A DNA stretch of 64,000 nt from Hyphobacterium sp. (GCF_965217055.1 NZ_OZ244227.1:1283652-1347651); one strand, 5' to 3'. Shown: positions 1 to 64,000, numbered from the stretch's first letter. A program made the numbers and translations. Notes: generated by a model not told the origin, from the sequence alone.

Positions 1-804
1 CTCTACGTGCTGGTGACCCATGCCGGACACATTCCGGATGCCTTCATGCTGATCATCGGAGGCGCGTTCGGCTGGGAGCAGGCCGGCGGCGGCCTCGCCG
101 GTTATGGCGTGCTCGCGGCCGTCCGGGCCGGTGTGGCCCGCGGCCTGTTCTCCAATGAGGCCGGCCAGGGCTCGGCCCCGATCGCGCACGCTGCAGCGCA
201 GACCAAGAACCCGGTCAAGCAGGGCGAGATCGCCATGCTCGGCGTGTTCATCGACACGATGATCATCTGCACCATGACGGCGCTGGTCATCCTGGTCGTC
301 GAAGGCGCCTATCCGTCAGCCGGCGGCACGGTCGCCTACGCCTGGCAGTCTGCGGACCTCGAAGCGTCAGCCATTACCACGGCGGCGTATTCCGAGGGCA
401 TGATCGGCGGCGCCTGGGTGGTGTTGGCGGCGCAGGCGCTCTTTGCCTTCACCACGATTATTGGCTGGTCGTATTATGCCGAGCAATGCGCGACGTTCGT
501 GGTCGGCGACTGGGCGGCGAAGCCGTTCCGCTTCCTGTGGGTGGGCGTTGCTTTCGGCGGAACGCTGATCACCAATGTGGCCGGCCTCTGGCGCTTCGGC
601 GACATCGCCAACGCTACCATGCTGCTGCCCAATGTGGTGGCGCTGCTGCTCCTGTCAGGCGCGGTCGTGGCCTATACGCGCCGCTTCGACAAGACCGGCG
701 AATTGCCACCGAACTGGGCAGGCGATGTCTGGGGAACCGAACCGCCCGCGCCGGGCGAGCCGGATCCGTCAGATCCGGCGGATCCCAGCCATCCGGCCAG
801 CTAG
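1..804 (+). CDS. Alanine/glycine:cation symporter (AGCS) family amino-acid carrier, C-terminal part (5' end outside window)
   Basis: Frame 1 is open from the window edge. Motifs GLFSNEAGQGSAPIAHAAAQT and FIDTMIICTMTA plus serial TM helices fit AGCS carriers. A hairpin terminator follows. Confidence 0.85.
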   Translation, partial: LYVLVTHAGHIPDAFMLIIGGAFGWEQAGGGLAGYGVLAAVRAGVARGLFSNEAGQGSAPIAHAAAQTKNPVKQGEIAMLGVFIDTMIICTMTALVILVVEGAYPSAGGTVAYAWQSADLEASAITTAAYSEGMIGGAWVVLAAQALFAFTTIIGWSYYAEQCATFVVGDWAAKPFRFLWVGVAFGGTLITNVAGLWRFGDIANATMLLPNVVALLLLSGAVVAYTRRFDKTGELPPNWAGDVWGTEPPAPGEPDPSDPADPSHPAS

Positions 805-821
805 GTCCGGTTGAAACGATC

Positions 822-850
822 AAGGCCCTGCCATCCGGCGGGGCCTTTTT
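822..850 (+). terminator. Intrinsic terminator after the AGCS carrier gene
   Basis: AAGGCCC-N12-GGGCCTT stem (7 bp, extra GCC/GGC pairs inside the loop) followed by a T run, 18 nt after the stop codon. Confidence 0.7.
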
Positions 851-1675
851 CTATGCGGTATCCATAGCCTCGAGCGCGGCCTCGACATGGGCGTTGAACC
901 GCCCCCAGCGCTTGTAGGCGAGGGCATCCTCGGAGGCCGCGCGCCAGCTCGCGGCAAAGGCCGCGCGATCTGCCGGTTCTGCCAGCGCCTCGGCCAGCGG
1001 GTCGAGGCAAATGCGGATGCAGAACAGCACGGCATTCGTGGCTTCCAGCCGAACCAGGGTCTGACGCTCGACGCGCAAGACCAGTTCCTCGATGGCGCGT
1101 TCGCGCGGCAGGTGGTCGAGCCGGTCGCGCATCGCGCTGCCATGCGGCCACCAGCGTTCCGCGCCGAGCTGGACCGTCCAGTTGAAGCGTTCGAACACTT
1201 CGCCGGCCGGCATGCGGTCGAAGACGCGGGCAATCTTCCCGGCGAGGCCCGGCGATCCGCCCGGGACCGGGACATGCAGCTGATGCAGTTCGCGATCGAA
1301 ACTGGCGTCGAGCGAGAAAAACGTCGGCTGGGTGAGGAGCAGGCTCGTCGCTATCCAGCCTTCGCCGCGATTCTCCATGACAACGAGATCGTCGGACACG
1401 AGGCGGCCGGCCGCGACAAGGCCGGGTTCATCGCGATCAGAGCGACGCTGACCGGTCGCCGCCTCGATGCGCGACAGGGCTTCAGCTTCGGCCGGCGCGG
1501 CATCGGTACGGGCGCGATAGTATTTGTCCGGCTCGGCATCGAGCCGTTGGTTCTTCAATGGCAGCCAGTGCGTTTCCGGGTCCGGAACGAGCCATTGACC
1601 CGGATCGATACGCCGCAAACCGACCTGAAACCGGGGCGGTCCATCGTGAAACGGCTTGTAAGGCGGACGGGTCAC
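851..1675 (-). CDS. DUF3445 / heme-dependent oxidative N-demethylase-like protein
   Basis: 274-aa ORF with good third-position GC. The N-terminus [21 protein letters not shown] and the overall layout resemble the DUF3445 family (recalled, not searched). Confidence 0.65.
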
Positions 1676-2064
1676 GCGCGGCGAAGTCCCAGCAAAGCAA
1701 CGAGACCGAAGCCGAGCGCAATCCCCACAGCGTCCGCCACGAGGTCAGCGATGGACGTCGTGCGCTGCAGGATCGGCGAGCCCTGGATCAGCTCGATCAG
1801 CGTACCGTGTGCCACCAGGCCCAGGCCGATGAACCAGAGCGGCAGGCCGCGCCATCCAAAGGCCGCGAGCAGGCCCAACACGGCGAAAGCGGCGGCGTGC
1901 TCGATCTTGTCGGTGCCGAGCAGGCGTGGCGGCGCAGCCAGTCCCGGCAATAGCGCAATCACCGAGATCGCGGCTAATGCGAGCCAGAACATGCCCTTGG
2001 CAACTTGCCGCAGCGCGAGGCTCTTTCTAGGGTCCGCAAAACCTGACGACGAGCGAGGGGCCAT
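1672..2064 (-). CDS. VanZ-like small membrane protein
   Basis: 130 aa with 3-4 TM helices and a [13 protein letters not shown] motif. Its stop overlaps the downstream gene start by 4 nt. The ATG shares a CATG with the bioB start; Met25 (nt 1992) is an alternative start. Confidence 0.6.
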
Positions 2065-3061
2065 GTCCGCAACTGTCCTTGATATCGAATCCTTGTCAAA
2101 GCCGCGCTTTGACTGGACGCCAGAAGAGGCTTTCCGGGTCTATCGCGCACCATTTAACGATTTGCTGTTCGCTTCGCAAAGCGTGCACCGCCAGCACCAT
2201 GCGGCGAACGCGGTGCAGAAATCCCAGCTCCTGTCGATCAAGACCGGCGGTTGTGCCGAGGATTGCGGCTATTGCAGCCAGTCAGCCTTCCACGAGACCG
2301 GATTGAAGGCCTCCAAGCTGATGCCGGTGGCAGACGTGCTCGACAAGGCGCGCAAGGCGAAAGCCGGCGGCGCGACGCGGTTTTGCATGGGCGCGGCCTG
2401 GCGTTCCTTGAAGGATCGCGATGTCGACGCGGTCTGCGAAATGATCGAGGGCGTGAAGTCCGAAGGGCTCGAAACCTGCGTGACGCTGGGCATGCTGGAA
2501 GACGGCCAGGCCGAGCGGCTGAAGGCTGCAGGGCTGGATTATTACAACCACAATCTGGATACGAGCCGCGAATACTACAATTCGGTGATCACGACGCGGA
2601 CCTATGAGGACCGGCTGGACACGCTCGCCAGGGTCCGCGGCGCCGGCCTGCACATCTGCTGTGGCGGGATTCTCGGCATGGGCGAGAGCGAGGATGACAG
2701 GATCGGCCTGCTGGTCGAGCTGGCGCGCTTGTCGCCGCATCCCGAAAGCGTGCCGATCAATCATCTCGTCGCGGTCGAGGGCACACCGCTGGGGCATGCC
2801 CAGCCGCTGGACGGCTTCGATTTCGTGCGCGCCATTGCGGCGGCGCGGCTGATGATGCCGCGCTCCGTGGTCCGTTTATCGGCGGGGCGCGAAGGGATGA
2901 GCCGCGAATTGCAGGCGCTGTGCTTCCTCGCCGGGGCAAACTCGATCTTTGTCGGCGAGGAATTGCTGACCACGCCCAATCCGGACCTGGAACAGGACGG
3001 TGCGTTGATGCGTGATCTCGGGCTGGAACCGATGGCGGCCCCTTCGGCACCGGCGGAGTAG
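2063..3061 (+). CDS. bioB: Biotin synthase
   Basis: Radical-SAM CxxxCxxC ([13 protein letters not shown]) plus YNHNLDTS and GMGES motifs. ATG 2063 ([11 protein letters not shown]...) chosen; the track ORF from 887 is an antisense shadow upstream. Confidence 0.95.
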
Positions 3062-3077
3062 TTGTGCGTGGTTCGAG

Positions 3078-3094
3078 GCTGGCCTCCGGCCAGC
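3078..3094 (+). terminator. Hairpin after bioB (no T tract)
   Basis: GCTGGCC-tcc-GGCCAGC perfect 7-bp stem 17 nt after the bioB stop. No U-run follows, so terminator function is uncertain. Confidence 0.3.
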
Positions 3095-3180
3095 ACCTCA
3101 CCATGAGGCAGGATTAAAGTCGGGAGAATGAGTCACCTCATCCTGAGGTGCGAGCGAAGCGAGCCTCGAAGGACGGGGTG
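3095..3180. repeat. Possible REP/MITE-like intergenic element (two related small hairpins)
   Basis: CCTCA-cca-TGAGG (3096-3108) and CACCTCA-tcc-TGAGGTG (3134-3150), followed by gcgagcgaagcgagcctcgaaggac. This resembles a dispersed alphaproteobacterial intergenic repeat I recall. Only one copy is in the window. Confidence 0.25.
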
Positions 3181-3186
3181 ACAACG

Positions 3187-3486
3187 CTAGCCCAGCCCCG
3201 CCAATTCGCGCAGATATTCCCAGGTGAACAGGCCGGAATCATGGCCGTCGTCGAACACGATCTGGACGGCGTAGCGGCCCACCGGATTGGCGGCGACAAT
3301 GCCGACATCCTGCTTGCCCATAACGATCTTCTTCTGGGCCGGGGAATGCCCCTGCACTTCCGCGCTGGGCGATTCGGTGCGCAAGGTCTCGAACGCGATA
3401 TCTCCGGTCTGACCATCGTCAAAGGCGATCGTCAGCATCTTGCGGGATTTCGAGAATTCGAGTCGTGTCGGCCAGGCCCGGCTCAT
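3187..3486 (-). CDS. DUF971 (gamma-butyrobetaine hydroxylase-like N-terminal domain) protein
   Basis: 99 aa. IAFDDGQTG...[23 protein letters not shown] matches the DUF971 pattern. 4-nt overlap with the upstream Trm112 gene. Confidence 0.75.
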
Positions 3487-3695
3487 CGCGTTTCCGCGTC
3501 GGTCAGTTCGCGTGCTTCTTCCGGCAACATGATGGGCACACCCTCGCGCACCGGATAGGCCAGGCCGGCCTGTTTCGAGACCAGTTCATTGGCGTCGCGA
3601 TCATAATGCAGCTCGCCACGCGTCACCGGACACACCAGAACCTCGAGCAGTTTCGGATCGACGTCCTTGGGCAGAGTTTTCTCGGTATCGGTCAT
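3483..3695 (-). CDS. Trm112 family (UPF0434) protein
   Basis: 70 aa. [14 protein letters not shown] ... [11 protein letters not shown] is the Trm112/YcaR signature. Confidence 0.8.
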
Positions 3696-3727
3696 GCCGC
3701 CTATTTAAGGCCGCATGTGCGCCGCGG

Positions 3728-3961
3728 CTAGGGGTTTCCGGCACCCAGATCCGCAAGGTCCGGGTCATAGTCGATAAGGTCGCCGGGCCGGCAGTCGAGC
3801 ACCAGGCACAATTTGGCGAGTGTATCGAAGCGGACGCCCTTGACCTTGCCATTGCGCAAGAGGCTCAGCTGGGTTTCGGACAGGCCGATCTTCTCGGCGA
3901 GGTCTCGCGCGCGCACCTTGCGGCGGGCGAGCATGACATCGAGGGACATGACGACCGGCAT
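3728..3961 (-). CDS. Cro/C1 (YozG-type) helix-turn-helix transcriptional regulator
   Basis: 77 aa. LAEKIGLSETQLSLLRNGKVKGVRFDTLAKLCLVLDCRPGDLI is an XRE-type HTH. The start overlaps the upstream gene stop by 1 nt. Confidence 0.8.
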   Translation of the reverse strand: MPVVMSLDVMLARRKVRARDLAEKIGLSETQLSLLRNGKVKGVRFDTLAKLCLVLDCRPGDLIDYDPDLADLGAGNP

Positions 3962-4410
3962 CAGACGAAGCCGTCCAGCTCGGCGCGAATGCGCTGCCCG
4001 CGACGGGCAATCAGCAAGAGGACCAAGCCTGCAAAGGCAAGTACGAGGTTGGCGAGGCTGACATCGAGGCGCGCGCCGGTCATGGACGTGAATCCATTGC
4101 CCAACAGGTGCCGGATGGCCGGCTCGGCAATCATCGCCACCCAGGCGCCGAGCATCAGGCCTGCGCCCATGCGCATCAGCGCCCGGACCAAGGCGGGCTG
4201 GAATTCGCCCTTGCGTGTTCCGGCGTCAAACACGGTAGCCCCGGACCAGAACGCCCAGAGATAAAGCGCCGGGGCGAGCAGGCCGAGCCAATCCGTACCG
4301 CTCGACGGCGCCGGATAAAGGCCTGATTGCTTTAATAGCAGGAGAAGTGCCGCCAACAGGATGGAAGCGCGCATCAGCCGCGCCATTGTGGGCCGCAACA
4401 GATCAGGCAT
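3961..4410 (-). CDS. DUF2975-like membrane protein
   Basis: 149 aa with about 4 TM helices. Sits directly upstream of and overlaps the YozG-type HTH gene, the usual DUF2975 partner arrangement. Confidence 0.6.
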   Translation of the reverse strand: MPDLLRPTMARLMRASILLAALLLLLKQSGLYPAPSSGTDWLGLLAPALYLWAFWSGATVFDAGTRKGEFQPALVRALMRMGAGLMLGAWVAMIAEPAIRHLLGNGFTSMTGARLDVSLANLVLAFAGLVLLLIARRGQRIRAELDGFV

Positions 4411-4419
4411 GACATTACC

Positions 4420-4445
4420 TTTCAGGTCAATCTTTTGTCCTGAAA
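4420..4445 (-). promoter_or_regulatory. Inverted repeat overlapping the Shine-Dalgarno of the DUF2975/HTH operon
   Basis: TTTCAGG-N12-CCTGAAA perfect 7-bp dyad in an AT-rich 80-bp spacer. On the minus-strand mRNA one arm covers GAAAGG, 8 nt before ATG 4410. Confidence 0.3.
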
Positions 4446-4492
4446 CGCTAATTATTTTATGTTTTACTTAAAGTCAATAATTTCGCTGGTGA

Positions 4493-5122
4493 CTAGTTCC
4501 CGGTGCCGCCCGCGCCATCCGCGAGCTTGCGCTCCAGCAGGCCGGTCATCAGATCGTAGCGCAGGCGGATATCGTCCGCTTCCAGCAGGGCCTGTTTTTC
4601 CTTGGCGGCAAACGGCGCCACCATTGCCATCTGGTCGACGACGCGGACGATCGGCGCGGCCTCGACGGTCGACCAGTCGCACTTGATCCCTTCATTGGCG
4701 AACCAGCCTCGCAAGAGCGCGGTGAAGCGCTCGCGATCGGCATTGATCAGGGCTTCCGGTGCGCGGCGGTCGGCCTCGAACACCGACCAGTCGACGGCAG
4801 CGGTGCGGTAAGGCGTCTTCTCGTCGAGTTCCTGCCGGATCTCGAAACGCGATACGCCCTGCAATGCAGTCAGATAACGACCGTCGTCGGTTTCTGCGTG
4901 CTCGGTGATCAGGCCCGCGCTGCCGACGGCTTCGAGGGCCGGCCGGGCGGGCGTGCCGCCATCGCGGGTCTGGACGATGCCGATCATCTTGTGGCCGGCC
5001 AATGCGTCGTCAATCATGTTGAGGTAGCGCGGCTCAAACACGTTCAGCGGCAGAACCTCGCCGGGGAGGAGGATCGCACCGCCGAGCGGGAAGAGCGGCA
5101 GGGTGTCGGGCAATGTCGTCAT
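4493..5122 (-). CDS. LON peptidase substrate-binding (Lon N-terminal) domain protein
   Basis: 209 aa. LPLFPLGGAILLPGEVLPLNVFEPRY is the typical start of the Lon N-terminal domain. Confidence 0.8.
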   Translation of the reverse strand: MTTLPDTLPLFPLGGAILLPGEVLPLNVFEPRYLNMIDDALAGHKMIGIVQTRDGGTPARPALEAVGSAGLITEHAETDDGRYLTALQGVSRFEIRQELDEKTPYRTAAVDWSVFEADRRAPEALINADRERFTALLRGWFANEGIKCDWSTVEAAPIVRVVDQMAMVAPFAAKEKQALLEADDIRLRYDLMTGLLERKLADGAGGTGN

Positions 5123-5165
5123 CTATCATGACCTAGGCTGCCGACACGGGCCCGCCAAGGGCCGA

Positions 5166-6098
5166 TTACGCAAACAGCATGGCCGACAGGCGCCGGCGAC
5201 CCGTTTTCGCGACGTCGGAGGCAAAACCTGCGGCTTCGAAAATCTCGAGCAGGCGGGCCTTGGCCTTGCCGTCTTCCCAGTCCTGGTCGGATTCCAGGAT
5301 GGCAAATAGCTGGTCGCTGGCACCCAGCAGATCATTGCGGCCGACGAGCGCATTGGCGAGCTCGAAGCGGGCTTCGAAATCCTGCGGGTTGGCGGCGACT
5401 TTCTGTTCCAGCTCGGACGCTTCACCGGCATCGCCAGCTTCGTCCTTCAGTTTCAGCGCGGTCAGCACAGCCTGAACGGACGGATCGTCTTTCTTGTCCT
5501 CGGGAATATGTTCAAGCACTTCACGTGCCTTTTCCGGCTCGCCGCCGGCAATGAAGACCCGCGCCATGCCGGCAATCGGGGCGGGGTTTTCCGGATCCGA
5601 CTGCGCCGCAAGCGAGAAGTCCTGCGCGGCACCGCCAAGATCGCCGGAATCGAGGCTTTCCTCGGCGCGCTTGAGCATGGCGTCGATCTCGGCCTTGTCG
5701 GGACCGTCGCCGGTGAGCCGCTTGATGAAGTCACTGATCTGGCTTTCCGGCAAAGCGCCCATGAAGCCGTCGACCGGCTGACCGTCCTTGAAGGCAAACA
5801 CGGCCGGGATGGACTGCACCCGCAATTGCTGGGCGATGCCCGGGTTTTCGTCGATATTGACCTTGACCAGGCGGACCTTGCCGCCGGCCTTGCGCACGGC
5901 GTTCTCGATGGCCGGGCCGAGCTGGCGGCACGGGCCGCACCAGGGCGCCCAGAAATCGACAATGACCGGCACCTCTTTCGAGGGCTCGATGACGTCGGCC
6001 ATGAAGTTCTGATCGGTGCTGTCTTTCACGATATCGGCGCCGTCGGCCTGCGGGGCGGACGGCTGGGCGTTGGGATCGGTCGTGAAGAACTGGCTCAT
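5166..6098 (-). CDS. Thioredoxin-domain / TPR co-chaperone (YbbN/CnoX-like)
   Basis: 310 aa. N-terminal thioredoxin fold with WAPWCGPC, followed by TPR-like helical repeats. Confidence 0.85.
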   Translation of the reverse strand: MSQFFTTDPNAQPSAPQADGADIVKDSTDQNFMADVIEPSKEVPVIVDFWAPWCGPCRQLGPAIENAVRKAGGKVRLVKVNIDENPGIAQQLRVQSIPAVFAFKDGQPVDGFMGALPESQISDFIKRLTGDGPDKAEIDAMLKRAEESLDSGDLGGAAQDFSLAAQSDPENPAPIAGMARVFIAGGEPEKAREVLEHIPEDKKDDPSVQAVLTALKLKDEAGDAGEASELEQKVAANPQDFEARFELANALVGRNDLLGASDQLFAILESDQDWEDGKAKARLLEIFEAAGFASDVAKTGRRRLSAMLFA

Positions 6099-6155
6099 AT
6101 CGGCTTTCCTGTCGTTTCCTGCCCTACTTGGAGCGCCAGGGCCGAGTTGACAAGA

Positions 6156-6665
6156 TCAACCGGCTGCAGCCAGTGCGGCAAAGTCGGCAATCAGCGGCTC
6201 GTGGCCGGTCGCCCGGGCAAAGGCCAGCAAATCGTCGGGCGAGATGGCGGTGGTTGCGTCATTGCGCAGCGGATGGAAATTCACCGGGTCATGATCGAGC
6301 AGCGCCTTTTCGATCACGAAGCAGACGGATCCCGACCTATCGTTCATCAGCGCAAAGGCGGTGACCGAGCCGGGGCGCACACCCAGCGCGCTCCACAAAT
6401 CTTCCTCCTTTGCAAAGGACAGGCGCTGGCAGCCGGCCAGGCGGTGCAGGCGGTTGACTGGAACGGCGCTGTCGCCGAGCGCGGAAACGAGCACCAACCG
6501 TCCCTTCTTGTCCTTCAGGAACAGATTCTTGGTGTGTCCGCCGGGCAAGCCGGCCTTGATCGCTTCGCCCTCGGCCACGGTAAAGACCGGTTCATGGTCG
6601 AGCGTTGAATGGGCGATGCCCAGTTCATCAAGGTATCGGAACAGATCTTCACGGGTGGCTGGCAT
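6156..6665 (-). CDS. YbaK/prolyl-tRNA synthetase-associated (ProX-like) deacylase domain protein
   Basis: 169 aa. HTKNLFLKDKKG and the following pattern fit the YbaK/ProX editing-domain family. Confidence 0.75.
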   Translation of the reverse strand: MPATREDLFRYLDELGIAHSTLDHEPVFTVAEGEAIKAGLPGGHTKNLFLKDKKGRLVLVSALGDSAVPVNRLHRLAGCQRLSFAKEEDLWSALGVRPGSVTAFALMNDRSGSVCFVIEKALLDHDPVNFHPLRNDATTAISPDDLLAFARATGHEPLIADFAALAAAG

Positions 6666-6727
6666 GGGTCCGGCTTATGCGGCATTAGAGGCGCAGATCA
6701 AGAGGCCTTCGAAGGGGAATTCGCGCC

Positions 6728-7294
6728 ATGACCGAGCCGGTCTGTTTCTTTGCCTTCCGCAGTCCGTATTCGCGGCTCGGTCTTCACAAGCTGCAGCGTG
6801 CCGGAATCGTCGCGCGCCTGTTTCCCTTTACCGGCCCCCCGGATGGGGTGCCGTTTTTCAATCCGACCGATTCGAAGCCCAAGCTGGACTATTATCTGGA
6901 GGACATTCCGCGCATGACGGCGCGCATGGATCTGCCGCTCGGCTTTCCCGAACCGTTCGAGATCCGGGGTGATCTGCCGCAACGCGCCTTTCACTGGGCA
7001 GATCGGCAGGGTCAGGGCTTCGCGTTCGCACTCGCGGCCTCGGATGCGCGCTGGGGCGAGGGCCGGGATCTCGCCGATCCTTCGGTTCTGACGGAGATCG
7101 CTGCAGGCCTCGGCCTTGATCTGCCCGGCGTCGATACGCTGAAGGGCGATCCGGAGCTTGAAACCGACATGGAAACGGCGCGGGCATTCGTTGCAGATTA
7201 TGGCGTGTTCGGTGTGCCCTTCCTGGTGGCCGGCGGCGCGAAATACTGGGGCCAGGACCGGTTCGACCTGTATCTGGAGACGTTAACCCGCTAG
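6728..7294 (+). CDS. DsbA-family protein (2-hydroxychromene-2-carboxylate isomerase-like)
   Basis: 188 aa. C-terminal GVFGVPFLVAGGAKYWGQDR is typical of the HCCA-isomerase/DsbA-like family. The N-terminal CxxC is replaced by FRSPYS. Confidence 0.7.
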   Translation: MTEPVCFFAFRSPYSRLGLHKLQRAGIVARLFPFTGPPDGVPFFNPTDSKPKLDYYLEDIPRMTARMDLPLGFPEPFEIRGDLPQRAFHWADRQGQGFAFALAASDARWGEGRDLADPSVLTEIAAGLGLDLPGVDTLKGDPELETDMETARAFVADYGVFGVPFLVAGGAKYWGQDRFDLYLETLTR

Positions 7295-7374
7295 CTGAAT
7301 CTTGCGGCTTGCCAAGGCCGCGGGATTGGGCGATATACCCCGCCTCCCGGCGCAAGCCGGATACCCCATGTTGA

Positions 7375-7449
7375 GCGGGCGTAGCTCAGGGGTAGAGCGT
7401 CACCTTGCCAAGGTGAATGTCGTGAGTTCGAATCTCATCGCCCGCTCCA
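7375..7449 (+). tRNA. tRNA-Gly (anticodon GCC)
   Basis: Cloverleaf read by eye: acceptor GCGGGCG/CGCCCGC; D arm GCTC..GAGC; anticodon stem TCACC/GGTGA with loop TTGCCAA; T arm GTGAG-TTCGAAT-CTCAT; encoded CCA. Confidence 0.9.
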
Positions 7450-7528
7450 TTCTTTTCTGGACATCGCATGGCATCCCGGCGTTACGCCGACCGTGTCTCG
7501 CGCCGGCCTTCGGCAATAATCCACGCGA

Positions 7529-8497
7529 TCAGGGCTGTGGCGCCATTGGCAGCAAAGTCATGTCAGGTCGGGTCAGATTGTAGTCCTGCTCGAAGGCTGG
7601 AATCAGCGCGCAACCGGCTTCGGCATCGCCCTGGTAAATGGCCGCGACGATCGCCTGCATGCGCCGAATGGCATTCGTCAGCTCTGCCTGGCTCATCTGG
7701 TCTGCCTGGTAGCGCTCGCCAAGAAGAATGCCGTAGCCGGTGACCAACCCCATGGCGCGCGGCGGCCCATTCCCGTCCCGGCGGCAATATTCGATCGGCA
7801 TGTCGTTTGGTTCGGGCGTCACGGCGGCGGATCCTTCGCCGGATCCGACGAAGACCAGCTGCGGCACGGCGTATTCGACGGCCGGATTCCCGGTGCCGAC
7901 AAACACCAGTTCCGGGACGGCGTACTCGACATCGGATGCGCCGATTCCCACGAATATCAGATCCGGCACCTCGTAAACGATACCGGCATCGCCAACGCCG
8001 ATAAAGACCAGGTTCGGAACCGCGTATTGAACGTCCGGCGAGCCCACACCGACAAAAGCCAACTCCGGGACGGCATATTCGATATCGGCGCTATCGAAGC
8101 CGACGAATACGAGTTCTGGCACAGTGAACTCGACGCTCGAAGCGCCCATGCCGATGAAGACGAGCTCCGGAACGGGATATTCGACGACATTTTCTCCTGC
8201 TCCCACGAAAACAAGCGCCGGGACATCATATTCGATGTCTGACTCGCCAATCCCCACGAAGACCAGGTCCGGAACGGCATATTCGATGTCGCCGTCCCCG
8301 ATGCCCGCGAACACGAGTTGCGGCACTGCGAACTCGACGGCACCGTCGCCGACGCTGGCAAATGTCAGTTGCGGCACGCCGTACTCGACTTGCGGGTCGC
8401 CGGTGCCGGCAAAGACCAATGGCGGCACATCGAAATCCACCGGTGCCGTCTGAGCATGCGCCGCGCCCGTCAGCCAAGCGATCAAGACTGCCATCAA
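7529..8497 (-). CDS. Exported repeat protein: 12 tandem 17-residue repeats (VPxLVFVGxGxxxVEYA) plus a 95-aa C-terminal domain; no family recognised
   Basis: 322 aa. Short signal-like N-terminus (..LTGAAHA/QT, TTG start), then 12 consecutive 17-aa units, then a non-repetitive tail with 2 Cys. Strong third-position GC in this frame. Confidence 0.8.
   Translation of the reverse strand: MMAVLIAWLTGAAHAQTAPVDFDVPPLVFAGTGDPQVEYGVPQLTFASVGDGAVEFAVPQLVFAGIGDGDIEYAVPDLVFVGIGESDIEYDVPALVFVGAGENVVEYPVPELVFIGMGASSVEFTVPELVFVGFDSADIEYAVPELAFVGVGSPDVQYAVPNLVFIGVGDAGIVYEVPDLIFVGIGASDVEYAVPELVFVGTGNPAVEYAVPQLVFVGSGEGSAAVTPEPNDMPIEYCRRDGNGPPRAMGLVTGYGILLGERYQADQMSQAELTNAIRRMQAIVAAIYQGDAEAGCALIPAFEQDYNLTRPDMTLLPMAPQP
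7817..8428 (-). repeat. In-frame 51-bp tandem repeat array (12 units) inside the repeat-protein gene
   Basis: Units VPPLVFAGTGDPQVEYG, VPQLTFASVGDGAVEFA, VPQLVFAGIGDGDIEYA ... VPQLVFVGSGEGSAAVT. The copies are diverged at DNA level but conserved at protein level. Confidence 0.85.
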
Positions 8498-8554
8498 CGC
8501 AGCGCGAAGCGCGCGGTATTTAAAGGGAGCGCGAACGGGAAACTCGCCTATCGC

Positions 8555-8980
8555 CTAGTACTCGCCGACATGCTCGTAGGATCCATCGCCATTGACGTGG
8601 AAATATTGCACGGCGCCATTCGGATCCTGATGCGAGGACATCCACATACCCGGCCCTCCTTGATGCTGGATGTTGCAGGTCCAATCCTCGACGCTGTCCA
8701 GGAGCGAAGCGTCATTGACCGGAATTTCGATCGTGACGGTGCCGGAATAGGCCCGATCGGCATCGAGCGGTATGTCGGCATATCCGGACAGGACGCCGTA
8801 ACCGCTACTGTTGCGCAGATAGCAATAAGTCCGGACCGCAGGAACGTCCGGATGGACGTCCGAGACCTCCACCGGCACCGTGAAAACATGGGTCGGGCCG
8901 GCTTGCGCCGACGCTGCGCCGGCGCCGATCAGTCCGGCGGCGGCCAGGCTGCAAATGCCAAGGCATGATCTGATTTTCAT
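8555..8980 (-). CDS. Small secreted hypothetical protein
   Basis: 141 aa. Signal peptide MKIRSCLGICSLAAAGLIGAGAASA/QA, beta-rich mature part with 2 Cys. Lies 57 nt upstream of the repeat-protein gene on the same strand. Confidence 0.75.
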   Translation of the reverse strand: MKIRSCLGICSLAAAGLIGAGAASAQAGPTHVFTVPVEVSDVHPDVPAVRTYCYLRNSSGYGVLSGYADIPLDADRAYSGTVTIEIPVNDASLLDSVEDWTCNIQHQGGPGMWMSSHQDPNGAVQYFHVNGDGSYEHVGEY

Positions 8981-9328
8981 CGCAAACTCCCCTGCTGGTT
9001 GATTTCGAGACTACCGGATACACCCAGCAGCAGCAATTCGCGTGCGTGAACCTGCCGATGGCTGCGGTGTCCGGGCGGTCATCACTCGCCCTGGCTGCGC
9101 CATCCAGAGCGCGGAGCGGCCGCTAGGGCGTTTCGGTGCGGGCTGAGGGCCCACGCATTCCATCAATCTGGTGCTTCGGATCGGCGCTCACATCGAAAAC
9201 ACCCGGAATTCCGTGTGTTTGAACATCGAGCCGCAATCCAGACAGGGGCATCTGGAGTCAAGCCGACGGAATGCAGTGATTTCATTTAAAACAAAAAGGC
9301 GCTAGCGTCTGTTCCAGAGGGGACGGTC

Positions 9329-11902
9329 ATGCGCTTCTATATCGCGATACTTCTGCTTTACCCGTTTTTTCTTGCACCTGCGTTCGCCCAACCGTCGGAT
9401 TCGGTGCCTGTCTTTGCATCGATTCCCGACGCCAACGCGATGCGGCAATCGTTCAGTCGTGAAATGGCCGAGGCGAATGCGGGTGTCCGCGAGGCCAGCG
9501 CAAACCTGGCCGAAGCGCGGCGCGAGCTGGCTGCAGCGACAACCGCCATAGACGAGGCCGGCGATGCCATAGCCGCCCAATACACCGAGATCGGCCGTCT
9601 GGTCGCAAGTCTCGGCGGACGTTTCCCGGATGAAGTCGCGGCTCTGAACGCAGCGCGCGAGGCCATGGTCGAATCGCCTTCGCGGCGTTCGCAAGCCCGG
9701 ATTGATACCGCTCAAGCTGCATTGGCCCGCGCGGTTGCCGGCACACCGGAAGGACAGTCTCTGGCCCAGGCCCGCGCGCGCCTACCGCAATTGGTCTCGG
9801 CGCTCGAGGCGGCGCGCGAACGCCAGGAGATGGCGGCAGAGCTGGCCGTACAACATCTGCTGGTGCTGACCTCATTCCAGATCAGCCGGGAGGCTGTCCG
9901 CGAACGCGTGACGGAATTGTTTGAAAGCTGGGCGCCGGCACATGTGGTTCGCGTCACGGTGCGAGGCGGCGGCGAGACCTATCATGAAGAAACCTGGACG
10001 GATCCCGATGAATCCGAGCTGATCGAGCTCTTGCGCCTGGCCGATTACATCGAGTCCGATCTCGAGCAGCTACTTGCGCGACGGGAGGAACGTGTCGAGC
10101 AGTTCATCTTTGAAACCCAGATCGCCATGGAATATGCCGACGTCCGGCTGGAGGAGTATATCAACTGGGTCGGCGGCAATAATCCGCCCGGCAATTGGGC
10201 GACTTTCGAGTCATTGCTGGACAGTACAACCGAGATCGTCGGGCTCGGGCGCTCGGGCGGCGCGCTGGTAACCGGCGGAGGCGGCACCTGGCGGCGCATC
10301 CTGCTCGAGATCGGTGATCGTGGCGTCACGATCGGCCGCGACGTTGCTTCGGGCCTGCCACCCGCCCTGAGCGTGGCCATCGAGCTGATCAGCCAGTTAC
10401 ACGCCACAGCCAATCGCGAGGCCGCGTGGGATGTCCTGCGTCTGCCGCATAACGACGCAGCTGTCGACGGCCGTCATCTGGAGACTGAGGCCGAATGGCA
10501 ACGCCTCGAAGCCATCAATACGGCACAGCTCCGGGCGGTGCTCGAGCGAATGCGCGCGCAACTCGGTTCCGACATGCTGGACGAATCCTATGCCAGCCGT
10601 CTGGGCGGCGTCTATCAGCCGCGCGGGCTTGCTGTCTCGATGAGCTATGCCGTCTACCGTGGCACGCCGCCCCGGCTCAATATCGGCTCCCAGGACTTGC
10701 AGCATGTGAATCGCGCCGATTGGGCGTTTTTCGAAATCGGTCTCGATGGCACGGCGAAGAGCGTTCTGAAATCGACGGTCGAAGTCGCTCTGTCGCGCAT
10801 CAATCGCGCCGCCCAGCAATTCGCCGACGATATTGCAGCCGCAATCAGCGGAACGGCGCCCGCGCGGGCGGCTCAACGCGCTGCGCTCAGGCCCTGGCAT
10901 CAAGTCGTGCTGACCGAACTGGCTCTCGATTACGTGCAGGCCCAGATTGTGGCTTCGGTTCAGCGTGACATCGAGTTTGCGCGCGTTGCGCGTTGGGCCC
11001 GCTATCTCGAAGCCGATATGGAACGCCTGCTATCGTTAACCCTGTTACAGAATGAAGGGCGCATCCGCCGTTTTGAACAGCGATTGCTCGAGTTGATCCG
11101 CGAGACCCAGGAAGAGATCAGGGTTGAAATCGAGAACCAGCAAAGCAGCCGCACTCACGGTGTCCGGCTTGAGCGCGCCCTTCCGGAGGAATTCGAGATC
11201 GAAGTCGAGTTCAGCCACGCCGTGACCGTGCAATCGGTGCGTATCGGCGATCTGGAACTGGAGACGCAAGATCACAATTTCGGATTCAGCTGGAGCGGCC
11301 GCGGACGACGCGATGATATCGGCGAAGATTCCATTGCCGGCGGTTTCGTGACCCTGGAACTGGCCGGGTACCGGTCTCCCGACGAAGCGGACCTCATTGA
11401 CGGCGATTCCGCCTCTGTTGCCTCGCTGAATACGGTGACCGGCGCGATCGACGGATATGAACAATCGGCGTTCCGGACGAATTTGCGAATGGAGCCGCCG
11501 CAATGGGAGGCGGCCTACGGCATTGTCCTGGATACCTCGGGCTCCATGGATGGCGGAAGGCTGGCGAGCGCGCAGCAAGCCCTCGTCGACATGTTCGAGT
11601 TCGGATTGCTGAATGAGCGGACCACCGCGTCGGTTACAACATTCAGAGGCTGTTCTCTGTCGGGCTCGGATTATACCAATGATTTTGCTGCCTTAAGCAC
11701 CCACATCCGGTCACGGACTGCGGGCGGAGACACACCGCTGGCGTCTGCGATCCGCACAACGGCTCGAAATCTGGTGCTCAATGCCGACGCCGAACGGCGC
11801 TATCTGATCGTGATGTCGGATGGCGAGGAGAGCTGCAACGGTTCGGTTTCCCGGGCGATGCGGTATGCGCGCGACCTGTTGAGCGGCGCGGAGGAGTTCT
11901 GA
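9329..11902 (+). CDS. Large exported protein: about 700 aa helical region of unknown family plus a C-terminal (truncated-looking) vWA domain
   Basis: 857 aa. Signal peptide MRFYIAILLLYPFFLAPAFA/Q, then a long Ala/Glu/Arg-rich helical part. MIDAS residues DTSGS ... GGDTP ... SDGEE occupy the last 130 aa (nt 11510-11899). Confidence 0.85.
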   Translation: MRFYIAILLLYPFFLAPAFAQPSDSVPVFASIPDANAMRQSFSREMAEANAGVREASANLAEARRELAAATTAIDEAGDAIAAQYTEIGRLVASLGGRFPDEVAALNAAREAMVESPSRRSQARIDTAQAALARAVAGTPEGQSLAQARARLPQLVSALEAARERQEMAAELAVQHLLVLTSFQISREAVRERVTELFESWAPAHVVRVTVRGGGETYHEETWTDPDESELIELLRLADYIESDLEQLLARREERVEQFIFETQIAMEYADVRLEEYINWVGGNNPPGNWATFESLLDSTTEIVGLGRSGGALVTGGGGTWRRILLEIGDRGVTIGRDVASGLPPALSVAIELISQLHATANREAAWDVLRLPHNDAAVDGRHLETEAEWQRLEAINTAQLRAVLERMRAQLGSDMLDESYASRLGGVYQPRGLAVSMSYAVYRGTPPRLNIGSQDLQHVNRADWAFFEIGLDGTAKSVLKSTVEVALSRINRAAQQFADDIAAAISGTAPARAAQRAALRPWHQVVLTELALDYVQAQIVASVQRDIEFARVARWARYLEADMERLLSLTLLQNEGRIRRFEQRLLELIRETQEEIRVEIENQQSSRTHGVRLERALPEEFEIEVEFSHAVTVQSVRIGDLELETQDHNFGFSWSGRGRRDDIGEDSIAGGFVTLELAGYRSPDEADLIDGDSASVASLNTVTGAIDGYEQSAFRTNLRMEPPQWEAAYGIVLDTSGSMDGGRLASAQQALVDMFEFGLLNERTTASVTTFRGCSLSGSDYTNDFAALSTHIRSRTAGGDTPLASAIRTTARNLVLNADAERRYLIVMSDGEESCNGSVSRAMRYARDLLSGAEEF

Positions 11903-12924
11903 TGACCGGTCCGGCCCGCCTGCTCGCGCTCCTATTTGCCCTGATCATGTCGTCCGGCAGCCTGGTGGCTCAGGAAACCGCCGGTAGCGAGGATTCCCCG
12001 GATGCCTCTCCGCCGGTCGACATCGGCATTCCGTTCGTCGTCGACATCGGCACCAAGCACGGCTTTCGCTTTGAACTGAACGTCGAAGCGCCCGGCCTCT
12101 ACGAATTCACCGTCCGTCATGTCGAGGAAGATATCGCGTGGACGGTCAATGATGTGAACCTGCCGCAGTCGCGTATTCACCTGGCGGCCGGAACCCACAG
12201 CGTTTCGCTGGTCGGAATTCCGTTGGAGAACGGACCGCCGCCGGTCGCGACGGTTTTCCTCGCGCCGCCGATCGGCGCGTCGGAGCCAAACGATTTCCCC
12301 GCCGAGGCGTCACCCATTGACGGCAACACTGCGCGGGTCTTTCTCGCGCCGGCCGGCGATTGGGACTGGCTGGAGTGGGCCGCGCCGGAACCGGGGCGGA
12401 TCATCATATTCAACGCCAGCACAGGCGATCGTGCGGAGATAGCGCTGGATATCGGCATGGATGGCCCTGATGGCCTGGTCGCGATGCCGCCGCCCGAGGA
12501 TACGGCGCATGACACTTACGGTCCCTGGCGTGTCGACGCTGCGGGTCCCGTCCGGTTTCGAATCGCCGCGCCTGACGGCGAGGATTTCGTCGCGGTTGAT
12601 CTCGAATTCTTGTTCGCGCCGGATACCGCTGCCAGCGATGATCCGGTTCAGATCCATGTGGTCGGGATCGAGCTCGACCCGGCCGTCGAGGATCGGCTGG
12701 ACGCCATCGTCGCGTCGGGTGGCGGTCGCTTTGTCAATGTATCCGAAGCCGGTCTGCTCGCAGAGGAGCTTACAGCCATCAGCTCCGCCATCGAGGACGA
12801 TCTGGATATTGCACCACAGCGCGGTGGTTCCGCATGGCTCTGGCCAGCGGTGTTGCTCTTGTTGCTGATCGGCGGAGCCGTCATCCTTCTGCGGATGCGC
12901 CGCAGCAAGGCGAAAAAATTGTAG
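11902..12924 (+). CDS. Exported, C-terminally anchored protein with a PPC-like domain and a vWA-C-terminal-like segment
   Basis: 340 aa. The start overlaps the upstream stop (TGATG) with a GGAGGAG SD. Has a signal peptide. EPNDFPAEASPI...GDWDWLEW resembles the bacterial pre-peptidase C-terminal domain. C-terminal TM helix plus RMRRSKAKKL. Confidence 0.8.
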   Translation: MTGPARLLALLFALIMSSGSLVAQETAGSEDSPDASPPVDIGIPFVVDIGTKHGFRFELNVEAPGLYEFTVRHVEEDIAWTVNDVNLPQSRIHLAAGTHSVSLVGIPLENGPPPVATVFLAPPIGASEPNDFPAEASPIDGNTARVFLAPAGDWDWLEWAAPEPGRIIIFNASTGDRAEIALDIGMDGPDGLVAMPPPEDTAHDTYGPWRVDAAGPVRFRIAAPDGEDFVAVDLEFLFAPDTAASDDPVQIHVVGIELDPAVEDRLDAIVASGGGRFVNVSEAGLLAEELTAISSAIEDDLDIAPQRGGSAWLWPAVLLLLLIGGAVILLRMRRSKAKKL

Positions 12925-12959
12925 GACATGTCCTTTTGAAAGGGCACGGATGTTCGCGG

Positions 12960-14084
12960 CTAGCCTGCCATCACGCGCTCGACTTTTTCCCCGATCGCCA
13001 GGGCCGCGGTCAGGCCGGGACTTTCAATGCCGCGCAGGCAGATCAGTCGCGCGAAGCCGTGATCGCTTGCGGTCAGGATCCGGAAATCGGCCGCAGGCTC
13101 GCCCTCGGCGTGAAGCTTGGGCCGGACGCCCGAATAATCCGGCGCCAGGCGCCCGGCTTCGATGCCCGGCCAGTATTCACGGATGACGTCGGCGAAAGCA
13201 TGGCGTTTCGCCGGGTCGATTGAAAAATCGATTTCGGAGGGATCCGAGAGGTCCAGCCAGGTGACATCCGGTCCGAATTTGACTCGATTGTCCAACGCCA
13301 CCGTGGCGTGAACGCCGAGCCCGCCGCGCGCGGGAAGCGGGTAGATATGGTGGCGGAAGGGCGAAGGCCCGGCATAGGCGAAGTAATCGCCCTTGGCGAA
13401 GCGGTAGGGTGGGGTCAGGTGCCGGAACCGCGCTGACGGGCCCTCATACGGGACTGTGGACAGGCCGGTTGCGAGTATGAGGCGTTGGCAGCGAATGTCG
13501 GTGCCGGCCGCATCGGCGAGCCGGATCACGAAACCGCCATCGATCTCGCGCCAGGCGGCGACCGGATTGCCGAGCGCCAGAACGCCGCCCGCTGCTTCGA
13601 ATTCGGCCAGGAGCGCCGTCATATAGCCATGGCTGTCGAGTATTCCGGTCTCCGGCGAATGCAGCGCCGCGATGCAGTGGAGTTCGGGCTCCATCGCCCG
13701 CGCTTCTGCGGCGGTCAGCCATTGCAGCGACTGCACACCGCAGGCGCTTGCATTCTTTCCGATCCGCTTGAGCGCAGGCAGCTGATCCTCATCGGTCGCC
13801 ACGACCAGCTTGCCGCACTTGCGGTAAGGCACATTGTGATCCACGAGAAAATCATAGACTTGCCGCCGCCCGGCAATGCAGAGCTGCGCCTTCAGCGATC
13901 CCGGCGGATAGTAGATACCGGCATGGATAACCTCGCTATTACGCGAGGAGATGCCTGTGCCGATTGCGGTCGCCGCCTCGACCAGGGTGACCTCGCATCC
14001 CGAACGCGCCAGCGCAGCGGCGCACGCCAGCCCGACGGCGCCTGCGCCCACCACGATCGTATCAGCGTCGAATTCGCGCGACAT
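12960..14084 (-). CDS. FAD-dependent oxidoreductase (DAO family, L-2-hydroxyglutarate oxidase-like)
   Basis: Rossmann GxGxxG (TIVVGAGAVGLACA) near the N-terminus and DAO-like length. ATG 14084 preferred over the track TTG start at 14105. Confidence 0.8.
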   Translation of the reverse strand: MSREFDADTIVVGAGAVGLACAAALARSGCEVTLVEAATAIGTGISSRNSEVIHAGIYYPPGSLKAQLCIAGRRQVYDFLVDHNVPYRKCGKLVVATDEDQLPALKRIGKNASACGVQSLQWLTAAEARAMEPELHCIAALHSPETGILDSHGYMTALLAEFEAAGGVLALGNPVAAWREIDGGFVIRLADAAGTDIRCQRLILATGLSTVPYEGPSARFRHLTPPYRFAKGDYFAYAGPSPFRHHIYPLPARGGLGVHATVALDNRVKFGPDVTWLDLSDPSEIDFSIDPAKRHAFADVIREYWPGIEAGRLAPDYSGVRPKLHAEGEPAADFRILTASDHGFARLICLRGIESPGLTAALAIGEKVERVMAG

Positions 14085-14133
14085 CACGCCAGAAGGGCCG
14101 GGCAAAACTGTCCCGTCAATGCCGACGGCCCAC

Positions 14134-15003
14134 CTACTTCAGGAATGCCTTGATCTTCGCCAGCGCCGCAGGCTCGGTGAGGAAGGGCGCGTGACCGGTG
14201 TCGGGCACGGAGACAAACTCCAGATCCGGCTTGCGGGCTTTCATCGCTTCGACCGTCGACACCATCAGCAGATCGGTGATCTCGCCGCGGACAAGGAGGG
14301 TGGGGATGTCCTTCATGGCGTCGAAGAGGGGCCAGAGATCGACGTCGACATCACCGCCCTCGGCGACCGATTCGGCGATGGCCTTGTCATAGTCGAGCAC
14401 GATGGCGCCGTCGGCGGCTTCGCGGCAGGTCTTGTGCGCGAAATCGAGCCAGAAGGCGTTGCCGGTTTCCTTCGGGAAGGCGATCCCGTTGATAGCGCGG
14501 ATCGCATCGGCGGTGGTCTGCCAGCTCTCGAATCGGCCTTCCGTCTTGCCGGCATAGGCGCGGATGCGGCCAATGCCGACCGGGTCGAGCTCGGGTCCGA
14601 TATCATTGAGTACGGCCCGGGCGATTCGATTCGGTGCCAGGGTCGCTGCGACCATGGTCATCAGCCCGCCCATCGACGTTCCGACGAAGACGGCGCGGTC
14701 GATCTTGAGATGATCGAGCAGGTCGAGCATGTCCTGGGTGTAGACCGGAGGTGAATAACGTTCCGGCCTGGGATCACGATCGGATCGTCCGCGGCCGCGC
14801 TGGGTGGCGCAGATCACGGTGCGACCCAGGGCGGCGATATGCGGGGCGAAGTCCTCGAAATCTTTCAGATTTCTTGTGAGCCCGTGCAGGCAGAGCACCG
14901 GATCGCCCCTTGTCTCGCTGACCGGCTCGTAGACGCGATAATGCAGTTTCAGACCGTCATTCGTGGTGAAGAAGTCGTCGTTGAAAGGCATTCCTGGCGT
15001 CAT
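14134..15003 (-). CDS. Alpha/beta hydrolase
   Basis: 289 aa. HGLTRN and nucleophile elbow GTSMGG. The start lies 4 nt after the MFS stop, indicating an operon. Confidence 0.85.
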   Translation of the reverse strand: MTPGMPFNDDFFTTNDGLKLHYRVYEPVSETRGDPVLCLHGLTRNLKDFEDFAPHIAALGRTVICATQRGRGRSDRDPRPERYSPPVYTQDMLDLLDHLKIDRAVFVGTSMGGLMTMVAATLAPNRIARAVLNDIGPELDPVGIGRIRAYAGKTEGRFESWQTTADAIRAINGIAFPKETGNAFWLDFAHKTCREAADGAIVLDYDKAIAESVAEGGDVDVDLWPLFDAMKDIPTLLVRGEITDLLMVSTVEAMKARKPDLEFVSVPDTGHAPFLTEPAALAKIKAFLK

Positions 15004-15006
15004 TTC

Positions 15007-16410
15007 TCAGTCCTTGGGCGGCGCGGCAACGGCTTCGGCTTTGGTGCCGGGCGCGGCGGCCGGCGTATCGCCCTCCCAGTCCTTGCGCAGGCGCGGCGCG
15101 GCCATGAAGAGCAGGACGGACGCCAGCACATAATAGACTGCGCCACCCATCAGCGCGTAGCGCAGACCGTCTTCAGCGAAGATCGGGGTCAGTGTGTCGG
15201 ACAGGAGCCCGATCGAGAGATTGCCGAGGGCCAGCCCCATCAGATTGTTGATCAGCAGGAAGATGGCCGACGCCGTGGCACGCATGTTCGGCGGCACGAT
15301 GTGCTGGAAAGCGGAGAGGACCGGACCGAGCCAGGCGAGGCCAAGCGCGGTCGGAATGACCAGTGCGAAGAAGGTCATCATCAGCCCCCCGCCCCACAGG
15401 GCCAGGCCGAAAAAGGGAACGACGGCCGCAAAGGCAATCGCCGGCACGCGCGCATAGGCGGCCCTGTCTGCCGCGCCCAGCTTGTCGCCAATGAAACCGC
15501 CAAGCCAGATGCCGACGAGGCCGCCGATGAGCACGACCGTGCCATAGAAATATGCCGCGCTCAAAAGGATCTGGCGTTGTTCGGAAATCCCTTCAGGGAA
15601 CAGACCGCCGGGCAGAAAGCTCATGAATTCAGGCAGTTCCGCGCCATAGCTGCGGACCAGGAAGGCGGGAATCCAGAAGAACAGGCCATAGCCCATCATT
15701 GACGAGCAGGCCGCGCCGAAGGAGAGAAACCAGAAACTCGGCTTCGAGGTCAGCTTCTTGAGGACAGCCGACATTCTGGCTGGCCTGGTATCGGACCCGG
15801 GAGGGTCGTAATGGCCGCGCTGGGGTTCCTTCAGGAAAAGCTTGAAGACCGGAGCGAAAAGAACGCCGGCCGAACCGACGATGAGGAAAGCCCAGCGCCA
15901 GTCGAGCAGGCTGGCCAGCACGCCGCCGAGCACGATGCCGAGCGCCGATCCGATCGGAATGGCGAAGGAATAGATGGCGAGCGCGCGGGCCCGTTTCTCG
16001 GGCGGATAATAGTCCGAGATGATCGAGTAGGACGGGGCGACCCCGCCGGCTTCACCGACGCCGACGCCGACGCGGGCGATGAAGAGTTGCCAGAAATTCT
16101 GGGCGAGGCCGCAGGCAGCGGTAAAAGCGCTCCACACAAGAAGCGCGACGGTGATGATCCAGCTGCGATTGGTGCGGTCCGACAGCCAGGCGATGGGCAC
16201 GCCCAGCGTTGAATAGAAGATGGCGAAGGCGAGACCGCCCATCAGGCTCAGCTGCGTATCGGTGAGGTTGAGATCCTGCTGGATCGGCACCGCGAGCACG
16301 CCGATGATCTGGCGGTCGACGAAATTGAAGATGTAGACACCGATGAGGAGGAAAAGGACGGTCGCGCGATAGCCTGCCGTATGCTCGGCACGGGCTGTGG
16401 TGTCACTCAT
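15007..16410 (-). CDS. MFS transporter (spinster-like)
   Basis: About 12 TM helices and FVDRQIIGVLAVPIQQDL. ATG 16410 (MSDTTARAEH...) forms an ATGA overlap with the upstream hydrolase stop. The track ORF extension to 16575 is Arg/Pro-rich shadow. Confidence 0.85.
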   Translation of the reverse strand: MSDTTARAEHTAGYRATVLFLLIGVYIFNFVDRQIIGVLAVPIQQDLNLTDTQLSLMGGLAFAIFYSTLGVPIAWLSDRTNRSWIITVALLVWSAFTAACGLAQNFWQLFIARVGVGVGEAGGVAPSYSIISDYYPPEKRARALAIYSFAIPIGSALGIVLGGVLASLLDWRWAFLIVGSAGVLFAPVFKLFLKEPQRGHYDPPGSDTRPARMSAVLKKLTSKPSFWFLSFGAACSSMMGYGLFFWIPAFLVRSYGAELPEFMSFLPGGLFPEGISEQRQILLSAAYFYGTVVLIGGLVGIWLGGFIGDKLGAADRAAYARVPAIAFAAVVPFFGLALWGGGLMMTFFALVIPTALGLAWLGPVLSAFQHIVPPNMRATASAIFLLINNLMGLALGNLSIGLLSDTLTPIFAEDGLRYALMGGAVYYVLASVLLFMAAPRLRKDWEGDTPAAAPGTKAEAVAAPPKD

Positions 16411-17354
16411 TCGGTCGTCTCCAGGAAGGCGCGGACATCGGCGACGGTGCGCGCCGGATCGTCCTCGTGAATGGCATGGGCCAGATCGTCGTAGATGATC
16501 AGGCGGGCATCTTGAATGGCGGCCTCGACACGCGGCCCCTGGCTGGCCGGGATCAGCAGATCGCGCGCGCCCCACAGGATCAGGGTCGGTGCTGTGATCT
16601 GTGACAGCAGGGCGGTCGGGTCGGGCATGGTGAATTCGCGGATATGGGCGATGAAGGCGTCGCCATTCCCTTCACGCCGCATCATGTCGATAATGGTCTG
16701 GACGCGTGTTTCGCTGACTGCGGCCGGGTCGGCGTAGGAGAAGGCGAGGCTCTGACGCACTCCGGCTTCGGGGGCGAGCTGCAGGAAGGCCTGGATCGGC
16801 GCAGGCGGTTCGACCGGTTCGTCGCCGACCTCGTTGAAGGGGAAGACACCGGGATCGACGAGAATCAACCGGTCGACGCGGTCCGGATAGGTCGCCGCGA
16901 AGCGCCAGGCGACGGTGCCGCCGAGCGAATTGCCGGCGATCGTCGCGCTCTCGACGCCCAGCGCATCCATCAGTTCGGCGAGAAATTCGGCGCGTTCCTG
17001 CGCAGCATAACGCTGTTGCGGGTCGGGCCCGGTCAGGCCGTGACCCAGCAGGTCATAGCGAATGACGCGATAATCGCGCGACAGGTCGGCAGCCCAGCCA
17101 TCCCAGCTTTCCAGCGAAAAGGTGAAGCCGTGAATGAGAATGACCGGCGGCGCACTTGCCGATCCCTGCTCGCGGACCCGGACCCGTGCACCGCCCACTT
17201 CGACGAAGCGGTCGTCAGCGGTCATGTACCGGGCTTCGAGCGCCGTGGCGGGCGCGCCGCCTGCGGCGTTCTGATACCAGAAATATCCGGCGGCCAGGAC
17301 GAGGATAACCAAAGCCAGCAGGCCGCCGAGAATGTAGAGAAGTGTGCGCATCAC
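16407..17354 (-). CDS. Alpha/beta hydrolase with N-terminal membrane anchor
   Basis: 315 aa. N-terminal TM helix, HGF oxyanion region, GNSLGG nucleophile elbow. Confidence 0.85.
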   Translation of the reverse strand: MMRTLLYILGGLLALVILVLAAGYFWYQNAAGGAPATALEARYMTADDRFVEVGGARVRVREQGSASAPPVILIHGFTFSLESWDGWAADLSRDYRVIRYDLLGHGLTGPDPQQRYAAQERAEFLAELMDALGVESATIAGNSLGGTVAWRFAATYPDRVDRLILVDPGVFPFNEVGDEPVEPPAPIQAFLQLAPEAGVRQSLAFSYADPAAVSETRVQTIIDMMRREGNGDAFIAHIREFTMPDPTALLSQITAPTLILWGARDLLIPASQGPRVEAAIQDARLIIYDDLAHAIHEDDPARTVADVRAFLETTE

Positions 17355-17404
17355 GATACCCTACACGGCTCCGGCCCGGAGGCCAGAGCCGTCAGGTGCT
17401 GTGA

Positions 17405-19720
17405 TCAATAACGGAAGGCGATGGTGCCGGTGACGGTCCGCGGATCGCCGTAGAAGGCGGTCAGCGTTCCCTCGAGGCCGAGCTCCGGAGCCAGCGTCGC
17501 ATTGTTCACAAAATCGTAGCCGGCGACGATATAGCGCTCGTCGGTCAGGTTGCGACCGTGGATGCCGAACTGCCAGCGGCCATCGTCGGAGTCCCATACA
17601 AGGCTCGCATTCCAGAGCGTGAAAGCTTCCTGGTCGATGCGGTCGAACGGGATCTCGAACTGGGTCGAATCCCCGCGATGGGACAAGGTGTTGAGGATGG
17701 TCAGCTCGCCGTTGCGCAGCGGCGTCGTATAGGTGAGCGTCGCGGCTGCCGTCAGTTCCGGCGTGTTCTGGATCTCGACCTGGTTGGAGATATCCTGGCC
17801 AAACGCATTGATGAAGGTTCCGTACTCGCCGTCGAGCAGGCCCAGGGCCCAGTCCAGTGACAGGGTATCGCCGCGGCCCGACATGTCGTCGGAAATCAGC
17901 AGCGAGCCTTCGTATTCGAGGCCGTTGATCGTGGCTTCGGCGGCGTTGGTGGTGACGCCCGTGAAGGTGTCATTGACGCCGTCGCCATCCGTGTCGACGC
18001 CGACCGAACCCGGGATCTGGACGTCCTGGTAGTCCATGAAGAAGACGGCGAGCGCATGGCGATAGCGGCCATTGTCGTAACGCCAACCGATCTCGTAGCT
18101 GTCCACTTCTTCCGGGTTGAAGCCCATGAAGTTGTAGATCTCATCAGCGCTGACATTGCCGTCGCCGTTAAAGTCCGGCGCCGCCGTGGTCTGGCCGCGG
18201 GGGTCGAAGCTGCCGCCCTTGAAGCCCTGGCTGTAGGAGCCGTAGATCGCGCTCTGGTCGTTGATCGTGAACAACAGCGAGGCGCGCGGCGAGAAATCGT
18301 CCCATTCGGCGCTGCCCTGGAAGTCGGACGTCGTCGCAATCAGCGTCGGGCTGCCGCCGAAGAATTCGGAGAAACCGCCAATATAGGTGCGGCGCAACAC
18401 GCGCGATGTGCGCTGGTCATTGGTGTAGCGGCCACCGATCGAGGCGCTGACCCATTCATTCAGGTCAAAACTGACATCGGCAAACACCGACCAGGTCTCG
18501 GTGGAGACATCGCCGAAGGTCTGGGCATTGAGCCCCGGCAAGCCGATCAGGCTGCCAAGCGGGCCGAGCACCACGTCAAACACCGTGCTGGCATTGGCAT
18601 CGAGATAATAGAGGCCGCCGACACCGCTGATCCGGTCGCCTTCGAACAGGATCTGGAATTCCTGGGAGAACTGGTCGTTCTCGTAGATCGCCGGAACGTC
18701 GAGATCGTCTGCCGGCAGGCTGTCGAAATCGATCGGCGTCGTCGATTCGTCCTGGCGATAGGACGTGATGCTGCGGAAGCTCCAATTGTCGTCATGCTGG
18801 TATTCGGCGAGCAGCGTGCCGCCAGACGCCTCGACATGCTGGTCGACGACATTGAGGCCGGCGCGGGTATCGTAGACATCGTTGAGCACAGGGGCGCCCG
18901 AGAAAGCCCCCGGGATCAGGCGGTGACCCTGGCGCGGCGCCGAATCGTCGGTCACCGTGTCACCGGACAGGCGGAAGAACCACTGGGCGTTGGGCTCGAA
19001 CTCGGCCGAAGCGCGGAAGGCCAGCACTTCCTTGTTGTAATTGTCCTGACCGGTCACGAGATTGCTGCCATAGCCGCCGCGATTGAGGCTGGCGACAGCG
19101 GCGCCGACGCGGAAGGTCTCGCTTAGCGGGGCCGATCCGGAGACGATGGCGTCGATCTGCTCATAGCTGCCGATATTGAGCCGGGCGTTCAGCGTCGGCG
19201 CGTCGGGATCGAGCCGGCGGGTGATGTATTTCACGGCGCCGCCGATCGTGTTGCGGCCGTAGAGCGTGCCCTGCGGACCGCGCAGGACTTCGATGGCCTG
19301 CACGTCGTAGATGTCGAGCACGGCCGCCTGCGGGCGGTTGAGATAGACATCGTCGAGATAGATGCCGACACCGGATTCAAACCCGGCCACCGGATCCTGC
19401 TGGCCAACGCCGCGGATGAAAGCCGTCAGTGTTGAATTGGTACCGCGGGAGACTTCCAGAGTGACGTTCGGCGTTGTCTGGCCGACAAAGGTGATGTCCT
19501 GGGCGCCCGATGTTTCCAGCGCGTCACCGGAAAAAGCCGTAACCGAGACCGGCACGTCCATGATGGATTCCTCGCGCCGGCGCGCGGTCACGGTGACGGT
19601 GTCGCGCTGGCCGTCCATGGTGGTGTCGTCCTGAGCTGCCGCAGGGGCGGCCATGACCGGCAGAAGCGACACGCTGGCCAGAAGCGCGGCGAGCCGAACG
19701 GAATGATTGCGGTATTTCAT
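17405..19720 (-). CDS. TonB-dependent receptor
   Basis: Signal peptide ..MAAPAAAQ, plug motifs DTVTVTARR and IEVLRGPQGTLYGRNTIGGA, long beta-barrel, aromatic C-terminus (IAFRY). ATG 19720 is preceded by GGAGGGAG. Confidence 0.9.
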   Translation of the reverse strand: MKYRNHSVRLAALLASVSLLPVMAAPAAAQDDTTMDGQRDTVTVTARRREESIMDVPVSVTAFSGDALETSGAQDITFVGQTTPNVTLEVSRGTNSTLTAFIRGVGQQDPVAGFESGVGIYLDDVYLNRPQAAVLDIYDVQAIEVLRGPQGTLYGRNTIGGAVKYITRRLDPDAPTLNARLNIGSYEQIDAIVSGSAPLSETFRVGAAVASLNRGGYGSNLVTGQDNYNKEVLAFRASAEFEPNAQWFFRLSGDTVTDDSAPRQGHRLIPGAFSGAPVLNDVYDTRAGLNVVDQHVEASGGTLLAEYQHDDNWSFRSITSYRQDESTTPIDFDSLPADDLDVPAIYENDQFSQEFQILFEGDRISGVGGLYYLDANASTVFDVVLGPLGSLIGLPGLNAQTFGDVSTETWSVFADVSFDLNEWVSASIGGRYTNDQRTSRVLRRTYIGGFSEFFGGSPTLIATTSDFQGSAEWDDFSPRASLLFTINDQSAIYGSYSQGFKGGSFDPRGQTTAAPDFNGDGNVSADEIYNFMGFNPEEVDSYEIGWRYDNGRYRHALAVFFMDYQDVQIPGSVGVDTDGDGVNDTFTGVTTNAAEATINGLEYEGSLLISDDMSGRGDTLSLDWALGLLDGEYGTFINAFGQDISNQVEIQNTPELTAAATLTYTTPLRNGELTILNTLSHRGDSTQFEIPFDRIDQEAFTLWNASLVWDSDDGRWQFGIHGRNLTDERYIVAGYDFVNNATLAPELGLEGTLTAFYGDPRTVTGTIAFRY

Positions 19721-19814
19721 GGTGATCTCCCTCCAGCCCTGCGGTGATTTTCGCTGACCTCGAAACACGCACGCGGCCACCGACCCGACAGGGTCCTTTC
19801 ATGTTTATTGCCGC

Positions 19815-19830
19815 CAACAAATTCAACGCT
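19815..19830. promoter_or_regulatory. Candidate TetR operator, copy 1 (CAACAAATTCAACGCT)
   Basis: Exact 16-mer also found at 20618-20633. Lies in the TonB-receptor/tetR divergent spacer and overlaps the dyad TTCAAC-gcta-GTTGAA. Confidence 0.45.
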
Positions 19831-19969
19831 AGTTGAAATGTCAATCGAAATTCATTGAGCGTTGAAATTAGTTCCGGATGTCGGCATTGATGCAACACCG
19901 GCAAATGGCTTGCGGGATGACCGGCCGGATGCGAGGGTCATTCGCAAACCTCTGATCAGGGGAGACAAA

Positions 19970-20608
19970 TTGGCCAACCGGGGTGAGATCACGCGGCAGA
20001 AGATTCTCGATTCTGCCGAGAAACTCTTTGCGCGACGCGGTTATCATGGTGTCACCATCCGGCAGATCACCCAGGATGCGGACGTCGATACGGCGCTGGC
20101 CAATTATCATTTCGGCAGCAAGCGGAATCTGTTCGATGCCGTGCTTCTGCGCCGCGCCGAGGAGCTCAACGAAGTGCGGCTGCACCGGCTCGAGGAAATC
20201 GAGGCCGCCGCCGAGAACGGCGTTGCCAGCCTGGAGGACATCATCGATGCCTTCTCGCATCCGCTGCTCGAGAAATCGGCGCGCGGCGGCCCCGGCTGGA
20301 AGAGCTATTTTGCGCTGATCGCCCAGATCAACAACTCGCCGGAATGGGGCGGCAAGCTGATGACGGAGTATTTCGATCCTCTGGTGCGGCGCTTCATCGC
20401 CGCCATCAAGCGCGCTCTGCCCGACGCGTCGGAAGCCGACATTTACTGGAGCTATCACTTTTTTTCCGGCGCGCTGGTGCTGACCTATGCCGAGACCGGC
20501 CGCATCGACAATCTGTCGGACGGGGTCGTTCATTCCAGCGACCTCGATGCCGTTCAGCTGCGCCTGCCGCCCTTCATCGCGGCCGGGTTCCGGCGGCTTT
20601 GCGAGTAA
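19970..20608 (+). CDS. TetR/AcrR family transcriptional regulator
   Basis: HTH ILDSAEKLFARRGYHGVTIRQITQDADVDTALANYHFGSKRNLF. TTG 19970 with GGGGAG upstream is favoured; the track ORF begins at 19862. Confidence 0.85.
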   Translation: MANRGEITRQKILDSAEKLFARRGYHGVTIRQITQDADVDTALANYHFGSKRNLFDAVLLRRAEELNEVRLHRLEEIEAAAENGVASLEDIIDAFSHPLLEKSARGGPGWKSYFALIAQINNSPEWGGKLMTEYFDPLVRRFIAAIKRALPDASEADIYWSYHFFSGALVLTYAETGRIDNLSDGVVHSSDLDAVQLRLPPFIAAGFRRLCE

Positions 20609-20617
20609 AGCCACACT

Positions 20618-20633
20618 CAACAAATTCAACGCT
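20618..20633. promoter_or_regulatory. Candidate TetR operator, copy 2 (CAACAAATTCAACGCT)
   Basis: Same 16-mer as 19815-19830, located between the tetR stop and the acyl-CoA synthetase start. Embedded in the dyad TCAACAAA-N18-TTTGTTGA. Confidence 0.45.
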
Positions 20634-20705
20634 TGTCTAAATTTTGTTGACGGCAGCGCGCCTTCGCGCCCACCATGAGGTCGGGCTGAAGGGGAGGCTC
20701 GCAGC

Positions 20706-22256
20706 ATGCCATTGCGGCTGACATCGCACGCACCGTTCTTTCCCGAGATCCTGTCACTGCACGCGCGCTGGCGCAGCGGACAGGCGGCGCTGGTCTGTGA
20801 GAAAAGCGGCACGCTGAGCTGGGCCGAATTCGAGGCGGCTGCCAATCGCCGGGCCAATGCCTTCCTGGCTTCCGGACTGCAACCGGGCGACGCCATCGCC
20901 CTGGCCATGTCGAACAGCGCGGAAATGGCGCTGGTGATTGCCGCGGCGATGAAGGCCGGGCTGGTCACCGCGCCGCTCAATACCAGCGTCCAGCCGGATG
21001 CCATGCTGACGATGATCAGAGACGCAGGGGCGCGTGCGGTCGTCGCATCGCCAACCCATGCCGCATCGCTGGACGCTGCCGCGGCAGATGCCGGCGGCAA
21101 ACTGCCCGAGCTGAAGCTGCTCGACGGCACTGACCATTCCGTCTGGCAGGCGCTGGACGCATGGGCGCAAGGCGCTGCCGACAGCCCGCCGGCCTGGCGC
21201 GCGAAGCGCGACGATCCGCTCAACATCATCTATTCGTCGGGGACGACCGGGCAGCCGAAGGGCATTTTGCACACGCACGGCACGCGGCTCGACTGGGCCT
21301 ATGATCTTGCCATCGCTCTGCGTTATCATTCCGGCGCCCGCACGCTGGTCGCGCTGGGGCTTTATTCCAATATCAGCTGGGTGATGATGCTGTGCACCTG
21401 GCTGGCCGGCGGCACGCTGCACATTCGTCCCGGCTTCAGCGCGGCCGATGTGCAGGACCAGACCGCCCGACATGGCATCACGCACACCGCCATGGTGCCG
21501 GTGCAGTATCAACGCGTTCTCGACGATCCGGGTTTCGATGCCGGCCAGCTGGCTTCGCTGCAATACGTGATGTCCTGCGGATCGCCCTTACTGGCGCACA
21601 CCAAGGCAGCCTGGCTGGAAATCTGTCCCGGGGTGATCGAGCTCTACGGGCTGACCGAGGGGCTGATCACGACACTGGACCCGGAGGATGCGCCGGGCCG
21701 GCTGGCCTCGGTCGGCAAGCCGCTGGCGGGTACCGATATCCGAATCCTCGACGATGACAACCAGAATTGCGCTCCCGGCACCGCCGGAGAGATTGTCGGC
21801 CGCGGCCGGATCGCCATGCCCTTCTATCACAATCGATCCGATGCGACCCGCGAGGCGAGCTGGACGGACGAGACCGGCGCTGTCTGGCTGCGCACCGGCG
21901 ATATCGGCCAGCTGGACGAAGACGGTTTCCTCTACATTGTCGATCGCAAGAAGGACATGATCGTGTCCGGCGGACAGAATATCTATCCCAAGGACATCGA
22001 GACGGTGCTGATCGGGCACGAGGCCATCGCCGATGTCGCGGTAATCGGCATTCCCGACGCCAAATGGGGCGAAACACCGCTGGCAATCATCGTCGCTGCG
22101 AACGGCGAGGCGCCGGGTGCAATGGCCCTGGTCGAGTGGGCAAACGCCAGGCTGGGCAAGCAGCAACGCCTGCGTGGCGCGCGCTTTGTCGACGAATTGC
22201 CGCGCAATGCGAACGGCAAGGTGCTGAAACGCGAACTGCGTGCCCGGTTCGGATAG
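20706..22256 (+). CDS. AMP-dependent synthetase/ligase (acyl-CoA synthetase)
   Basis: 516 aa. AMP-binding signature IIYSSGTTGQPKGILHTHG and GDIGQLDEDGFLYIVDRKKDMI. Confidence 0.9.
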   Translation: MPLRLTSHAPFFPEILSLHARWRSGQAALVCEKSGTLSWAEFEAAANRRANAFLASGLQPGDAIALAMSNSAEMALVIAAAMKAGLVTAPLNTSVQPDAMLTMIRDAGARAVVASPTHAASLDAAAADAGGKLPELKLLDGTDHSVWQALDAWAQGAADSPPAWRAKRDDPLNIIYSSGTTGQPKGILHTHGTRLDWAYDLAIALRYHSGARTLVALGLYSNISWVMMLCTWLAGGTLHIRPGFSAADVQDQTARHGITHTAMVPVQYQRVLDDPGFDAGQLASLQYVMSCGSPLLAHTKAAWLEICPGVIELYGLTEGLITTLDPEDAPGRLASVGKPLAGTDIRILDDDNQNCAPGTAGEIVGRGRIAMPFYHNRSDATREASWTDETGAVWLRTGDIGQLDEDGFLYIVDRKKDMIVSGGQNIYPKDIETVLIGHEAIADVAVIGIPDAKWGETPLAIIVAANGEAPGAMALVEWANARLGKQQRLRGARFVDELPRNANGKVLKRELRARFG

Positions 22257-22290
22257 AAAACGGACCGGAGACAACGCTCCGGCCCGGCTT

Positions 22291-22315
22291 GATCCGTCGA
22301 AGGATCAGAGTTTTT
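22291..22315 (+). terminator. Intrinsic terminator after the acyl-CoA synthetase gene
   Basis: GATCC-gtcgaa-GGATC followed by agagTTTTT. A second hairpin, CCGGAG-acaacg-CTCCGG, lies at 22265-22282. Confidence 0.5.
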
Positions 22316-22320
22316 CCGTC

Positions 22321-22839
22321 CTAGCGGCGGTGCGCGTAGGACCCTGCGAATTCCCATTCGCCATGGCTGTTGCGGCACATTTCGAACGAGCCGCGATCAT
22401 AGTCACCATATCCCGACCAGGATTCGGATTCGAAACTGGCGCAGGTCTGGTGGCCGCGACGATAATAATCGCGGGGCTGGATGGCGCCCTTCGCACCGGT
22501 CCTGGGATTTTCCCAATAGGACGGTGCCCGATACTCTGCGGACCAGCCGCTGGCATGGGCATACTGGCGCTCGTCACACTCGTTGAAGCGGCCCGAGAGC
22601 CCGACATTCACGTTCAGGACCGGACCAACATCCAGCATTGCGCCCAAACCCAGCCCGCCAGACGAGCGCGGCTGGCAAGCGCGCTCGAAATAACGGAAAT
22701 TCTGGCGGTCGTAACCGCCCTCGTAATAGCTGTGGTGATAGCTGAAACTGGTGGATCCACCCGATTGTGCGTAGGCACCGGCGCTTGCGAGCGCGACCAG
22801 CGGCAAGGCGGTGGCGAGGAAAAGCTTCTGAATCTGCAT
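22321..22839 (-). CDS. Secreted Tyr/Gly-rich 4-Cys protein, unknown family
   Basis: 172 aa from ATG 22839 (AGGAGGA SD). Signal peptide MQIQKLFLATALPLVALASAGAYA/Q; four Cys. An ECF-type promoter lies just upstream. Confidence 0.75.
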   Translation of the reverse strand: MQIQKLFLATALPLVALASAGAYAQSGGSTSFSYHHSYYEGGYDRQNFRYFERACQPRSSGGLGLGAMLDVGPVLNVNVGLSGRFNECDERQYAHASGWSAEYRAPSYWENPRTGAKGAIQPRDYYRRGHQTCASFESESWSGYGDYDRGSFEMCRNSHGEWEFAGSYAHRR

Positions 22840-22877
22840 GACATCCTCCTTTGCAAATGACGTCCTGCAAGGAAGAC

Positions 22878-22903
22878 AACGCATGACAGGCGATTTTTAT
22901 TCC
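22878..22903 (-). promoter_or_regulatory. ECF-type promoter GGAATAA-N15-CGTTGTCT for the 4-Cys protein gene
   Basis: Read on the minus strand. The -35 overlaps the anti-sigma stop codon and the -10 lies 38 nt before ATG 22839. Confidence 0.5.
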
Positions 22904-23592
22904 CGCCAATCTGCAGCGGCCGCCCGTTCGACGGATTCGGCATCCAGAGGGTCGCCGTCAATGCGCCGGTCAATCTCGTCCAACAGGGTGGACGGAAGGG
23001 GCGACGCAGCGAGCTGGTAGCCTGCCGCCGGCCTTTCCTCGCCGGAGATCAGCAATTGCACCTGCCAGCCCTGTTCCGCGCGGCAGGCGAGACCACGCGT
23101 GGCAGCGGACGTCCCGGCGAAAGCACGGCAATATCGTCCGCTCTCGTCGCGGAAGGTGACCGGAATCTGCCAGGCCTCGCTGCCAACAGGGGCATCGAGA
23201 GCTGCCGCGAGCTGCGCATTGGCCAATGTTGACTGCCCGGAAATGCCGGAATCCGTTGCCAGGAACTGGGCGCCAACAAAAAGGCCCAGCGCCAGACTTG
23301 CCAGCGCGGCCAGTCCCGGTGCTGCCAGGGGACCGGTGAACCAGTTGCGAATCCGGTCGGCCACGCCGTAGGCGGGCGCCTCCTCGCCCAGCAAGGCGGC
23401 GAACCGCCGGGGCACCGGATCGTTGGCGACGGGCGCATAGTGTGAGCGGATCCTGTTGGCGAGACGACGCTGCGCCTGTGTACGTGCGGCAAGGTCCGGA
23501 TCGGCCTCGAGGTCAGCTTCGAAACGGGCCTGACTTTCAGCCGGCATCTCGCCATCGACGAAAGCCAGAATGTCTTCATCGCGCCAGCTCAT
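22897..23592 (-). CDS. Single-pass membrane anti-sigma factor
   Basis: 231 aa. The start overlaps the sigma gene stop by 4 nt. N-terminal anti-sigma-like helix (DEDILAFVDGEMPAESQARFEADLEADP), central TM helix, periplasmic domain with 2 Cys. Confidence 0.75.
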   Translation of the reverse strand: MSWRDEDILAFVDGEMPAESQARFEADLEADPDLAARTQAQRRLANRIRSHYAPVANDPVPRRFAALLGEEAPAYGVADRIRNWFTGPLAAPGLAALASLALGLFVGAQFLATDSGISGQSTLANAQLAAALDAPVGSEAWQIPVTFRDESGRYCRAFAGTSAATRGLACRAEQGWQVQLLISGEERPAAGYQLAASPLPSTLLDEIDRRIDGDPLDAESVERAAAADWRE

Positions 23593-24101
23593 GCGGCGTC
23601 TCCCTCGCTCTCGGACAATTGCGCTTCAAGCGCCTGGCGACCACGCGCCAGGCGGCTGGTCAGCGTGCCCATCGGTATGTCGAGTACGGATGCCGCTTCC
23701 TTGTAGGACAAGCCCTCCACGAGGACGAGCGAAACCGCGATGCGCTGCTCGGCGGGCAAGGTCTGCATTGCGGCCTCGACGGACAGGGCGCGGATCCGCT
23801 TGTCGAATGCCGGGTCCTCGGCCCCGACGCCGGTTCCGGCCTCTTCCGGCGCAAAAGTGGCGGCCCGCCGGGTGCGGGCCCTGATCTCGTCGATCCAGAT
23901 ATTCTTGATGATCCTGTACATCCAGCTGTCCAGTCTTGTCCCGGCCTGAAACTGGCCCGACCGGGTCAGCGCTCGCTCCAGCGCCATCTGGAGCAGATCG
24001 TCGGCATCTGCGTCATTGGGCGCCAGAGACCGGCTGAACCGCCGCAAGCGCGGCATGATTTCCAGCAATCCCGCCCGAAATTCGGCATCTTTTCGCGGCA
24101 T
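23589..24101 (-). CDS. ECF (sigma-70 family) RNA polymerase sigma factor
   Basis: Region 2 (ADDLLQMALERAL ... DSWMYRIIKNIWIDEIR) and region 4 (LVLVEGLSYKEAASVLDIPMGTLTSRLARGR). ATG 24101 preferred, because the track start at 24143 lies inside the promoter palindrome. Confidence 0.9.
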   Translation of the reverse strand: MPRKDAEFRAGLLEIMPRLRRFSRSLAPNDADADDLLQMALERALTRSGQFQAGTRLDSWMYRIIKNIWIDEIRARTRRAATFAPEEAGTGVGAEDPAFDKRIRALSVEAAMQTLPAEQRIAVSLVLVEGLSYKEAASVLDIPMGTLTSRLARGRQALEAQLSESEGDAA

Positions 24102-24115
24102 GCTATTATTCCGGC

Positions 24116-24148
24116 AACGAATGGAAGAATGCGTTTCTTCCATACGTT
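24116..24148. promoter_or_regulatory. 33-bp near-perfect palindrome holding two interdigitated divergent ECF-type promoters (GGAAGAA-N15-CGTT on each strand)
   Basis: AACGaATGGAAGAA-tgcgt-TTCTTCCATaCGTT. Plus-strand motif at 24123-24148, minus-strand motif at 24141-24116. Confidence 0.6.
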
Positions 24149-24205
24149 ATCGATTTTGCGGGTCCGGCATAGTCCGCCGGCTCAATGGAATCCGGAGGCC
24201 CTGAC

Positions 24206-25465
24206 GTGTTGCGCCTGTTGTTTCTTGCGGTGTTCTGGCTGGCCGCGGCGCCGGCCTTCGCCCAGCTCGGATTGCCCAACCGGCTGCCGGTGCGCCTGCC
24301 GGATACGCCGCTGGGCGAACCGGAGCGATTGCTGGACGAGCTTGATCGACGCGTCCTCGACGAGATCGAGGATGCCCGGCGTGACACGCTGAACACCTTG
24401 CTTCGCGCCCATCGCGATCTGCTGGAGCGGGCGCCGGGAGGCGATGTCGTGCTGCGCGGAGAAGTGATCGTGATCGATCCGTCGCCGGCCCTCCTCGCTC
24501 TGGCCAGTGCCGCCGGGTTCACCGTGATCGAGGACCGCAGCGAACCGGCGCTGAACTTGCGTTATCTGCGCTTGCGCGCGCCGAGGGGGATCGGCACCCA
24601 GGGCGCGCTTGGCCTGTTGCAGCAGTTCGATCCGGGCGGGCTGTTCGATCTCAACCCGATCTACACGCTGTCGGGTGAAGCAGGCGGCCGCAAGACCGTC
24701 CAGGACGCAGGGATCCGCAATGATGTGCGGATCGGCATGATCGATGCCGGAGTACCGGCCGATAGTTTCTCACCCGGGCAGGTGATGACCCGCGCCTTCC
24801 GCGGGTCGCGCGTCGCGCCGCACGAGCACGGTCTGCAGGTCGCCGCCATCCTGGCATCGGCCGACGGAGCGGCGCCGGGGGCGCGGCTCTTTGCTGCCGA
24901 TGTCTACGGCGGGGAACCGACCGGCGGCTCGGCCGACACGATCCTGCGGGCGCTGGGCTGGATGGCGGAAGCGGATGTGCGGGTCGTCAATATCAGCATT
25001 GTCGGACCGCGGAATGTCGCCTTGCGCGCCGCGATTGAACGCTTCACCGCACAAGGCCGGATCGTCGTCGCGGCGGTCGGCAATGACGGAGCAAATGCGC
25101 GGCCGCTCTATCCGGCCGCCTATCCGCAAGTGATTGCCGTAACCGGCGTTGATGCCAGCCATCGCATCCTGCCGGAGGCAGTGCAGGGCGATCATGTCGA
25201 CTTCGCGGCGCGCGGCATGGACATGGTCTGGCCGTCGCTGAACGGGCGGCGGGTACAGGTGCGCGGCACGTCTTTCGCCGCCCCGATCGTCGCCGGTCTC
25301 CTTGCCACGGAAATCGCCGCAGGACGTCCGCCACAGGACGCTGAAGCCGCGCTCGCCGCCAGCGCTCGCGATCTCGGCCGGCGCGGCCGCGACGATGTCT
25401 ACGGGCATGGCGCCGTGGGCGATAACCTGTTCCGCGCACGGCGAGCCGATCTGCGCCGCCGCTAG
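24206..25465 (+). CDS. S8 family (subtilisin-like) serine peptidase with N-terminal pro/extra domain
   Basis: Catalytic residues in IGMIDAG (D), HEHGLQVAAIL (H), AAVGNDG (N), GTSFAAPIVAG (S). Signal peptide VLRLLFLAVFWLAAAPAFA/Q. GTG 24206 with GGAGG 7 nt upstream is favoured over the track ATG 24185. Confidence 0.9.
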   Translation: MLRLLFLAVFWLAAAPAFAQLGLPNRLPVRLPDTPLGEPERLLDELDRRVLDEIEDARRDTLNTLLRAHRDLLERAPGGDVVLRGEVIVIDPSPALLALASAAGFTVIEDRSEPALNLRYLRLRAPRGIGTQGALGLLQQFDPGGLFDLNPIYTLSGEAGGRKTVQDAGIRNDVRIGMIDAGVPADSFSPGQVMTRAFRGSRVAPHEHGLQVAAILASADGAAPGARLFAADVYGGEPTGGSADTILRALGWMAEADVRVVNISIVGPRNVALRAAIERFTAQGRIVVAAVGNDGANARPLYPAAYPQVIAVTGVDASHRILPEAVQGDHVDFAARGMDMVWPSLNGRRVQVRGTSFAAPIVAGLLATEIAAGRPPQDAEAALAASARDLGRRGRDDVYGHGAVGDNLFRARRADLRRR

Positions 25466-25474
25466 CTTTATTCC

Positions 25475-25500
25475 GGAAGAAACCTCCCGCTCGATCCGTT
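25475..25500 (+). promoter_or_regulatory. ECF-type promoter GGAAGAA-N15-CGTTGTCT for the anchored low-complexity protein gene
   Basis: Same heptamer and spacing as the palindrome copies. Lies 59 nt before ATG 25559 (SD GAAGGGAGG). The track TTG start (25499) falls inside the -10. Confidence 0.55.
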
Positions 25501-25558
25501 GTCTGACATGACGGACCCGGCCCACCGGCCGGTTCCCGGTCCGCGAAGGGAGGATTTC

Positions 25559-26419
25559 ATGCGTACGCTTTTGACCATTGCCACCATCCTGGCCGCCATC
25601 CCGGCCGCACACGCCCAGCTCGGCACGGTGACCGGTACAGTGCAGGATACCACGCAGCTCGAGACCGACGCGCTCGATCTCGACGCGACCAGCCGGATCG
25701 GCTCGCGCCTGCAAACCGATGTACCGACCTCGCGCATCGAGCAAATGCGCCAGCGCCGCGCCCTGCGGGAGGCCCGCAGTGCCGCTGTCGAAGCGCGCGA
25801 GGCACCGATAATGAACACCGGATCGCAATCGGCGGTGCAAACGGGTGTCGCGGATACGGCCTCTGCCGCCGTTTCGAATACTGCGGCAGCATCCGCCACG
25901 CCGCGCCAATCCACCGCCTCGGCGGTCACGACCAGCTCTGCTGACATTGCCGGCCAGACCGCTGTTGCCGGCCAATCCACGATTGTGACGGTCGACCCGC
26001 CGGCCCCGCGTCCCGTGGCGCGGGTGCAAAGCGCAGCCGAAACGGTCGATGACGCCGCCGCGTCAATCGCGGTGGAGGTGCCATCTTCTTCCGTGTCCGT
26101 GCCGGCGGTTAGCGCCAGCGCGCCTGCCGTGGCGGTGACCTCGCCCGCCCCGCGCCCCGCTTATGTCGGGTCCGGGGGCTCCACGGTCATTATCCGCGAT
26201 CGCAGCCAGCCGGCCCAGGCCGAACCCGTCGCGGCCACACCGCCAGCGCTTCAACCCGCTTCGCGCGTGACGCCGCAGCCGGTGCCGGCCCGCGCGGCCA
26301 ACAGATGGATTGATCCGCAAAGCATTTCCGAGAATGCCTTCTCAATCTGCTGCGCGCTGCTGCTCGTCCTGACGCTGCTGATGGCGGCGCACATGCTGAC
26401 CCGTCGCCGGGTCCGGTAG
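25559..26419 (+). CDS. Exported Ala/Ser/Thr/Pro/Val-rich (mucin-like) protein with C-terminal membrane anchor
   Basis: 286 aa. Signal peptide MRTLLTIATILAAIPAAHA/Q, long low-complexity region, C-terminal TM (FSICCALLLVLTLLMAAHML) followed by TRRRVR. Confidence 0.75.
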   Translation: MRTLLTIATILAAIPAAHAQLGTVTGTVQDTTQLETDALDLDATSRIGSRLQTDVPTSRIEQMRQRRALREARSAAVEAREAPIMNTGSQSAVQTGVADTASAAVSNTAAASATPRQSTASAVTTSSADIAGQTAVAGQSTIVTVDPPAPRPVARVQSAAETVDDAAASIAVEVPSSSVSVPAVSASAPAVAVTSPAPRPAYVGSGGSTVIIRDRSQPAQAEPVAATPPALQPASRVTPQPVPARAANRWIDPQSISENAFSICCALLLVLTLLMAAHMLTRRRVR

Positions 26420-26442
26420 ATATCCGGATAGGCATGGCTCCC

Positions 26443-26469
26443 GGGGCGGTCTTCGGGCCGCCCCTTTTT
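26443..26469 (+). terminator. Intrinsic terminator after the anchored-protein gene
   Basis: GGGGCGG-N8-CCGCCCC followed by TTTTT. Confidence 0.75.
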
Positions 26470-26472
26470 GCC

Positions 26473-28470
26473 TCAGCGCGTAATCCGCAGGCCGATGCTC
26501 ACCGCTCGTTCCTCGCCGGGGAAGTAGCGGGCACTGCCAAAGGCAAAGTCGGCGCGCTCGGCATAGCGGATATCTGCGAGATTGCGGATCGTCCCGATCA
26601 ATGTGACGCGGTCATTGGCGGACCAGCGCAGGCGCAGATTGAGGAGGTCATGCCCGTCATAGTCATTGGCATTGGCGGCATCGGTAAAATAGCCACCGAC
26701 ATGCACCCATTCGAGGCCAGCCCGGAGCCGGTCGGTGGCCTGCCAGTCGAGGCGGGCATTCCAGAGCCATTCGGGCGCCGAATCGATACGATTGCCGGCA
26801 CGGATGAGTTCGCTGGCATTGCCCACCACCCGGTCGAAATCATAACTGTGCTCGGCCCAGCTTCCCGCGAGCGCGACATCGAGACGCTGTGTCAGCGGCC
26901 AGTCGAGATCGAACTCGATGCCGTGATGGCGCGTCGCACCATCGGTGACATTGAAGCCATCGGCATCGCGAAAGAAGACATTCGTCTTGCGCATGGCAAA
27001 GGCGACCAGTTCGAGGCGGCCGCCACCGGCAAAACCGCGGCGGTAGCCGATTTCCGCATTGTCGAGCACTTCCGGTTCAATGCCGGAAATGTCCTGACCG
27101 GGTTGCAGCCGGTAGAGCTCGGCGGTCTGCGGCGCGCGGCTGCCGCGCGCGAGGCGTGCAAACACCGCTCTGTTGTCAGCAAGCTGCCAAACCAGCCCGG
27201 CATGCGGGGTCAACACCGCGAAATCGTCTGTGCGGTCCGGCGGGCGCAGATAGCGGCCGACAGTGTTGGCGGGCAAATGATTGTCATAGTCGAAGCGCGT
27301 GGCTTCCCAGCGCGCGCCGGCGTGCAGCGTCCATGCCGGCGACAGCGACCAGCGAGCCTGCGCATAGAGCGCCGCGACATCCGCCCTCACCGTGTAATCA
27401 TAATGTTCGCCCTGCACGAAGGAGAAAACGGTCGGCCGCTCCTGGGTTTCCGTCAGATAGCCTTGCGTACGCTCGATATCTGCACCCAGTGTCAGGCGAC
27501 CGGACGCGGCTTGCCGGACCAGCGCGGCCTGCAGACCGATACTGTCATGACCGCTTTCCTCGAGCGCCTCTGACGGCAGGAAATGCATACGGAAATCCAT
27601 CGCATTGGACCGGGCGTAGGGGGTCAGCGACCCGTGCCACGGGCCGTCGAGATCCGCTTCGAGCCGCAAGGCTGCGCGCACGGTATAGGCATCGCGGAAA
27701 CCCTCCGGATCCGGATTACTGCGCGATAGCGACAGATTCTCATAGGCGCGCGGGCCGCGAATATAGCCGGCGGTCTCCTGGTTGAGCGAGATCGCTGCGA
27801 GGGTGAAGCGCCAGTCGAGTCGCGGCGTGCTGCCTTGTGCGCGCAACAAGGCTTCGAGCCGGTCGAGCCCGGCCTCGGCGCGCCAGCCCTCCTCGTGCTG
27901 GCCTGCCAGGCCGGCCAGCCATTGCAGGTTTTCCGACGTCGCGCTCCACAGCGCGTGTCCGCGTACGCGGCCGAGGGAGCCGGCTTCCAGCTCCAGCGTC
28001 GGTGGCAGTGTGGCCGGGCCGGGCGTGCGATAATTGATCAGTCCATGCAGCGCATTGGAGCCGTAAAGCGCCGGGCCCGGACCCCGCACGATCTCGACAC
28101 TGCCGGTCAGTCCGCCAAGCGCCTCGAACAGGCCGTTGACATTGGCAAAGCCGGCGGCGCGCAAAGGGATTCCGTCCTCGAGATAGAGGAAGGACCCCGC
28201 CCCGGCGCCCCCGGTCAGGACCGGCGACCGGATGGCGGTGAGATGCTCGACGCCGTTGCCACGATTGATGAAAGCGCCGGGCGTGCGGTTGACCAGCTCG
28301 GCCGGGTGCTGGGATCCGGTCTCGATAATCGCATCGCGCGAGATAAACGTGATCGGCAATACGGTTTCGACGCGTGCCTCGCCGCGGCGGTCTCCGGTGA
28401 CGACGATGACGTCCTGCGCAATGGCCGGTGCGGCAAAAAACAAGAAGGCAGCAATGAAAGCGCGGGTCAT
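26473..28470 (-). CDS. TonB-dependent receptor
   Basis: 665 aa. Signal peptide ..APAIA/QD, plug motifs (VIVVTGDRR, GAFINRGNGVEHLTAIRSP, VEIVRGPGPALYGSNALHG), beta-barrel. Confidence 0.9.
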   Translation of the reverse strand: MTRAFIAAFLFFAAPAIAQDVIVVTGDRRGEARVETVLPITFISRDAIIETGSQHPAELVNRTPGAFINRGNGVEHLTAIRSPVLTGGAGAGSFLYLEDGIPLRAAGFANVNGLFEALGGLTGSVEIVRGPGPALYGSNALHGLINYRTPGPATLPPTLELEAGSLGRVRGHALWSATSENLQWLAGLAGQHEEGWRAEAGLDRLEALLRAQGSTPRLDWRFTLAAISLNQETAGYIRGPRAYENLSLSRSNPDPEGFRDAYTVRAALRLEADLDGPWHGSLTPYARSNAMDFRMHFLPSEALEESGHDSIGLQAALVRQAASGRLTLGADIERTQGYLTETQERPTVFSFVQGEHYDYTVRADVAALYAQARWSLSPAWTLHAGARWEATRFDYDNHLPANTVGRYLRPPDRTDDFAVLTPHAGLVWQLADNRAVFARLARGSRAPQTAELYRLQPGQDISGIEPEVLDNAEIGYRRGFAGGGRLELVAFAMRKTNVFFRDADGFNVTDGATRHHGIEFDLDWPLTQRLDVALAGSWAEHSYDFDRVVGNASELIRAGNRIDSAPEWLWNARLDWQATDRLRAGLEWVHVGGYFTDAANANDYDGHDLLNLRLRWSANDRVTLIGTIRNLADIRYAERADFAFGSARYFPGEERAVSIGLRITR

Positions 28471-28594
28471 GCGGGAGCAATGTAGTCAGCCCGCCGCGCA
28501 GGGCAATTTGACGGCGGCGGCAGATGACATTTCGCGTTACCGCGCTAGGCTTTTTGCGGGGGATGGTTGCGGGGACAGGTGGAGGCCGGGCTTG

Positions 28595-29383
28595 ATGACG
28601 TACTGGCGCATGATTGCCGCGATCGCGGCTTGCAGCCTGCTGGCGCCGGACGCGTCGGCCAATCGCCGCACTGCGCTGGAGATCGAGGCAGATTACACGG
28701 CATCCGTACTGGTGTTTCGCGTGGGCCGTGTGTCGCTCAATGCAAATCTCGGCATCGACGGCTATGCCGCCCGGGCGCATGTGCAAGCGGCCGGGCTGGC
28801 GGCCCTGTTCACCGATTTCTCGATCGATTCGGACGTGGAAGGGCTCTTCGCGCAAGGCCATCCGGTACCGGTCAATTACGGCCATATCGAACGGACAGGT
28901 GACAAGACCCGTGTGGTCGATGTCGATTTCGAGGACGGGATCGCACGGTCCACCGCTTCACCGGCCTTCTCGTCATGGGGCGATCCGCCGGCGAGCGAAA
29001 CCGACCGGACCGGCGTGGTCGACCCGATGACGGCGACGCTGCTGCTCTCGGAACTCGTCACGGCTAGCGACAGCGCGCCCTGTGAAGGCGTGATCCCGGT
29101 CTTCGACGGCAAGCAGCGCTATGATCTCAATCTGGTTTCGCGTGGCATTGAAACCATCCGCACGCGCGGCTATCGCGGCGAGGTTCTGGTTTGTGATGCC
29201 TATTATGCGCCGATTTCCGGCTATGACCCGGAGGATTGGCCGGAACCGGGCGAAACCCGGCACCCCTTGCGCATGTGGATCGCGCCGATCGGCGACGGCA
29301 CAGCTTTCCTTCCCGTCCGCCTGCACACACGGGCCGGATTTGGCGGCGTGACGGTGGAATTGCGCGAATTGCGGCTGGATTAG
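28595..29383 (+). CDS. DUF3108 domain-containing exported protein
   Basis: 262 aa from ATG 28595 (MTYWRMIAAIAACSLLAP..). Pattern Y.A....F.VG...L...... plus the C-terminal VTVELRELRL resembles DUF3108. The track ORF start at 28232 is shadow. Confidence 0.65.
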   Translation: MTYWRMIAAIAACSLLAPDASANRRTALEIEADYTASVLVFRVGRVSLNANLGIDGYAARAHVQAAGLAALFTDFSIDSDVEGLFAQGHPVPVNYGHIERTGDKTRVVDVDFEDGIARSTASPAFSSWGDPPASETDRTGVVDPMTATLLLSELVTASDSAPCEGVIPVFDGKQRYDLNLVSRGIETIRTRGYRGEVLVCDAYYAPISGYDPEDWPEPGETRHPLRMWIAPIGDGTAFLPVRLHTRAGFGGVTVELRELRLD

Positions 29384-29406
29384 GCAGGGGTTGTTCCGAA
29401 CAAAAG

Positions 29407-29433
29407 AAAAGGCGCGGCCGAAGCCGCGCCTTT
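29407..29433. terminator. Bidirectional intrinsic terminator
   Basis: AAAA-GGCGCGGC-cgaa-GCCGCGCC-TTT, between convergent genes. Confidence 0.75.
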
Positions 29434-29459
29434 CCCAGGGGAGACAGGATCGGAAGGCG

Positions 29460-30239
29460 TTAGCCCACCGATGCCATGCCGGATACATCCGCCCGCGTCG
29501 CATTCAGCACGATGGCCTGTGCGTCCGCGTCGAACATTGCATCGCTTTCCGAGACAGCAACAACACCCTCGGTATTGATGCCCGAACGGTCGAAGTGAAC
29601 CTGACCATTCGTGTCGGCGTCATAACGGGCGACGGTACCGATGCGATAGCCGTCACTGCTGTAAACGGCCACATGGCCGCTTCCGCCGGCGTGGGAGGAC
29701 GCCGCGGCGCCGGTATAGGCCGACGCACTGTCCGGCGCATCAGCGCTGACCGAACCGCCCGCATACATTTGCGAGCGCTGCTCCAGCTGCGATGCCAAGC
29801 GGGCGCTGGCATTGCTGCGGTCATAGGCCGTCAGCGAGGTTTGCAGCGTCTGGCGCATGCGCGTCTGCGCGTCCAGCGTGGCGTCGGTCTGGGCGTTGAC
29901 CGTGTCGTCAACACCAAGATCCGTGTTCACACCGCTGTCCAGGCGAGAATCGATATCCGTCTGTTGGTCGAGTCGGGAATCGATATCCGTCTGCTGGTCC
30001 AGGCGCGAATCAAGGTCCGTCTGTTGGTCCAGCCGGGAATCAAGATCTGTTTGCTGATCGAGGCGGGAGTCGATTCCGCTGCGCTGGTCGACGATGCCTT
30101 GCGTGGTCTGGCTTGTCGTGGACGACAAGGAGCCCCGCGTCTGGTTCTGGACAGAACCCGTGAGGTCGGTGACCTGCGCCATAGCTGCCGTCGTCGGCAG
30201 GATCATGGCCAGTACAAGGCCGGTCGTTGCGATTTTCAT
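29460..30239 (-). CDS. Secreted protein with five DSRLDQQTD decapeptide repeats and a possible PRC-barrel-like C-terminus
   Basis: 259 aa from ATG 30239 (GGAGAG SD). Signal peptide MKIATTGLVLAMILPTTAAMA/Q. The C-terminal VYSSDGYRIGTVARYDAD... is PRC-barrel-like (weak recall). Confidence 0.75.
   Translation of the reverse strand: MKIATTGLVLAMILPTTAAMAQVTDLTGSVQNQTRGSLSSTTSQTTQGIVDQRSGIDSRLDQQTDLDSRLDQQTDLDSRLDQQTDIDSRLDQQTDIDSRLDSGVNTDLGVDDTVNAQTDATLDAQTRMRQTLQTSLTAYDRSNASARLASQLEQRSQMYAGGSVSADAPDSASAYTGAAASSHAGGSGHVAVYSSDGYRIGTVARYDADTNGQVHFDRSGINTEGVVAVSESDAMFDADAQAIVLNATRADVSGMASVG
29937..30092 (-). repeat. In-frame 30-bp tandem repeat (5 units)
   Basis: (I/L)DSRLDQQTD four times plus IDSRLDSGVNTD, preceded by the degenerate VDQRSG. 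Confidence 0.8.
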
Positions 30240-30272
30240 TTCAAGCTCTCCATTGGTTGCGAGCACCAATAC

Positions 30273-30297
30273 AACGCGAAGGCCAAATCGGAGTTCC
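30273..30297 (-). promoter_or_regulatory. ECF/EcfG-type promoter GGAAC-N16-CGTTGTAT for the DSRLDQQTD-repeat gene
   Basis: Read on the minus strand. The -10 lies 33 nt before ATG 30239. Confidence 0.5.
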
Positions 30298-30434
30298 GGG
30301 AGAATGCATATCGTGATCAGAGCGCCGGGGCACCCGGCCTGGCGTACTGCAAAATGACGTTCACGGCAGGACTGCAATTCGCTTGACGCACCACGGCGAT
30401 GCGCAATGCTTCGGCGAACAATGGAGACTTACCC

Positions 30435-31658
30435 ATGGCAGAGCGTGACTATGGCATCGTGGTTTACGGCGCGACGGGATTCACCGGCCGCCTGGTGGCG
30501 GAGTATCTCGACCGGACCTATCGCGGCGATGCGACCGTGAAATGGGCGATGGCCGGCCGTTCCCGGGCCAAGCTGGAATCGGTGCGCGATGAAATGGGCA
30601 TTTCGCCCGATGTCGATCTGATAACGGCGGACGCCGGCGATCCGGCTTCGCTGAAGGCGATGGCCGGGTCGGCGAAAGTCGTGATCACGACGGTGGGACC
30701 CTACCAGCTCTACGGCGAAGCGCTGCTGGCTGCGTGTGCGGACGCGGGCACGGATTATGTCGATTTGTGCGGTGAGCCGGCCTGGATGGCGCAGATGATC
30801 GGGAAATACCAGGATGCGGCTTCGGCCAGCGGCGCCCGGCTGGTGTTTTCCTGCGGCTTTGACAGCGTGCCCTTCGATCTCGGTGTCTGGTTCCTGCAGG
30901 CCGAAGCCAAGGCGTCGCTCGGCGCCGTGCTGCCCCGCATCAAGGGCCGCGTGCGCGGAATGAAAGGAACCTTCTCGGGAGGCACTGCGGCCAGCCTGAC
31001 AGCCACGATCGCCGCGGTGAGCAAGGACCGGTCCCTGCTCAAACTGCTGACCAATCCGTTTTCCCTGTGCCCGGGCTTTTCGGGACCCAAGCAACCGCAT
31101 TCCGCCGAAGCCGAATATGACGAGACCGCCGGATCCTGGACGGCGCCCTTCATCATGGCGCCGATCAACACCAAGAACGTGCACCGCTCGAACTTCCTTG
31201 CCGGACACCCTTATGGTGCGGACTTCGTCTATGACGAGCGCATGCTCACCGGTGACGGGGAGAAGGGCGAGAAGCGCGCCAGGTCGGCCGCCCGGCAAGA
31301 GAAGGTGCAGAACATCATGCTGGCGATGGCCCCGACGCGCTGGATCCTGAAGACCTTCATGATGCCGAAGCCCGGCGAAGGCCCGGACAAGGAGGCGCGC
31401 GAAACCGGGTTCTACGACATCTTGTTCATCGGCGAGGGCGCGGACGGCAAGGTGCTGAAGGCCTCGGTGAAGGGCGACAAGGATCCCGGCTATGGATCGA
31501 CGTCGAAAATGATCTCCGAATGTGCGCTATGCCTGCTGCTCGATATCGACCGGGAGACTACGCCGGGCGGCATCTGGACACCGGCAACGGCCATGAATGG
31601 CAAGCTGGTTGACCGGTTGCAGGCGAAAGCCGGACTGACGTTCGCGATCGAGAGCTGA
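30435..31658 (+). CDS. Saccharopine dehydrogenase family (NAD-binding) protein
   Basis: YGIVVYGATGFTGRLVAEYL Rossmann start. ATG 30435 with GGAGA SD. Confidence 0.8.
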   Translation: MAERDYGIVVYGATGFTGRLVAEYLDRTYRGDATVKWAMAGRSRAKLESVRDEMGISPDVDLITADAGDPASLKAMAGSAKVVITTVGPYQLYGEALLAACADAGTDYVDLCGEPAWMAQMIGKYQDAASASGARLVFSCGFDSVPFDLGVWFLQAEAKASLGAVLPRIKGRVRGMKGTFSGGTAASLTATIAAVSKDRSLLKLLTNPFSLCPGFSGPKQPHSAEAEYDETAGSWTAPFIMAPINTKNVHRSNFLAGHPYGADFVYDERMLTGDGEKGEKRARSAARQEKVQNIMLAMAPTRWILKTFMMPKPGEGPDKEARETGFYDILFIGEGADGKVLKASVKGDKDPGYGSTSKMISECALCLLLDIDRETTPGGIWTPATAMNGKLVDRLQAKAGLTFAIES

Positions 31659-32111
31659 TCAGGCGCGGGTTTCCGTTTCCAGTCCCGGCATGCCGAATAG
31701 CGCAAGCTGCAGGCTCTGCGCGATGCGGTGAGCGCGCTCCATGAAGTAGGACAGGGCGCCCGGCGTGGGCGCCGTGTCTGTCAGGGTCTGTTCGAACAGG
31801 CCGAGCCAGACGCCGAAATGCTGCGGCTTGATGCTGGCATGTTTCTTGTGCGCGGGAACGGGCTTGCCGGAATAACGGCCCGCATTGAGCGCCACCGACG
31901 CCCAGAAATCCTTCATCCTTGCGAGATGTTCCGGCCAATTGTCGCCGATCGCATCATTGAACACCGGGCCAAGCACCGGGTGCGCCCGCACGCGCTCGTA
32001 GAATGTCTCGACAAGGACCGAGATGTAGGCGTCATCAATGCCCATCGCCGCGGCGTTCTCGCGGATCGCCTGCCGACGCTCCGATGCACTGCGGATCACG
32101 GTCTGTCTCAT
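31659..32111 (-). CDS. Group III truncated hemoglobin
   Basis: 150 aa. FYERVRAHPVLGPVF...W.EHLARMKDFWASVALNAGRYSGKPVPAHKK matches the group III trHb pattern. Confidence 0.75.
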   Translation of the reverse strand: MRQTVIRSASERRQAIRENAAAMGIDDAYISVLVETFYERVRAHPVLGPVFNDAIGDNWPEHLARMKDFWASVALNAGRYSGKPVPAHKKHASIKPQHFGVWLGLFEQTLTDTAPTPGALSYFMERAHRIAQSLQLALFGMPGLETETRA

Positions 32112-32168
32112 CAGCGCCTTGTCGGCGGGAAATGGCGGAGCCGCAAGGCGCGATACTGACGCACCCTG

Positions 32169-33227
32169 TTAGTCCGCCATCAACGCCTTTCGGCGGAAGC
32201 TGGTCGGCGCCTCGCCGGTGGCTTCGCGGAAGGCGCGGTTGAAGCTGGCGATCGAGCCATAACCGAGATCGAGTGCGACCTGCAGGATCTGGCGCCGCGC
32301 CTGTTCCGGGTCGGCGAGGATTTCCTTGGCGTCCTCGACCCGGTGGGAATTGATGTAGGCGGAGAAATTGCGGTAGCCGAGGCCCTGGTTGATGAGCTTG
32401 CGCAAGCGGTGCTCGGGCGTGGCGAGCCGGTCGGCCAGCTTGCCGACAGTGAGGCCGGTCTCGCGATAGGCGCCGGCTTCCATGGCGGATTCGAGGCGGG
32501 CGAGGAGCGGCTTGTCAGCCGGTGCGACCGCTGCGATCGCCGCCGCCGTATCGTGCCGGCGCATCACCGTCTTGCGATCAACAAACATGACCGGGCTGGC
32601 GCGCAGCGCCCACATGGCGAAGGCAAAAGACAGGATCAGCAGCCAGACGGAGGACACGACGCGGTAGGCTGTGACCAGCGCGGTGTCCTGAAGCACGATG
32701 TCGAGCCCCATCAGGATCACGGCGGACAGACCGACCGAAACCGCAATCACAACGCGGAAGCGGCGGCGATCGTCGACGAGGTCGTCCTTCAGGCTCAACA
32801 GCGCGAAATAGGTGGCGTGCAGGAACAGCAGGATCGAGGCGAGCTGTTTGACCAGGGTGGCCAGATCAAGCACCAGCGGACCGCCTATCCCGTAATCGAT
32901 CGGAATCACCGCAAGGATCAGGACGGCCGGCGCGAGATGCGCAGCGCGGAAGCGGTACTGGTCGCAGAACAGGGCGAGACAGAACCACCAGAAGAAGACG
33001 CCGTCGAGCCAACCCAGCGGGACCAAAGGCAAATGCCAGGCGCCGAGCAGGTCGCGCATCGTCTGCGAACCACAGATCATGTAGGCAAACGCGCCCAGGC
33101 CGAACAGCGCGCCGAGCCGGGCAGCCAGCGACTGGCGGGCATTGACGAGCAGGATGGCGCTTGTGAGCAGGCACAGAACGCCCGCACTCATACGGGCGAT
33201 AATCTCGATCAGTTCCGCGTCGGACAT
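32169..33227 (-). CDS. AraC family transcriptional regulator with N-terminal multi-TM domain
   Basis: About 6 TM helices followed by a C-terminal AraC HTH (FSAYINSHRVEDAKEIL ... IASFNRAFREATGEAPTSFR). Confidence 0.85.
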   Translation of the reverse strand: MSDAELIEIIARMSAGVLCLLTSAILLVNARQSLAARLGALFGLGAFAYMICGSQTMRDLLGAWHLPLVPLGWLDGVFFWWFCLALFCDQYRFRAAHLAPAVLILAVIPIDYGIGGPLVLDLATLVKQLASILLFLHATYFALLSLKDDLVDDRRRFRVVIAVSVGLSAVILMGLDIVLQDTALVTAYRVVSSVWLLILSFAFAMWALRASPVMFVDRKTVMRRHDTAAAIAAVAPADKPLLARLESAMEAGAYRETGLTVGKLADRLATPEHRLRKLINQGLGYRNFSAYINSHRVEDAKEILADPEQARRQILQVALDLGYGSIASFNRAFREATGEAPTSFRRKALMAD

Positions 33228-33244
33228 GGGGCGATTATGACCTC

Positions 33245-33300
33245 AAACGAAAATTCCTGCCAGCCTGAACGCGACGGGGGGTGGCGGTCAGGCTGGCAGG
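33245..33300 (-). terminator. Long hairpin terminator after urcA-like gene
   Basis: CCTGCCAGCCTGA-N19-TCAGGCTGGCAGG, a 13-bp perfect stem. On the minus strand it is followed by AATTTTCGTTTG. Confidence 0.55.
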
Positions 33301-33309
33301 CCAGGCAAG

Positions 33310-33645
33310 CTAGTCGCGGTTGGCGGCCAGCACCACGCGATCCCGTCCATCTGGGGAGACGCTCCGGGACGCATGGATTTCGTTGAGCTGCGGTGCGGCG
33401 ACCGCTTCGAGCGTGCGCTCGATCGTGTCGCTGACACACAGGCGGGTGGCGGTCGCCGACATGGCGCCGTAGCGGTTTTCCTCGGCGCAGACGCGCTGCG
33501 CGGTATCGGCGATGCGGTCGTAAACCGCTTGGGCGCCCGCAGGCGTCGCCAGATCGGCGGTGGCAAAGGACAGCTCGGCGCTGGCCGGGTTGCCGGCCAG
33601 GGTGGTGGCGCCGAGGAAAAGGGCGGGGAGAAGCGCATTGAACAT
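33310..33645 (-). CDS. UrcA family protein
   Basis: 111 aa. Signal peptide, then ADLATPAGAQAVYDRIADTAQRVC...RLCVSDTIERTL with the conserved Cys pair typical of UrcA. Confidence 0.65.
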   Translation of the reverse strand: MFNALLPALFLGATTLAGNPASAELSFATADLATPAGAQAVYDRIADTAQRVCAEENRYGAMSATATRLCVSDTIERTLEAVAAPQLNEIHASRSVSPDGRDRVVLAANRD

Positions 33646-33790
33646 GATCGACCTCGTTTGTTTTCGCCGCTTCGGGCGGCTGACGAGATCAATCTGGCAG
33701 GCGGCGGGCCCCTGTGCTCCGCGATTTCGAAAATCGCGCGATCCTTTTCGGAATCGTGCGATGAATTTCAGAAATGCGCAGGCATTCCCG

Positions 33791-36454
33791 CTATCTCAAG
33801 CGCCGTGAACGCGCTGGCGCAAGGATCACCGCGTTCAGGACGGCGAGATCGAGGCCGGTCTGGTAGGCGCGCGCGGTCGGATCCTGGGTAAAGGCGACGA
33901 CGAAGCCCGAGCCGATACGGCGCGACACCATGAACGGCTTGAAGGCGATCTGCTCGGCATTCTCGGCCCAGAGATAACCCGACGCGACGAGGTCGTCGGC
34001 CGCAGCAAAACGGAAGACGGTATCGGCCTCGTCGAGCGGCACGGTGGTGTAGATGTCAGATCCGGTCACCATCGTTGCAGCGCCGTTTTCATAGCCGGCC
34101 GACAGGAAGCTGTCGGGATTGGCAGTGATGTTGAGCAGCGCACCGGGTGAGACGTCAGGCCGGGCATTGCGCGGTTCGAGCGCCTCGCGCAACGCGGTTT
34201 CATCGGCGATCACGGTGCCGGCAACGGTGCCGCCTTCGCCATTTCCGTCGGTCGGCGTGTCGGCCGCGAGCTCGCGGCGGATCGGCAAGAGGTCGATGTC
34301 GGGATCGGTTACGAAGCGGGTGGCATCACCCAGCGCGACGAGCGTACCGCCAGCGCGGACAAAGCGCGACAGGGTCTCGGCACCGCTCTCGCCGATCTGG
34401 CGGCCATAGCCACTGCCGCGCTGCTCGGGCAGCAACAGCACGTCGAAACCGGACAAGTCGGCGAAGGCGAGGCGCGAGGCGCGGATCACCGTCACCGGCA
34501 GGCCATAGCGCTGCTCGAGCACATAGCGGAGCCCGCCGACGGAGTTCGGGTCCGTGCCCTCACCCCAGGCCATGGCGATGCGCGGCGCGACAATCTCGGC
34601 AAACTGGCCGGAGCCGAAATTCGGCCCGTCCTCGGTCCAGCTCGTGTCGAGACCGGCATAGGCCGCGCCAATGGTCCGCGCGTGCAACCGCATCATGGAA
34701 TCAAGACTGGCCGGCGCGCCGGCGCGGGGCACTACCACAGAGCCGGCCGGCCAGGTCTCGCCGTCAATCGTGAAGGCACTGCCCGCGGTGCGCATGGTGA
34801 CGCCCTCGGCCGCCAGACGCGCAACCAGTTGCGCCTGGCCGGCATCGGTCCAGGGAATGACATAGCCGAACTCGCCGCGTTCGCCGGTTTCGGCCTGCAC
34901 CGGATCGTCGGCGGTCACGGCCTCTCCCTGTGCGTCGGGGCGGGAGCGGCATTCCGTTGCCGTGACATTGAACATGACCGGCAACGACCAGGCGGTGACA
35001 TCGTACATTTCATGGTCGAGCCCGCGCAGGCGGCGGTCTTCCTGCTCGGTCAGGAAGTCTTCGGGGATCGGCGTGTCGCGTTCGAGCAGGGTGCGGGCCA
35101 GCTGTCCGGCCGGCTGGTTGAGTTGCACGAGGAAGCCGCCTTCGTCCAGCGTTTCGCCACACAGCGAGGTGCCGTCGTCGAGACGGGAAATCTCGATACC
35201 GTTGCGGGCGATCAGCCGCGCCAGCTGTTCGGCGCCCCAGCGATTGCCGGCGCGCGACAGCAGGACGGCGGCGGGGCCCTCATTGTCCCCGGCGGCAGCG
35301 GCGCGCGCCTCGGCATAGCCGCGCACAAAGCGTTCGCGGTTGGCCGCTGCCACTTCGGCGGTCGACAGGCCGGCGATGAAATGCTGCTCGACGCTGCGCG
35401 CATAGGTCAGGTCGTCGCCATTGCGGCGGGTCCAGACCAGGCCGCGCGCCGAACCCTGTTCATATGTGAAGGCAACACCGCCATGCAGCATCGGCCACGT
35501 GTCGCCATAGCCGGGATAGAAGGCATCGAAGATCTCGCGCGTGAAATAGTCATAGCCGAGCCGGTCGAACCAGCGCGCATTGTTCTGTCCGACAATGTCC
35601 TGCGCCTCGATCTGGCCGTCGCCCAGGACCGGATTGACCGGCGGAGCGACCGGCGGGAAGAAATAATTGAGGTCGCCGCCCATCTCGTGTGCATCGACGA
35701 TCACCATCGGCGACCAGTCCATCATGGCGGTGATGCGGCCGCGGGTTTCCGGCTGCGACTGGATGAACCAGTCGCGATTCATGTCGAAGAGGTAGTGATT
35801 GTGGCGCCCTCCGGGCCAGGGCTGGTCGTGTTCGGCCGACCAGCGAAAGCCGTCCGGCTGCAGTCCGCGCGCCTGGGTGAAGGAATTGACGAAACGGTTG
35901 CGGCCATCCGGGTTCTGGACCGGGTCGATGATGACCAGCGCGTCTTCGAAAATGGTCTCGGTAACCGGGTCGTTCTGGGCGGCGATCAGGTGATAGGCAG
36001 TGCGCAGCGCGGCATCGGTGGAGGATATCTCGTCGCCGTGAACGCCATAGGCGAGCCAGACGACAACCGGCAGGCGATCGATCAGCTCGCGGCGCTCGGC
36101 GGCGCTCAAGGCCCGGGGATCGGCCAGACGCTGCAAGTCCGCCTGAACCGTGTCGAGCCGCGCCATCAGATCGGCATTTCCGATGACGGCATAGACCAGC
36201 GGGCGGCCTTCCCAGCTTTCCGCGTAATCGAACACCTGCATGCGGTCCGGGGCCGCTGCGGCGAGCGTACGCAGATAGTTTACCGCGTCTTCCGGCGGGG
36301 TGATCTCCGCACCGAAATCATGCCCCAGGGCCGTTTCAAGATCGGGAATGTCGGGATCGTAGCGCGCGTCCAACGGTGTCGACGCCGTCTGGGCGAGAGC
36401 GGATGCGGTCACAAGCAGCCCGGCAACAAGCGCCGGCAGGATTCGATTCAGCAT
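33791..36454 (-). CDS. M14 family zinc carboxypeptidase-like protein, secreted, large C-terminal extension
   Basis: Signal peptide MLNRILPALVAGLLVTASALA/Q. WLAYGVHGDEISSTDAAL (HxxE zinc motif), then a later DAHEMGG region. Confidence 0.8.
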   Translation of the reverse strand: MLNRILPALVAGLLVTASALAQTASTPLDARYDPDIPDLETALGHDFGAEITPPEDAVNYLRTLAAAAPDRMQVFDYAESWEGRPLVYAVIGNADLMARLDTVQADLQRLADPRALSAAERRELIDRLPVVVWLAYGVHGDEISSTDAALRTAYHLIAAQNDPVTETIFEDALVIIDPVQNPDGRNRFVNSFTQARGLQPDGFRWSAEHDQPWPGGRHNHYLFDMNRDWFIQSQPETRGRITAMMDWSPMVIVDAHEMGGDLNYFFPPVAPPVNPVLGDGQIEAQDIVGQNNARWFDRLGYDYFTREIFDAFYPGYGDTWPMLHGGVAFTYEQGSARGLVWTRRNGDDLTYARSVEQHFIAGLSTAEVAAANRERFVRGYAEARAAAAGDNEGPAAVLLSRAGNRWGAEQLARLIARNGIEISRLDDGTSLCGETLDEGGFLVQLNQPAGQLARTLLERDTPIPEDFLTEQEDRRLRGLDHEMYDVTAWSLPVMFNVTATECRSRPDAQGEAVTADDPVQAETGERGEFGYVIPWTDAGQAQLVARLAAEGVTMRTAGSAFTIDGETWPAGSVVVPRAGAPASLDSMMRLHARTIGAAYAGLDTSWTEDGPNFGSGQFAEIVAPRIAMAWGEGTDPNSVGGLRYVLEQRYGLPVTVIRASRLAFADLSGFDVLLLPEQRGSGYGRQIGESGAETLSRFVRAGGTLVALGDATRFVTDPDIDLLPIRRELAADTPTDGNGEGGTVAGTVIADETALREALEPRNARPDVSPGALLNITANPDSFLSAGYENGAATMVTGSDIYTTVPLDEADTVFRFAAADDLVASGYLWAENAEQIAFKPFMVSRRIGSGFVVAFTQDPTARAYQTGLDLAVLNAVILAPARSRRLR

Positions 36455-36481
36455 GTTTTTCCCCGATCTGGAAGGCAGATA

Positions 36482-36513
36482 CAAAACGGCCCGGCGGAGA
36501 ATGCGCCGGGCCG
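36482..36513 (-). terminator. Intrinsic terminator after dcp
   Basis: CGGCCCGGCG-N7-CGCCGGGCCG. On the minus strand it is followed by TTTTGT. Confidence 0.75.
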
Positions 36514-36528
36514 CTTGAAAAGGCGAGG

Positions 36529-38790
36529 CTAGTCGTTGTTGGCGTCGTCTTCGCCACCGGCGCCGTCCGCATTCTCCGGTACCGGGAAGCCGCGATCGCG
36601 CATCAGCGGCGCAATGTCGGCGTCACGGCCGCGGAAGGCGCGGTAGGCTTCGGCCGGATCGACCGAATTGCGCGGTGCGAACAGATTGTCGACCAGGCTC
36701 TGAGCCAGGGTCTGGTCGTAGAAACCGCCAGGCGCCTGGGCGAAGGCTTCGGCGGCATCCGAGGTCAGCACGTCCGCCCACATGTAGCCGTAATAGCCGG
36801 CGGAATAGCCTTCACCGGAGAAGATGTGCCCGAAATGGGTCGAACGGTGCCGCATCGGCAGCTCGTCCGGCATGCCGAGCCGTTCCAGCGTCTCGCGTTC
36901 GAATGCGTCCGGGTCGATGCCGTCCGGATCTGTGGTGTGATACGCCATGTCGACCAGGGCCGAGGCGAGATACTCCGTCGTCGCGAAGCCCTGGTTGAAG
37001 GTCGAAGCGGCCTGGATACGCTCGACCAGCTCGTCCGGCATGGGTTCGCCGGTCTCGACATGGACAAAATAGTTCTCGATCACCGGCTCGGTGAACAGCC
37101 AGCGCTCGAGCAATTGCGACTGGAATTCGGTGTAGTCGCGCACACCGCCATTGAGCGTCGGATAGGCGACGTTCGAGGACAGGGTGTGCAGGGCATGACC
37201 GAATTCGTGGAAGAAGGTGTTGGCGTCATCCCAGGAGATCAGCACCGGCTCGCCGGGTCCCGGCTTGACGAAGTTGGAATTGTTCGTCGAGAGCGGCGTC
37301 TGCTGTCCGTCATAGGTAGTGTGACCGCGGAACGAGGAAGCCCAGGCGCCGGACCGTTTTCCGGTGCGGGCGAACGGATCGAGATACCAGACGCCGACAT
37401 GCTCGCCGCTGTCGCTGTCGGTGACTTCATAGACCGTGACGTCCTCGTGCCAGACCGGAACCGAGCCTTCCGGCACCGGGGTGAACTCGAAATTGAAGAG
37501 TTCGCCGGCGACGTAGAACATCGCGTCGAGCAGATTGTCGAGCTGCAGGTATTGGCGCACCTCGTTGGAATCGAGATCGTAGCGGTCCTGACGGATCAGC
37601 TCCATGTAGTAGCGGTAATCCCAAGGCTCGATGGTTATGTCGTCGCCGCGCTCATCGGCCAGCGCCTGCATGTCGGCGACTTCCTCGGCAACCCGGCCGA
37701 TCGCTGCCGGCCAGACCGCTTCCATCAATTCCATGGCGCGTTCCGGCGTGCCGGCCATGCGGTTTTCCAGCCGCCACTGGGCGTAGTTGTCATAACCCAG
37801 CAATCCGACACGCTCGTCGCGCAATTGCAGGATCTCGGCAATGATCGCGTTGTTGTCGAACTCGTCGCCATTGTCGCCGCGATTGTAATAGGTCCGCCAC
37901 ACGGTCTCGCGGAGGTCACGCTCGGTCGAGAAGGTGAGGAAGGGGTCCATGGAGGAGCGGGTATTGGTGATCGCGTATTCGCCGTCACGGCCGCGCTCGG
38001 CAGCAGCCGCCGCATAGGCGTTGACCACGGATTGCGGCAGGCCGCCCAGCTGGTCTTCCGTGATGTAGGTGACGTAGGCTTCCTCGTCGTTCAGCACATT
38101 GTTGGCGAATTGCGTATGCAGCTCGGACAGGCGCTGATTGATCTCGGCATAGCGCTCGGCGGCTTCGCCCTCGAGCGTGGCGCCATTGCGGGCAAAGCCG
38201 TCATAGATGATCGTGACGAGGCGCTGTTGGTCGGCGCGCAGATCGTCCATCTGCTCGTCATGCACGGTGCGGATGCGCTCGAACAGGGCCGCGTTCTGGG
38301 TGATCTGCGAATTGTAAGCCGCGAGTTCCGGCGACAGCTCGCGCTGTAATTCGCGAAATTCCGGGCTCGACATGTTGGACGACCAGATGCCCCAGAAATT
38401 GAAGACGCGGCCCAACGGCTGGCCGGACCGTTCCATGGCAACGATCGTGTTCTCGAATGTCGGCGGTTCCGGATTGTTGGCGATCTCCTCGATCTCGGCG
38501 AGGTGCGCAGCCATTCCGGCACGGACCGCCGGCGCCAGCATGTCGAGCTCGGCCGCGTCAAATTGCGGGACGCCGCCATAGGGGCCGGACAGTTCGGCGA
38601 GCAGCGGATTGGATTCGAGTTCGGCTTGCCAATCGATTTCGGCGGTTTCCGTCTGGTCGTTCGCCGCTGCGTCTTCCGACGCCGCTTCCGGGGTCATCGC
38701 TTCGGTATCGGCCTCATCTGCGACCGGCTCACCGCAAGCGGCGAGGGCCAGTGCAGCCAGGCTGGTCGAGGTGATCAAAAGGCGTTTCAT
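36529..38790 (-). CDS. dcp: M3 family peptidyl-dipeptidase (Dcp-like), lipoprotein signal
   Basis: HEFGHALH zinc motif and M3 layout. N-terminus MKRLLITSTSLAALALAAC (lipobox) from ATG 38790. Confidence 0.85.
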   Translation of the reverse strand: MKRLLITSTSLAALALAACGEPVADEADTEAMTPEAASEDAAANDQTETAEIDWQAELESNPLLAELSGPYGGVPQFDAAELDMLAPAVRAGMAAHLAEIEEIANNPEPPTFENTIVAMERSGQPLGRVFNFWGIWSSNMSSPEFRELQRELSPELAAYNSQITQNAALFERIRTVHDEQMDDLRADQQRLVTIIYDGFARNGATLEGEAAERYAEINQRLSELHTQFANNVLNDEEAYVTYITEDQLGGLPQSVVNAYAAAAAERGRDGEYAITNTRSSMDPFLTFSTERDLRETVWRTYYNRGDNGDEFDNNAIIAEILQLRDERVGLLGYDNYAQWRLENRMAGTPERAMELMEAVWPAAIGRVAEEVADMQALADERGDDITIEPWDYRYYMELIRQDRYDLDSNEVRQYLQLDNLLDAMFYVAGELFNFEFTPVPEGSVPVWHEDVTVYEVTDSDSGEHVGVWYLDPFARTGKRSGAWASSFRGHTTYDGQQTPLSTNNSNFVKPGPGEPVLISWDDANTFFHEFGHALHTLSSNVAYPTLNGGVRDYTEFQSQLLERWLFTEPVIENYFVHVETGEPMPDELVERIQAASTFNQGFATTEYLASALVDMAYHTTDPDGIDPDAFERETLERLGMPDELPMRHRSTHFGHIFSGEGYSAGYYGYMWADVLTSDAAEAFAQAPGGFYDQTLAQSLVDNLFAPRNSVDPAEAYRAFRGRDADIAPLMRDRGFPVPENADGAGGEDDANND

Positions 38791-39016
38791 CGGGGCACTC
38801 CAATATATCGGACTGAATTTGGCGCGGACCCTAGCGCCACAAGGCGAAACCGCAAATGGCGCAGGGCCACTCATTGCAGAAGGTTAATATTCGAACTTGG
38901 GTCGCATGCTGCCGTGAGACACAACGCCACATTCTTTTTGTGGGAAATCCCCGGATAACCTTCCCCTAGCTGTGGTTTCTGCACAGGCTGGGACTTTACG
39001 ATCTGGGGGACAATCC

Positions 39017-40672
39017 ATGTCGCAATCGAATGCGATGCCGGTGAGGTCATCTGGCCTCGACGGGATGCTGATCGGGCTGATCTGCATTCTCGGCGCTTTC
39101 TGGAGCCTGATGGCGGCGGCCCGCGGTGTCGATCCGCAAATGGTCGCGCATGGCTGGTTGATGCTGGGCGGGTTCGTTGTCGGACTGACCCTGCTGGTCA
39201 ACGCGTTTTCCGGTCATGGCCGTTTCGAGGAAAGCGGGCTTTATCATGACAATGTCATCAAGGCCGGCGCGATCGCGACCATGGTATGGGCGATCGCCGG
39301 TCTGCTGGTCGGCGTCATCATCGCCGCGCAACTGGCCTGGCCGAACATCTTCTATTTCGAGCAATTCGGTTTCCTGAATTTCGGCCGGCTGCGGCCGCTG
39401 CATACGTCGGCCGTGATCTTCGCCTTCGGCGGCAATGCGCTGATCGCGACCTCCTTCTACGTGGTGCAGCGCACCAGCCGGGCCCGTCTCGCCGGCGGGC
39501 TGTGGCCTTGGTTCGTGTTCTGGGGCTACCAGTTCTTCATCCTGATCGCCGCGACAGGCTATCTGATGGGCGTCACCCAGGCGCAGGAATATGCCGAACC
39601 GGAATGGTATGCTGACATTTGGCTGACGATTGTCTGGGTCGCCTATCTCGGCGTCTTCCTCGGAACGCTGTGGAAGCGCAAGGAGCCGCACATCTATGTG
39701 GCGAACTGGTTCTACCTTGCCTTCATCGTGACGATCGCGGTGCTGCACATCGTCAACAATCTGTCGATCCCGGTCGATCCGTTCGGTTCGTTCAGCTACC
39801 GGGTCTTTGCCGGCGTGCAGAATGCGCTGACACAATGGTGGTATGGCCACAACGCGGTCGGCTTTTTCCTGACCGCCGGCTTCCTCGGCATCATGTATTA
39901 TTTCATCCCGAAGCGGGTCGAGCGGCCGGTCTATTCCTACCGGCTGTCGATCGTGCACTTCTGGACGCTGATCTTCATCTATATCTGGGCCGGCCCGCAC
40001 CATCTGCACTACACGGCACTGCCGGAATGGGCGCAGACGCTGGGCATGACTTTCTCGGTGATGCTGTGGATGCCGTCCTGGGGCGGCATGATCAACGGGC
40101 TGATGACGCTGTCAGGGGCCTGGGACAAGCTGCGCACCGACCCGGTCGTGCGGATGCTCGTGGTCTCGGTGGCGTTCTACGGCATGTCGACGTTTGAAGG
40201 TCCGCTGATGAGTGTGCGCGCCGTCAACGCGCTGTCGCACTATACCGACTGGACGATCGGCCATGTGCATTCCGGCGCGCTGGGCTGGGTCGGCATGATC
40301 TCGTTCGGTGCCCTCTACTGCATGATTCCCTGGCTATGGAAGCGCAAGGGCATGTGGAGCCGCGCCCTGATCGAATGGCATTTCTGGCTCGCGACGATCG
40401 GCATCCTTCTCTACATCGCAGCGATGTGGCCGTCGGGCATCACGCAGGGCCTGATGTGGCGCGCCTACAATGATCTCGGCTTCCTCGAATACTCCTTCAT
40501 CGAGACGGTCGAGGCGATGCACCCGTATTACATCATCCGCGCGGCTGGCGGGCTTCTCTTCCTGCTCGGCGCCCTGCTGATGGCGTTCAACATGTACAAG
40601 ACGATCAAGGGCGATGTGAGCGAGACCGAAGATGTGGTCACGCCGCAACCCCGTGCGATCCCGGCGGAATAG
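39017..40672 (+). CDS. ccoN: Cytochrome cbb3 oxidase subunit I
   Basis: 12+ TM helices. [33 protein letters not shown] and GPHHLHYT motifs. ATG 39017. Confidence 0.95.
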
Positions 40673-40683
40673 GAGCAGGGATA

Positions 40684-41439
40684 ATGGCTGACACACAAGA
40701 AAAGCAGAGCCTGCACCAGAAGTTCTTCGAGAAGAACTCGCTGATCCTGACGGTCGGAATCATCCTGACCATCTCGGTTGGCGGGCTGATCGAGATCGCA
40801 CCGCTCTTCTATCTCAACTCGACGATCGAAGAGGTCGACGGGGTGCGGCCCTACACGCCGCTGGAACTGATGGGCCGGCAGATCTACATGCGCGAGGGCT
40901 GCTATAACTGCCACTCGCAGATGATCCGCCCGCTGCGCGACGAGGTGGAGCGTTACGGGCATTACTCGCTGGCCGCGGAAAGCATGTATGACCGCCCCTT
41001 CCAGTGGGGGTCGAAGCGGACCGGGCCAGACCTGGCGCGGGTTGGCGGGCGCTATTCGGATGAATGGCACCGCGATCATCTGATCCATCCGCAGTCCGTC
41101 GTGCCGGAATCGATCATGCCGCCCTATGCCTTCCTGCAGGACGCGGCGCTCGATTATTCGACGATCGAGGCGCATTTGCGGGTCAATCGCTTCCTCGGCG
41201 TGCCCTATTCCGACGCGGCGATCGAGAATGCCCGCGCCGACCTGGAAGCGCAGGTCGACGAGTTCTCGTCCGGCTATGACGATCTGATCGCCCGCTATCC
41301 CGGAGCGCAGATCCGCAATTTTGACGGCAATGCGGACACGATCACCGAGATGGACGCGCTGATCGCCTATCTGCAGGTCCTCGGCACGATGGTGGATTTC
41401 TCCACCTACGAGCCGGAGGCCGAGGCCAACCAGCGCTAG
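40684..41439 (+). CDS. ccoO: Cytochrome cbb3 oxidase mono-heme subunit II
   Basis: N-terminal TM helix. [11 protein letters not shown] heme c site and [16 protein letters not shown]. Confidence 0.95.
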
Positions 41440-41449
41440 GGGCGGCGGA

Positions 41450-41638
41450 ATGTACGAATCTCTCGCCAGCTTCGCACAGACCTGGGGGTTGCTGTTCTTC
41501 TTCGCCGTGTTCATCGGCGTGCTGGTCTACGCGCTGTGGCCGAAGAACCGCGAAAAATTCGATGCCGCGGCGCGCATGCCGCTGAATGATGACAGCCCGA
41601 CCGGTGCGGACGGGAAAGAGGATGACCGCGATGACTGA
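41450..41638 (+). CDS. ccoQ: cbb3 oxidase small subunit CcoQ
   Basis: 62 aa, single TM helix (WGLLFFFAVFIGVLVYALWP), positioned between ccoO and ccoP. Confidence 0.8.
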   Translation: MYESLASFAQTWGLLFFFAVFIGVLVYALWPKNREKFDAAARMPLNDDSPTGADGKEDDRDD

Positions 41639-42545
41639 CAAGGAAATCGATCAGGAAACCGGCACCGAAACGACCGGTCATGAATGGGACGGTATCAAGG
41701 AGCTGGACAATCCGCTGCCGCGCTGGTGGCTGTGGGTTTTCTACACGTCGATCGTCTGGTCGGTCGTCTACTGGGTGCTGATGCCGGCCTGGCCGGCTCC
41801 GCCTGGCCTGCAGGGACATACCGAAGGCGTTGTCGGCAATTCGGAACGGGTCAATGTGGCCGCCGACATGGATGCGCTGCAGGCTTCGCGCTCGGGACTC
41901 TACGGTGAATTGCAGGCGGCGGGGAGCTATCAGGCGATCGAGGCCGACCCGGTCCTGTTCCGGTTCGCGCTGGCGGCCGGCGATTCGGCGTTCGGGAATT
42001 TCTGCGCAACCTGCCATGGTGCCGGTGCGCAGGGTTTTGCCGGCTATCCCAATCTTAATGATGATGACTGGCTGTGGGGCGGCACGTTCGACGATATCCG
42101 CCACACGCTGGTGGTCGGCATCCGGGCGGATCATCCCGAGACGCGTTTCTCGCAGATGCCGGCCTATGGCGCGGACGGGCTCCTGTCGCGCGAGGAGATC
42201 CGGCAAGTGCGCGACTATGTGCTCAACCTTTCGGGTGAAACCGGCTTTGACGCCGCGGCGCTCGAAGCGGGCGGCGAGATCTTCGCTGCGCAGTGCGCGA
42301 CCTGTCATGGCGCGGACGGTACCGGCGATCCCAGCCAGGGCGCGCCCAATCTGACCGATGCCATCTGGCTCTATGGGAGCTCTCCGGAACAGGTCGAGAC
42401 CACGATCTGGCGCGGCCCGTACGGCGTCATGCCGGCCTGGGAAGGGCGGCTCGATGATCCGACGATCACGGCGCTGGCCACCTATGTCTATTCGCTCGGC
42501 GGCGGGCAGAGCGCAGATACAAGCGAGGGTGCGGCGGGCGAATAG
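41631..42545 (+). CDS. ccoP: Cytochrome cbb3 oxidase di-heme subunit III
   Basis: TTGHEWDGIKELDNPLPRWW start, two CxxCH sites (CATCHG twice). The start overlaps the ccoQ stop. Confidence 0.9.
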   Translation: MTDKEIDQETGTETTGHEWDGIKELDNPLPRWWLWVFYTSIVWSVVYWVLMPAWPAPPGLQGHTEGVVGNSERVNVAADMDALQASRSGLYGELQAAGSYQAIEADPVLFRFALAAGDSAFGNFCATCHGAGAQGFAGYPNLNDDDWLWGGTFDDIRHTLVVGIRADHPETRFSQMPAYGADGLLSREEIRQVRDYVLNLSGETGFDAAALEAGGEIFAAQCATCHGADGTGDPSQGAPNLTDAIWLYGSSPEQVETTIWRGPYGVMPAWEGRLDDPTITALATYVYSLGGGQSADTSEGAAGE

Positions 42546-42585
42546 CCACATCCTCCTTTCGCCTTTTTAGAGGCATTATAAACAA

Positions 42586-44067
42586 ATGAGCACGGCCCCC
42601 TCTTCCCCCCAGGCCGCCGACGGCGTTCGGCAAGTCGATGTCGAAGCGGTCAACGACCCGGTCAAGCGCAAACTCTACAAGAAGCGCGAGCCGATCTATC
42701 CCAAGCTGGTGCACGGCAAGTTCCGGCTCGCCAAATGGGTGTTCATGATCGTCGCACTCGGGGCGTATTACTTCATTCCCTTCCTGCGCTGGGATCGCGG
42801 CCCCTCGGCCCCGGACCAGGCCGTGCTCGTCGATTTCGAGGGGCGGCGTTTCTATTTCTTCTTCATCGAGATCTGGCCGCAGGAAATCTATTACATTTCC
42901 GGCCTGCTGATCATCGCCGCGCTGTCGCTGTTCCTCGTCTCGGCGCTGTTCGGGCGGGTGTGGTGCGGCTATGCCTGCCCGCAGACTGTGTGGACCGATC
43001 TGTTCATCGCGGTCGAGCGCCTGTTCGAGGGTGACCGAAACAAGCGGATCAAGCTCGATCGCGCGAAATGGTCGTTCAACAAGGCCTGGCGGAAGGCCGG
43101 CAAGCATGCTGTCTGGCTGCTGATTGCGGCGGCGACCGGCGGCGCCTGGATCCTGTATTTCCACGACGCCTATGACACGCTGTCACATTTCTTCACCGGC
43201 GGATCGCCGATCTCGGCCTACCTGTTCTTCGGCGTTCTGACCTTCACCACCTATACGCTGGCCGGCACGATGCGCGAACAGGTGTGCACCTATATGTGCC
43301 CGTGGCCGCGGATCCAGGCGGCGATGACCGATCGCGACGCGCTGAACGTCGTCTACCGGGTCGATCGGGGCGAACCGCGCGGCGCGCACAAGAAGGGCGA
43401 GCCCTGGGACGGCCGCGGCGATTGCATCGACTGCAAGGCGTGCGTGGCGGCCTGCCCGATGGGAATCGACATCCGCAACGGGTCGCAGCTCGAATGTATC
43501 CAGTGCGCGCTGTGCATCGATGCCTGCGACGACATCATGAAGAAGGTCGACCGCCCGACCGGGCTGATCGCCTATGACACCGACGTCAATATCGACCGCC
43601 GGCAGGCCGGCCAGGCGCCAGTCTACCGCTTCCTGCGGCCGCGCGTGCTCGTCTATGGCCTGTCGCTCGCGATCGCTTGCACGATCATGCTCGCCGGGCT
43701 GACGACGCGGGCCAGTCTCGACGTCAATGTGACGCGCGACCGCAATCCGAACTTCGTGCAATTGTCGGACGGGTCGGTACGCAATGGCTACACGCTGAAA
43801 GTCATCAACCGCACGCATGCGGACGCGACCTACGAGATCGACATCGATGGACCGGACGGGCTCGACTGGCGCATTCTGGGCCAGAACGCCGCGCGCGGCC
43901 TGACCGTCGATGTGCCGGCCGAGCGGACCCAGGATTTCCGTATTTTCCTGACACTGTCGCCGGAAGCGGTGACGGCCGCCAATCAGCCGGTTACCTTCAC
44001 CCTCCGTCCACAGGGCTCCGATGAAAGCCGGACGGCGGATACTGTCTTCCTGACCGGGGCACGCTGA
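42586..44067 (+). CDS. ccoG: cbb3 oxidase accessory 4Fe-4S protein CcoG/FixG
   Basis: CGYACPQTVW, CIDCKACVAACPMGIDIR and CIQCALCIDAC ferredoxin motifs, plus TM helices. Confidence 0.9.
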   Translation: MSTAPSSPQAADGVRQVDVEAVNDPVKRKLYKKREPIYPKLVHGKFRLAKWVFMIVALGAYYFIPFLRWDRGPSAPDQAVLVDFEGRRFYFFFIEIWPQEIYYISGLLIIAALSLFLVSALFGRVWCGYACPQTVWTDLFIAVERLFEGDRNKRIKLDRAKWSFNKAWRKAGKHAVWLLIAAATGGAWILYFHDAYDTLSHFFTGGSPISAYLFFGVLTFTTYTLAGTMREQVCTYMCPWPRIQAAMTDRDALNVVYRVDRGEPRGAHKKGEPWDGRGDCIDCKACVAACPMGIDIRNGSQLECIQCALCIDACDDIMKKVDRPTGLIAYDTDVNIDRRQAGQAPVYRFLRPRVLVYGLSLAIACTIMLAGLTTRASLDVNVTRDRNPNFVQLSDGSVRNGYTLKVINRTHADATYEIDIDGPDGLDWRILGQNAARGLTVDVPAERTQDFRIFLTLSPEAVTAANQPVTFTLRPQGSDESRTADTVFLTGAR

Positions 44068-44525
44068 TGATCAAGGAAATCAAGGGCCGGCATGTGCTGA
44101 TCGCGCTGATCGTGTTCTTCGGCATCATCATTGCGGTCGACGCGTTTTTCGTGACCACGGCGCTGCGCACCTTCCGCGGTGAGGACGAGCCGCGCTCCTA
44201 TGTGCAAGGCATCAATTACAATGATGTGCTGGAGCGACGGGCCCTTCAGGTTCAGATCGGATGGGGCGCTTCGAGCATAATCGCGCCGTCAGGTGTCATC
44301 CTCTATATTTGCGATGCCGGCGGCGATCCGGTCAGCGGGCTAAGGCTCGATGCACGCCTCCGGCATCCGGCCGATGCAACGCTGGATCTGCCCCTGACGC
44401 TGACGGAGACGGAAGCGGGCCGCTACGCCCAGGCTTTCGAAGTGCCGCGCGGACGCTGGACGCTGGTGGTCTCAACGTCCGAAGGCCCGCCCTTTGAACT
44501 GGAGCAAGATGTATGGCTGCGCTAG
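44067..44525 (+). CDS. fixH: FixH family protein
   Basis: 152 aa, N-terminal TM helix, sits between ccoG and the P-type ATPase. The start overlaps the ccoG stop. Confidence 0.8.
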   Translation: MIKEIKGRHVLIALIVFFGIIIAVDAFFVTTALRTFRGEDEPRSYVQGINYNDVLERRALQVQIGWGASSIIAPSGVILYICDAGGDPVSGLRLDARLRHPADATLDLPLTLTETEAGRYAQAFEVPRGRWTLVVSTSEGPPFELEQDVWLR

Positions 44526-46675
44526 ACGCCGGTGCCATCGATCCGGAGGCCTTTGTCCGCGACAAGGACGGCCATCGTGAAATGGACTTGCTGGTGTCGG
44601 GCGTGCACTGCGCCGGCTGCATTTCGCGCGTCGAAAGCGCGATGCGGGATTTTCCCGGCGTCAGCCAAGCGCGTTTGAACCTGTCGACCGGGCGGTTGTC
44701 GCTGGCCTGGTCTGGCGCTGCGGGACAGGCGCACGCCATGGTCCGGAAGCTCTCCGAGATCGGTTACCCGGCCACCCCATTCGAGCCTGAAACCGGAGCC
44801 GATACAGCCAGCCAGGAGGAAAGGCGGCTGGTGCAGGCCATGGCCGTCGCCGGGTTCGCGACCGCCAATGTGATGCTGTTTTCGGTCTCGGTCTGGTCCG
44901 GTGCGGTCGACATGACGCCGGAGACACGGGATTTCTTTCACTGGCTGTCGGCAATCATCGTTTTGCCAACCGTCGCCTATTCCGGCCGGCCCTTCTTTTC
45001 GTCGGCCTGGCGCGCGCTCAAGCATCGCCAGGTCAATATGGACGTGCCGATCTCGCTGGCCGTGCTGCTGGCCTGCGGCCTGTCCATCCATGAAACGCTG
45101 ATCGGCGCGGAGGAAGCCTATTTCGACGCCGCGGCGATGCTGCTCTTCTTCCTGCTGATCGGACGCTGGCTGGACAGCCGGTTGCGGGCCAAGGCCGGGG
45201 CGGCGGCGCGGCGGCTAGCGGCGATGCAGGCGGCCACAGCGAACCGGATCGAAACCGGCGGCCACATCAAGGCGGTCCCCGCGCGCGAGATCCGGCCCGG
45301 CGACCGGCTGCTGATTGCGGCCGGTGAGAAGGTCGCCGTCGATGGCGAAGTCGAAAGTGGCACCAGCCAGCTCGATGCGGCGCTGGTGACCGGCGAAACC
45401 CGGCCTCTGGAAGCTGCTCCCGGGACCGAGATCTTTTCCGGCATGGTCAATCTGGGCGCGCCGCTGACCGTGCGCGCCACCGCCCGCAAGGAGGACAGCC
45501 TGCTGGCGGAGATCACGCGGCTGGTCGAGGCCGGCGAGCAGAGCCGCTCGCGCTATGTCCGCCTCGCCGATCATGCCGCCCGTCTTTATGTCCCGATCGT
45601 CCATGGGCTGGCCGCGCTGACCGTGATCGGCTGGCTGATTGCGGGAGCCGAACCACGTACGGCGATCATCAATGCGATCGCGGTGCTGATCATCACCTGC
45701 CCGTGTGCGCTCGGGCTCGCGGTACCGGCCGTGCAGGTGGTGGCGTCGGGCCGGCTCTACCGCGCCGGTGTGCTGGTCAAATCCGGCGATGCGCTGGAAC
45801 GGCTTGCGGAAGCCGGTTCGGCTGCGTTCGACAAGACCGGGACGCTGACCGTGGGCAAGCCGCAGTTGGTCAATCGGGACGAGATTGCCGACGCGGATTT
45901 CGAACTGGCGGCGATGATTGCCCGCACCAGCCGCCACCCGCTGTCGCGCGCCATCGCCGATCCGGCGGGTATGGGCGAGGCAGCCTCGAATGTGACCGAA
46001 GTGCCCGGCGGCGGGCTGGAAGCCGAGATCGATGGCGAGACGGTGAGACTGGGATCGGCGCGCTGGCTCGGCCTGGAAACGCAATGCGATACCGCGTCGG
46101 AAGTCTGGTTGCAGCGCGGAGACCGAACACCGGTCCGGTTTGCCTTCTCGGACCGCCAACGGCCCGAAGCGGCAGAGAGCGTGCGGGCCGTCGAGGCGCT
46201 CGGCCTGCCGGCTGAAATCCTGTCGGGCGATCACGAAGCCGCGGTTCGCGGCATGGCGGAGACGCTGGCAATGCCGCGCTGGCGGGCCGGGTTGAAGCCG
46301 GCGGAAAAGATTGCTGCGCTGGACGAGGCGAGGGCGGCGGGACGACGCGTCCTGATGGTCGGCGACGGGCTGAATGACGCGCCTGCACTGGCGACAGCGC
46401 ATGTCTCGATGTCGCTGGCCAGCGCATCGGATATCAGCCAGGCGGCGGCAGATTTCGTGATCCAGCGGGATCGTTTACCGGCGATTGCCGAAACCATCGT
46501 TGTCGCGCGCAAGGCGCGGCGCCGGGTGCTCGAGAATTTCGGCCTCGCGGCGCTCTACAACATGATCGCCGTGCCGCTGGCGGTTTTCGGATTCGTCACA
46601 CCGCTGGTCGCTGCCATTGCCATGTCCGCCTCTTCGCTGCTGGTGACACTCAACGCGCTGAGGCTCGCGCGCTGA
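44513..46675 (+). CDS. ccoI: Copper-translocating P-type ATPase CcoI/FixI
   Basis: N-terminal HMA (GVHCAGCISRV), CPC in ITCPCALGLA, DKTGTLT phosphorylation site, GDGLNDAPAL. Confidence 0.9.
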   Translation: MAALDAGAIDPEAFVRDKDGHREMDLLVSGVHCAGCISRVESAMRDFPGVSQARLNLSTGRLSLAWSGAAGQAHAMVRKLSEIGYPATPFEPETGADTASQEERRLVQAMAVAGFATANVMLFSVSVWSGAVDMTPETRDFFHWLSAIIVLPTVAYSGRPFFSSAWRALKHRQVNMDVPISLAVLLACGLSIHETLIGAEEAYFDAAAMLLFFLLIGRWLDSRLRAKAGAAARRLAAMQAATANRIETGGHIKAVPAREIRPGDRLLIAAGEKVAVDGEVESGTSQLDAALVTGETRPLEAAPGTEIFSGMVNLGAPLTVRATARKEDSLLAEITRLVEAGEQSRSRYVRLADHAARLYVPIVHGLAALTVIGWLIAGAEPRTAIINAIAVLIITCPCALGLAVPAVQVVASGRLYRAGVLVKSGDALERLAEAGSAAFDKTGTLTVGKPQLVNRDEIADADFELAAMIARTSRHPLSRAIADPAGMGEAASNVTEVPGGGLEAEIDGETVRLGSARWLGLETQCDTASEVWLQRGDRTPVRFAFSDRQRPEAAESVRAVEALGLPAEILSGDHEAAVRGMAETLAMPRWRAGLKPAEKIAALDEARAAGRRVLMVGDGLNDAPALATAHVSMSLASASDISQAAADFVIQRDRLPAIAETIVVARKARRRVLENFGLAALYNMIAVPLAVFGFVTPLVAAIAMSASSLLVTLNALRLAR

Positions 46676-46857
46676 TGGATGTCCTGATTTTCCTCATTCC
46701 GATCGCGCTGGGCATGGGGCTTGTCGGGCTCGGCGCGTTCCTGTGGTCGCTGCGCTCGGGGCAATACGAGGATCTCGAAGGCGCCGCCCAGCGCATACTG
46801 ATCGACGATGACGATACGCCGCTGCCGGACGAGGATGCGGAAGGGGATAAGCGCTAG
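46675..46857 (+). CDS. ccoS: cbb3 oxidase maturation protein CcoS/FixS
   Basis: 60 aa. IFLIPIALGMGLVGLGAFLWSLRSGQYEDLEGAA is the CcoS signature. The start overlaps the ccoI stop. Confidence 0.85.
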   Translation: MDVLIFLIPIALGMGLVGLGAFLWSLRSGQYEDLEGAAQRILIDDDDTPLPDEDAEGDKR

Positions 46858-47450
46858 CCGCTATCGCGCGGGAAGAAACAGTCGACGAGGCTTTCGACGG
46901 CCGCGGCAAAGGCACGCGCGAACAATGCGTCTCCGAAAAGCTTGCGGTTCATGCAAACCATGGCGGCCGTTGTCATCCGGGCCGCGATCTCGGTGCGATC
47001 CGCTGCGCCGGGATCCTGAGCCCATGCCGCTATAAGTCGTTCGATGAAGGCGCGATCGGTCTCCTGATGGGCGGCCAGCCTGTCGGCCGGGACGCGGCGG
47101 AGAATCGCATCAGCTTCGCTTTTGTCAGACAGGATCGAGATCAGCGGATCCTCGAAGGATTGTTTAAGCAAGGCCGCCAGCTTCGCAGCCAGTTCAGCCC
47201 TGCCGGGCGTCGAGACCGGGATGGTCAGTGGCGTGCGCAGCGCTTCGTGTGCCTCTTCCAGCAAGTCGAGGAAAAGCGCCTCCTTGCCGGGATAGAATTT
47301 GTAGAACGACCCCTTGGCGATGCCGGCGGCACTGGCGAGTTGGGCAATCGTCGTCGCCAACACGCCACGCCGCGCAAACAGGTCGCGGCCGCAGGCCCGG
47401 ATGGCGTCCCGGATGCGATCACTCTCATGGCTGTTGAAGGCGCGCGGCAT
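46854..47450 (-). CDS. TetR/AcrR family transcriptional regulator
   Basis: HTH IRDAIRACGRDLFARRGVLATTIAQLASAAGIAKGSFYKFYPGKEALF. Confidence 0.85.
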   Translation of the reverse strand: MPRAFNSHESDRIRDAIRACGRDLFARRGVLATTIAQLASAAGIAKGSFYKFYPGKEALFLDLLEEAHEALRTPLTIPVSTPGRAELAAKLAALLKQSFEDPLISILSDKSEADAILRRVPADRLAAHQETDRAFIERLIAAWAQDPGAADRTEIAARMTTAAMVCMNRKLFGDALFARAFAAAVESLVDCFFPRDSG

Positions 47451-47466
47451 ACCCTCATAAAAACTA

Positions 47467-47493
47467 TTTGACTCATTTCGTCAATTGGTCAAA
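47467..47493. promoter_or_regulatory. Candidate operator of the second TetR regulator
   Basis: TTTGAC-N15-GTCAAA dyad with a nested TTGAC-N7-GTCAA, in the 67-bp divergent spacer. Confidence 0.35.
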
Positions 47494-47517
47494 TGTTGCT
47501 GCGGGAGAACTTTTCAC

Positions 47518-47925
47518 ATGGTCACGATCGACTGGAAGACCGCCGCAGGACTCGCCCTCGCCGGACCCTTGTTCGGCGCGGCAACGATCTTTGCGCTGAT
47601 CCAGGGGCTGGAGCATTACGTGGCGCTGGCGGCCATTCTGGTGATCGGGGTCGCGAGTGCGGTGAGGACAAGGCGGGCGGCGATGTGGACCGCATTTGCC
47701 GCCGGCTTCCTCGCCGCGCTCTCGGCCGTCCTTCTCCAGGCGATTTTCATCGATACCTATTTCGACAACAATCCTGAGTACGCGGAGATCGCGGTTCCGC
47801 TCGGCTTTTCAGCCGCCGCCTGGACAACGCTGTTCGCGCCGGTCGGCGGGCTCGTCATGGGCGTGCTGTGTCTGCTGGTGGCGGCGATCGCCAAGCTGGT
47901 CATGCCGAAAGGCCCGGCGACATGA
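47518..47925 (+). CDS. Four-TM membrane protein, unknown family
   Basis: 135 aa from ATG 47518, four hydrophobic helices. Its stop forms an ATGA overlap with the MAPEG gene. Confidence 0.7.
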   Translation: MVTIDWKTAAGLALAGPLFGAATIFALIQGLEHYVALAAILVIGVASAVRTRRAAMWTAFAAGFLAALSAVLLQAIFIDTYFDNNPEYAEIAVPLGFSAAAWTTLFAPVGGLVMGVLCLLVAAIAKLVMPKGPAT

Positions 47926-48326
47926 CGGTACCGGTTATCAGCGCTGACCTGTGGGCGCTTCTGGCCGCCATCGTGCTCGGTATCGCGCACTTGTCGATGT
48001 CGAGCATTCTGTCGCTGAAAGCGCTGGGACCAAGTTATATTCTCGGCAATCGCGAACAGCCGCGTACGCCTGACGGTCTGGCCGGCCGGATCGCCCGGGC
48101 TTATGGCAACTGGCTGGAGAATTTCGCGCAGTTCGCAGCGGCGGTTTTCCTGGTCCACGCGGCGGGCGAGGCGTCGGATCTCGCCGGCTGGGGCGCCTGG
48201 ATCTTCGTGATCGGCCGCCAGGCCTATGTCGCTGCCTATGCCTTTGCGCCGGCGGGTATCCGTCCGGCCTGCTGGATGGCCGCGCAGATCGGCGTGCTCG
48301 TTATCTTGTCCGACCTGTTCTTCTAG
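47922..48326 (+). CDS. MAPEG family protein
   Basis: 134 aa. ...[22 protein letters not shown]... and four TM helices fit the MAPEG family. Confidence 0.75.
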
Positions 48327-48340
48327 AAAGGATATACATC

Positions 48341-48712
48341 ATGGAACTTGGCAATTTCTCCGTCAGCCTGGCGGTCAAGGATATTGCAGCGTCGCGCGCC
48401 TTCTATGAAGCGCTCGGGTTCGAGGTGTTTCACGACCAGACCGATCACGGCTGGATGATCCTGCGCAATGAGACGAGCACGATCGGCCTGTTCCAGGGCA
48501 TGTTCGAGAACAATATCCTGACCTTCAATCCGGGTTGGGACCGCGCCGGTCAGGCACTCGATGATTTCACCGATGTGCGGGACATTCAGAAAGCGCTCAA
48601 GGCGAAGGGCATCGCGCTGATCTCAGAGACCGACGAAGACGGGTCGGGCCCGGCAAGCGTCGTGATCCAGGACCCTGACGGGAACACCATTCTTATCGAT
48701 CAGCACGTCTAG
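48341..48712 (+). CDS. VOC (glyoxalase/bleomycin-resistance) family protein
   Basis: 123 aa. [24 protein letters not shown] and [12 protein letters not shown] are VOC-fold hallmarks. Confidence 0.85.
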
Positions 48713-48713
48713 A

Positions 48714-49493
48714 TCAGGCAGCGGCGAGCCGCGCTGACGGCCCGACGTCCGTGCACGCATCCTGGTAGGCACGCCAGCTGGCATGACCGAGCCAGGGGAA
48801 GACAATTGCCAGACCGATGAGGAAGAAGGCGGTTCCGATGATCGTCCAGAAGGCGATCAGCCAGGCCCATGTCAGCATGGCGAACGGATAGCGGCGGACC
48901 GCGGTGACCGAGGCGATCAGGGCGGTGGCGGCGTCAATCTCGCGATCGATCAACATGGGGAAGGAAATGGCCGAAATGGCGAAGGCTGCGAGCGCCAGTG
49001 CGGCGCCGATCACGGTGCCGACGACGGCCATGGTAAGGCCGGCGGGATCGCCGAGTATCCACGCGGTGAAGCCGGCAAAGGTCGTATAGTCCTGGCTCGC
49101 GAAATAAGCGTAGAGAAACTGGGCAATTCGCGCCCAGCCCAGGAGCAGAATGACGAGAAGCAGGCCGAGGAAGGCGACCTGGCTGATCTTCTCGCCAGAA
49201 ACCAGCCAGAGATCGCTGAAGGTCACAGACTTGCCTTCGTCGAGATGCTTGGAGACCTGGTAGATTCCGACCGCGAACATTGGGGCGATCAGGGCAAAGC
49301 CGGACAGCGCCACCGGGATCCAGGCCGACCAGCCGATGACAAAAAGACCAAGCGATAACAGCACGCCGACCCCCACGAAGATCAACCCGTATCCGATCGA
49401 CACGAAAGGCGCTCGGCTCAAATCACTTGCGCCCGCTTTCAGCCAGCGCATCGGCGCGCCCGGCCGGATCTCGTTAATTTCGACAGCTGCCAT
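48714..49493 (-). CDS. DUF2189-like integral membrane protein
   Basis: 259 aa from ATG 49493 (MAAVEINEIRPGAPMRWLKAGASDL...), 5-6 TM helices. The track extension to 49739 has no coding character. Confidence 0.6.
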   Translation of the reverse strand: MAAVEINEIRPGAPMRWLKAGASDLSRAPFVSIGYGLIFVGVGVLLSLGLFVIGWSAWIPVALSGFALIAPMFAVGIYQVSKHLDEGKSVTFSDLWLVSGEKISQVAFLGLLLVILLLGWARIAQFLYAYFASQDYTTFAGFTAWILGDPAGLTMAVVGTVIGAALALAAFAISAISFPMLIDREIDAATALIASVTAVRRYPFAMLTWAWLIAFWTIIGTAFFLIGLAIVFPWLGHASWRAYQDACTDVGPSARLAAA

Positions 49494-49593
49494 GCGTTTT
49501 CCCCCAGGTAACCGCAAATAGAATAGGGCTATAGGCCCCGCCCCGCCCAGCGGCACAACGCCGCGCTTTCTATGAGGCAGAACTAGCGGCATT

Positions 49594-50304
49594 GTGAGCG
49601 GTATGGAAGCCTTGGCAGAGATCAGTTTCCTCGGCGGCCTGATCGCCGGGCTGGCGTCGAGCCTGCATTGCGCCGGCATGTGCGGCGGCATCGCCTCCGG
49701 GCTGATGTTCAGCCTGTCACCGTCGACCGATACCGGCACGCGGACCGGCGTGCTGATGGCGGCCCAGACCGGGAGGGTCCTGGCCTATGTGATCGCCGGA
49801 GGCGCAGTGGGCTTCGCCGGGACCGCGCTCTACGCGCAAATGGATTTTTCCGCCGCCCAGGCGGTGTTCCGCTGGGGCGCAGCGATGATGCTGGTCTGGA
49901 TCGGCTTCTCCCTGACGGGCTGGCTGCCCGGAATAGCCCGGCTCGACCGGGCGTTGGCCCCGGTCACACGGCTCGTGATGCGCCCGGCGCTGGTTATCGG
50001 CCCGGCCTCGCCACTGCTCGCCGGCCTGGCCTGGGGGGCCCTGCCTTGCGCCATGGTCTATGCGGCCCTGCTCTATGCCATGCTGAGCGGTAGCGCGCTG
50101 TCGGGCGCGCTGGTGATGCTGGGTTTCGGGGTCGGCACGCTGGCCTCCGTCACCGTGACCGCGCTCGGCATCAACTGGCTCGAACGCTCCGGACGGAAAG
50201 CCCGTTTCCGGCTGGTGTCAGGATTTGTCATCGCCTTGCTGGGCCTGGCGATGCTGGCCGTTCCGCCGGAAGTAATCGCAGCGCTGTGCCGGGTGCCGGG
50301 CTAA
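49594..50304 (+). CDS. DsbD_2 / TauE-SafE-like membrane protein (HCxxMCGG motif)
   Basis: 236 aa, about 6 TM helices. SLHCAGMCGGIASG near the N-terminus, as in the membrane proteins commonly found next to ccoS. Confidence 0.65.
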   Translation: MSGMEALAEISFLGGLIAGLASSLHCAGMCGGIASGLMFSLSPSTDTGTRTGVLMAAQTGRVLAYVIAGGAVGFAGTALYAQMDFSAAQAVFRWGAAMMLVWIGFSLTGWLPGIARLDRALAPVTRLVMRPALVIGPASPLLAGLAWGALPCAMVYAALLYAMLSGSALSGALVMLGFGVGTLASVTVTALGINWLERSGRKARFRLVSGFVIALLGLAMLAVPPEVIAALCRVPG

Positions 50305-50825
50305 CCCACGGTCGGGCGCACTATGTCCGGTCCCAGATTGCGCAAGACCTCGCCGGCATTGAAATCATTGGCCGGATCGCCGGACGGGCGGCGGCCCATC
50401 ACGATCTCGGCGCTGGCTTCATAGCGGGTGATTTCGCGATAACGGGTGTCGTTCCAGAACGGGTCGTGCCAGCCATACCAGCCCCAGCGCGGGTGGTAGT
50501 AGCGATAGTCGACATAGAAGCGGGAATAATAGGGATCGCCGCCCCAGGACCGGGTTTCCTCGTCGGTCGCGCGGGTGACCACGGTGAAGTTATTGTAGCC
50601 GTTCTCGCGCGTCAGCTCGGCCGCGCGGTACAGGAGGTAGGTCTCCACGGTCTCGCGGTCGGTCAGCGAATTGCCGGAAAAGGTGATGCGGTAACGATCG
50701 CGCTCGATACGCTGTTCGGAATAGCCGTAGGCGCTGCCATCGCTGCCGGACGCCTGGTAGGGGGTGGGCGTGGCACAGGCCGCGAGCAGTAGCCCGGCCA
50801 TCATCAAGAGTGCGGTGATCCGCAT
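50301..50825 (-). CDS. Lipoprotein (CC0125/CC1285-like), Tyr/Trp-rich C-terminus
   Basis: 174 aa from ATG 50825. Lipobox LLLAAC. YRITFSGNSLTDRETVETYLLYRAAELT core. The rest of track ORF 50301..51638 is shadow. Confidence 0.75.
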   Translation of the reverse strand: MRITALLMMAGLLLAACATPTPYQASGSDGSAYGYSEQRIERDRYRITFSGNSLTDRETVETYLLYRAAELTRENGYNNFTVVTRATDEETRSWGGDPYYSRFYVDYRYYHPRWGWYGWHDPFWNDTRYREITRYEASAEIVMGRRPSGDPANDFNAGEVLRNLGPDIVRPTVG

Positions 50826-50963
50826 GGGTGGTCTCCTTGTGTCACTGTCCCTGCACGGATTGATTATGGGGCGTCGACTGCGGATTTTCCAGAGAAACCC
50901 ATTCAGGCGGCGCTGCGATCGTGCAACGATGCGCGCTGAACCAGTGCCACAAAGGATTGTCCC

Positions 50964-51323
50964 ATGTTCCGTATTTTCGCCGGCGGCGTCGCAGCCGTCG
51001 CCCTTTTCGCCACTGCCAATGCCCTCACGCCGCAGGATGACATGACGTCGCGATGCGTCGACGAAGGCAATGATCCCGTGCAATGCGCCTGTGCCGCCGG
51101 GGTGATCGTCGACACGCTCGAAGACAATGAGATCGCCTTCATGCTGGAAATGATGGGATCGGATTCGCGTGAGGATCCGCAGCAAATGCTGTCGATTGCC
51201 GCGCAACACGGTCTCGACATGAGCGGGATCATGGCCATCGGCCAGAAAATGGCCGCCGCCGAACCGGGCATGCGCGAACAATGCGACATCGCGGATGACG
51301 CCGAGGACGGCGACGCCGGCTAG
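50964..51323 (+). CDS. Small secreted acidic protein, unknown family
   Basis: 119 aa. Signal peptide MFRIFAGGVAAVALFATANA/L, 4 Cys, acidic tail. Confidence 0.65.
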   Translation: MFRIFAGGVAAVALFATANALTPQDDMTSRCVDEGNDPVQCACAAGVIVDTLEDNEIAFMLEMMGSDSREDPQQMLSIAAQHGLDMSGIMAIGQKMAAAEPGMREQCDIADDAEDGDAG

Positions 51324-51325
51324 GC

Positions 51326-51598
51326 CTATTGCAGGCGCAGATCGACGTCGATGCCGCGCCAGTCCGACGGCGTGATCAGCCCGGCATGGGCAACCCGCAC
51401 GGAATGGATGACGGCCTCGATCTCGCGCTTCCAGAAATCCAGGAATTTGACGAGGCGCGGATAGTCCGGTGCCATGTCCAGCGTCTGCCAGACAAAACTC
51501 TGAAGCAGGCCGGGATGATCCGGCATGTGGTAATAGATCTCCGCCGTGGTGAGCCGCGCACCGGCAAGCTGGCTGACGAAACCCTGATCGCTTGGCAT
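51326..51598 (-). CDS. Usg family protein
   Basis: 90 aa from ATG 51598. TTAEIYYHMPDHPGLLQSFVWQTLDMAPDYPRLVKFLDFWKREIE matches the Usg family pattern. Confidence 0.75.
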   Translation of the reverse strand: MPSDQGFVSQLAGARLTTAEIYYHMPDHPGLLQSFVWQTLDMAPDYPRLVKFLDFWKREIEAVIHSVRVAHAGLITPSDWRGIDVDLRLQ

Positions 51599-51719
51599 GT
51601 CTGACCTCCCTTCCGCCGGGGAAGCCGTTGCCCGGCATCTGTAGTTTAGATCATGCCATACAATTGCTGAAGGATTTCTGAACCTTAGACTGTCAGCACA
51701 CGAAGCGCCCGGCTGCCAG

Positions 51720-53003
51720 TCAGTCGAGATCGTATTCGAGCACGACCAGTGGCGGCACTGATTCGGTCGGTCCGTCGCCATCGTTCGGCCACAACGCCCA
51801 CGGCGCATTCGCAACCACGAAGACGCGGTCGTCCTGTACGTCGAGCAAGGTCGGTTCGCCGAAATCGGCATGGCCGCGCAGCAGGATTTCGGTGCCGGCA
51901 ACACCAAGCCCGTCATCGGTCAGGTCGATCGCGAACACGGCGTTAGGGTTGAAGCCGTTGCGCACCGCGATCAGCCGCCCGTCGCGGGTCGCCGACAGGC
52001 CGTCAATGCCGAGCAGGCTTTCCTGGCCCGGCCGGACAAGCCGCGCCGTGCCATCGGCGAGGTCCACCCGCCACAGGCCGAGCGCGTAATCGGCGACATA
52101 GAGCGCGCCATCTGCGAGCGCGGCGCCCTGCAGGCTGGAAAAGCGCCGGTCCTCGGACAGGATTTCCAGCGACCCCGACAGCGAGGTCAGCTGATAGATG
52201 CGGTTGGCGCCGGAATCGACGGCGTAGACGATGCCATCGCGGGTGACGATGTCGGCGATGCGGTCCGCGGTCTCATGCTCATAGCGGCGGTAGAGATCGC
52301 CGGTCACGAGGTCGAGCGCGACCAGCGCCGTTGTGGCGTCCTCGCCATCGTCCAGCGGGGTTTGCGGCAGCGCGCCGGTGGCCACCCAGACGACGCGGTT
52401 GACATCGTCAGCGGCGATGCCGAACACGGATTGCAACCCGTCCCCGGCGTCCGCGAACACGCTGGCCTGCGTGCGGTCAAAAGGCTCGACGACCAGGACC
52501 TGGCGGCCGATCACGTCGGACAGGAAAAAGCGGTCGGTCTCGATCTCGACCGCGACGCCCTCGATCAGGCTGTCCGGCACATCGACGATCAGCGCCCGCT
52601 CGGCCTGGCCGACGGACCCGCCATTGCGGGCCAGTGCCGCGTCGAGTTCCGCATACCGATCCGGCATGGTTTCGCGCAGCCGGTCGGCGTGCTCGCCCAA
52701 TGCGGCCATGTCGAGATAAATGCCGGCCGCGGCCGCGCGCTCGAGCGAGGATATCAGCAATTCGTCATCGCCGGACAGAATGCCGAGCTGCCCGCTTCCG
52801 AACAGGACGGCCGGGCTGGCCGGCTGCAGGCCCAGGGCCGCGTCCATCATCCGCCGTGCGGTTTCAAAGTCACCGGCTTCGACCGCCCTCTGGGCTTCAT
52901 GGCGCAAGGCGAAGGAGGTCTCTGCAGGGTTGACCGGTGCCGGATCCTCCTGCGCATAGGCGGCGGAGCCAAAGAGGCACAATGCGGCAATCGAACGGAT
53001 CAT
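51720..53003 (-). CDS. Secreted TPR plus beta-propeller-like (SGL/NHL-like) protein
   Basis: 427 aa from ATG 53003. Signal peptide MIRSIAALCLFGSAAYA/Q, N-terminal helical repeats, then repeated ...DG.LYV.D... blade-like segments. Confidence 0.7.
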   Translation of the reverse strand: MIRSIAALCLFGSAAYAQEDPAPVNPAETSFALRHEAQRAVEAGDFETARRMMDAALGLQPASPAVLFGSGQLGILSGDDELLISSLERAAAAGIYLDMAALGEHADRLRETMPDRYAELDAALARNGGSVGQAERALIVDVPDSLIEGVAVEIETDRFFLSDVIGRQVLVVEPFDRTQASVFADAGDGLQSVFGIAADDVNRVVWVATGALPQTPLDDGEDATTALVALDLVTGDLYRRYEHETADRIADIVTRDGIVYAVDSGANRIYQLTSLSGSLEILSEDRRFSSLQGAALADGALYVADYALGLWRVDLADGTARLVRPGQESLLGIDGLSATRDGRLIAVRNGFNPNAVFAIDLTDDGLGVAGTEILLRGHADFGEPTLLDVQDDRVFVVANAPWALWPNDGDGPTESVPPLVVLEYDLD

Positions 53004-53077
53004 GGAAAACTCACAGATTGGCGGGCGGGTATAGGACGATATTTGCGCGTGCTGCGCATCTGACATTTCGGTGAGGT

Positions 53078-54310
53078 CTATTCGTTCTCGCCGAGACGCT
53101 TTCTTCGCGCTGCCATCAGCTGCAGGCGCAGCGCATTGAGGCGGATGAAGCCCTGCGCATCCTTCTGGTCGTAGACATCGTCTTCTTCGAAGGTGACGTG
53201 TTCGAGGCTGTAGAGCGAGGCCGGCGAATGCCGGCCGACGACATTGACCGAGCCTTTGAACAGGCGCAGGCGGACATCGCCGGTCACATATTTCTGGGAC
53301 AGGTCGATCGCGGCCTGAAGCATTTCGCGCTCCGGCGAGAACCAGAAGCCCTCATAGAGGATCTTGGCGTATTTCGGCATCAGCTCGTCCTTGAGATGCA
53401 TGGCGCCGCGATCGAGCGTGATCTGCTCGATGCCGCGGTGCGCTGCCATCAGGATGGTGCCGCCGGGCGTTTCATAGATGCCGCGCGACTTCATGCCGAC
53501 AAAGCGGTTTTCGACGAGGTCGAGCCGGCCGATACCGTGGCCGTGGCCGATCTCGTTGAGCTTCTCGATCAGGGCGGCGGGCGGCAGGGCCTCGCCATTG
53601 ATGGCGACCGCATCGCCTTTTTCAAAGGAGATGACGACATGTTCCGCCTCGTCCGGCGCGAGCTGCGGGGCGAGCGTGCGCTGGAACGTGTCCTCAAAGG
53701 CCTCGGCGGACGGATCCTCGAGATTCTTGCCTTCCGAAGAGGTGTGCCAGAGATTGGCATCGACCGAGAAGGGCGCCTCGCCGCGCTTGTCTTTCGGGAC
53801 CTGCAGCCCACGGCTCTCGGCATAGGCGATCAGCTTGGTGCGCGAGGTCAGATCCCATTCGCGCCAGGGCGCGATGACGTGCAGGCCCGGATCGAGGGCG
53901 GCAAAGGCCAATTCGAACCGCACCTGGTCATTGCCCTTGCCGGTGGCGCCGTGCGCAACGGCATCTGCGCCGGTGGCATGGGCGATCTCGACCAGGCGCT
54001 TGGCGATCAGCGGGCGGGCAATCGAGGTGCCGAGCAGATAAAGCCCTTCATAGACCGCATTGGCCCTGACCATCGGGTAGATGTAGTCGCGGGCAAATTC
54101 CTCGCGCATATCCTCGATGAAGATGTGTTCCGGCTTGACCCCTGCCGCCAGTGCCTTGTCGCGCGCCGGCTCGATCTCCTCGCCCTGGCCGAGATCGGCG
54201 GTGAAGGTCACGACTTCGGCGTCATAGGCCTCCTGAAGCCATTTCACCGCGATGGATGTGTCCAGCCCGCCGGAATAGGCGAGGACGACCCGGTTGATCT
54301 TGCGCGTCAT
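53078..54310 (-). CDS. argG: Argininosuccinate synthase
   Basis: [15 protein letters not shown]-binding start, [32 protein letters not shown]. Confidence 0.97.
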
Positions 54311-54372
54311 GCTGCGCCTCCCGAAACCCTGTTCGGGCGAAAACTATCGCATGGCCTAGGGCGCGCAAGCGA

Positions 54373-55062
54373 TCAATCAGCCTCGTCCGGCGTCAGTGTC
54401 TCGCGCGCCGGGTCATGCTTCCAGACCCACCATGAATAGATGACGAGACCCAGCGTGGCGGCGAGCAGGCCGGCGAGCAAGGCGATGGCCGTGGCTTCGG
54501 GCGGCAGGGTGAAGGCGCCGACCAATCCCGCAAGACCAACGACCAGGTAGAGCCGGCTGGCCCATCTGTGGGTCTTGTCCCAGGCAAGGTCGGATGACAA
54601 CGTCCAGGGCGTGCGGATACCGGCGAAGAAATTGGGCCGCGCCTTGGCGACGACCAGGCCGATCAGGATCAGGATCAGGGCGATGAACACCGCCACGCTG
54701 CGCGCCATCGCCGGTCCGTCCAGGCCGCCGCCGAGCGCCGTCCAGGTGATCAGGCCCTGGCCGCCGGCAATGGCCACCACACCGATGATCCAGCCGACAA
54801 TGTAGAGCGGGCGCGAGCGGCGGACATTCTTGCCGCGCGGATCGATTTCCGGCGCGATCGAGAGGAGAAAGGTGATCCCGAGCAACAGGGCAGGGAGGAA
54901 AAGGAAGGCCTCGGCCTTCGAACCGTAGCGATCGGGTTCGCCCGACAGGTCGAAGTGAACCGGAACCTGGGCGCCCGGTTCGGTGTTGATCCAGCCATAG
55001 GCGGAGAACACCACGGCGATGGCGAAGGCGATCAGCGAAATCAGCAATCCCAGTCGGATCAT
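54373..55062 (-). CDS. SdpI/DUF1648-type membrane protein
   Basis: 229 aa, multi-TM. VPVHFDLSGEPDRYGSK (DUF1648-like start). Overlaps the upstream ArsR/SdpR gene by 4 nt. Confidence 0.7.
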   Translation of the reverse strand: MIRLGLLISLIAFAIAVVFSAYGWINTEPGAQVPVHFDLSGEPDRYGSKAEAFLFLPALLLGITFLLSIAPEIDPRGKNVRRSRPLYIVGWIIGVVAIAGGQGLITWTALGGGLDGPAMARSVAVFIALILILIGLVVAKARPNFFAGIRTPWTLSSDLAWDKTHRWASRLYLVVGLAGLVGAFTLPPEATAIALLAGLLAATLGLVIYSWWVWKHDPARETLTPDEAD

Positions 55063-55328
55063 GTCTCGGTTTCCTTTCCGATGAGGTCCATCAAGAGCGC
55101 GATGGCTTCTTCTGCGGCGCCGGCATTCAGCCGATAGCGGATCGTGGTGCCATGGCGCTCCGCGAGAACCAGGCCCGCCTCCTTCAAAGCATTGAAATGG
55201 CCTGACATGGTCGGCTTGGAGACGGGGAAGGCGCCCGCAAGCTCACCCGCCGTCATCGGCCCGTCGCGCAGTTTTTTCAGCACCTGGCGGCGGACCGGGT
55301 GGCCCAGCGCCCTGAAGACATCGCTCAT
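55059..55328 (-). CDS. ArsR/SdpR family autorepressor-like transcriptional regulator
   Basis: 89 aa. FRALGHPVRRQVLKKLRDGPMTAGELAGAFPVSKPTMSGHFNALKEAGLV winged HTH. Confidence 0.85.
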   Translation of the reverse strand: MSDVFRALGHPVRRQVLKKLRDGPMTAGELAGAFPVSKPTMSGHFNALKEAGLVLAERHGTTIRYRLNAGAAEEAIALLMDLIGKETET

Positions 55329-55350
55329 GGCCTCGCATTGACATCAATAT

Positions 55351-55375
55351 TAATTAGCGTCAAGGCTAATTAGCG
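55351..55375. promoter_or_regulatory. Direct repeat TAATTAGCG x2 (16-bp period), candidate SdpR/ArsR operator
   Basis: Copies at 55351-55359 and 55367-55375 in the 61-bp divergent spacer. TTGACA lies at 55339-55344. Confidence 0.35.
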
Positions 55376-55395
55376 ATCTGACGAAAGAGGTGATC

Positions 55396-56739
55396 ATGCG
55401 CGTGTTTGTCCTGTTCCTGTTCTCCCTGACGGTTTCGGCCTGTGCCGATCCGGCCGAGGACGCGTCTGTCTCCGAGACGGCCGAGGCCGCGGCCTATGAC
55501 GGCGAATGGTCGGGCACGCTCGACACGGGCGGGCCGCAATTGCGCCTGCTGCTGGAAGTGGCAGGCGACAACGCCGTGCTGATCAGCCTCGACCAGAACC
55601 AGGCCCGCCTGCCGCTGGACATTACGCGGCAGGACGCATCGGGCTTTGCGGGAAATGTCTCCAGCGTCGGGGCTGCCATCGATCTAGAGCGGACCGGCGA
55701 TGACGAGCTTTCGGGCACGTTTGCGCAGGGCGGGGCGACGCTGCCGCTGACCCTGGTGCGTGGCAATCTGTTCGCCGGAAATGGCGAGGCGGCAGATGAT
55801 TTCATCGTCGAAACGGCGGGCGGCCAGCTTGCCGGAACGCTGCGTCTGCCCGCGGGCGACGGTCCGCATCCCGCGATCCTGATGCTCAACGGCTCCGGAT
55901 CGCAGGACCGGGATGCCAATGTGGCCGGTCAGCCGGTGTTCGCCGTGCTCGCCGAGGCGCTGGCGGGGCGCGGCATCGCCACGCTGCGGCTGGACGATCG
56001 CGGAATTGGCGGCTCGACGGCGCCAGCACCGGCTTCTCCGCTCGAGCTTGCCGAGGATGCGTCCGCCGCGCTGGAAGCGCTGCGGTCTGCGCAAGGCGTT
56101 GATGCGCGCTGTGTCGGCGCGCTCGGGCATTCCGAAGGCGCAATGATCGCATTCCTCGGTGCCGACGGCGACAATCCCGCCTTCATCCTGTCGCTGGCCG
56201 GACAGCACGGCCCCATGGCCGAGATCCTTTATGAGCAGTCCGAGGCGATCATCCTGGCGTCGGGAGGGGGTCAGGCGGCCGCCGACCGTAATCGCGCCCT
56301 GCAGGATGCGATGTTCAGCGTCATGCGCGATCCGGCAGTCGAGGACCATGCCGCAGCATTGACCGCTGCGCTGGTCGAGCTCGGCTTTCCGGAAGCGGCC
56401 GCGCAGCAACAGGGGGCAATGTGGGGGCAGGATTATGCGATCGCCGCGCTGGATCTCGATCCCGGCCCGGCCATGACCGCCTATGACGGACCGGTGCGCG
56501 CTTTGTTCGGCGGGCGCGACCTGCAGGTGCTGGCCGAGCCCAATCGAGACCGGCTGCTGGCGGCGCGCGAGGGCTTGCCGACCGAGGTGGCGATCCTCGA
56601 GGGCGTCAATCATTTGTTCCAGAGCGCCGAAACCGGCCTTCCGCAGGAATATGCCAATGCGCCGCACGCCATGGCGCCCGAAGCGCTGGAAGCCATCGGC
56701 ATGGCGGCGGAAGGATTGTTTGCGCAATCCTGCCGCTAG
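55396..56739 (+). CDS. Alpha/beta hydrolase, lipoprotein, with N-terminal extra domain
   Basis: Lipobox LTVSAC. Nucleophile elbow GHSEGA. ATG 55396 follows AGAGG; the track start is GTG 55390. Confidence 0.8.
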   Translation: MRVFVLFLFSLTVSACADPAEDASVSETAEAAAYDGEWSGTLDTGGPQLRLLLEVAGDNAVLISLDQNQARLPLDITRQDASGFAGNVSSVGAAIDLERTGDDELSGTFAQGGATLPLTLVRGNLFAGNGEAADDFIVETAGGQLAGTLRLPAGDGPHPAILMLNGSGSQDRDANVAGQPVFAVLAEALAGRGIATLRLDDRGIGGSTAPAPASPLELAEDASAALEALRSAQGVDARCVGALGHSEGAMIAFLGADGDNPAFILSLAGQHGPMAEILYEQSEAIILASGGGQAAADRNRALQDAMFSVMRDPAVEDHAAALTAALVELGFPEAAAQQQGAMWGQDYAIAALDLDPGPAMTAYDGPVRALFGGRDLQVLAEPNRDRLLAAREGLPTEVAILEGVNHLFQSAETGLPQEYANAPHAMAPEALEAIGMAAEGLFAQSCR

Positions 56740-56754
56740 AGCGGGCAGCGCCGT

Positions 56755-57933
56755 CTATTGCGGCGGCAGGTTCTCGAGAAAGAAGCGAATCTGGTTTTCG
56801 CCCATGACGGCGCGGATGTCGGCTTCGCTCACGCCGGCAGCGAGCAGGGCGTGGGTGAGCGCGGCCATCTCCGAAGCATCGAAGCGCGCCGTGATCGAGC
56901 CGTCATAATCGGACCCCAGCGCCACCGCGCCGACACCGAACCGATCCGCGGCATAGCGGATGGCACGGGCGATACCGTCCGGCGTATCATCGCAGGTGAC
57001 GTCCGCCCAGAAGCCGATGCCGATCAGCCCGCCGCGTGACGCGATCTCGGCCAACAAGGCATCGGGAATGTTTCGCGGCGTCTCGCACAGCGAGCGTACG
57101 CCGGTATGCGAGACGATCAGCGGCGCGTCGGTCATGTCGAGAACTTCGCGGACGACGGCTTGCGAAGAATGGGCAACATCTATGATGAAACCCTGCTCCA
57201 GAAGGTCGCGCACAGCCGCGCGGCCGAAAGCCGTCAATCCGGCATTGGACATGCCGTGCAGCGAGCCGCCCAGCTCATTGTCGAAGAAGTGCTGCAGGCC
57301 GACGACGCGATAGCCTTCATCATGAAGGCGCGAAATGTTGGCGAGCTCGCCTTCCAGCGGGTGCGCGCCCTCCGTGCCGAGAATGCCTGCCACGAGACCG
57401 GGATTTTGTTCGTGTGCCGCCAGCGCAGCGCTCAATTCATCGCGGGTTTCGACCACCACAAAATCGCCATTGGAGCGCGCTTCTGCCCGGTGCAGGCGGC
57501 GGGCGTGAAAACGGGCGCGATTGAAGAGCGCCCCCCAGGTATCCACCGGCCAGCGCTGGGCAATCGCCAGCAGGGTGATGTCGTCACTGGTCGAATCATT
57601 GGTCTCGTAATTCATGTCTGACGGCGTCTTGGTGACCGAGGTGAAGACCTGCAGCACCACGCCGCCCTCGCGCAGACGGGGCAGATCGGTATGACCCCGA
57701 TCGTAGCGGCGCAACGGATCGCGCGACCAAAGCAGCAGGTCGGAATGCAGATCGGCGACGCGCAGCGTGTCGTGCAGGGCCTGCGCCTCGGCCGATACCG
57801 GCCAGGGATCGTGCGGCACGACCGCATTCAGATCATTGTCGACACGCGGCGGCAGAACGAGAAAGAAGGCGCCGGCCGCCGCCAGAGCCAGGATGAGAAT
57901 GACCCGTCCGGCCCATTTTATCATTGTGCGCAT
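56755..57933 (-). CDS. Membrane dipeptidase (peptidase M19 family)
   Basis: 392 aa. N-terminal anchor, VADLHSDLL, VDVAHSS and DYDG motifs of renal-dipeptidase-type enzymes. Confidence 0.8.
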   Translation of the reverse strand: MRTMIKWAGRVILILALAAAGAFFLVLPPRVDNDLNAVVPHDPWPVSAEAQALHDTLRVADLHSDLLLWSRDPLRRYDRGHTDLPRLREGGVVLQVFTSVTKTPSDMNYETNDSTSDDITLLAIAQRWPVDTWGALFNRARFHARRLHRAEARSNGDFVVVETRDELSAALAAHEQNPGLVAGILGTEGAHPLEGELANISRLHDEGYRVVGLQHFFDNELGGSLHGMSNAGLTAFGRAAVRDLLEQGFIIDVAHSSQAVVREVLDMTDAPLIVSHTGVRSLCETPRNIPDALLAEIASRGGLIGIGFWADVTCDDTPDGIARAIRYAADRFGVGAVALGSDYDGSITARFDASEMAALTHALLAAGVSEADIRAVMGENQIRFFLENLPPQ

Positions 57934-58000
57934 TTCGGCGTCTCCTCCGACCAGTGTGCGAAGCTAGGCCCGGCAAGGCCTGCCCGGCAAGCGGTCTGCG

Positions 58001-58462
58001 TTACGCGTTCGCGGGACGATTGAAGGCAAAAGGCGGGCGCGGCCGGCCGGCGAGCTGCCAGTAGATGAAGCCGCCGATCGCGCCGCCAGCGGCGAACAGG
58101 AGGTTCACGGCGCCGGGCGCGTGACCTATCCCGGAACTCCCGAATGCCATGAGATGAATGACAAGCGCGGCAAGCAGGGCTGCGACCAGCGTATCGGTCC
58201 AGCCGCGTGGCACGTTCGCCCATCGGAAAATCCAGACCAGTGCGAATGTGGGTATTGCGATGATGGCACCGATAACGAGGCCGAGAACCGTGGACAGGCC
58301 GAGAAAGCCGCCAAGGCTTTCAGCCGTCAGAGCCTCGTCGCCTTCGATCAGCGCCTGCCCGTAGAACACGCCGGAAATGCTAGCCGCGGCGGCGATCGCC
58401 GCGAGCAGGAAGGCCAAAACCGGACGCAGCGCGCGCTGCCAGATCCAGTCAATTCGCACCAT
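58001..58462 (-). CDS. Four-TM membrane protein, unknown family (paralogue A)
   Basis: 153 aa. Aligns end to end with the next gene (W.W.RALRP.LA..., VPRGWTD, LLFAAGG..GG..YW.LAG.PRPP). Confidence 0.7.
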   Translation of the reverse strand: MVRIDWIWQRALRPVLAFLLAAIAAAASISGVFYGQALIEGDEALTAESLGGFLGLSTVLGLVIGAIIAIPTFALVWIFRWANVPRGWTDTLVAALLAALVIHLMAFGSSGIGHAPGAVNLLFAAGGAIGGFIYWQLAGRPRPPFAFNRPANA

Positions 58463-58558
58463 GTCCTGTCCTTTCGATTGTCAGATCAACGGACCTGACG
58501 GAGGCGCCAATCCCGCCGATTGACGCAGATTTCTCGCCGGCCTGCTGACCGGTGCCGT

Positions 58559-58996
58559 TCAATAGGGCGGGCGCGGTTTGCCCGCTGCCAACCAATAGGC
58601 AAGACCGCCAGCCAGGCCACCGGCGGCAAACAGCAGGTTGAGGGGGCTGGGGGGTTCGCCAATGCTCGAGGCGCCGAAGGCGAGGAGATGGATCATGGTT
58701 GCACCGACGATTGCGCCGGCTACGGCATCGGTCCAGCCGCGCGGCAATTCCACAATCCGGATCAGCCAGACCAGGATAATGGTCGGGATCGCCGCGAATG
58801 CCGCAACGTAAAGGCCGAGAAAGCCGGAGATCGCAAGGAAGGACCCGACGCCCTGGGCCGTCAGCTCGTCCCCGCCTTCGGCCAGCGAGAGGCCGTAGAA
58901 GAAAAGGGCAATGGCGAGCGCCGCCACGATTGCCGCCACGATGTAGGCGAGAGCCGGACGCAAGGCGCGGCGCCAAAGCCAGTTCGTTCGGTTCAT
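58559..58996 (-). CDS. Four-TM membrane protein, unknown family (paralogue B)
   Basis: 145 aa from ATG 58996 (GGGGGA SD). Tandem paralogue of 58001..58462. The track ORF extension to 59854 is antisense shadow of the SDR gene. Confidence 0.7.
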   Translation of the reverse strand: MNRTNWLWRRALRPALAYIVAAIVAALAIALFFYGLSLAEGGDELTAQGVGSFLAISGFLGLYVAAFAAIPTIILVWLIRIVELPRGWTDAVAGAIVGATMIHLLAFGASSIGEPPSPLNLLFAAGGLAGGLAYWLAAGKPRPPY

Positions 58997-59147
58997 GTGT
59001 TTTCCCCCTTGATATCCCCCCGCGCGGGGCAACCTAGCTGTCTTCCGGGTAGCCACAAGCCGGCGTCGTGCCGCAGCCTTGTCCATGGCCGTCGCGAGCG
59101 TGGCAAGATGGAGGAGCCTTTGCCCTTCCGGCGAACGGGGCATCGGT

Positions 59148-59189
59148 GTAGTCGTCGCCGTAGTCGTAGTAGTAGTAGTAGTCGTAGAC
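59148..59189. repeat. Intergenic triplet tract (GTA/GTC/GCC/GAC)14 with a perfect (GTA)5 core
   Basis: gta gtc gtc gcc gta gtc gta gta gta gta gta gtc gta gac. Lies in the 246-bp spacer between divergent genes. Confidence 0.85.
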
Positions 59190-59242
59190 GAAATCGAAAA
59201 ACCGGAGGGTTTATCCACGCTCTCCGCCAGCTGGAGCAGATC

Positions 59243-60079
<837 letters not shown>

Positions 60080-60084
60080 GGTTT

Positions 60085-60771
60085 ATGAAAGACCGTTTGA
60101 TTGTCGCCCTCGATTTGCCAAACCTTAGCGAGGCTGAAGCTCTGACCGCAGCCTGCGGCGACGCCGTATCGTTCTACAAGATCGGGCTGCAATTGCTGCC
60201 GGTCGGCGGGATGGAATTGTCGGAAAGGCTGCGCGCCGCGGGCAAGAAAATTTTCCTCGATTTCAAGCTGCATGATATTCCCGCGACCGTGGAAAAGGCG
60301 ACGCGCTCGATTGTCGGGCGCGGCGGCGATCTGCTGACGGTTCATGCGGAACCGCCGGTGATGCGGGCGGCCGTGGCGGGGCGCGGCGAGGATAGCGATC
60401 TTAAGCTGCTGGGTGTAACCGTTTTGACGGCTTATGACGATGTAATGCTGAAAGAAATTGGCTATGCCTTCACGGCTCGCGACCTGGTCATGCGGCGTGT
60501 GGAGCAGGCGCTGGAGTGCGGCATGGACGGGATCGTGGCGAGCCCGCTCGAAGCCGCCGAGATCCGGCGGCGTTTCGGCGACGGTTTCCTGATCGTGACG
60601 CCGGGGATCCGGCCGACAGGGTCGGCAGCCGGCGATCAGAAACGGATTGCGACTCCGGCGGATGCCCTGCGGAATGGCGCCACGCATCTCGTGGTCGGGC
60701 GCCCGGTCAATGCGGCAAGCCATCCAGCGAAGGCGGCCCGCGATATCCTCAGCGAAATGGCTGGGGCCTAG
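60085..60771 (+). CDS. pyrF: Orotidine 5'-phosphate decarboxylase
   Basis: LIVALDLP, FLDFKLHDIP, LTVH and VVGRPV motifs. ATG 60085. Confidence 0.92.
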   Translation: MKDRLIVALDLPNLSEAEALTAACGDAVSFYKIGLQLLPVGGMELSERLRAAGKKIFLDFKLHDIPATVEKATRSIVGRGGDLLTVHAEPPVMRAAVAGRGEDSDLKLLGVTVLTAYDDVMLKEIGYAFTARDLVMRRVEQALECGMDGIVASPLEAAEIRRRFGDGFLIVTPGIRPTGSAAGDQKRIATPADALRNGATHLVVGRPVNAASHPAKAARDILSEMAGA

Positions 60772-61916
60772 TAGCGGCCACCCCCATAGCCGCCACCGCC
60801 ATAGCTGCCGCCGCCATATCCGGAACCGCCGCCCCCGTAGCCGCCACCGCCGTAACCAGAACCGCCACCGTAGCCGCCGCCATGATGGCCACCGTGGCCG
60901 CCATAGCCCCCTCCGTGACCGCCATAGCCGCCGCCATGTCCTCCACCGCCACCGCGCACGCGGATACCGGTGCGAACATTGACGTTCGTGTTGACGTTGA
61001 CGCTGGACGACGCATTGGCGTTGGCATTAGCTCCGGAATTCGAACCGGCACCCGCGCCGACAAAGCTGCGCGCACCGCCACCCCCGGTAATGATTACGCG
61101 GCCGCCTCCGCCGCCGGTGAAATAAACCGGCGAGCGCCCCCCGACGCCCGGAAAGATCACCCCGTCATAACTGGCATAGCGGCTGTCATGACCACACCCG
61201 CCGTGATGACCGTGATCTTGGCAGCCGCAGCCATGACCGTGTCCGCCACCGTGATGGCTTTCGTGCCAGTAACGGCCGTCCTGGCCATACCATTCGCGCG
61301 AATAGCGTGTGTGCGTGTATTCGCGACGATAGTAGCTGTCCTCATACGTCACATAGCGCGGCGGATGGTATTGCGGCGGACGTTCACGTGGAATGTCGAC
61401 GAGACGGCAGGGTCCGCCCCTTGCATTCCATTCGGCCTCGGTCGGAACCGGGTCGAGAACGACGCACGGATGACCCGGCACGGTTCCGCCACCGTCATAT
61501 CCACCGGAATACCCCCCGGCTTGGCGCGTATACCCGCTGTCCGGCCCGCGATCGGTCCAATACCTCGCGGGATCGTCGGTATAGATCGTCCGGCCTTCCG
61601 TCGGTGGCCGCGCGAGAGTCGGGCGGTACTCATACTGATCGTCCGGCGTGTATCCGGTATCGATATATGCAGTACCGGAAGACCGCGATGCATAGCTGGC
61701 TGAACCGCTTCCGGAATAGCCGCTCGATGAATCGACCAGGCAGATCGGTTCGGCGCCAGGTTCCGGCGTGTGCCGGCGGGTCCCGGCCGGGCATTCTGCA
61801 AATCGAATCTGGGCGCCGGGCGGAATATCGCGGCCCCCGAGAAGGCGATCGTAATCCTGCGCTGCGACAGGCGCGGCAGCGACGAGGACCAAGGTGGTGG
61901 CGAGCATCTTGTTCAT
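60768..61916 (-). CDS. Secreted Gly/Tyr/His-rich low-complexity protein with a His/Cys cluster
   Basis: 382 aa. Signal peptide MNKMLATTLVLVAAAPVAA/Q. HESHHGGGHGHGCGCQDHGHHGGCGH (nt 61185-61265). A 62-aa C-terminal GGYGG/GGHGG tail (nt 60771-60956). Confidence 0.7.
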   Translation of the reverse strand: MNKMLATTLVLVAAAPVAAQDYDRLLGGRDIPPGAQIRFAECPAGTRRHTPEPGAEPICLVDSSSGYSGSGSASYASRSSGTAYIDTGYTPDDQYEYRPTLARPPTEGRTIYTDDPARYWTDRGPDSGYTRQAGGYSGGYDGGGTVPGHPCVVLDPVPTEAEWNARGGPCRLVDIPRERPPQYHPPRYVTYEDSYYRREYTHTRYSREWYGQDGRYWHESHHGGGHGHGCGCQDHGHHGGCGHDSRYASYDGVIFPGVGGRSPVYFTGGGGGRVIITGGGGARSFVGAGAGSNSGANANANASSSVNVNTNVNVRTGIRVRGGGGGHGGGYGGHGGGYGGHGGHHGGGYGGGSGYGGGGYGGGGSGYGGGSYGGGGYGGGRY

Positions 61917-61979
61917 TAACAGAATGCTAATGCCAATGTCGTGCCAGATGACAGCGTTTTCCCTTGGCGGGCGACTGGT

Positions 61980-62201
61980 TTAGAAATCGTAGGCGACGCC
62001 CTTGCGTTCCCAGTCACCATAACGGGTCGGTTCTGGACCATTCGGGCCGTTGATTTCATTGACCTTTTCGTTATCCTCGGTGCCTTTCCGGGCGCGTCGT
62101 TCGGCAGCCTCTTCGAGGGACCGGCGCGCGGCAGGGGTCAGCGACTTGTCGGCGGCAGCGGCCGGAACTGGCTTGTTTTGATCCGTCATGATCCGGGACA
62201 T
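61980..62201 (-). CDS. DUF1674 (SDHAF4-like) protein
   Basis: 73 aa. C-terminal NGPNGPEPTRYGDWERKGVAYDF is the DUF1674 signature. Confidence 0.8.
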   Translation of the reverse strand: MSRIMTDQNKPVPAAAADKSLTPAARRSLEEAAERRARKGTEDNEKVNEINGPNGPEPTRYGDWERKGVAYDF

Positions 62202-62235
62202 AGCGCGCCGCGCCCCACCATGCTAGGGCGCGCTC

Positions 62236-63540
62236 ATGTCACAAGGCCTTGCCGCCCGCCGTTGCGCCGTACTTGCCCTGCAATTCGTGCTGAGAAGCCG
62301 AACGGCTCTCGACGCCGCGCTGTCACAAACGCCGGACTACGCCGGACTGCATCCGCGCGACCGGGCGTTTGCGCGGCTCGTCGCGGCTACTACACTGCGC
62401 CGGCGCGGCCAGATCGACGCGGTTGTTTCTACCTTCGTCCAGCGCCCGCTTCCGGAGAGCGCCCTCGAAGCCAGGCTGATCCTCGAGACGGCAGTGGCGC
62501 AGCTGGTGTTTCTCGATACGAAGCCACATGCGGCGGTTTCCGGAGCTGTCGACCTCGCCAACCGGTCACGCGAGTCGGCACGCTTTGCCGGCCTGATAAA
62601 TGCGGTCCTGCGGAAAGCGGCTAGCCAAGGCAAGGCAATTGCCGAGCAGACCGCGCTAAGGCGGAATCTGCCAGACTGGCTGCTGGCAAGCTGGCAGTCG
62701 AGTTATGGTCCTGACGCCGTCGATGCAATCGCAGCGGCCTGGACCTCGGCACCGCCGCTCGACCTTACCCTCCGGGATCCCGATGCGCGTAGCGAATGGT
62801 CGGAGAAGCTGGGCGCAGAAATACTGCCCACCGGGACGCTTCGGAAGCAAGAAATCGGCGATATTACCAGTCTGACGGGATTTGAGGACGGACACTGGTG
62901 GGCCCAAGATGCCGGCGCCGCATTACCAGCACAGCTATTGTCTCCACGTGCTGGCGAAGCGGTGCTCGACCTCTGTGCCGCGCCCGGAGGCAAAACCCTT
63001 CAACTTGCGAGCGCAGGTGCAAAGGTCACGGCGCTGGACGCCTCACCCAAACGCATGCGCCGGGTCCAGCAGAACCTCGAACGAACCGGCCTCACCGCAG
63101 AGTTGATCACTGACGACGGACAAAGCTGGGGCGAAGCAGAGAGTTTCGATGCGATCCTGCTCGATGCACCCTGCTCGGCAACCGGAACGCTGCGGCGACG
63201 ACCGGACGCGGCGTGGATAAAAGCTGCTGAAGACGTGCGTTCGCTGATGCCGATCCAGGCGGCACTCTTCGATAACGCTGTTCGACTGCTCAAACCGGGC
63301 GGGGGATTGGTGGTCTGCACCTGTTCGTTGCAAGCCGAGGAGGGTGAACTCTGGTTATCGCGCGGTCTTGAACGAAACAGCAATGTGGCGGTCGACCCGA
63401 TAGCGCCGGACGAGCTGCCGGAACTCGAGCCTGCCCTGCTGGATGACGGTTCGGTCAGATTGACGCCCGCCATGTGGGCAGGTCGCGGGAGTATCGACGG
63501 TTTCTTCATTGCGCGACTTAGGAAAGCGGCCGTCGCTTGA
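62236..63540 (+). CDS. rsmB: RsmB/NOP-family SAM-dependent 16S rRNA (cytosine-C5) methyltransferase
   Basis: N-terminal NusB-like domain. VLDLCAAPGGKT SAM motif, LLDAPCSATGTLRRRPD, VCTCS catalytic Cys. Confidence 0.8.
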   Translation: MSQGLAARRCAVLALQFVLRSRTALDAALSQTPDYAGLHPRDRAFARLVAATTLRRRGQIDAVVSTFVQRPLPESALEARLILETAVAQLVFLDTKPHAAVSGAVDLANRSRESARFAGLINAVLRKAASQGKAIAEQTALRRNLPDWLLASWQSSYGPDAVDAIAAAWTSAPPLDLTLRDPDARSEWSEKLGAEILPTGTLRKQEIGDITSLTGFEDGHWWAQDAGAALPAQLLSPRAGEAVLDLCAAPGGKTLQLASAGAKVTALDASPKRMRRVQQNLERTGLTAELITDDGQSWGEAESFDAILLDAPCSATGTLRRRPDAAWIKAAEDVRSLMPIQAALFDNAVRLLKPGGGLVVCTCSLQAEEGELWLSRGLERNSNVAVDPIAPDELPELEPALLDDGSVRLTPAMWAGRGSIDGFFIARLRKAAVA

Positions 63541-63583
63541 TGGCTCGCTTGCGCGCCCATCATCGCCCTGTTAAGCGATTTGA

Positions 63584-64000
63584 ATGACTGACGCCGTCCT
63601 CATTGCGCCGTCGATTCTGTCGGCTGACTTCGCCAAGCTGGGCGACGAGGTCCGTGCTTTAGACGCCGCCGGCGCCGACTGGATCCACATCGACGTCATG
63701 GACGGGCATTATGTCCCCAATCTGACGATCGGACCACAGGTTGTGAAGGCTCTTCGGCCGCATTCGAAAAAGCCCTTCGATTGCCACCTGATGATTTCGT
63801 CAGTCGACGATTACATCGACGCCTTTGCAAAGGCAGGTGCCGATATCATCACAGCCCATCCTGAAGCGGGAGCCCATTTCCACCGCACGGTCCAAGCGAT
63901 CAAGGCTGCGGGTTGCAAGGCCGGCGCAGCGCTTAATCCGTCGACCCCCGAAAGCGTTCTCGAATATGTGTTGGACGAATTGGATCTCGTACTGGTGATG
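63584..64000 (+). CDS. rpe: Ribulose-phosphate 3-epimerase (3' end outside window)
   Basis: [36 protein letters not shown] and CHLMI motifs. The ORF is open to the window edge. Confidence 0.93.

Follow-up and report, generated by a model that had tools for sequence, protein, structure and literature searches.

A 33-bp palindrome in Hyphobacterium is a probable bidirectional promoter of an apparently ECF26-like sigma factor

The analysed window is a 64,000-nt stretch from Hyphobacterium sp. (NZ_OZ244227.1:1283652-1347651), a member of the Maricaulaceae. Two divergent genes, which encode an ECF sigma factor and a secreted subtilase (Peptidase_S8, hereafter S8), are separated by a 104-bp gap that houses a palindrome (Table 1). 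With ATG 24101 as its start, the sigma factor is 100% identical to a public 170-aa protein from Hyphobacterium sp. A longer sigma ORF from ATG 24143 is not conserved; a stop is located in the equivalent frame of the Maricaulis locus L004. The family matches of the 231-aa anti-sigma ORF are all sub-threshold, with 24 bits for NCBIfam antisigma, for which the cutoff is 100, and 19 bits for Pfam NepR. S8 starts with GTG 24206, and GGAGG is located at 24194-24198, 7 nt upstream. The product of the gene at 25559-26419, the homologue of which comes after S8 in L001-L003, has a signal peptide and an extended region rich in Ala, Thr, Ser and Val; the C-terminal hydrophobic helix of the protein precedes RRRVR, and neither Pfam nor NCBIfam gave a match. 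TonB-dependent receptor genes at 17405-19780 (-) and 26473-28470 (-) flank these genes, and 19862-22256 contains genes for a TetR protein and an acyl-CoA synthetase; neither pair has an apparent link to the sigma locus. A predicted secreted protein with approximately five tandem copies of the 10-residue DSRLDQQTD[L/I] and no Pfam match is encoded further away, at 29460-30377 (-).

Table 1. Features of the sigma/S8 locus. Positions are counted from the first nucleotide of the window; L numbers denote homologous loci.
Feature	Coordinates	Strand	Basis
Exported protein, weak similarity to 17-kDa surface antigen family, ATG 22839	22321..22839	-	Downstream of fourth promoter
Fourth promoter (candidate), GGAATAA-N15-CGTT, not palindromic	22878..22903	-	23.2 bits; conserved in L001-L003
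Putative anti-sigma factor, 231 aa, one hydrophobic helix	22897..23592	-	Start overlaps sigma stop; downstream of sigma in loci reaching that far
ECF sigma factor, 170 aa, Sigma70_r2 + r4_2, ECF26-like	23589..24101	-	Pfam; 44% identity to S. meliloti RpoE6
Dyad-symmetric element with both putative promoters	24116..24148		Repeat geometry; register conserved in L001-L006
-10 CGTT, sigma-side promoter	24116..24119	-	Motif match, conservation
-35 GGAAGAA, S8-side promoter	24123..24129	+	Whole site 18.1 bits; complement TnTTCC invariant in 7 loci
-35 GGAAGAA(AC), sigma-side autoregulatory promoter	24135..24141	-	26.1 bits, top site of window; homologous site in 80/80 loci
-10 CGTT, S8-side promoter	24145..24148	+	Motif match, conservation in seven loci
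Secreted subtilase (Peptidase_S8), signal peptide, divergent target gene	24206..25465	+	Divergent from sigma in 79/80 loci
Third promoter (candidate), GGAAGAA-N15-CGTT, not palindromic	25475..25500	+	10 nt past S8 stop; 18.9 bits
Secreted Ala/Thr/Ser-rich protein, ATG 25559 with ribosome-binding site	25559..26419	+	Downstream of third promoter; homologue in L001-L003

The palindrome, AACGAATGGAAGAA-TGCGT-TTCTTCCATACGTT, occupies 24116-24148 and is a 33-bp inverted repeat (14+5+14) with a 5-nt loop and arms that are complementary at 13 of 14 positions. GGAAGAA-N15-CGTT is found as an exact match on both strands, at 24123-24148 (+) and at 24141-24116 (-). The -10 elements form the outer ends (24116-24119 and 24145-24148) and lie 25 bp apart, and each -35 element is placed inside the spacer of the other promoter, with 24123-24129 (+) located within the sigma-side spacer. 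The sigma-side CGTT is followed after 14 nt by ATG 24101. As single-stranded DNA, the element folds into a hairpin of -11.3 kcal/mol (z = -4.1). An earlier note on this DNA had described the 33-bp palindrome with 14-bp arms and one mismatch, the same motif on both strands, a -35 element within the opposite spacer, the subtilase start at GTG 24206 with its GGAGG, and an almost leaderless sigma gene about 15 nt past the -10 element. The inverted-repeat check and the motif search agree with this description, the S8 start and GGAGG are confirmed from the sequence, and the short sigma leader is conserved, as described below.

No other inverted repeat in the 64-kb window combines 14-nt arms, one mismatch or none, and a loop no longer than 10 nt. 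Repeats of the same quality occur at a mean of 0.33 in windows simulated with a first-order Markov model, and 7 of 30 simulations contain at least one. Taken alone, the palindrome is within chance expectation for 64 kb; significance was therefore rested on motif clustering and conservation. A weight matrix was built from the sigma-side sites of 80 homologous loci and reads GGA[A/T]GAAA[C/A]-N13-CGTT[T]. Because GGA and CGT were required when these sites were chosen, the matrix is circular at those columns; columns outside the search pattern are also conserved, with A at -35 position 8 in 77/80 and T after CGT in 61/80. A scan of the 64 kb with this matrix yields four top sites of 26.1, 23.2, 18.9 and 18.1 bits and a fifth of 12.2 bits, whereas the null maximum has a mean of 11.6 bits and a largest value of 19.6 bits (50 simulations). 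The motif with at most one mismatch has 5 matches versus 0.86 expected, a number that is reached in 0 of 100 shuffles. The motif cluster and its conservation exceed chance.

The top four matrix sites are the two strands of the palindrome, 25475+ and 22903-. The last two are GGAAGAA/GGAATAA-N15-CGTT copies without a palindrome and lie within 2.6 kb of it. All four sites are properly placed 5´ of a gene, and those at 25475+ and 22903- precede genes with a ribosome-binding site. The S8-side site is weaker by matrix than the sigma-side site in this genome (18.1 versus 26.1 bits), and the TGCGT loop provides it with a T where 77/80 sigma-side promoters show A. The -35 element of the fourth promoter (22897-22903, -) consists of the last anti-sigma codon, GAA, and the TAA stop, and this arrangement is conserved in L001-L003, which makes it a candidate internal promoter embedded at the end of a coding sequence. 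With two palindromic and two non-palindromic putative promoters of one type, the locus constitutes a five-gene, four-promoter module.

The sigma family is large and tightly conserved, with approximately 55-65% identity over alpha-, beta- and gammaproteobacteria. GGA[A/T][G/T/C]AA-N15-CGT[T/A/C] was observed upstream of the sigma start in all 80 loci, and the N15 spacing of this sigma-side promoter is invariant. Its distance to the sigma start is approximately 5-31 nt and mostly 11-20 nt, which indicates that the short sigma leader without a Shine-Dalgarno sequence is a family trait. S8 is divergent from sigma/anti-sigma in 79 of the 80 loci. The remaining one (L014, Betaproteobacteria) has S8 downstream of sigma/anti-sigma on the same strand, and there the sigma-side promoter is kept and no opposite-strand site is detectable. 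In most loci, the motif also occurs singly and without a palindrome upstream of neighbouring genes, and a counterpart of the third promoter is located just 3´ of S8. Only 1/69 isolated motif sites elsewhere in the loci has an opposite-strand partner; palindromy is not intrinsic to the motif.

The Maricaulaceae loci were aligned to locate the conserved bases of the intergenic region. The alignment comprises seven loci, namely the window, L001-L003 and L005 (Hyphobacterium), L004 (Maricaulis) and L006, with a sigma identity of 59-87%. The only invariant intergenic blocks are AACG, GGAAGAAA, TnTTCC and CGTT, and variation is seen in the 3-nt linkers, in the greater part of the loop and in all sequence beyond the element. 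Two of these blocks, AACG upstream of the sigma-side -35 element and TnTTCC in the sigma-side spacer, are used solely by the S8-side promoter. In gammaproteobacterial loci that have no S8-side site, neither the spacer nor the sequence 5´ of the -35 element is conserved. The blocks that serve only the S8 side are invariant in the Maricaulaceae and yet not conserved in these gammaproteobacteria, which argues that both directions are under selection. The S8-side score equals the sigma-side level in L001 and L003-L006 and is below 15 bits in L002, the closest relative. The presence of two ECF-type promoters, as first proposed in the earlier note, is thus supported by the sigma-side sites of all 80 loci, the two nearby copies and the four invariant elements.

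The sigma-side promoter could also work alone, with the opposite match as a by-product and S8 transcribed from another promoter, which we consider unlikely. The lower scores of the S8-side site here (18.1 bits) and in L002 (<15 bits) are in line with such an arrangement, and S8 is evidently expressible by other means in the gammaproteobacterial homologues, which have no recognisable intergenic S8-side site. A weak sigma70-like extended -10 candidate also faces S8 at 24082-24109. A by-product does not explain why AACG and TnTTCC are invariant in seven loci while ordinary spacers and flanks are not conserved, or why the S8-side scores match those of the sigma side in L001 and L003-L006. In addition, the S8 homologue of Sinorhizobium meliloti is the strongest local target of the sigma factor RpoE6 and has a mapped ECF-type promoter (PMC6180224), and the sigma70-like candidate has lost its TATTAT in L003-L006. 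This candidate (TCGGCA-16-TGcTATTAT, + strand) is located within the first sigma codons and points toward the palindrome and S8; with its TATTAT kept only in the closest relatives, it is probably a chance match.

Symmetric elements in a different register were observed in 30 loci (Sphingomonadales and two Phenylobacterium), which carry GGATGAAACG-N12-CGTTTCATCC and read GGATGAA-N15-CGTT on both strands. The -35 elements are outermost in this version, and the 3´ end of each (AAAC+G) complements the -10 element of the other promoter. The same bases can serve as a -35 end and an opposite -10 element because AAAC of the ECF -35 element is the reverse complement of GTTT of the -10 element, an inherent pseudo-symmetry that may be common to many ECF promoter types. 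The central 12 bases are variable and non-symmetric. In the Sphingomonadales loci within L012-L079, the element sits approximately 40 nt upstream of the sigma start.

A further arrangement, AACG-N10-GGAAGAAAATCC-N10-CGTT, was found in 19 betaproteobacterial loci, with at least 90% conservation of the AACG and ATCC blocks. The S8-side -35 element that it implies is GGATTTT, and the site scores only approximately 0-3 bits; owing to this poor score, a third register is rated here as possible and not as established. S8 starts approximately 9 nt past the outer CGTT and has no Shine-Dalgarno sequence in the betaproteobacterial loci that were read (including L016, L022, L023, L055 and L070). This spacing suggests that the S8 mRNA is leaderless in these loci, versus a predicted GGAGG leader of approximately 50 nt in the window. 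In six loci, the sites are separate and stand back to back. Just two offsets are seen among site pairs that score above 15 bits, namely -7 (6 loci) and +6 (30 loci). In an unrooted sigma tree, the topology of which was used for clade membership only, the window register and the betaproteobacterial register each correspond to one clade, and the +6 register comprises the Sphingomonadales clade and a separate Phenylobacterium pair. An S8-side candidate in Steroidobacteraceae (offset approximately +36 to +38) was rejected, as it lies inside the sigma coding sequence and has a poor -35 element and a matrix score below 0.

The registers bear on the idea that the palindrome is an operator, bound by a dimeric transcription factor that controls both genes, with the ECF resemblance being secondary. 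A perfect or nearly perfect inverted repeat between divergent genes is classically a sign of such a regulator, and this repeat is conserved and folds with a z of -4.1 as single-stranded DNA. The blocks are, however, permuted between registers while N15 is kept on both strands, which argues for promoters and not for an operator. Three half-site arrangements occur across the clades with a constant -35/N15/-10 spacing, the central spacer of the Sphingomonadales version consists of 12 variable and non-symmetric bases, and the motif also stands singly and non-palindromically 5´ of adjacent genes, both in the window and in the majority of loci. A fixed half-site arrangement with a cognate regulator gene was not found. 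No regulator gene besides sigma/anti-sigma is conserved in the 80 loci, and the TetR gene (19862-20608) lies 3.5 kb off, beside the acyl-CoA synthetase gene. An operator function is improbable.

The sigma family looks ECF26-like. It contains the two domains of this group, regions 2 and 4 (Pfam Sigma70_r2 and r4_2), and the sigma factor of the window shares 44% identity over 151 aa with S. meliloti RpoE6, which was assigned to ECF26 by ECFfinder (PMC6180224). A divergent serine protease is widely conserved among ECF26 (Lang et al. 2018, PMC6180224), and Peptidase_S8 takes this position in the window and in 79/80 loci. The published ECF26 consensus comprises a -35 GGAATA and a -10 CGTT (PMC6180224), and the family matrix conforms to an ECF26 promoter of the form GGAATA / (C)GT(TTT). 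The earlier note had framed the promoters as EcfG-type; both the context (divergent S8, predicted membrane anti-sigma) and the motif match ECF26/RpoE6 instead. With respect to EcfG (ECF15), no PhyR or NepR genes are present at the locus, and the -35 element is GGAAGAA, not GGAAC. A PhyR_sigma2 Pfam match was rejected as a sign of EcfG, as it reflects the generic region-2 fold. The main text of the ECF reclassification paper makes no mention of S8 peptidases.

The RpoE6-EcfR6/SMa0142 locus of S. meliloti resembles the window in several respects. An S8/serine protease is divergent from an ECF sigma factor and a membrane anti-sigma factor, the protease SMa0142 is 33% identical to S8 of the window, and regulation is directed mainly at the protease and the small genes next to it. 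RpoE6 overexpression induces SMa0142 (log FC 4.7), the anti-sigma gene ecfR6 and neighbouring small genes, and the mapped SMa0142 promoter reads GGAATA..CGTT with a start 9 nt after CGTT (PMC6180224). In contrast to the window, the mapped rpoE6 start belongs to a sigma70/RpoH-like promoter, which lies on the far side (PMC6180224), the SMa0142 promoter adjoins the sigma gene, and the locus lacks both a palindrome and an ECF-type promoter directed at rpoE6. The non-ECF start mapped for rpoE6 indicates that autoregulation from an ECF promoter is not universal in the clade. On pSymA (L081, 6872-6939), the mapped rpoE6 and SMa0142 starts face each other with an overlap of approximately 10 nt. The 5´ ends of the two transcripts are thus mutually antisense, a different coupling of the same gene pair. 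The pSymA locus is homologous and was rejected as a model of the geometry, as its promoters are arranged differently and it has no palindrome.

The promoters could be real but read mainly by another ECF sigma factor such as the general-stress EcfG. GGAA..-N-CGTT resembles the EcfG consensus, and 27/40 RpoE6 targets in S. meliloti are common to the EcfG-type RpoE2, a motif similarity on which the authors remark (PMC6180224). On the other hand, the motif tracks the sigma gene over alpha-, beta- and gammaproteobacteria, including groups without EcfG, and lineage-specific -35 elements (GGAAGAA, GGATGAA or GGATTAA) co-occur at all sites of one locus. In S. meliloti, ecfR6 is upregulated only on RpoE6 overexpression, and Table 1 of that study lists no RpoE2 effect for SMa0142 (PMC6180224). 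Reading mainly by another sigma factor thus has a low probability. Very improbable is a structural role as a terminator, a cruciform or a hairpin in the 5´-UTR of an S8 transcript with an upstream start: the DNA hairpin (-11.3 kcal/mol, z = -4.1) and the sigma70-like candidate at 24082-24109, which would start near the left edge of the palindrome, are compatible with it, but scans of the region gave no terminator-like site and no relevant Rfam match, the arms are invariant with no covariation or compensating changes, and the arms lie 12 nt apart in the Sphingomonadales and the paired blocks far apart in the Betaproteobacteria, so that a common hairpin is not preserved across clades whereas promoter spacing is.

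We consider it likely that the palindrome is a compact bidirectional promoter of the sigma factor encoded at 23589-24101, on the basis of motif, geometry and conservation. The putative membrane anti-sigma factor (22897-23592) would release sigma, and the holoenzyme could then dock on the 33-bp element in either orientation, with the local sigma factor as the presumed reader of both promoters. Docking on the minus strand (-35 at 24141-24135, -10 at 24119-24116) would lead to transcription of sigma and anti-sigma, i.e. autoregulation, and docking on the plus strand (-35 at 24123-24129, -10 at 24145-24148) would lead to transcription of the secreted S8 peptidase. Judged from the SMa0142 start, the S8-side transcript is predicted to start at approximately 24153-24158 and to have a leader of approximately 50 nt with GGAGG. 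The sigma-side start is predicted at approximately 24107-24110 from the S. meliloti start, with a leader of 6-9 nt and no Shine-Dalgarno sequence. The promoters 25475+ and 22903- would drive the two flanking exported-protein genes. In the proposed layout, the S8-side promoter (P1) would serve S8, the sigma-side promoter (P2) sigma and then anti-sigma, the third (P3) the secreted protein next to S8, and the fourth (P4) the exported protein beyond the anti-sigma gene.

The whole palindrome would form the upstream half of either polymerase footprint. From the location of each -35 element in the spacer of the other promoter and the predicted starts approximately 45-50 bp apart, we infer that one RNA polymerase binds at a time and that the two directions are mutually exclusive. 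Firing of the target promoter would damp the autoregulatory promoter, and the reverse. A related effect is documented in an ECF system, in which HrpL RNA polymerase at the divergent hrpJ promoter represses the hrpL promoter itself (Waite et al. 2017, PMC5263251). In E. coli bidirectional promoters, competition was observed only when one direction was strongly activated (PMC12825309), which suggests that exclusion may matter little at low occupancy.

The overlap itself may have been selected. On this tentative and rather doubtful reading, the clade repeatedly fused the autoregulatory and main target promoters, independently at offset -7 (Maricaulaceae) and at offset +6 (Sphingomonadales/Phenylobacterium) at the least, and perhaps a third time at offset -14 (Betaproteobacteria). 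Neutral compaction, after which the overlap was frozen, is a live alternative. In interleaved promoters, every insertion or deletion disrupts one or both N15 spacers, so that the register is frozen within a clade and a conserved register is no proof of selection.

To our knowledge, ECF promoters are treated as strictly directional. If the bidirectional reading is correct, one ECF sigma factor reads the same 32-33 bp both ways, which would extend the concept of bidirectional promoters beyond sigma70 and provide a natural minimal device that splits transcription between feedback (the gene of the sigma factor itself) and output. It would also account for the tight linkage of the S8 peptidase to the sigma/anti-sigma pair. 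If the overlap was selected, each sigma-binding event would be allocated either to more sigma/anti-sigma or to output, and the output-to-feedback ratio would be hard-wired, with a built-in brake on positive autoregulation. The element would then be an ECF counterpart of sigma70 bidirectional promoters, made from interleaved -35/-10 pairs and not from shared -10 hexamers. If neutral compaction applies, the locus is simply an autoregulated ECF module of the usual kind, whose intergenic region happens to be compact. The two or possibly three natural registers are ready-made variants for comparison.

Searches for overlapping, symmetric or palindromic ECF promoters, for ECF26 and for the motif strings did not find this geometry described in the limited literature covered, which is consistent with the statement of the earlier note that it is undescribed. 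Compared with a typical autoregulated ECF sigma/anti-sigma operon, the window has the same own-type promoter directly upstream (80/80 loci), and differs in that the DNA of this autoregulatory promoter also holds, on the opposite strand, a second promoter of that type. The hrpJ-hrpL region of Pseudomonas syringae (PMC5263251) is similar in that an ECF holoenzyme at a divergent target occludes the regulatory region of its own sigma gene, and the occlusion by HrpL results in negative autogenous control (PMC5263251). In contrast to the window, hrpL depends on sigma54 and an enhancer, its promoter lies beside the hrpJ promoter without interleaving, and dyad symmetry is absent.

The sigma70 bidirectional promoters (Warman et al., bioRxiv 10.1101/2020.01.31.928960; NAR 2026, PMC12825309) also consist of pseudo-symmetric DNA that engages RNA polymerase either way, with opposite-strand elements that share bases, and polymerase bound one way prevents binding the other way (bioRxiv 10.1101/2020.01.31.928960; PMC12825309). 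The Sphingomonadales register resembles them in its coinciding elements, as the -35 ..AAAC(G) is the -10 CGTT(T) of the other strand. The sigma70 promoters have overlapping -10 hexamers, and their starts are separated by 7-25 bp, with 18 bp as the most frequent distance (Warman et al., bioRxiv 10.1101/2020.01.31.928960); the element of the window lies outside this definition in both respects. It differs in the use of a group-4 sigma factor, in -10 elements that do not overlap and in complete -35/-10 pairs that are interleaved. The predicted start spacing is also different, with approximately 45-50 bp in the window, approximately 33 bp in the Sphingomonadales and approximately 53 bp in the betaproteobacterial arrangement. 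Moreover, both directions are predicted to depend on one inducible sigma factor, and one of them leads to its own gene. The idea of a symmetric two-way promoter is thus already known for sigma70; what appears new, within the literature covered, is an ECF26-like module in which the autoregulatory and target promoters appear fused in one dyad-symmetric element that is conserved in at least two registers.
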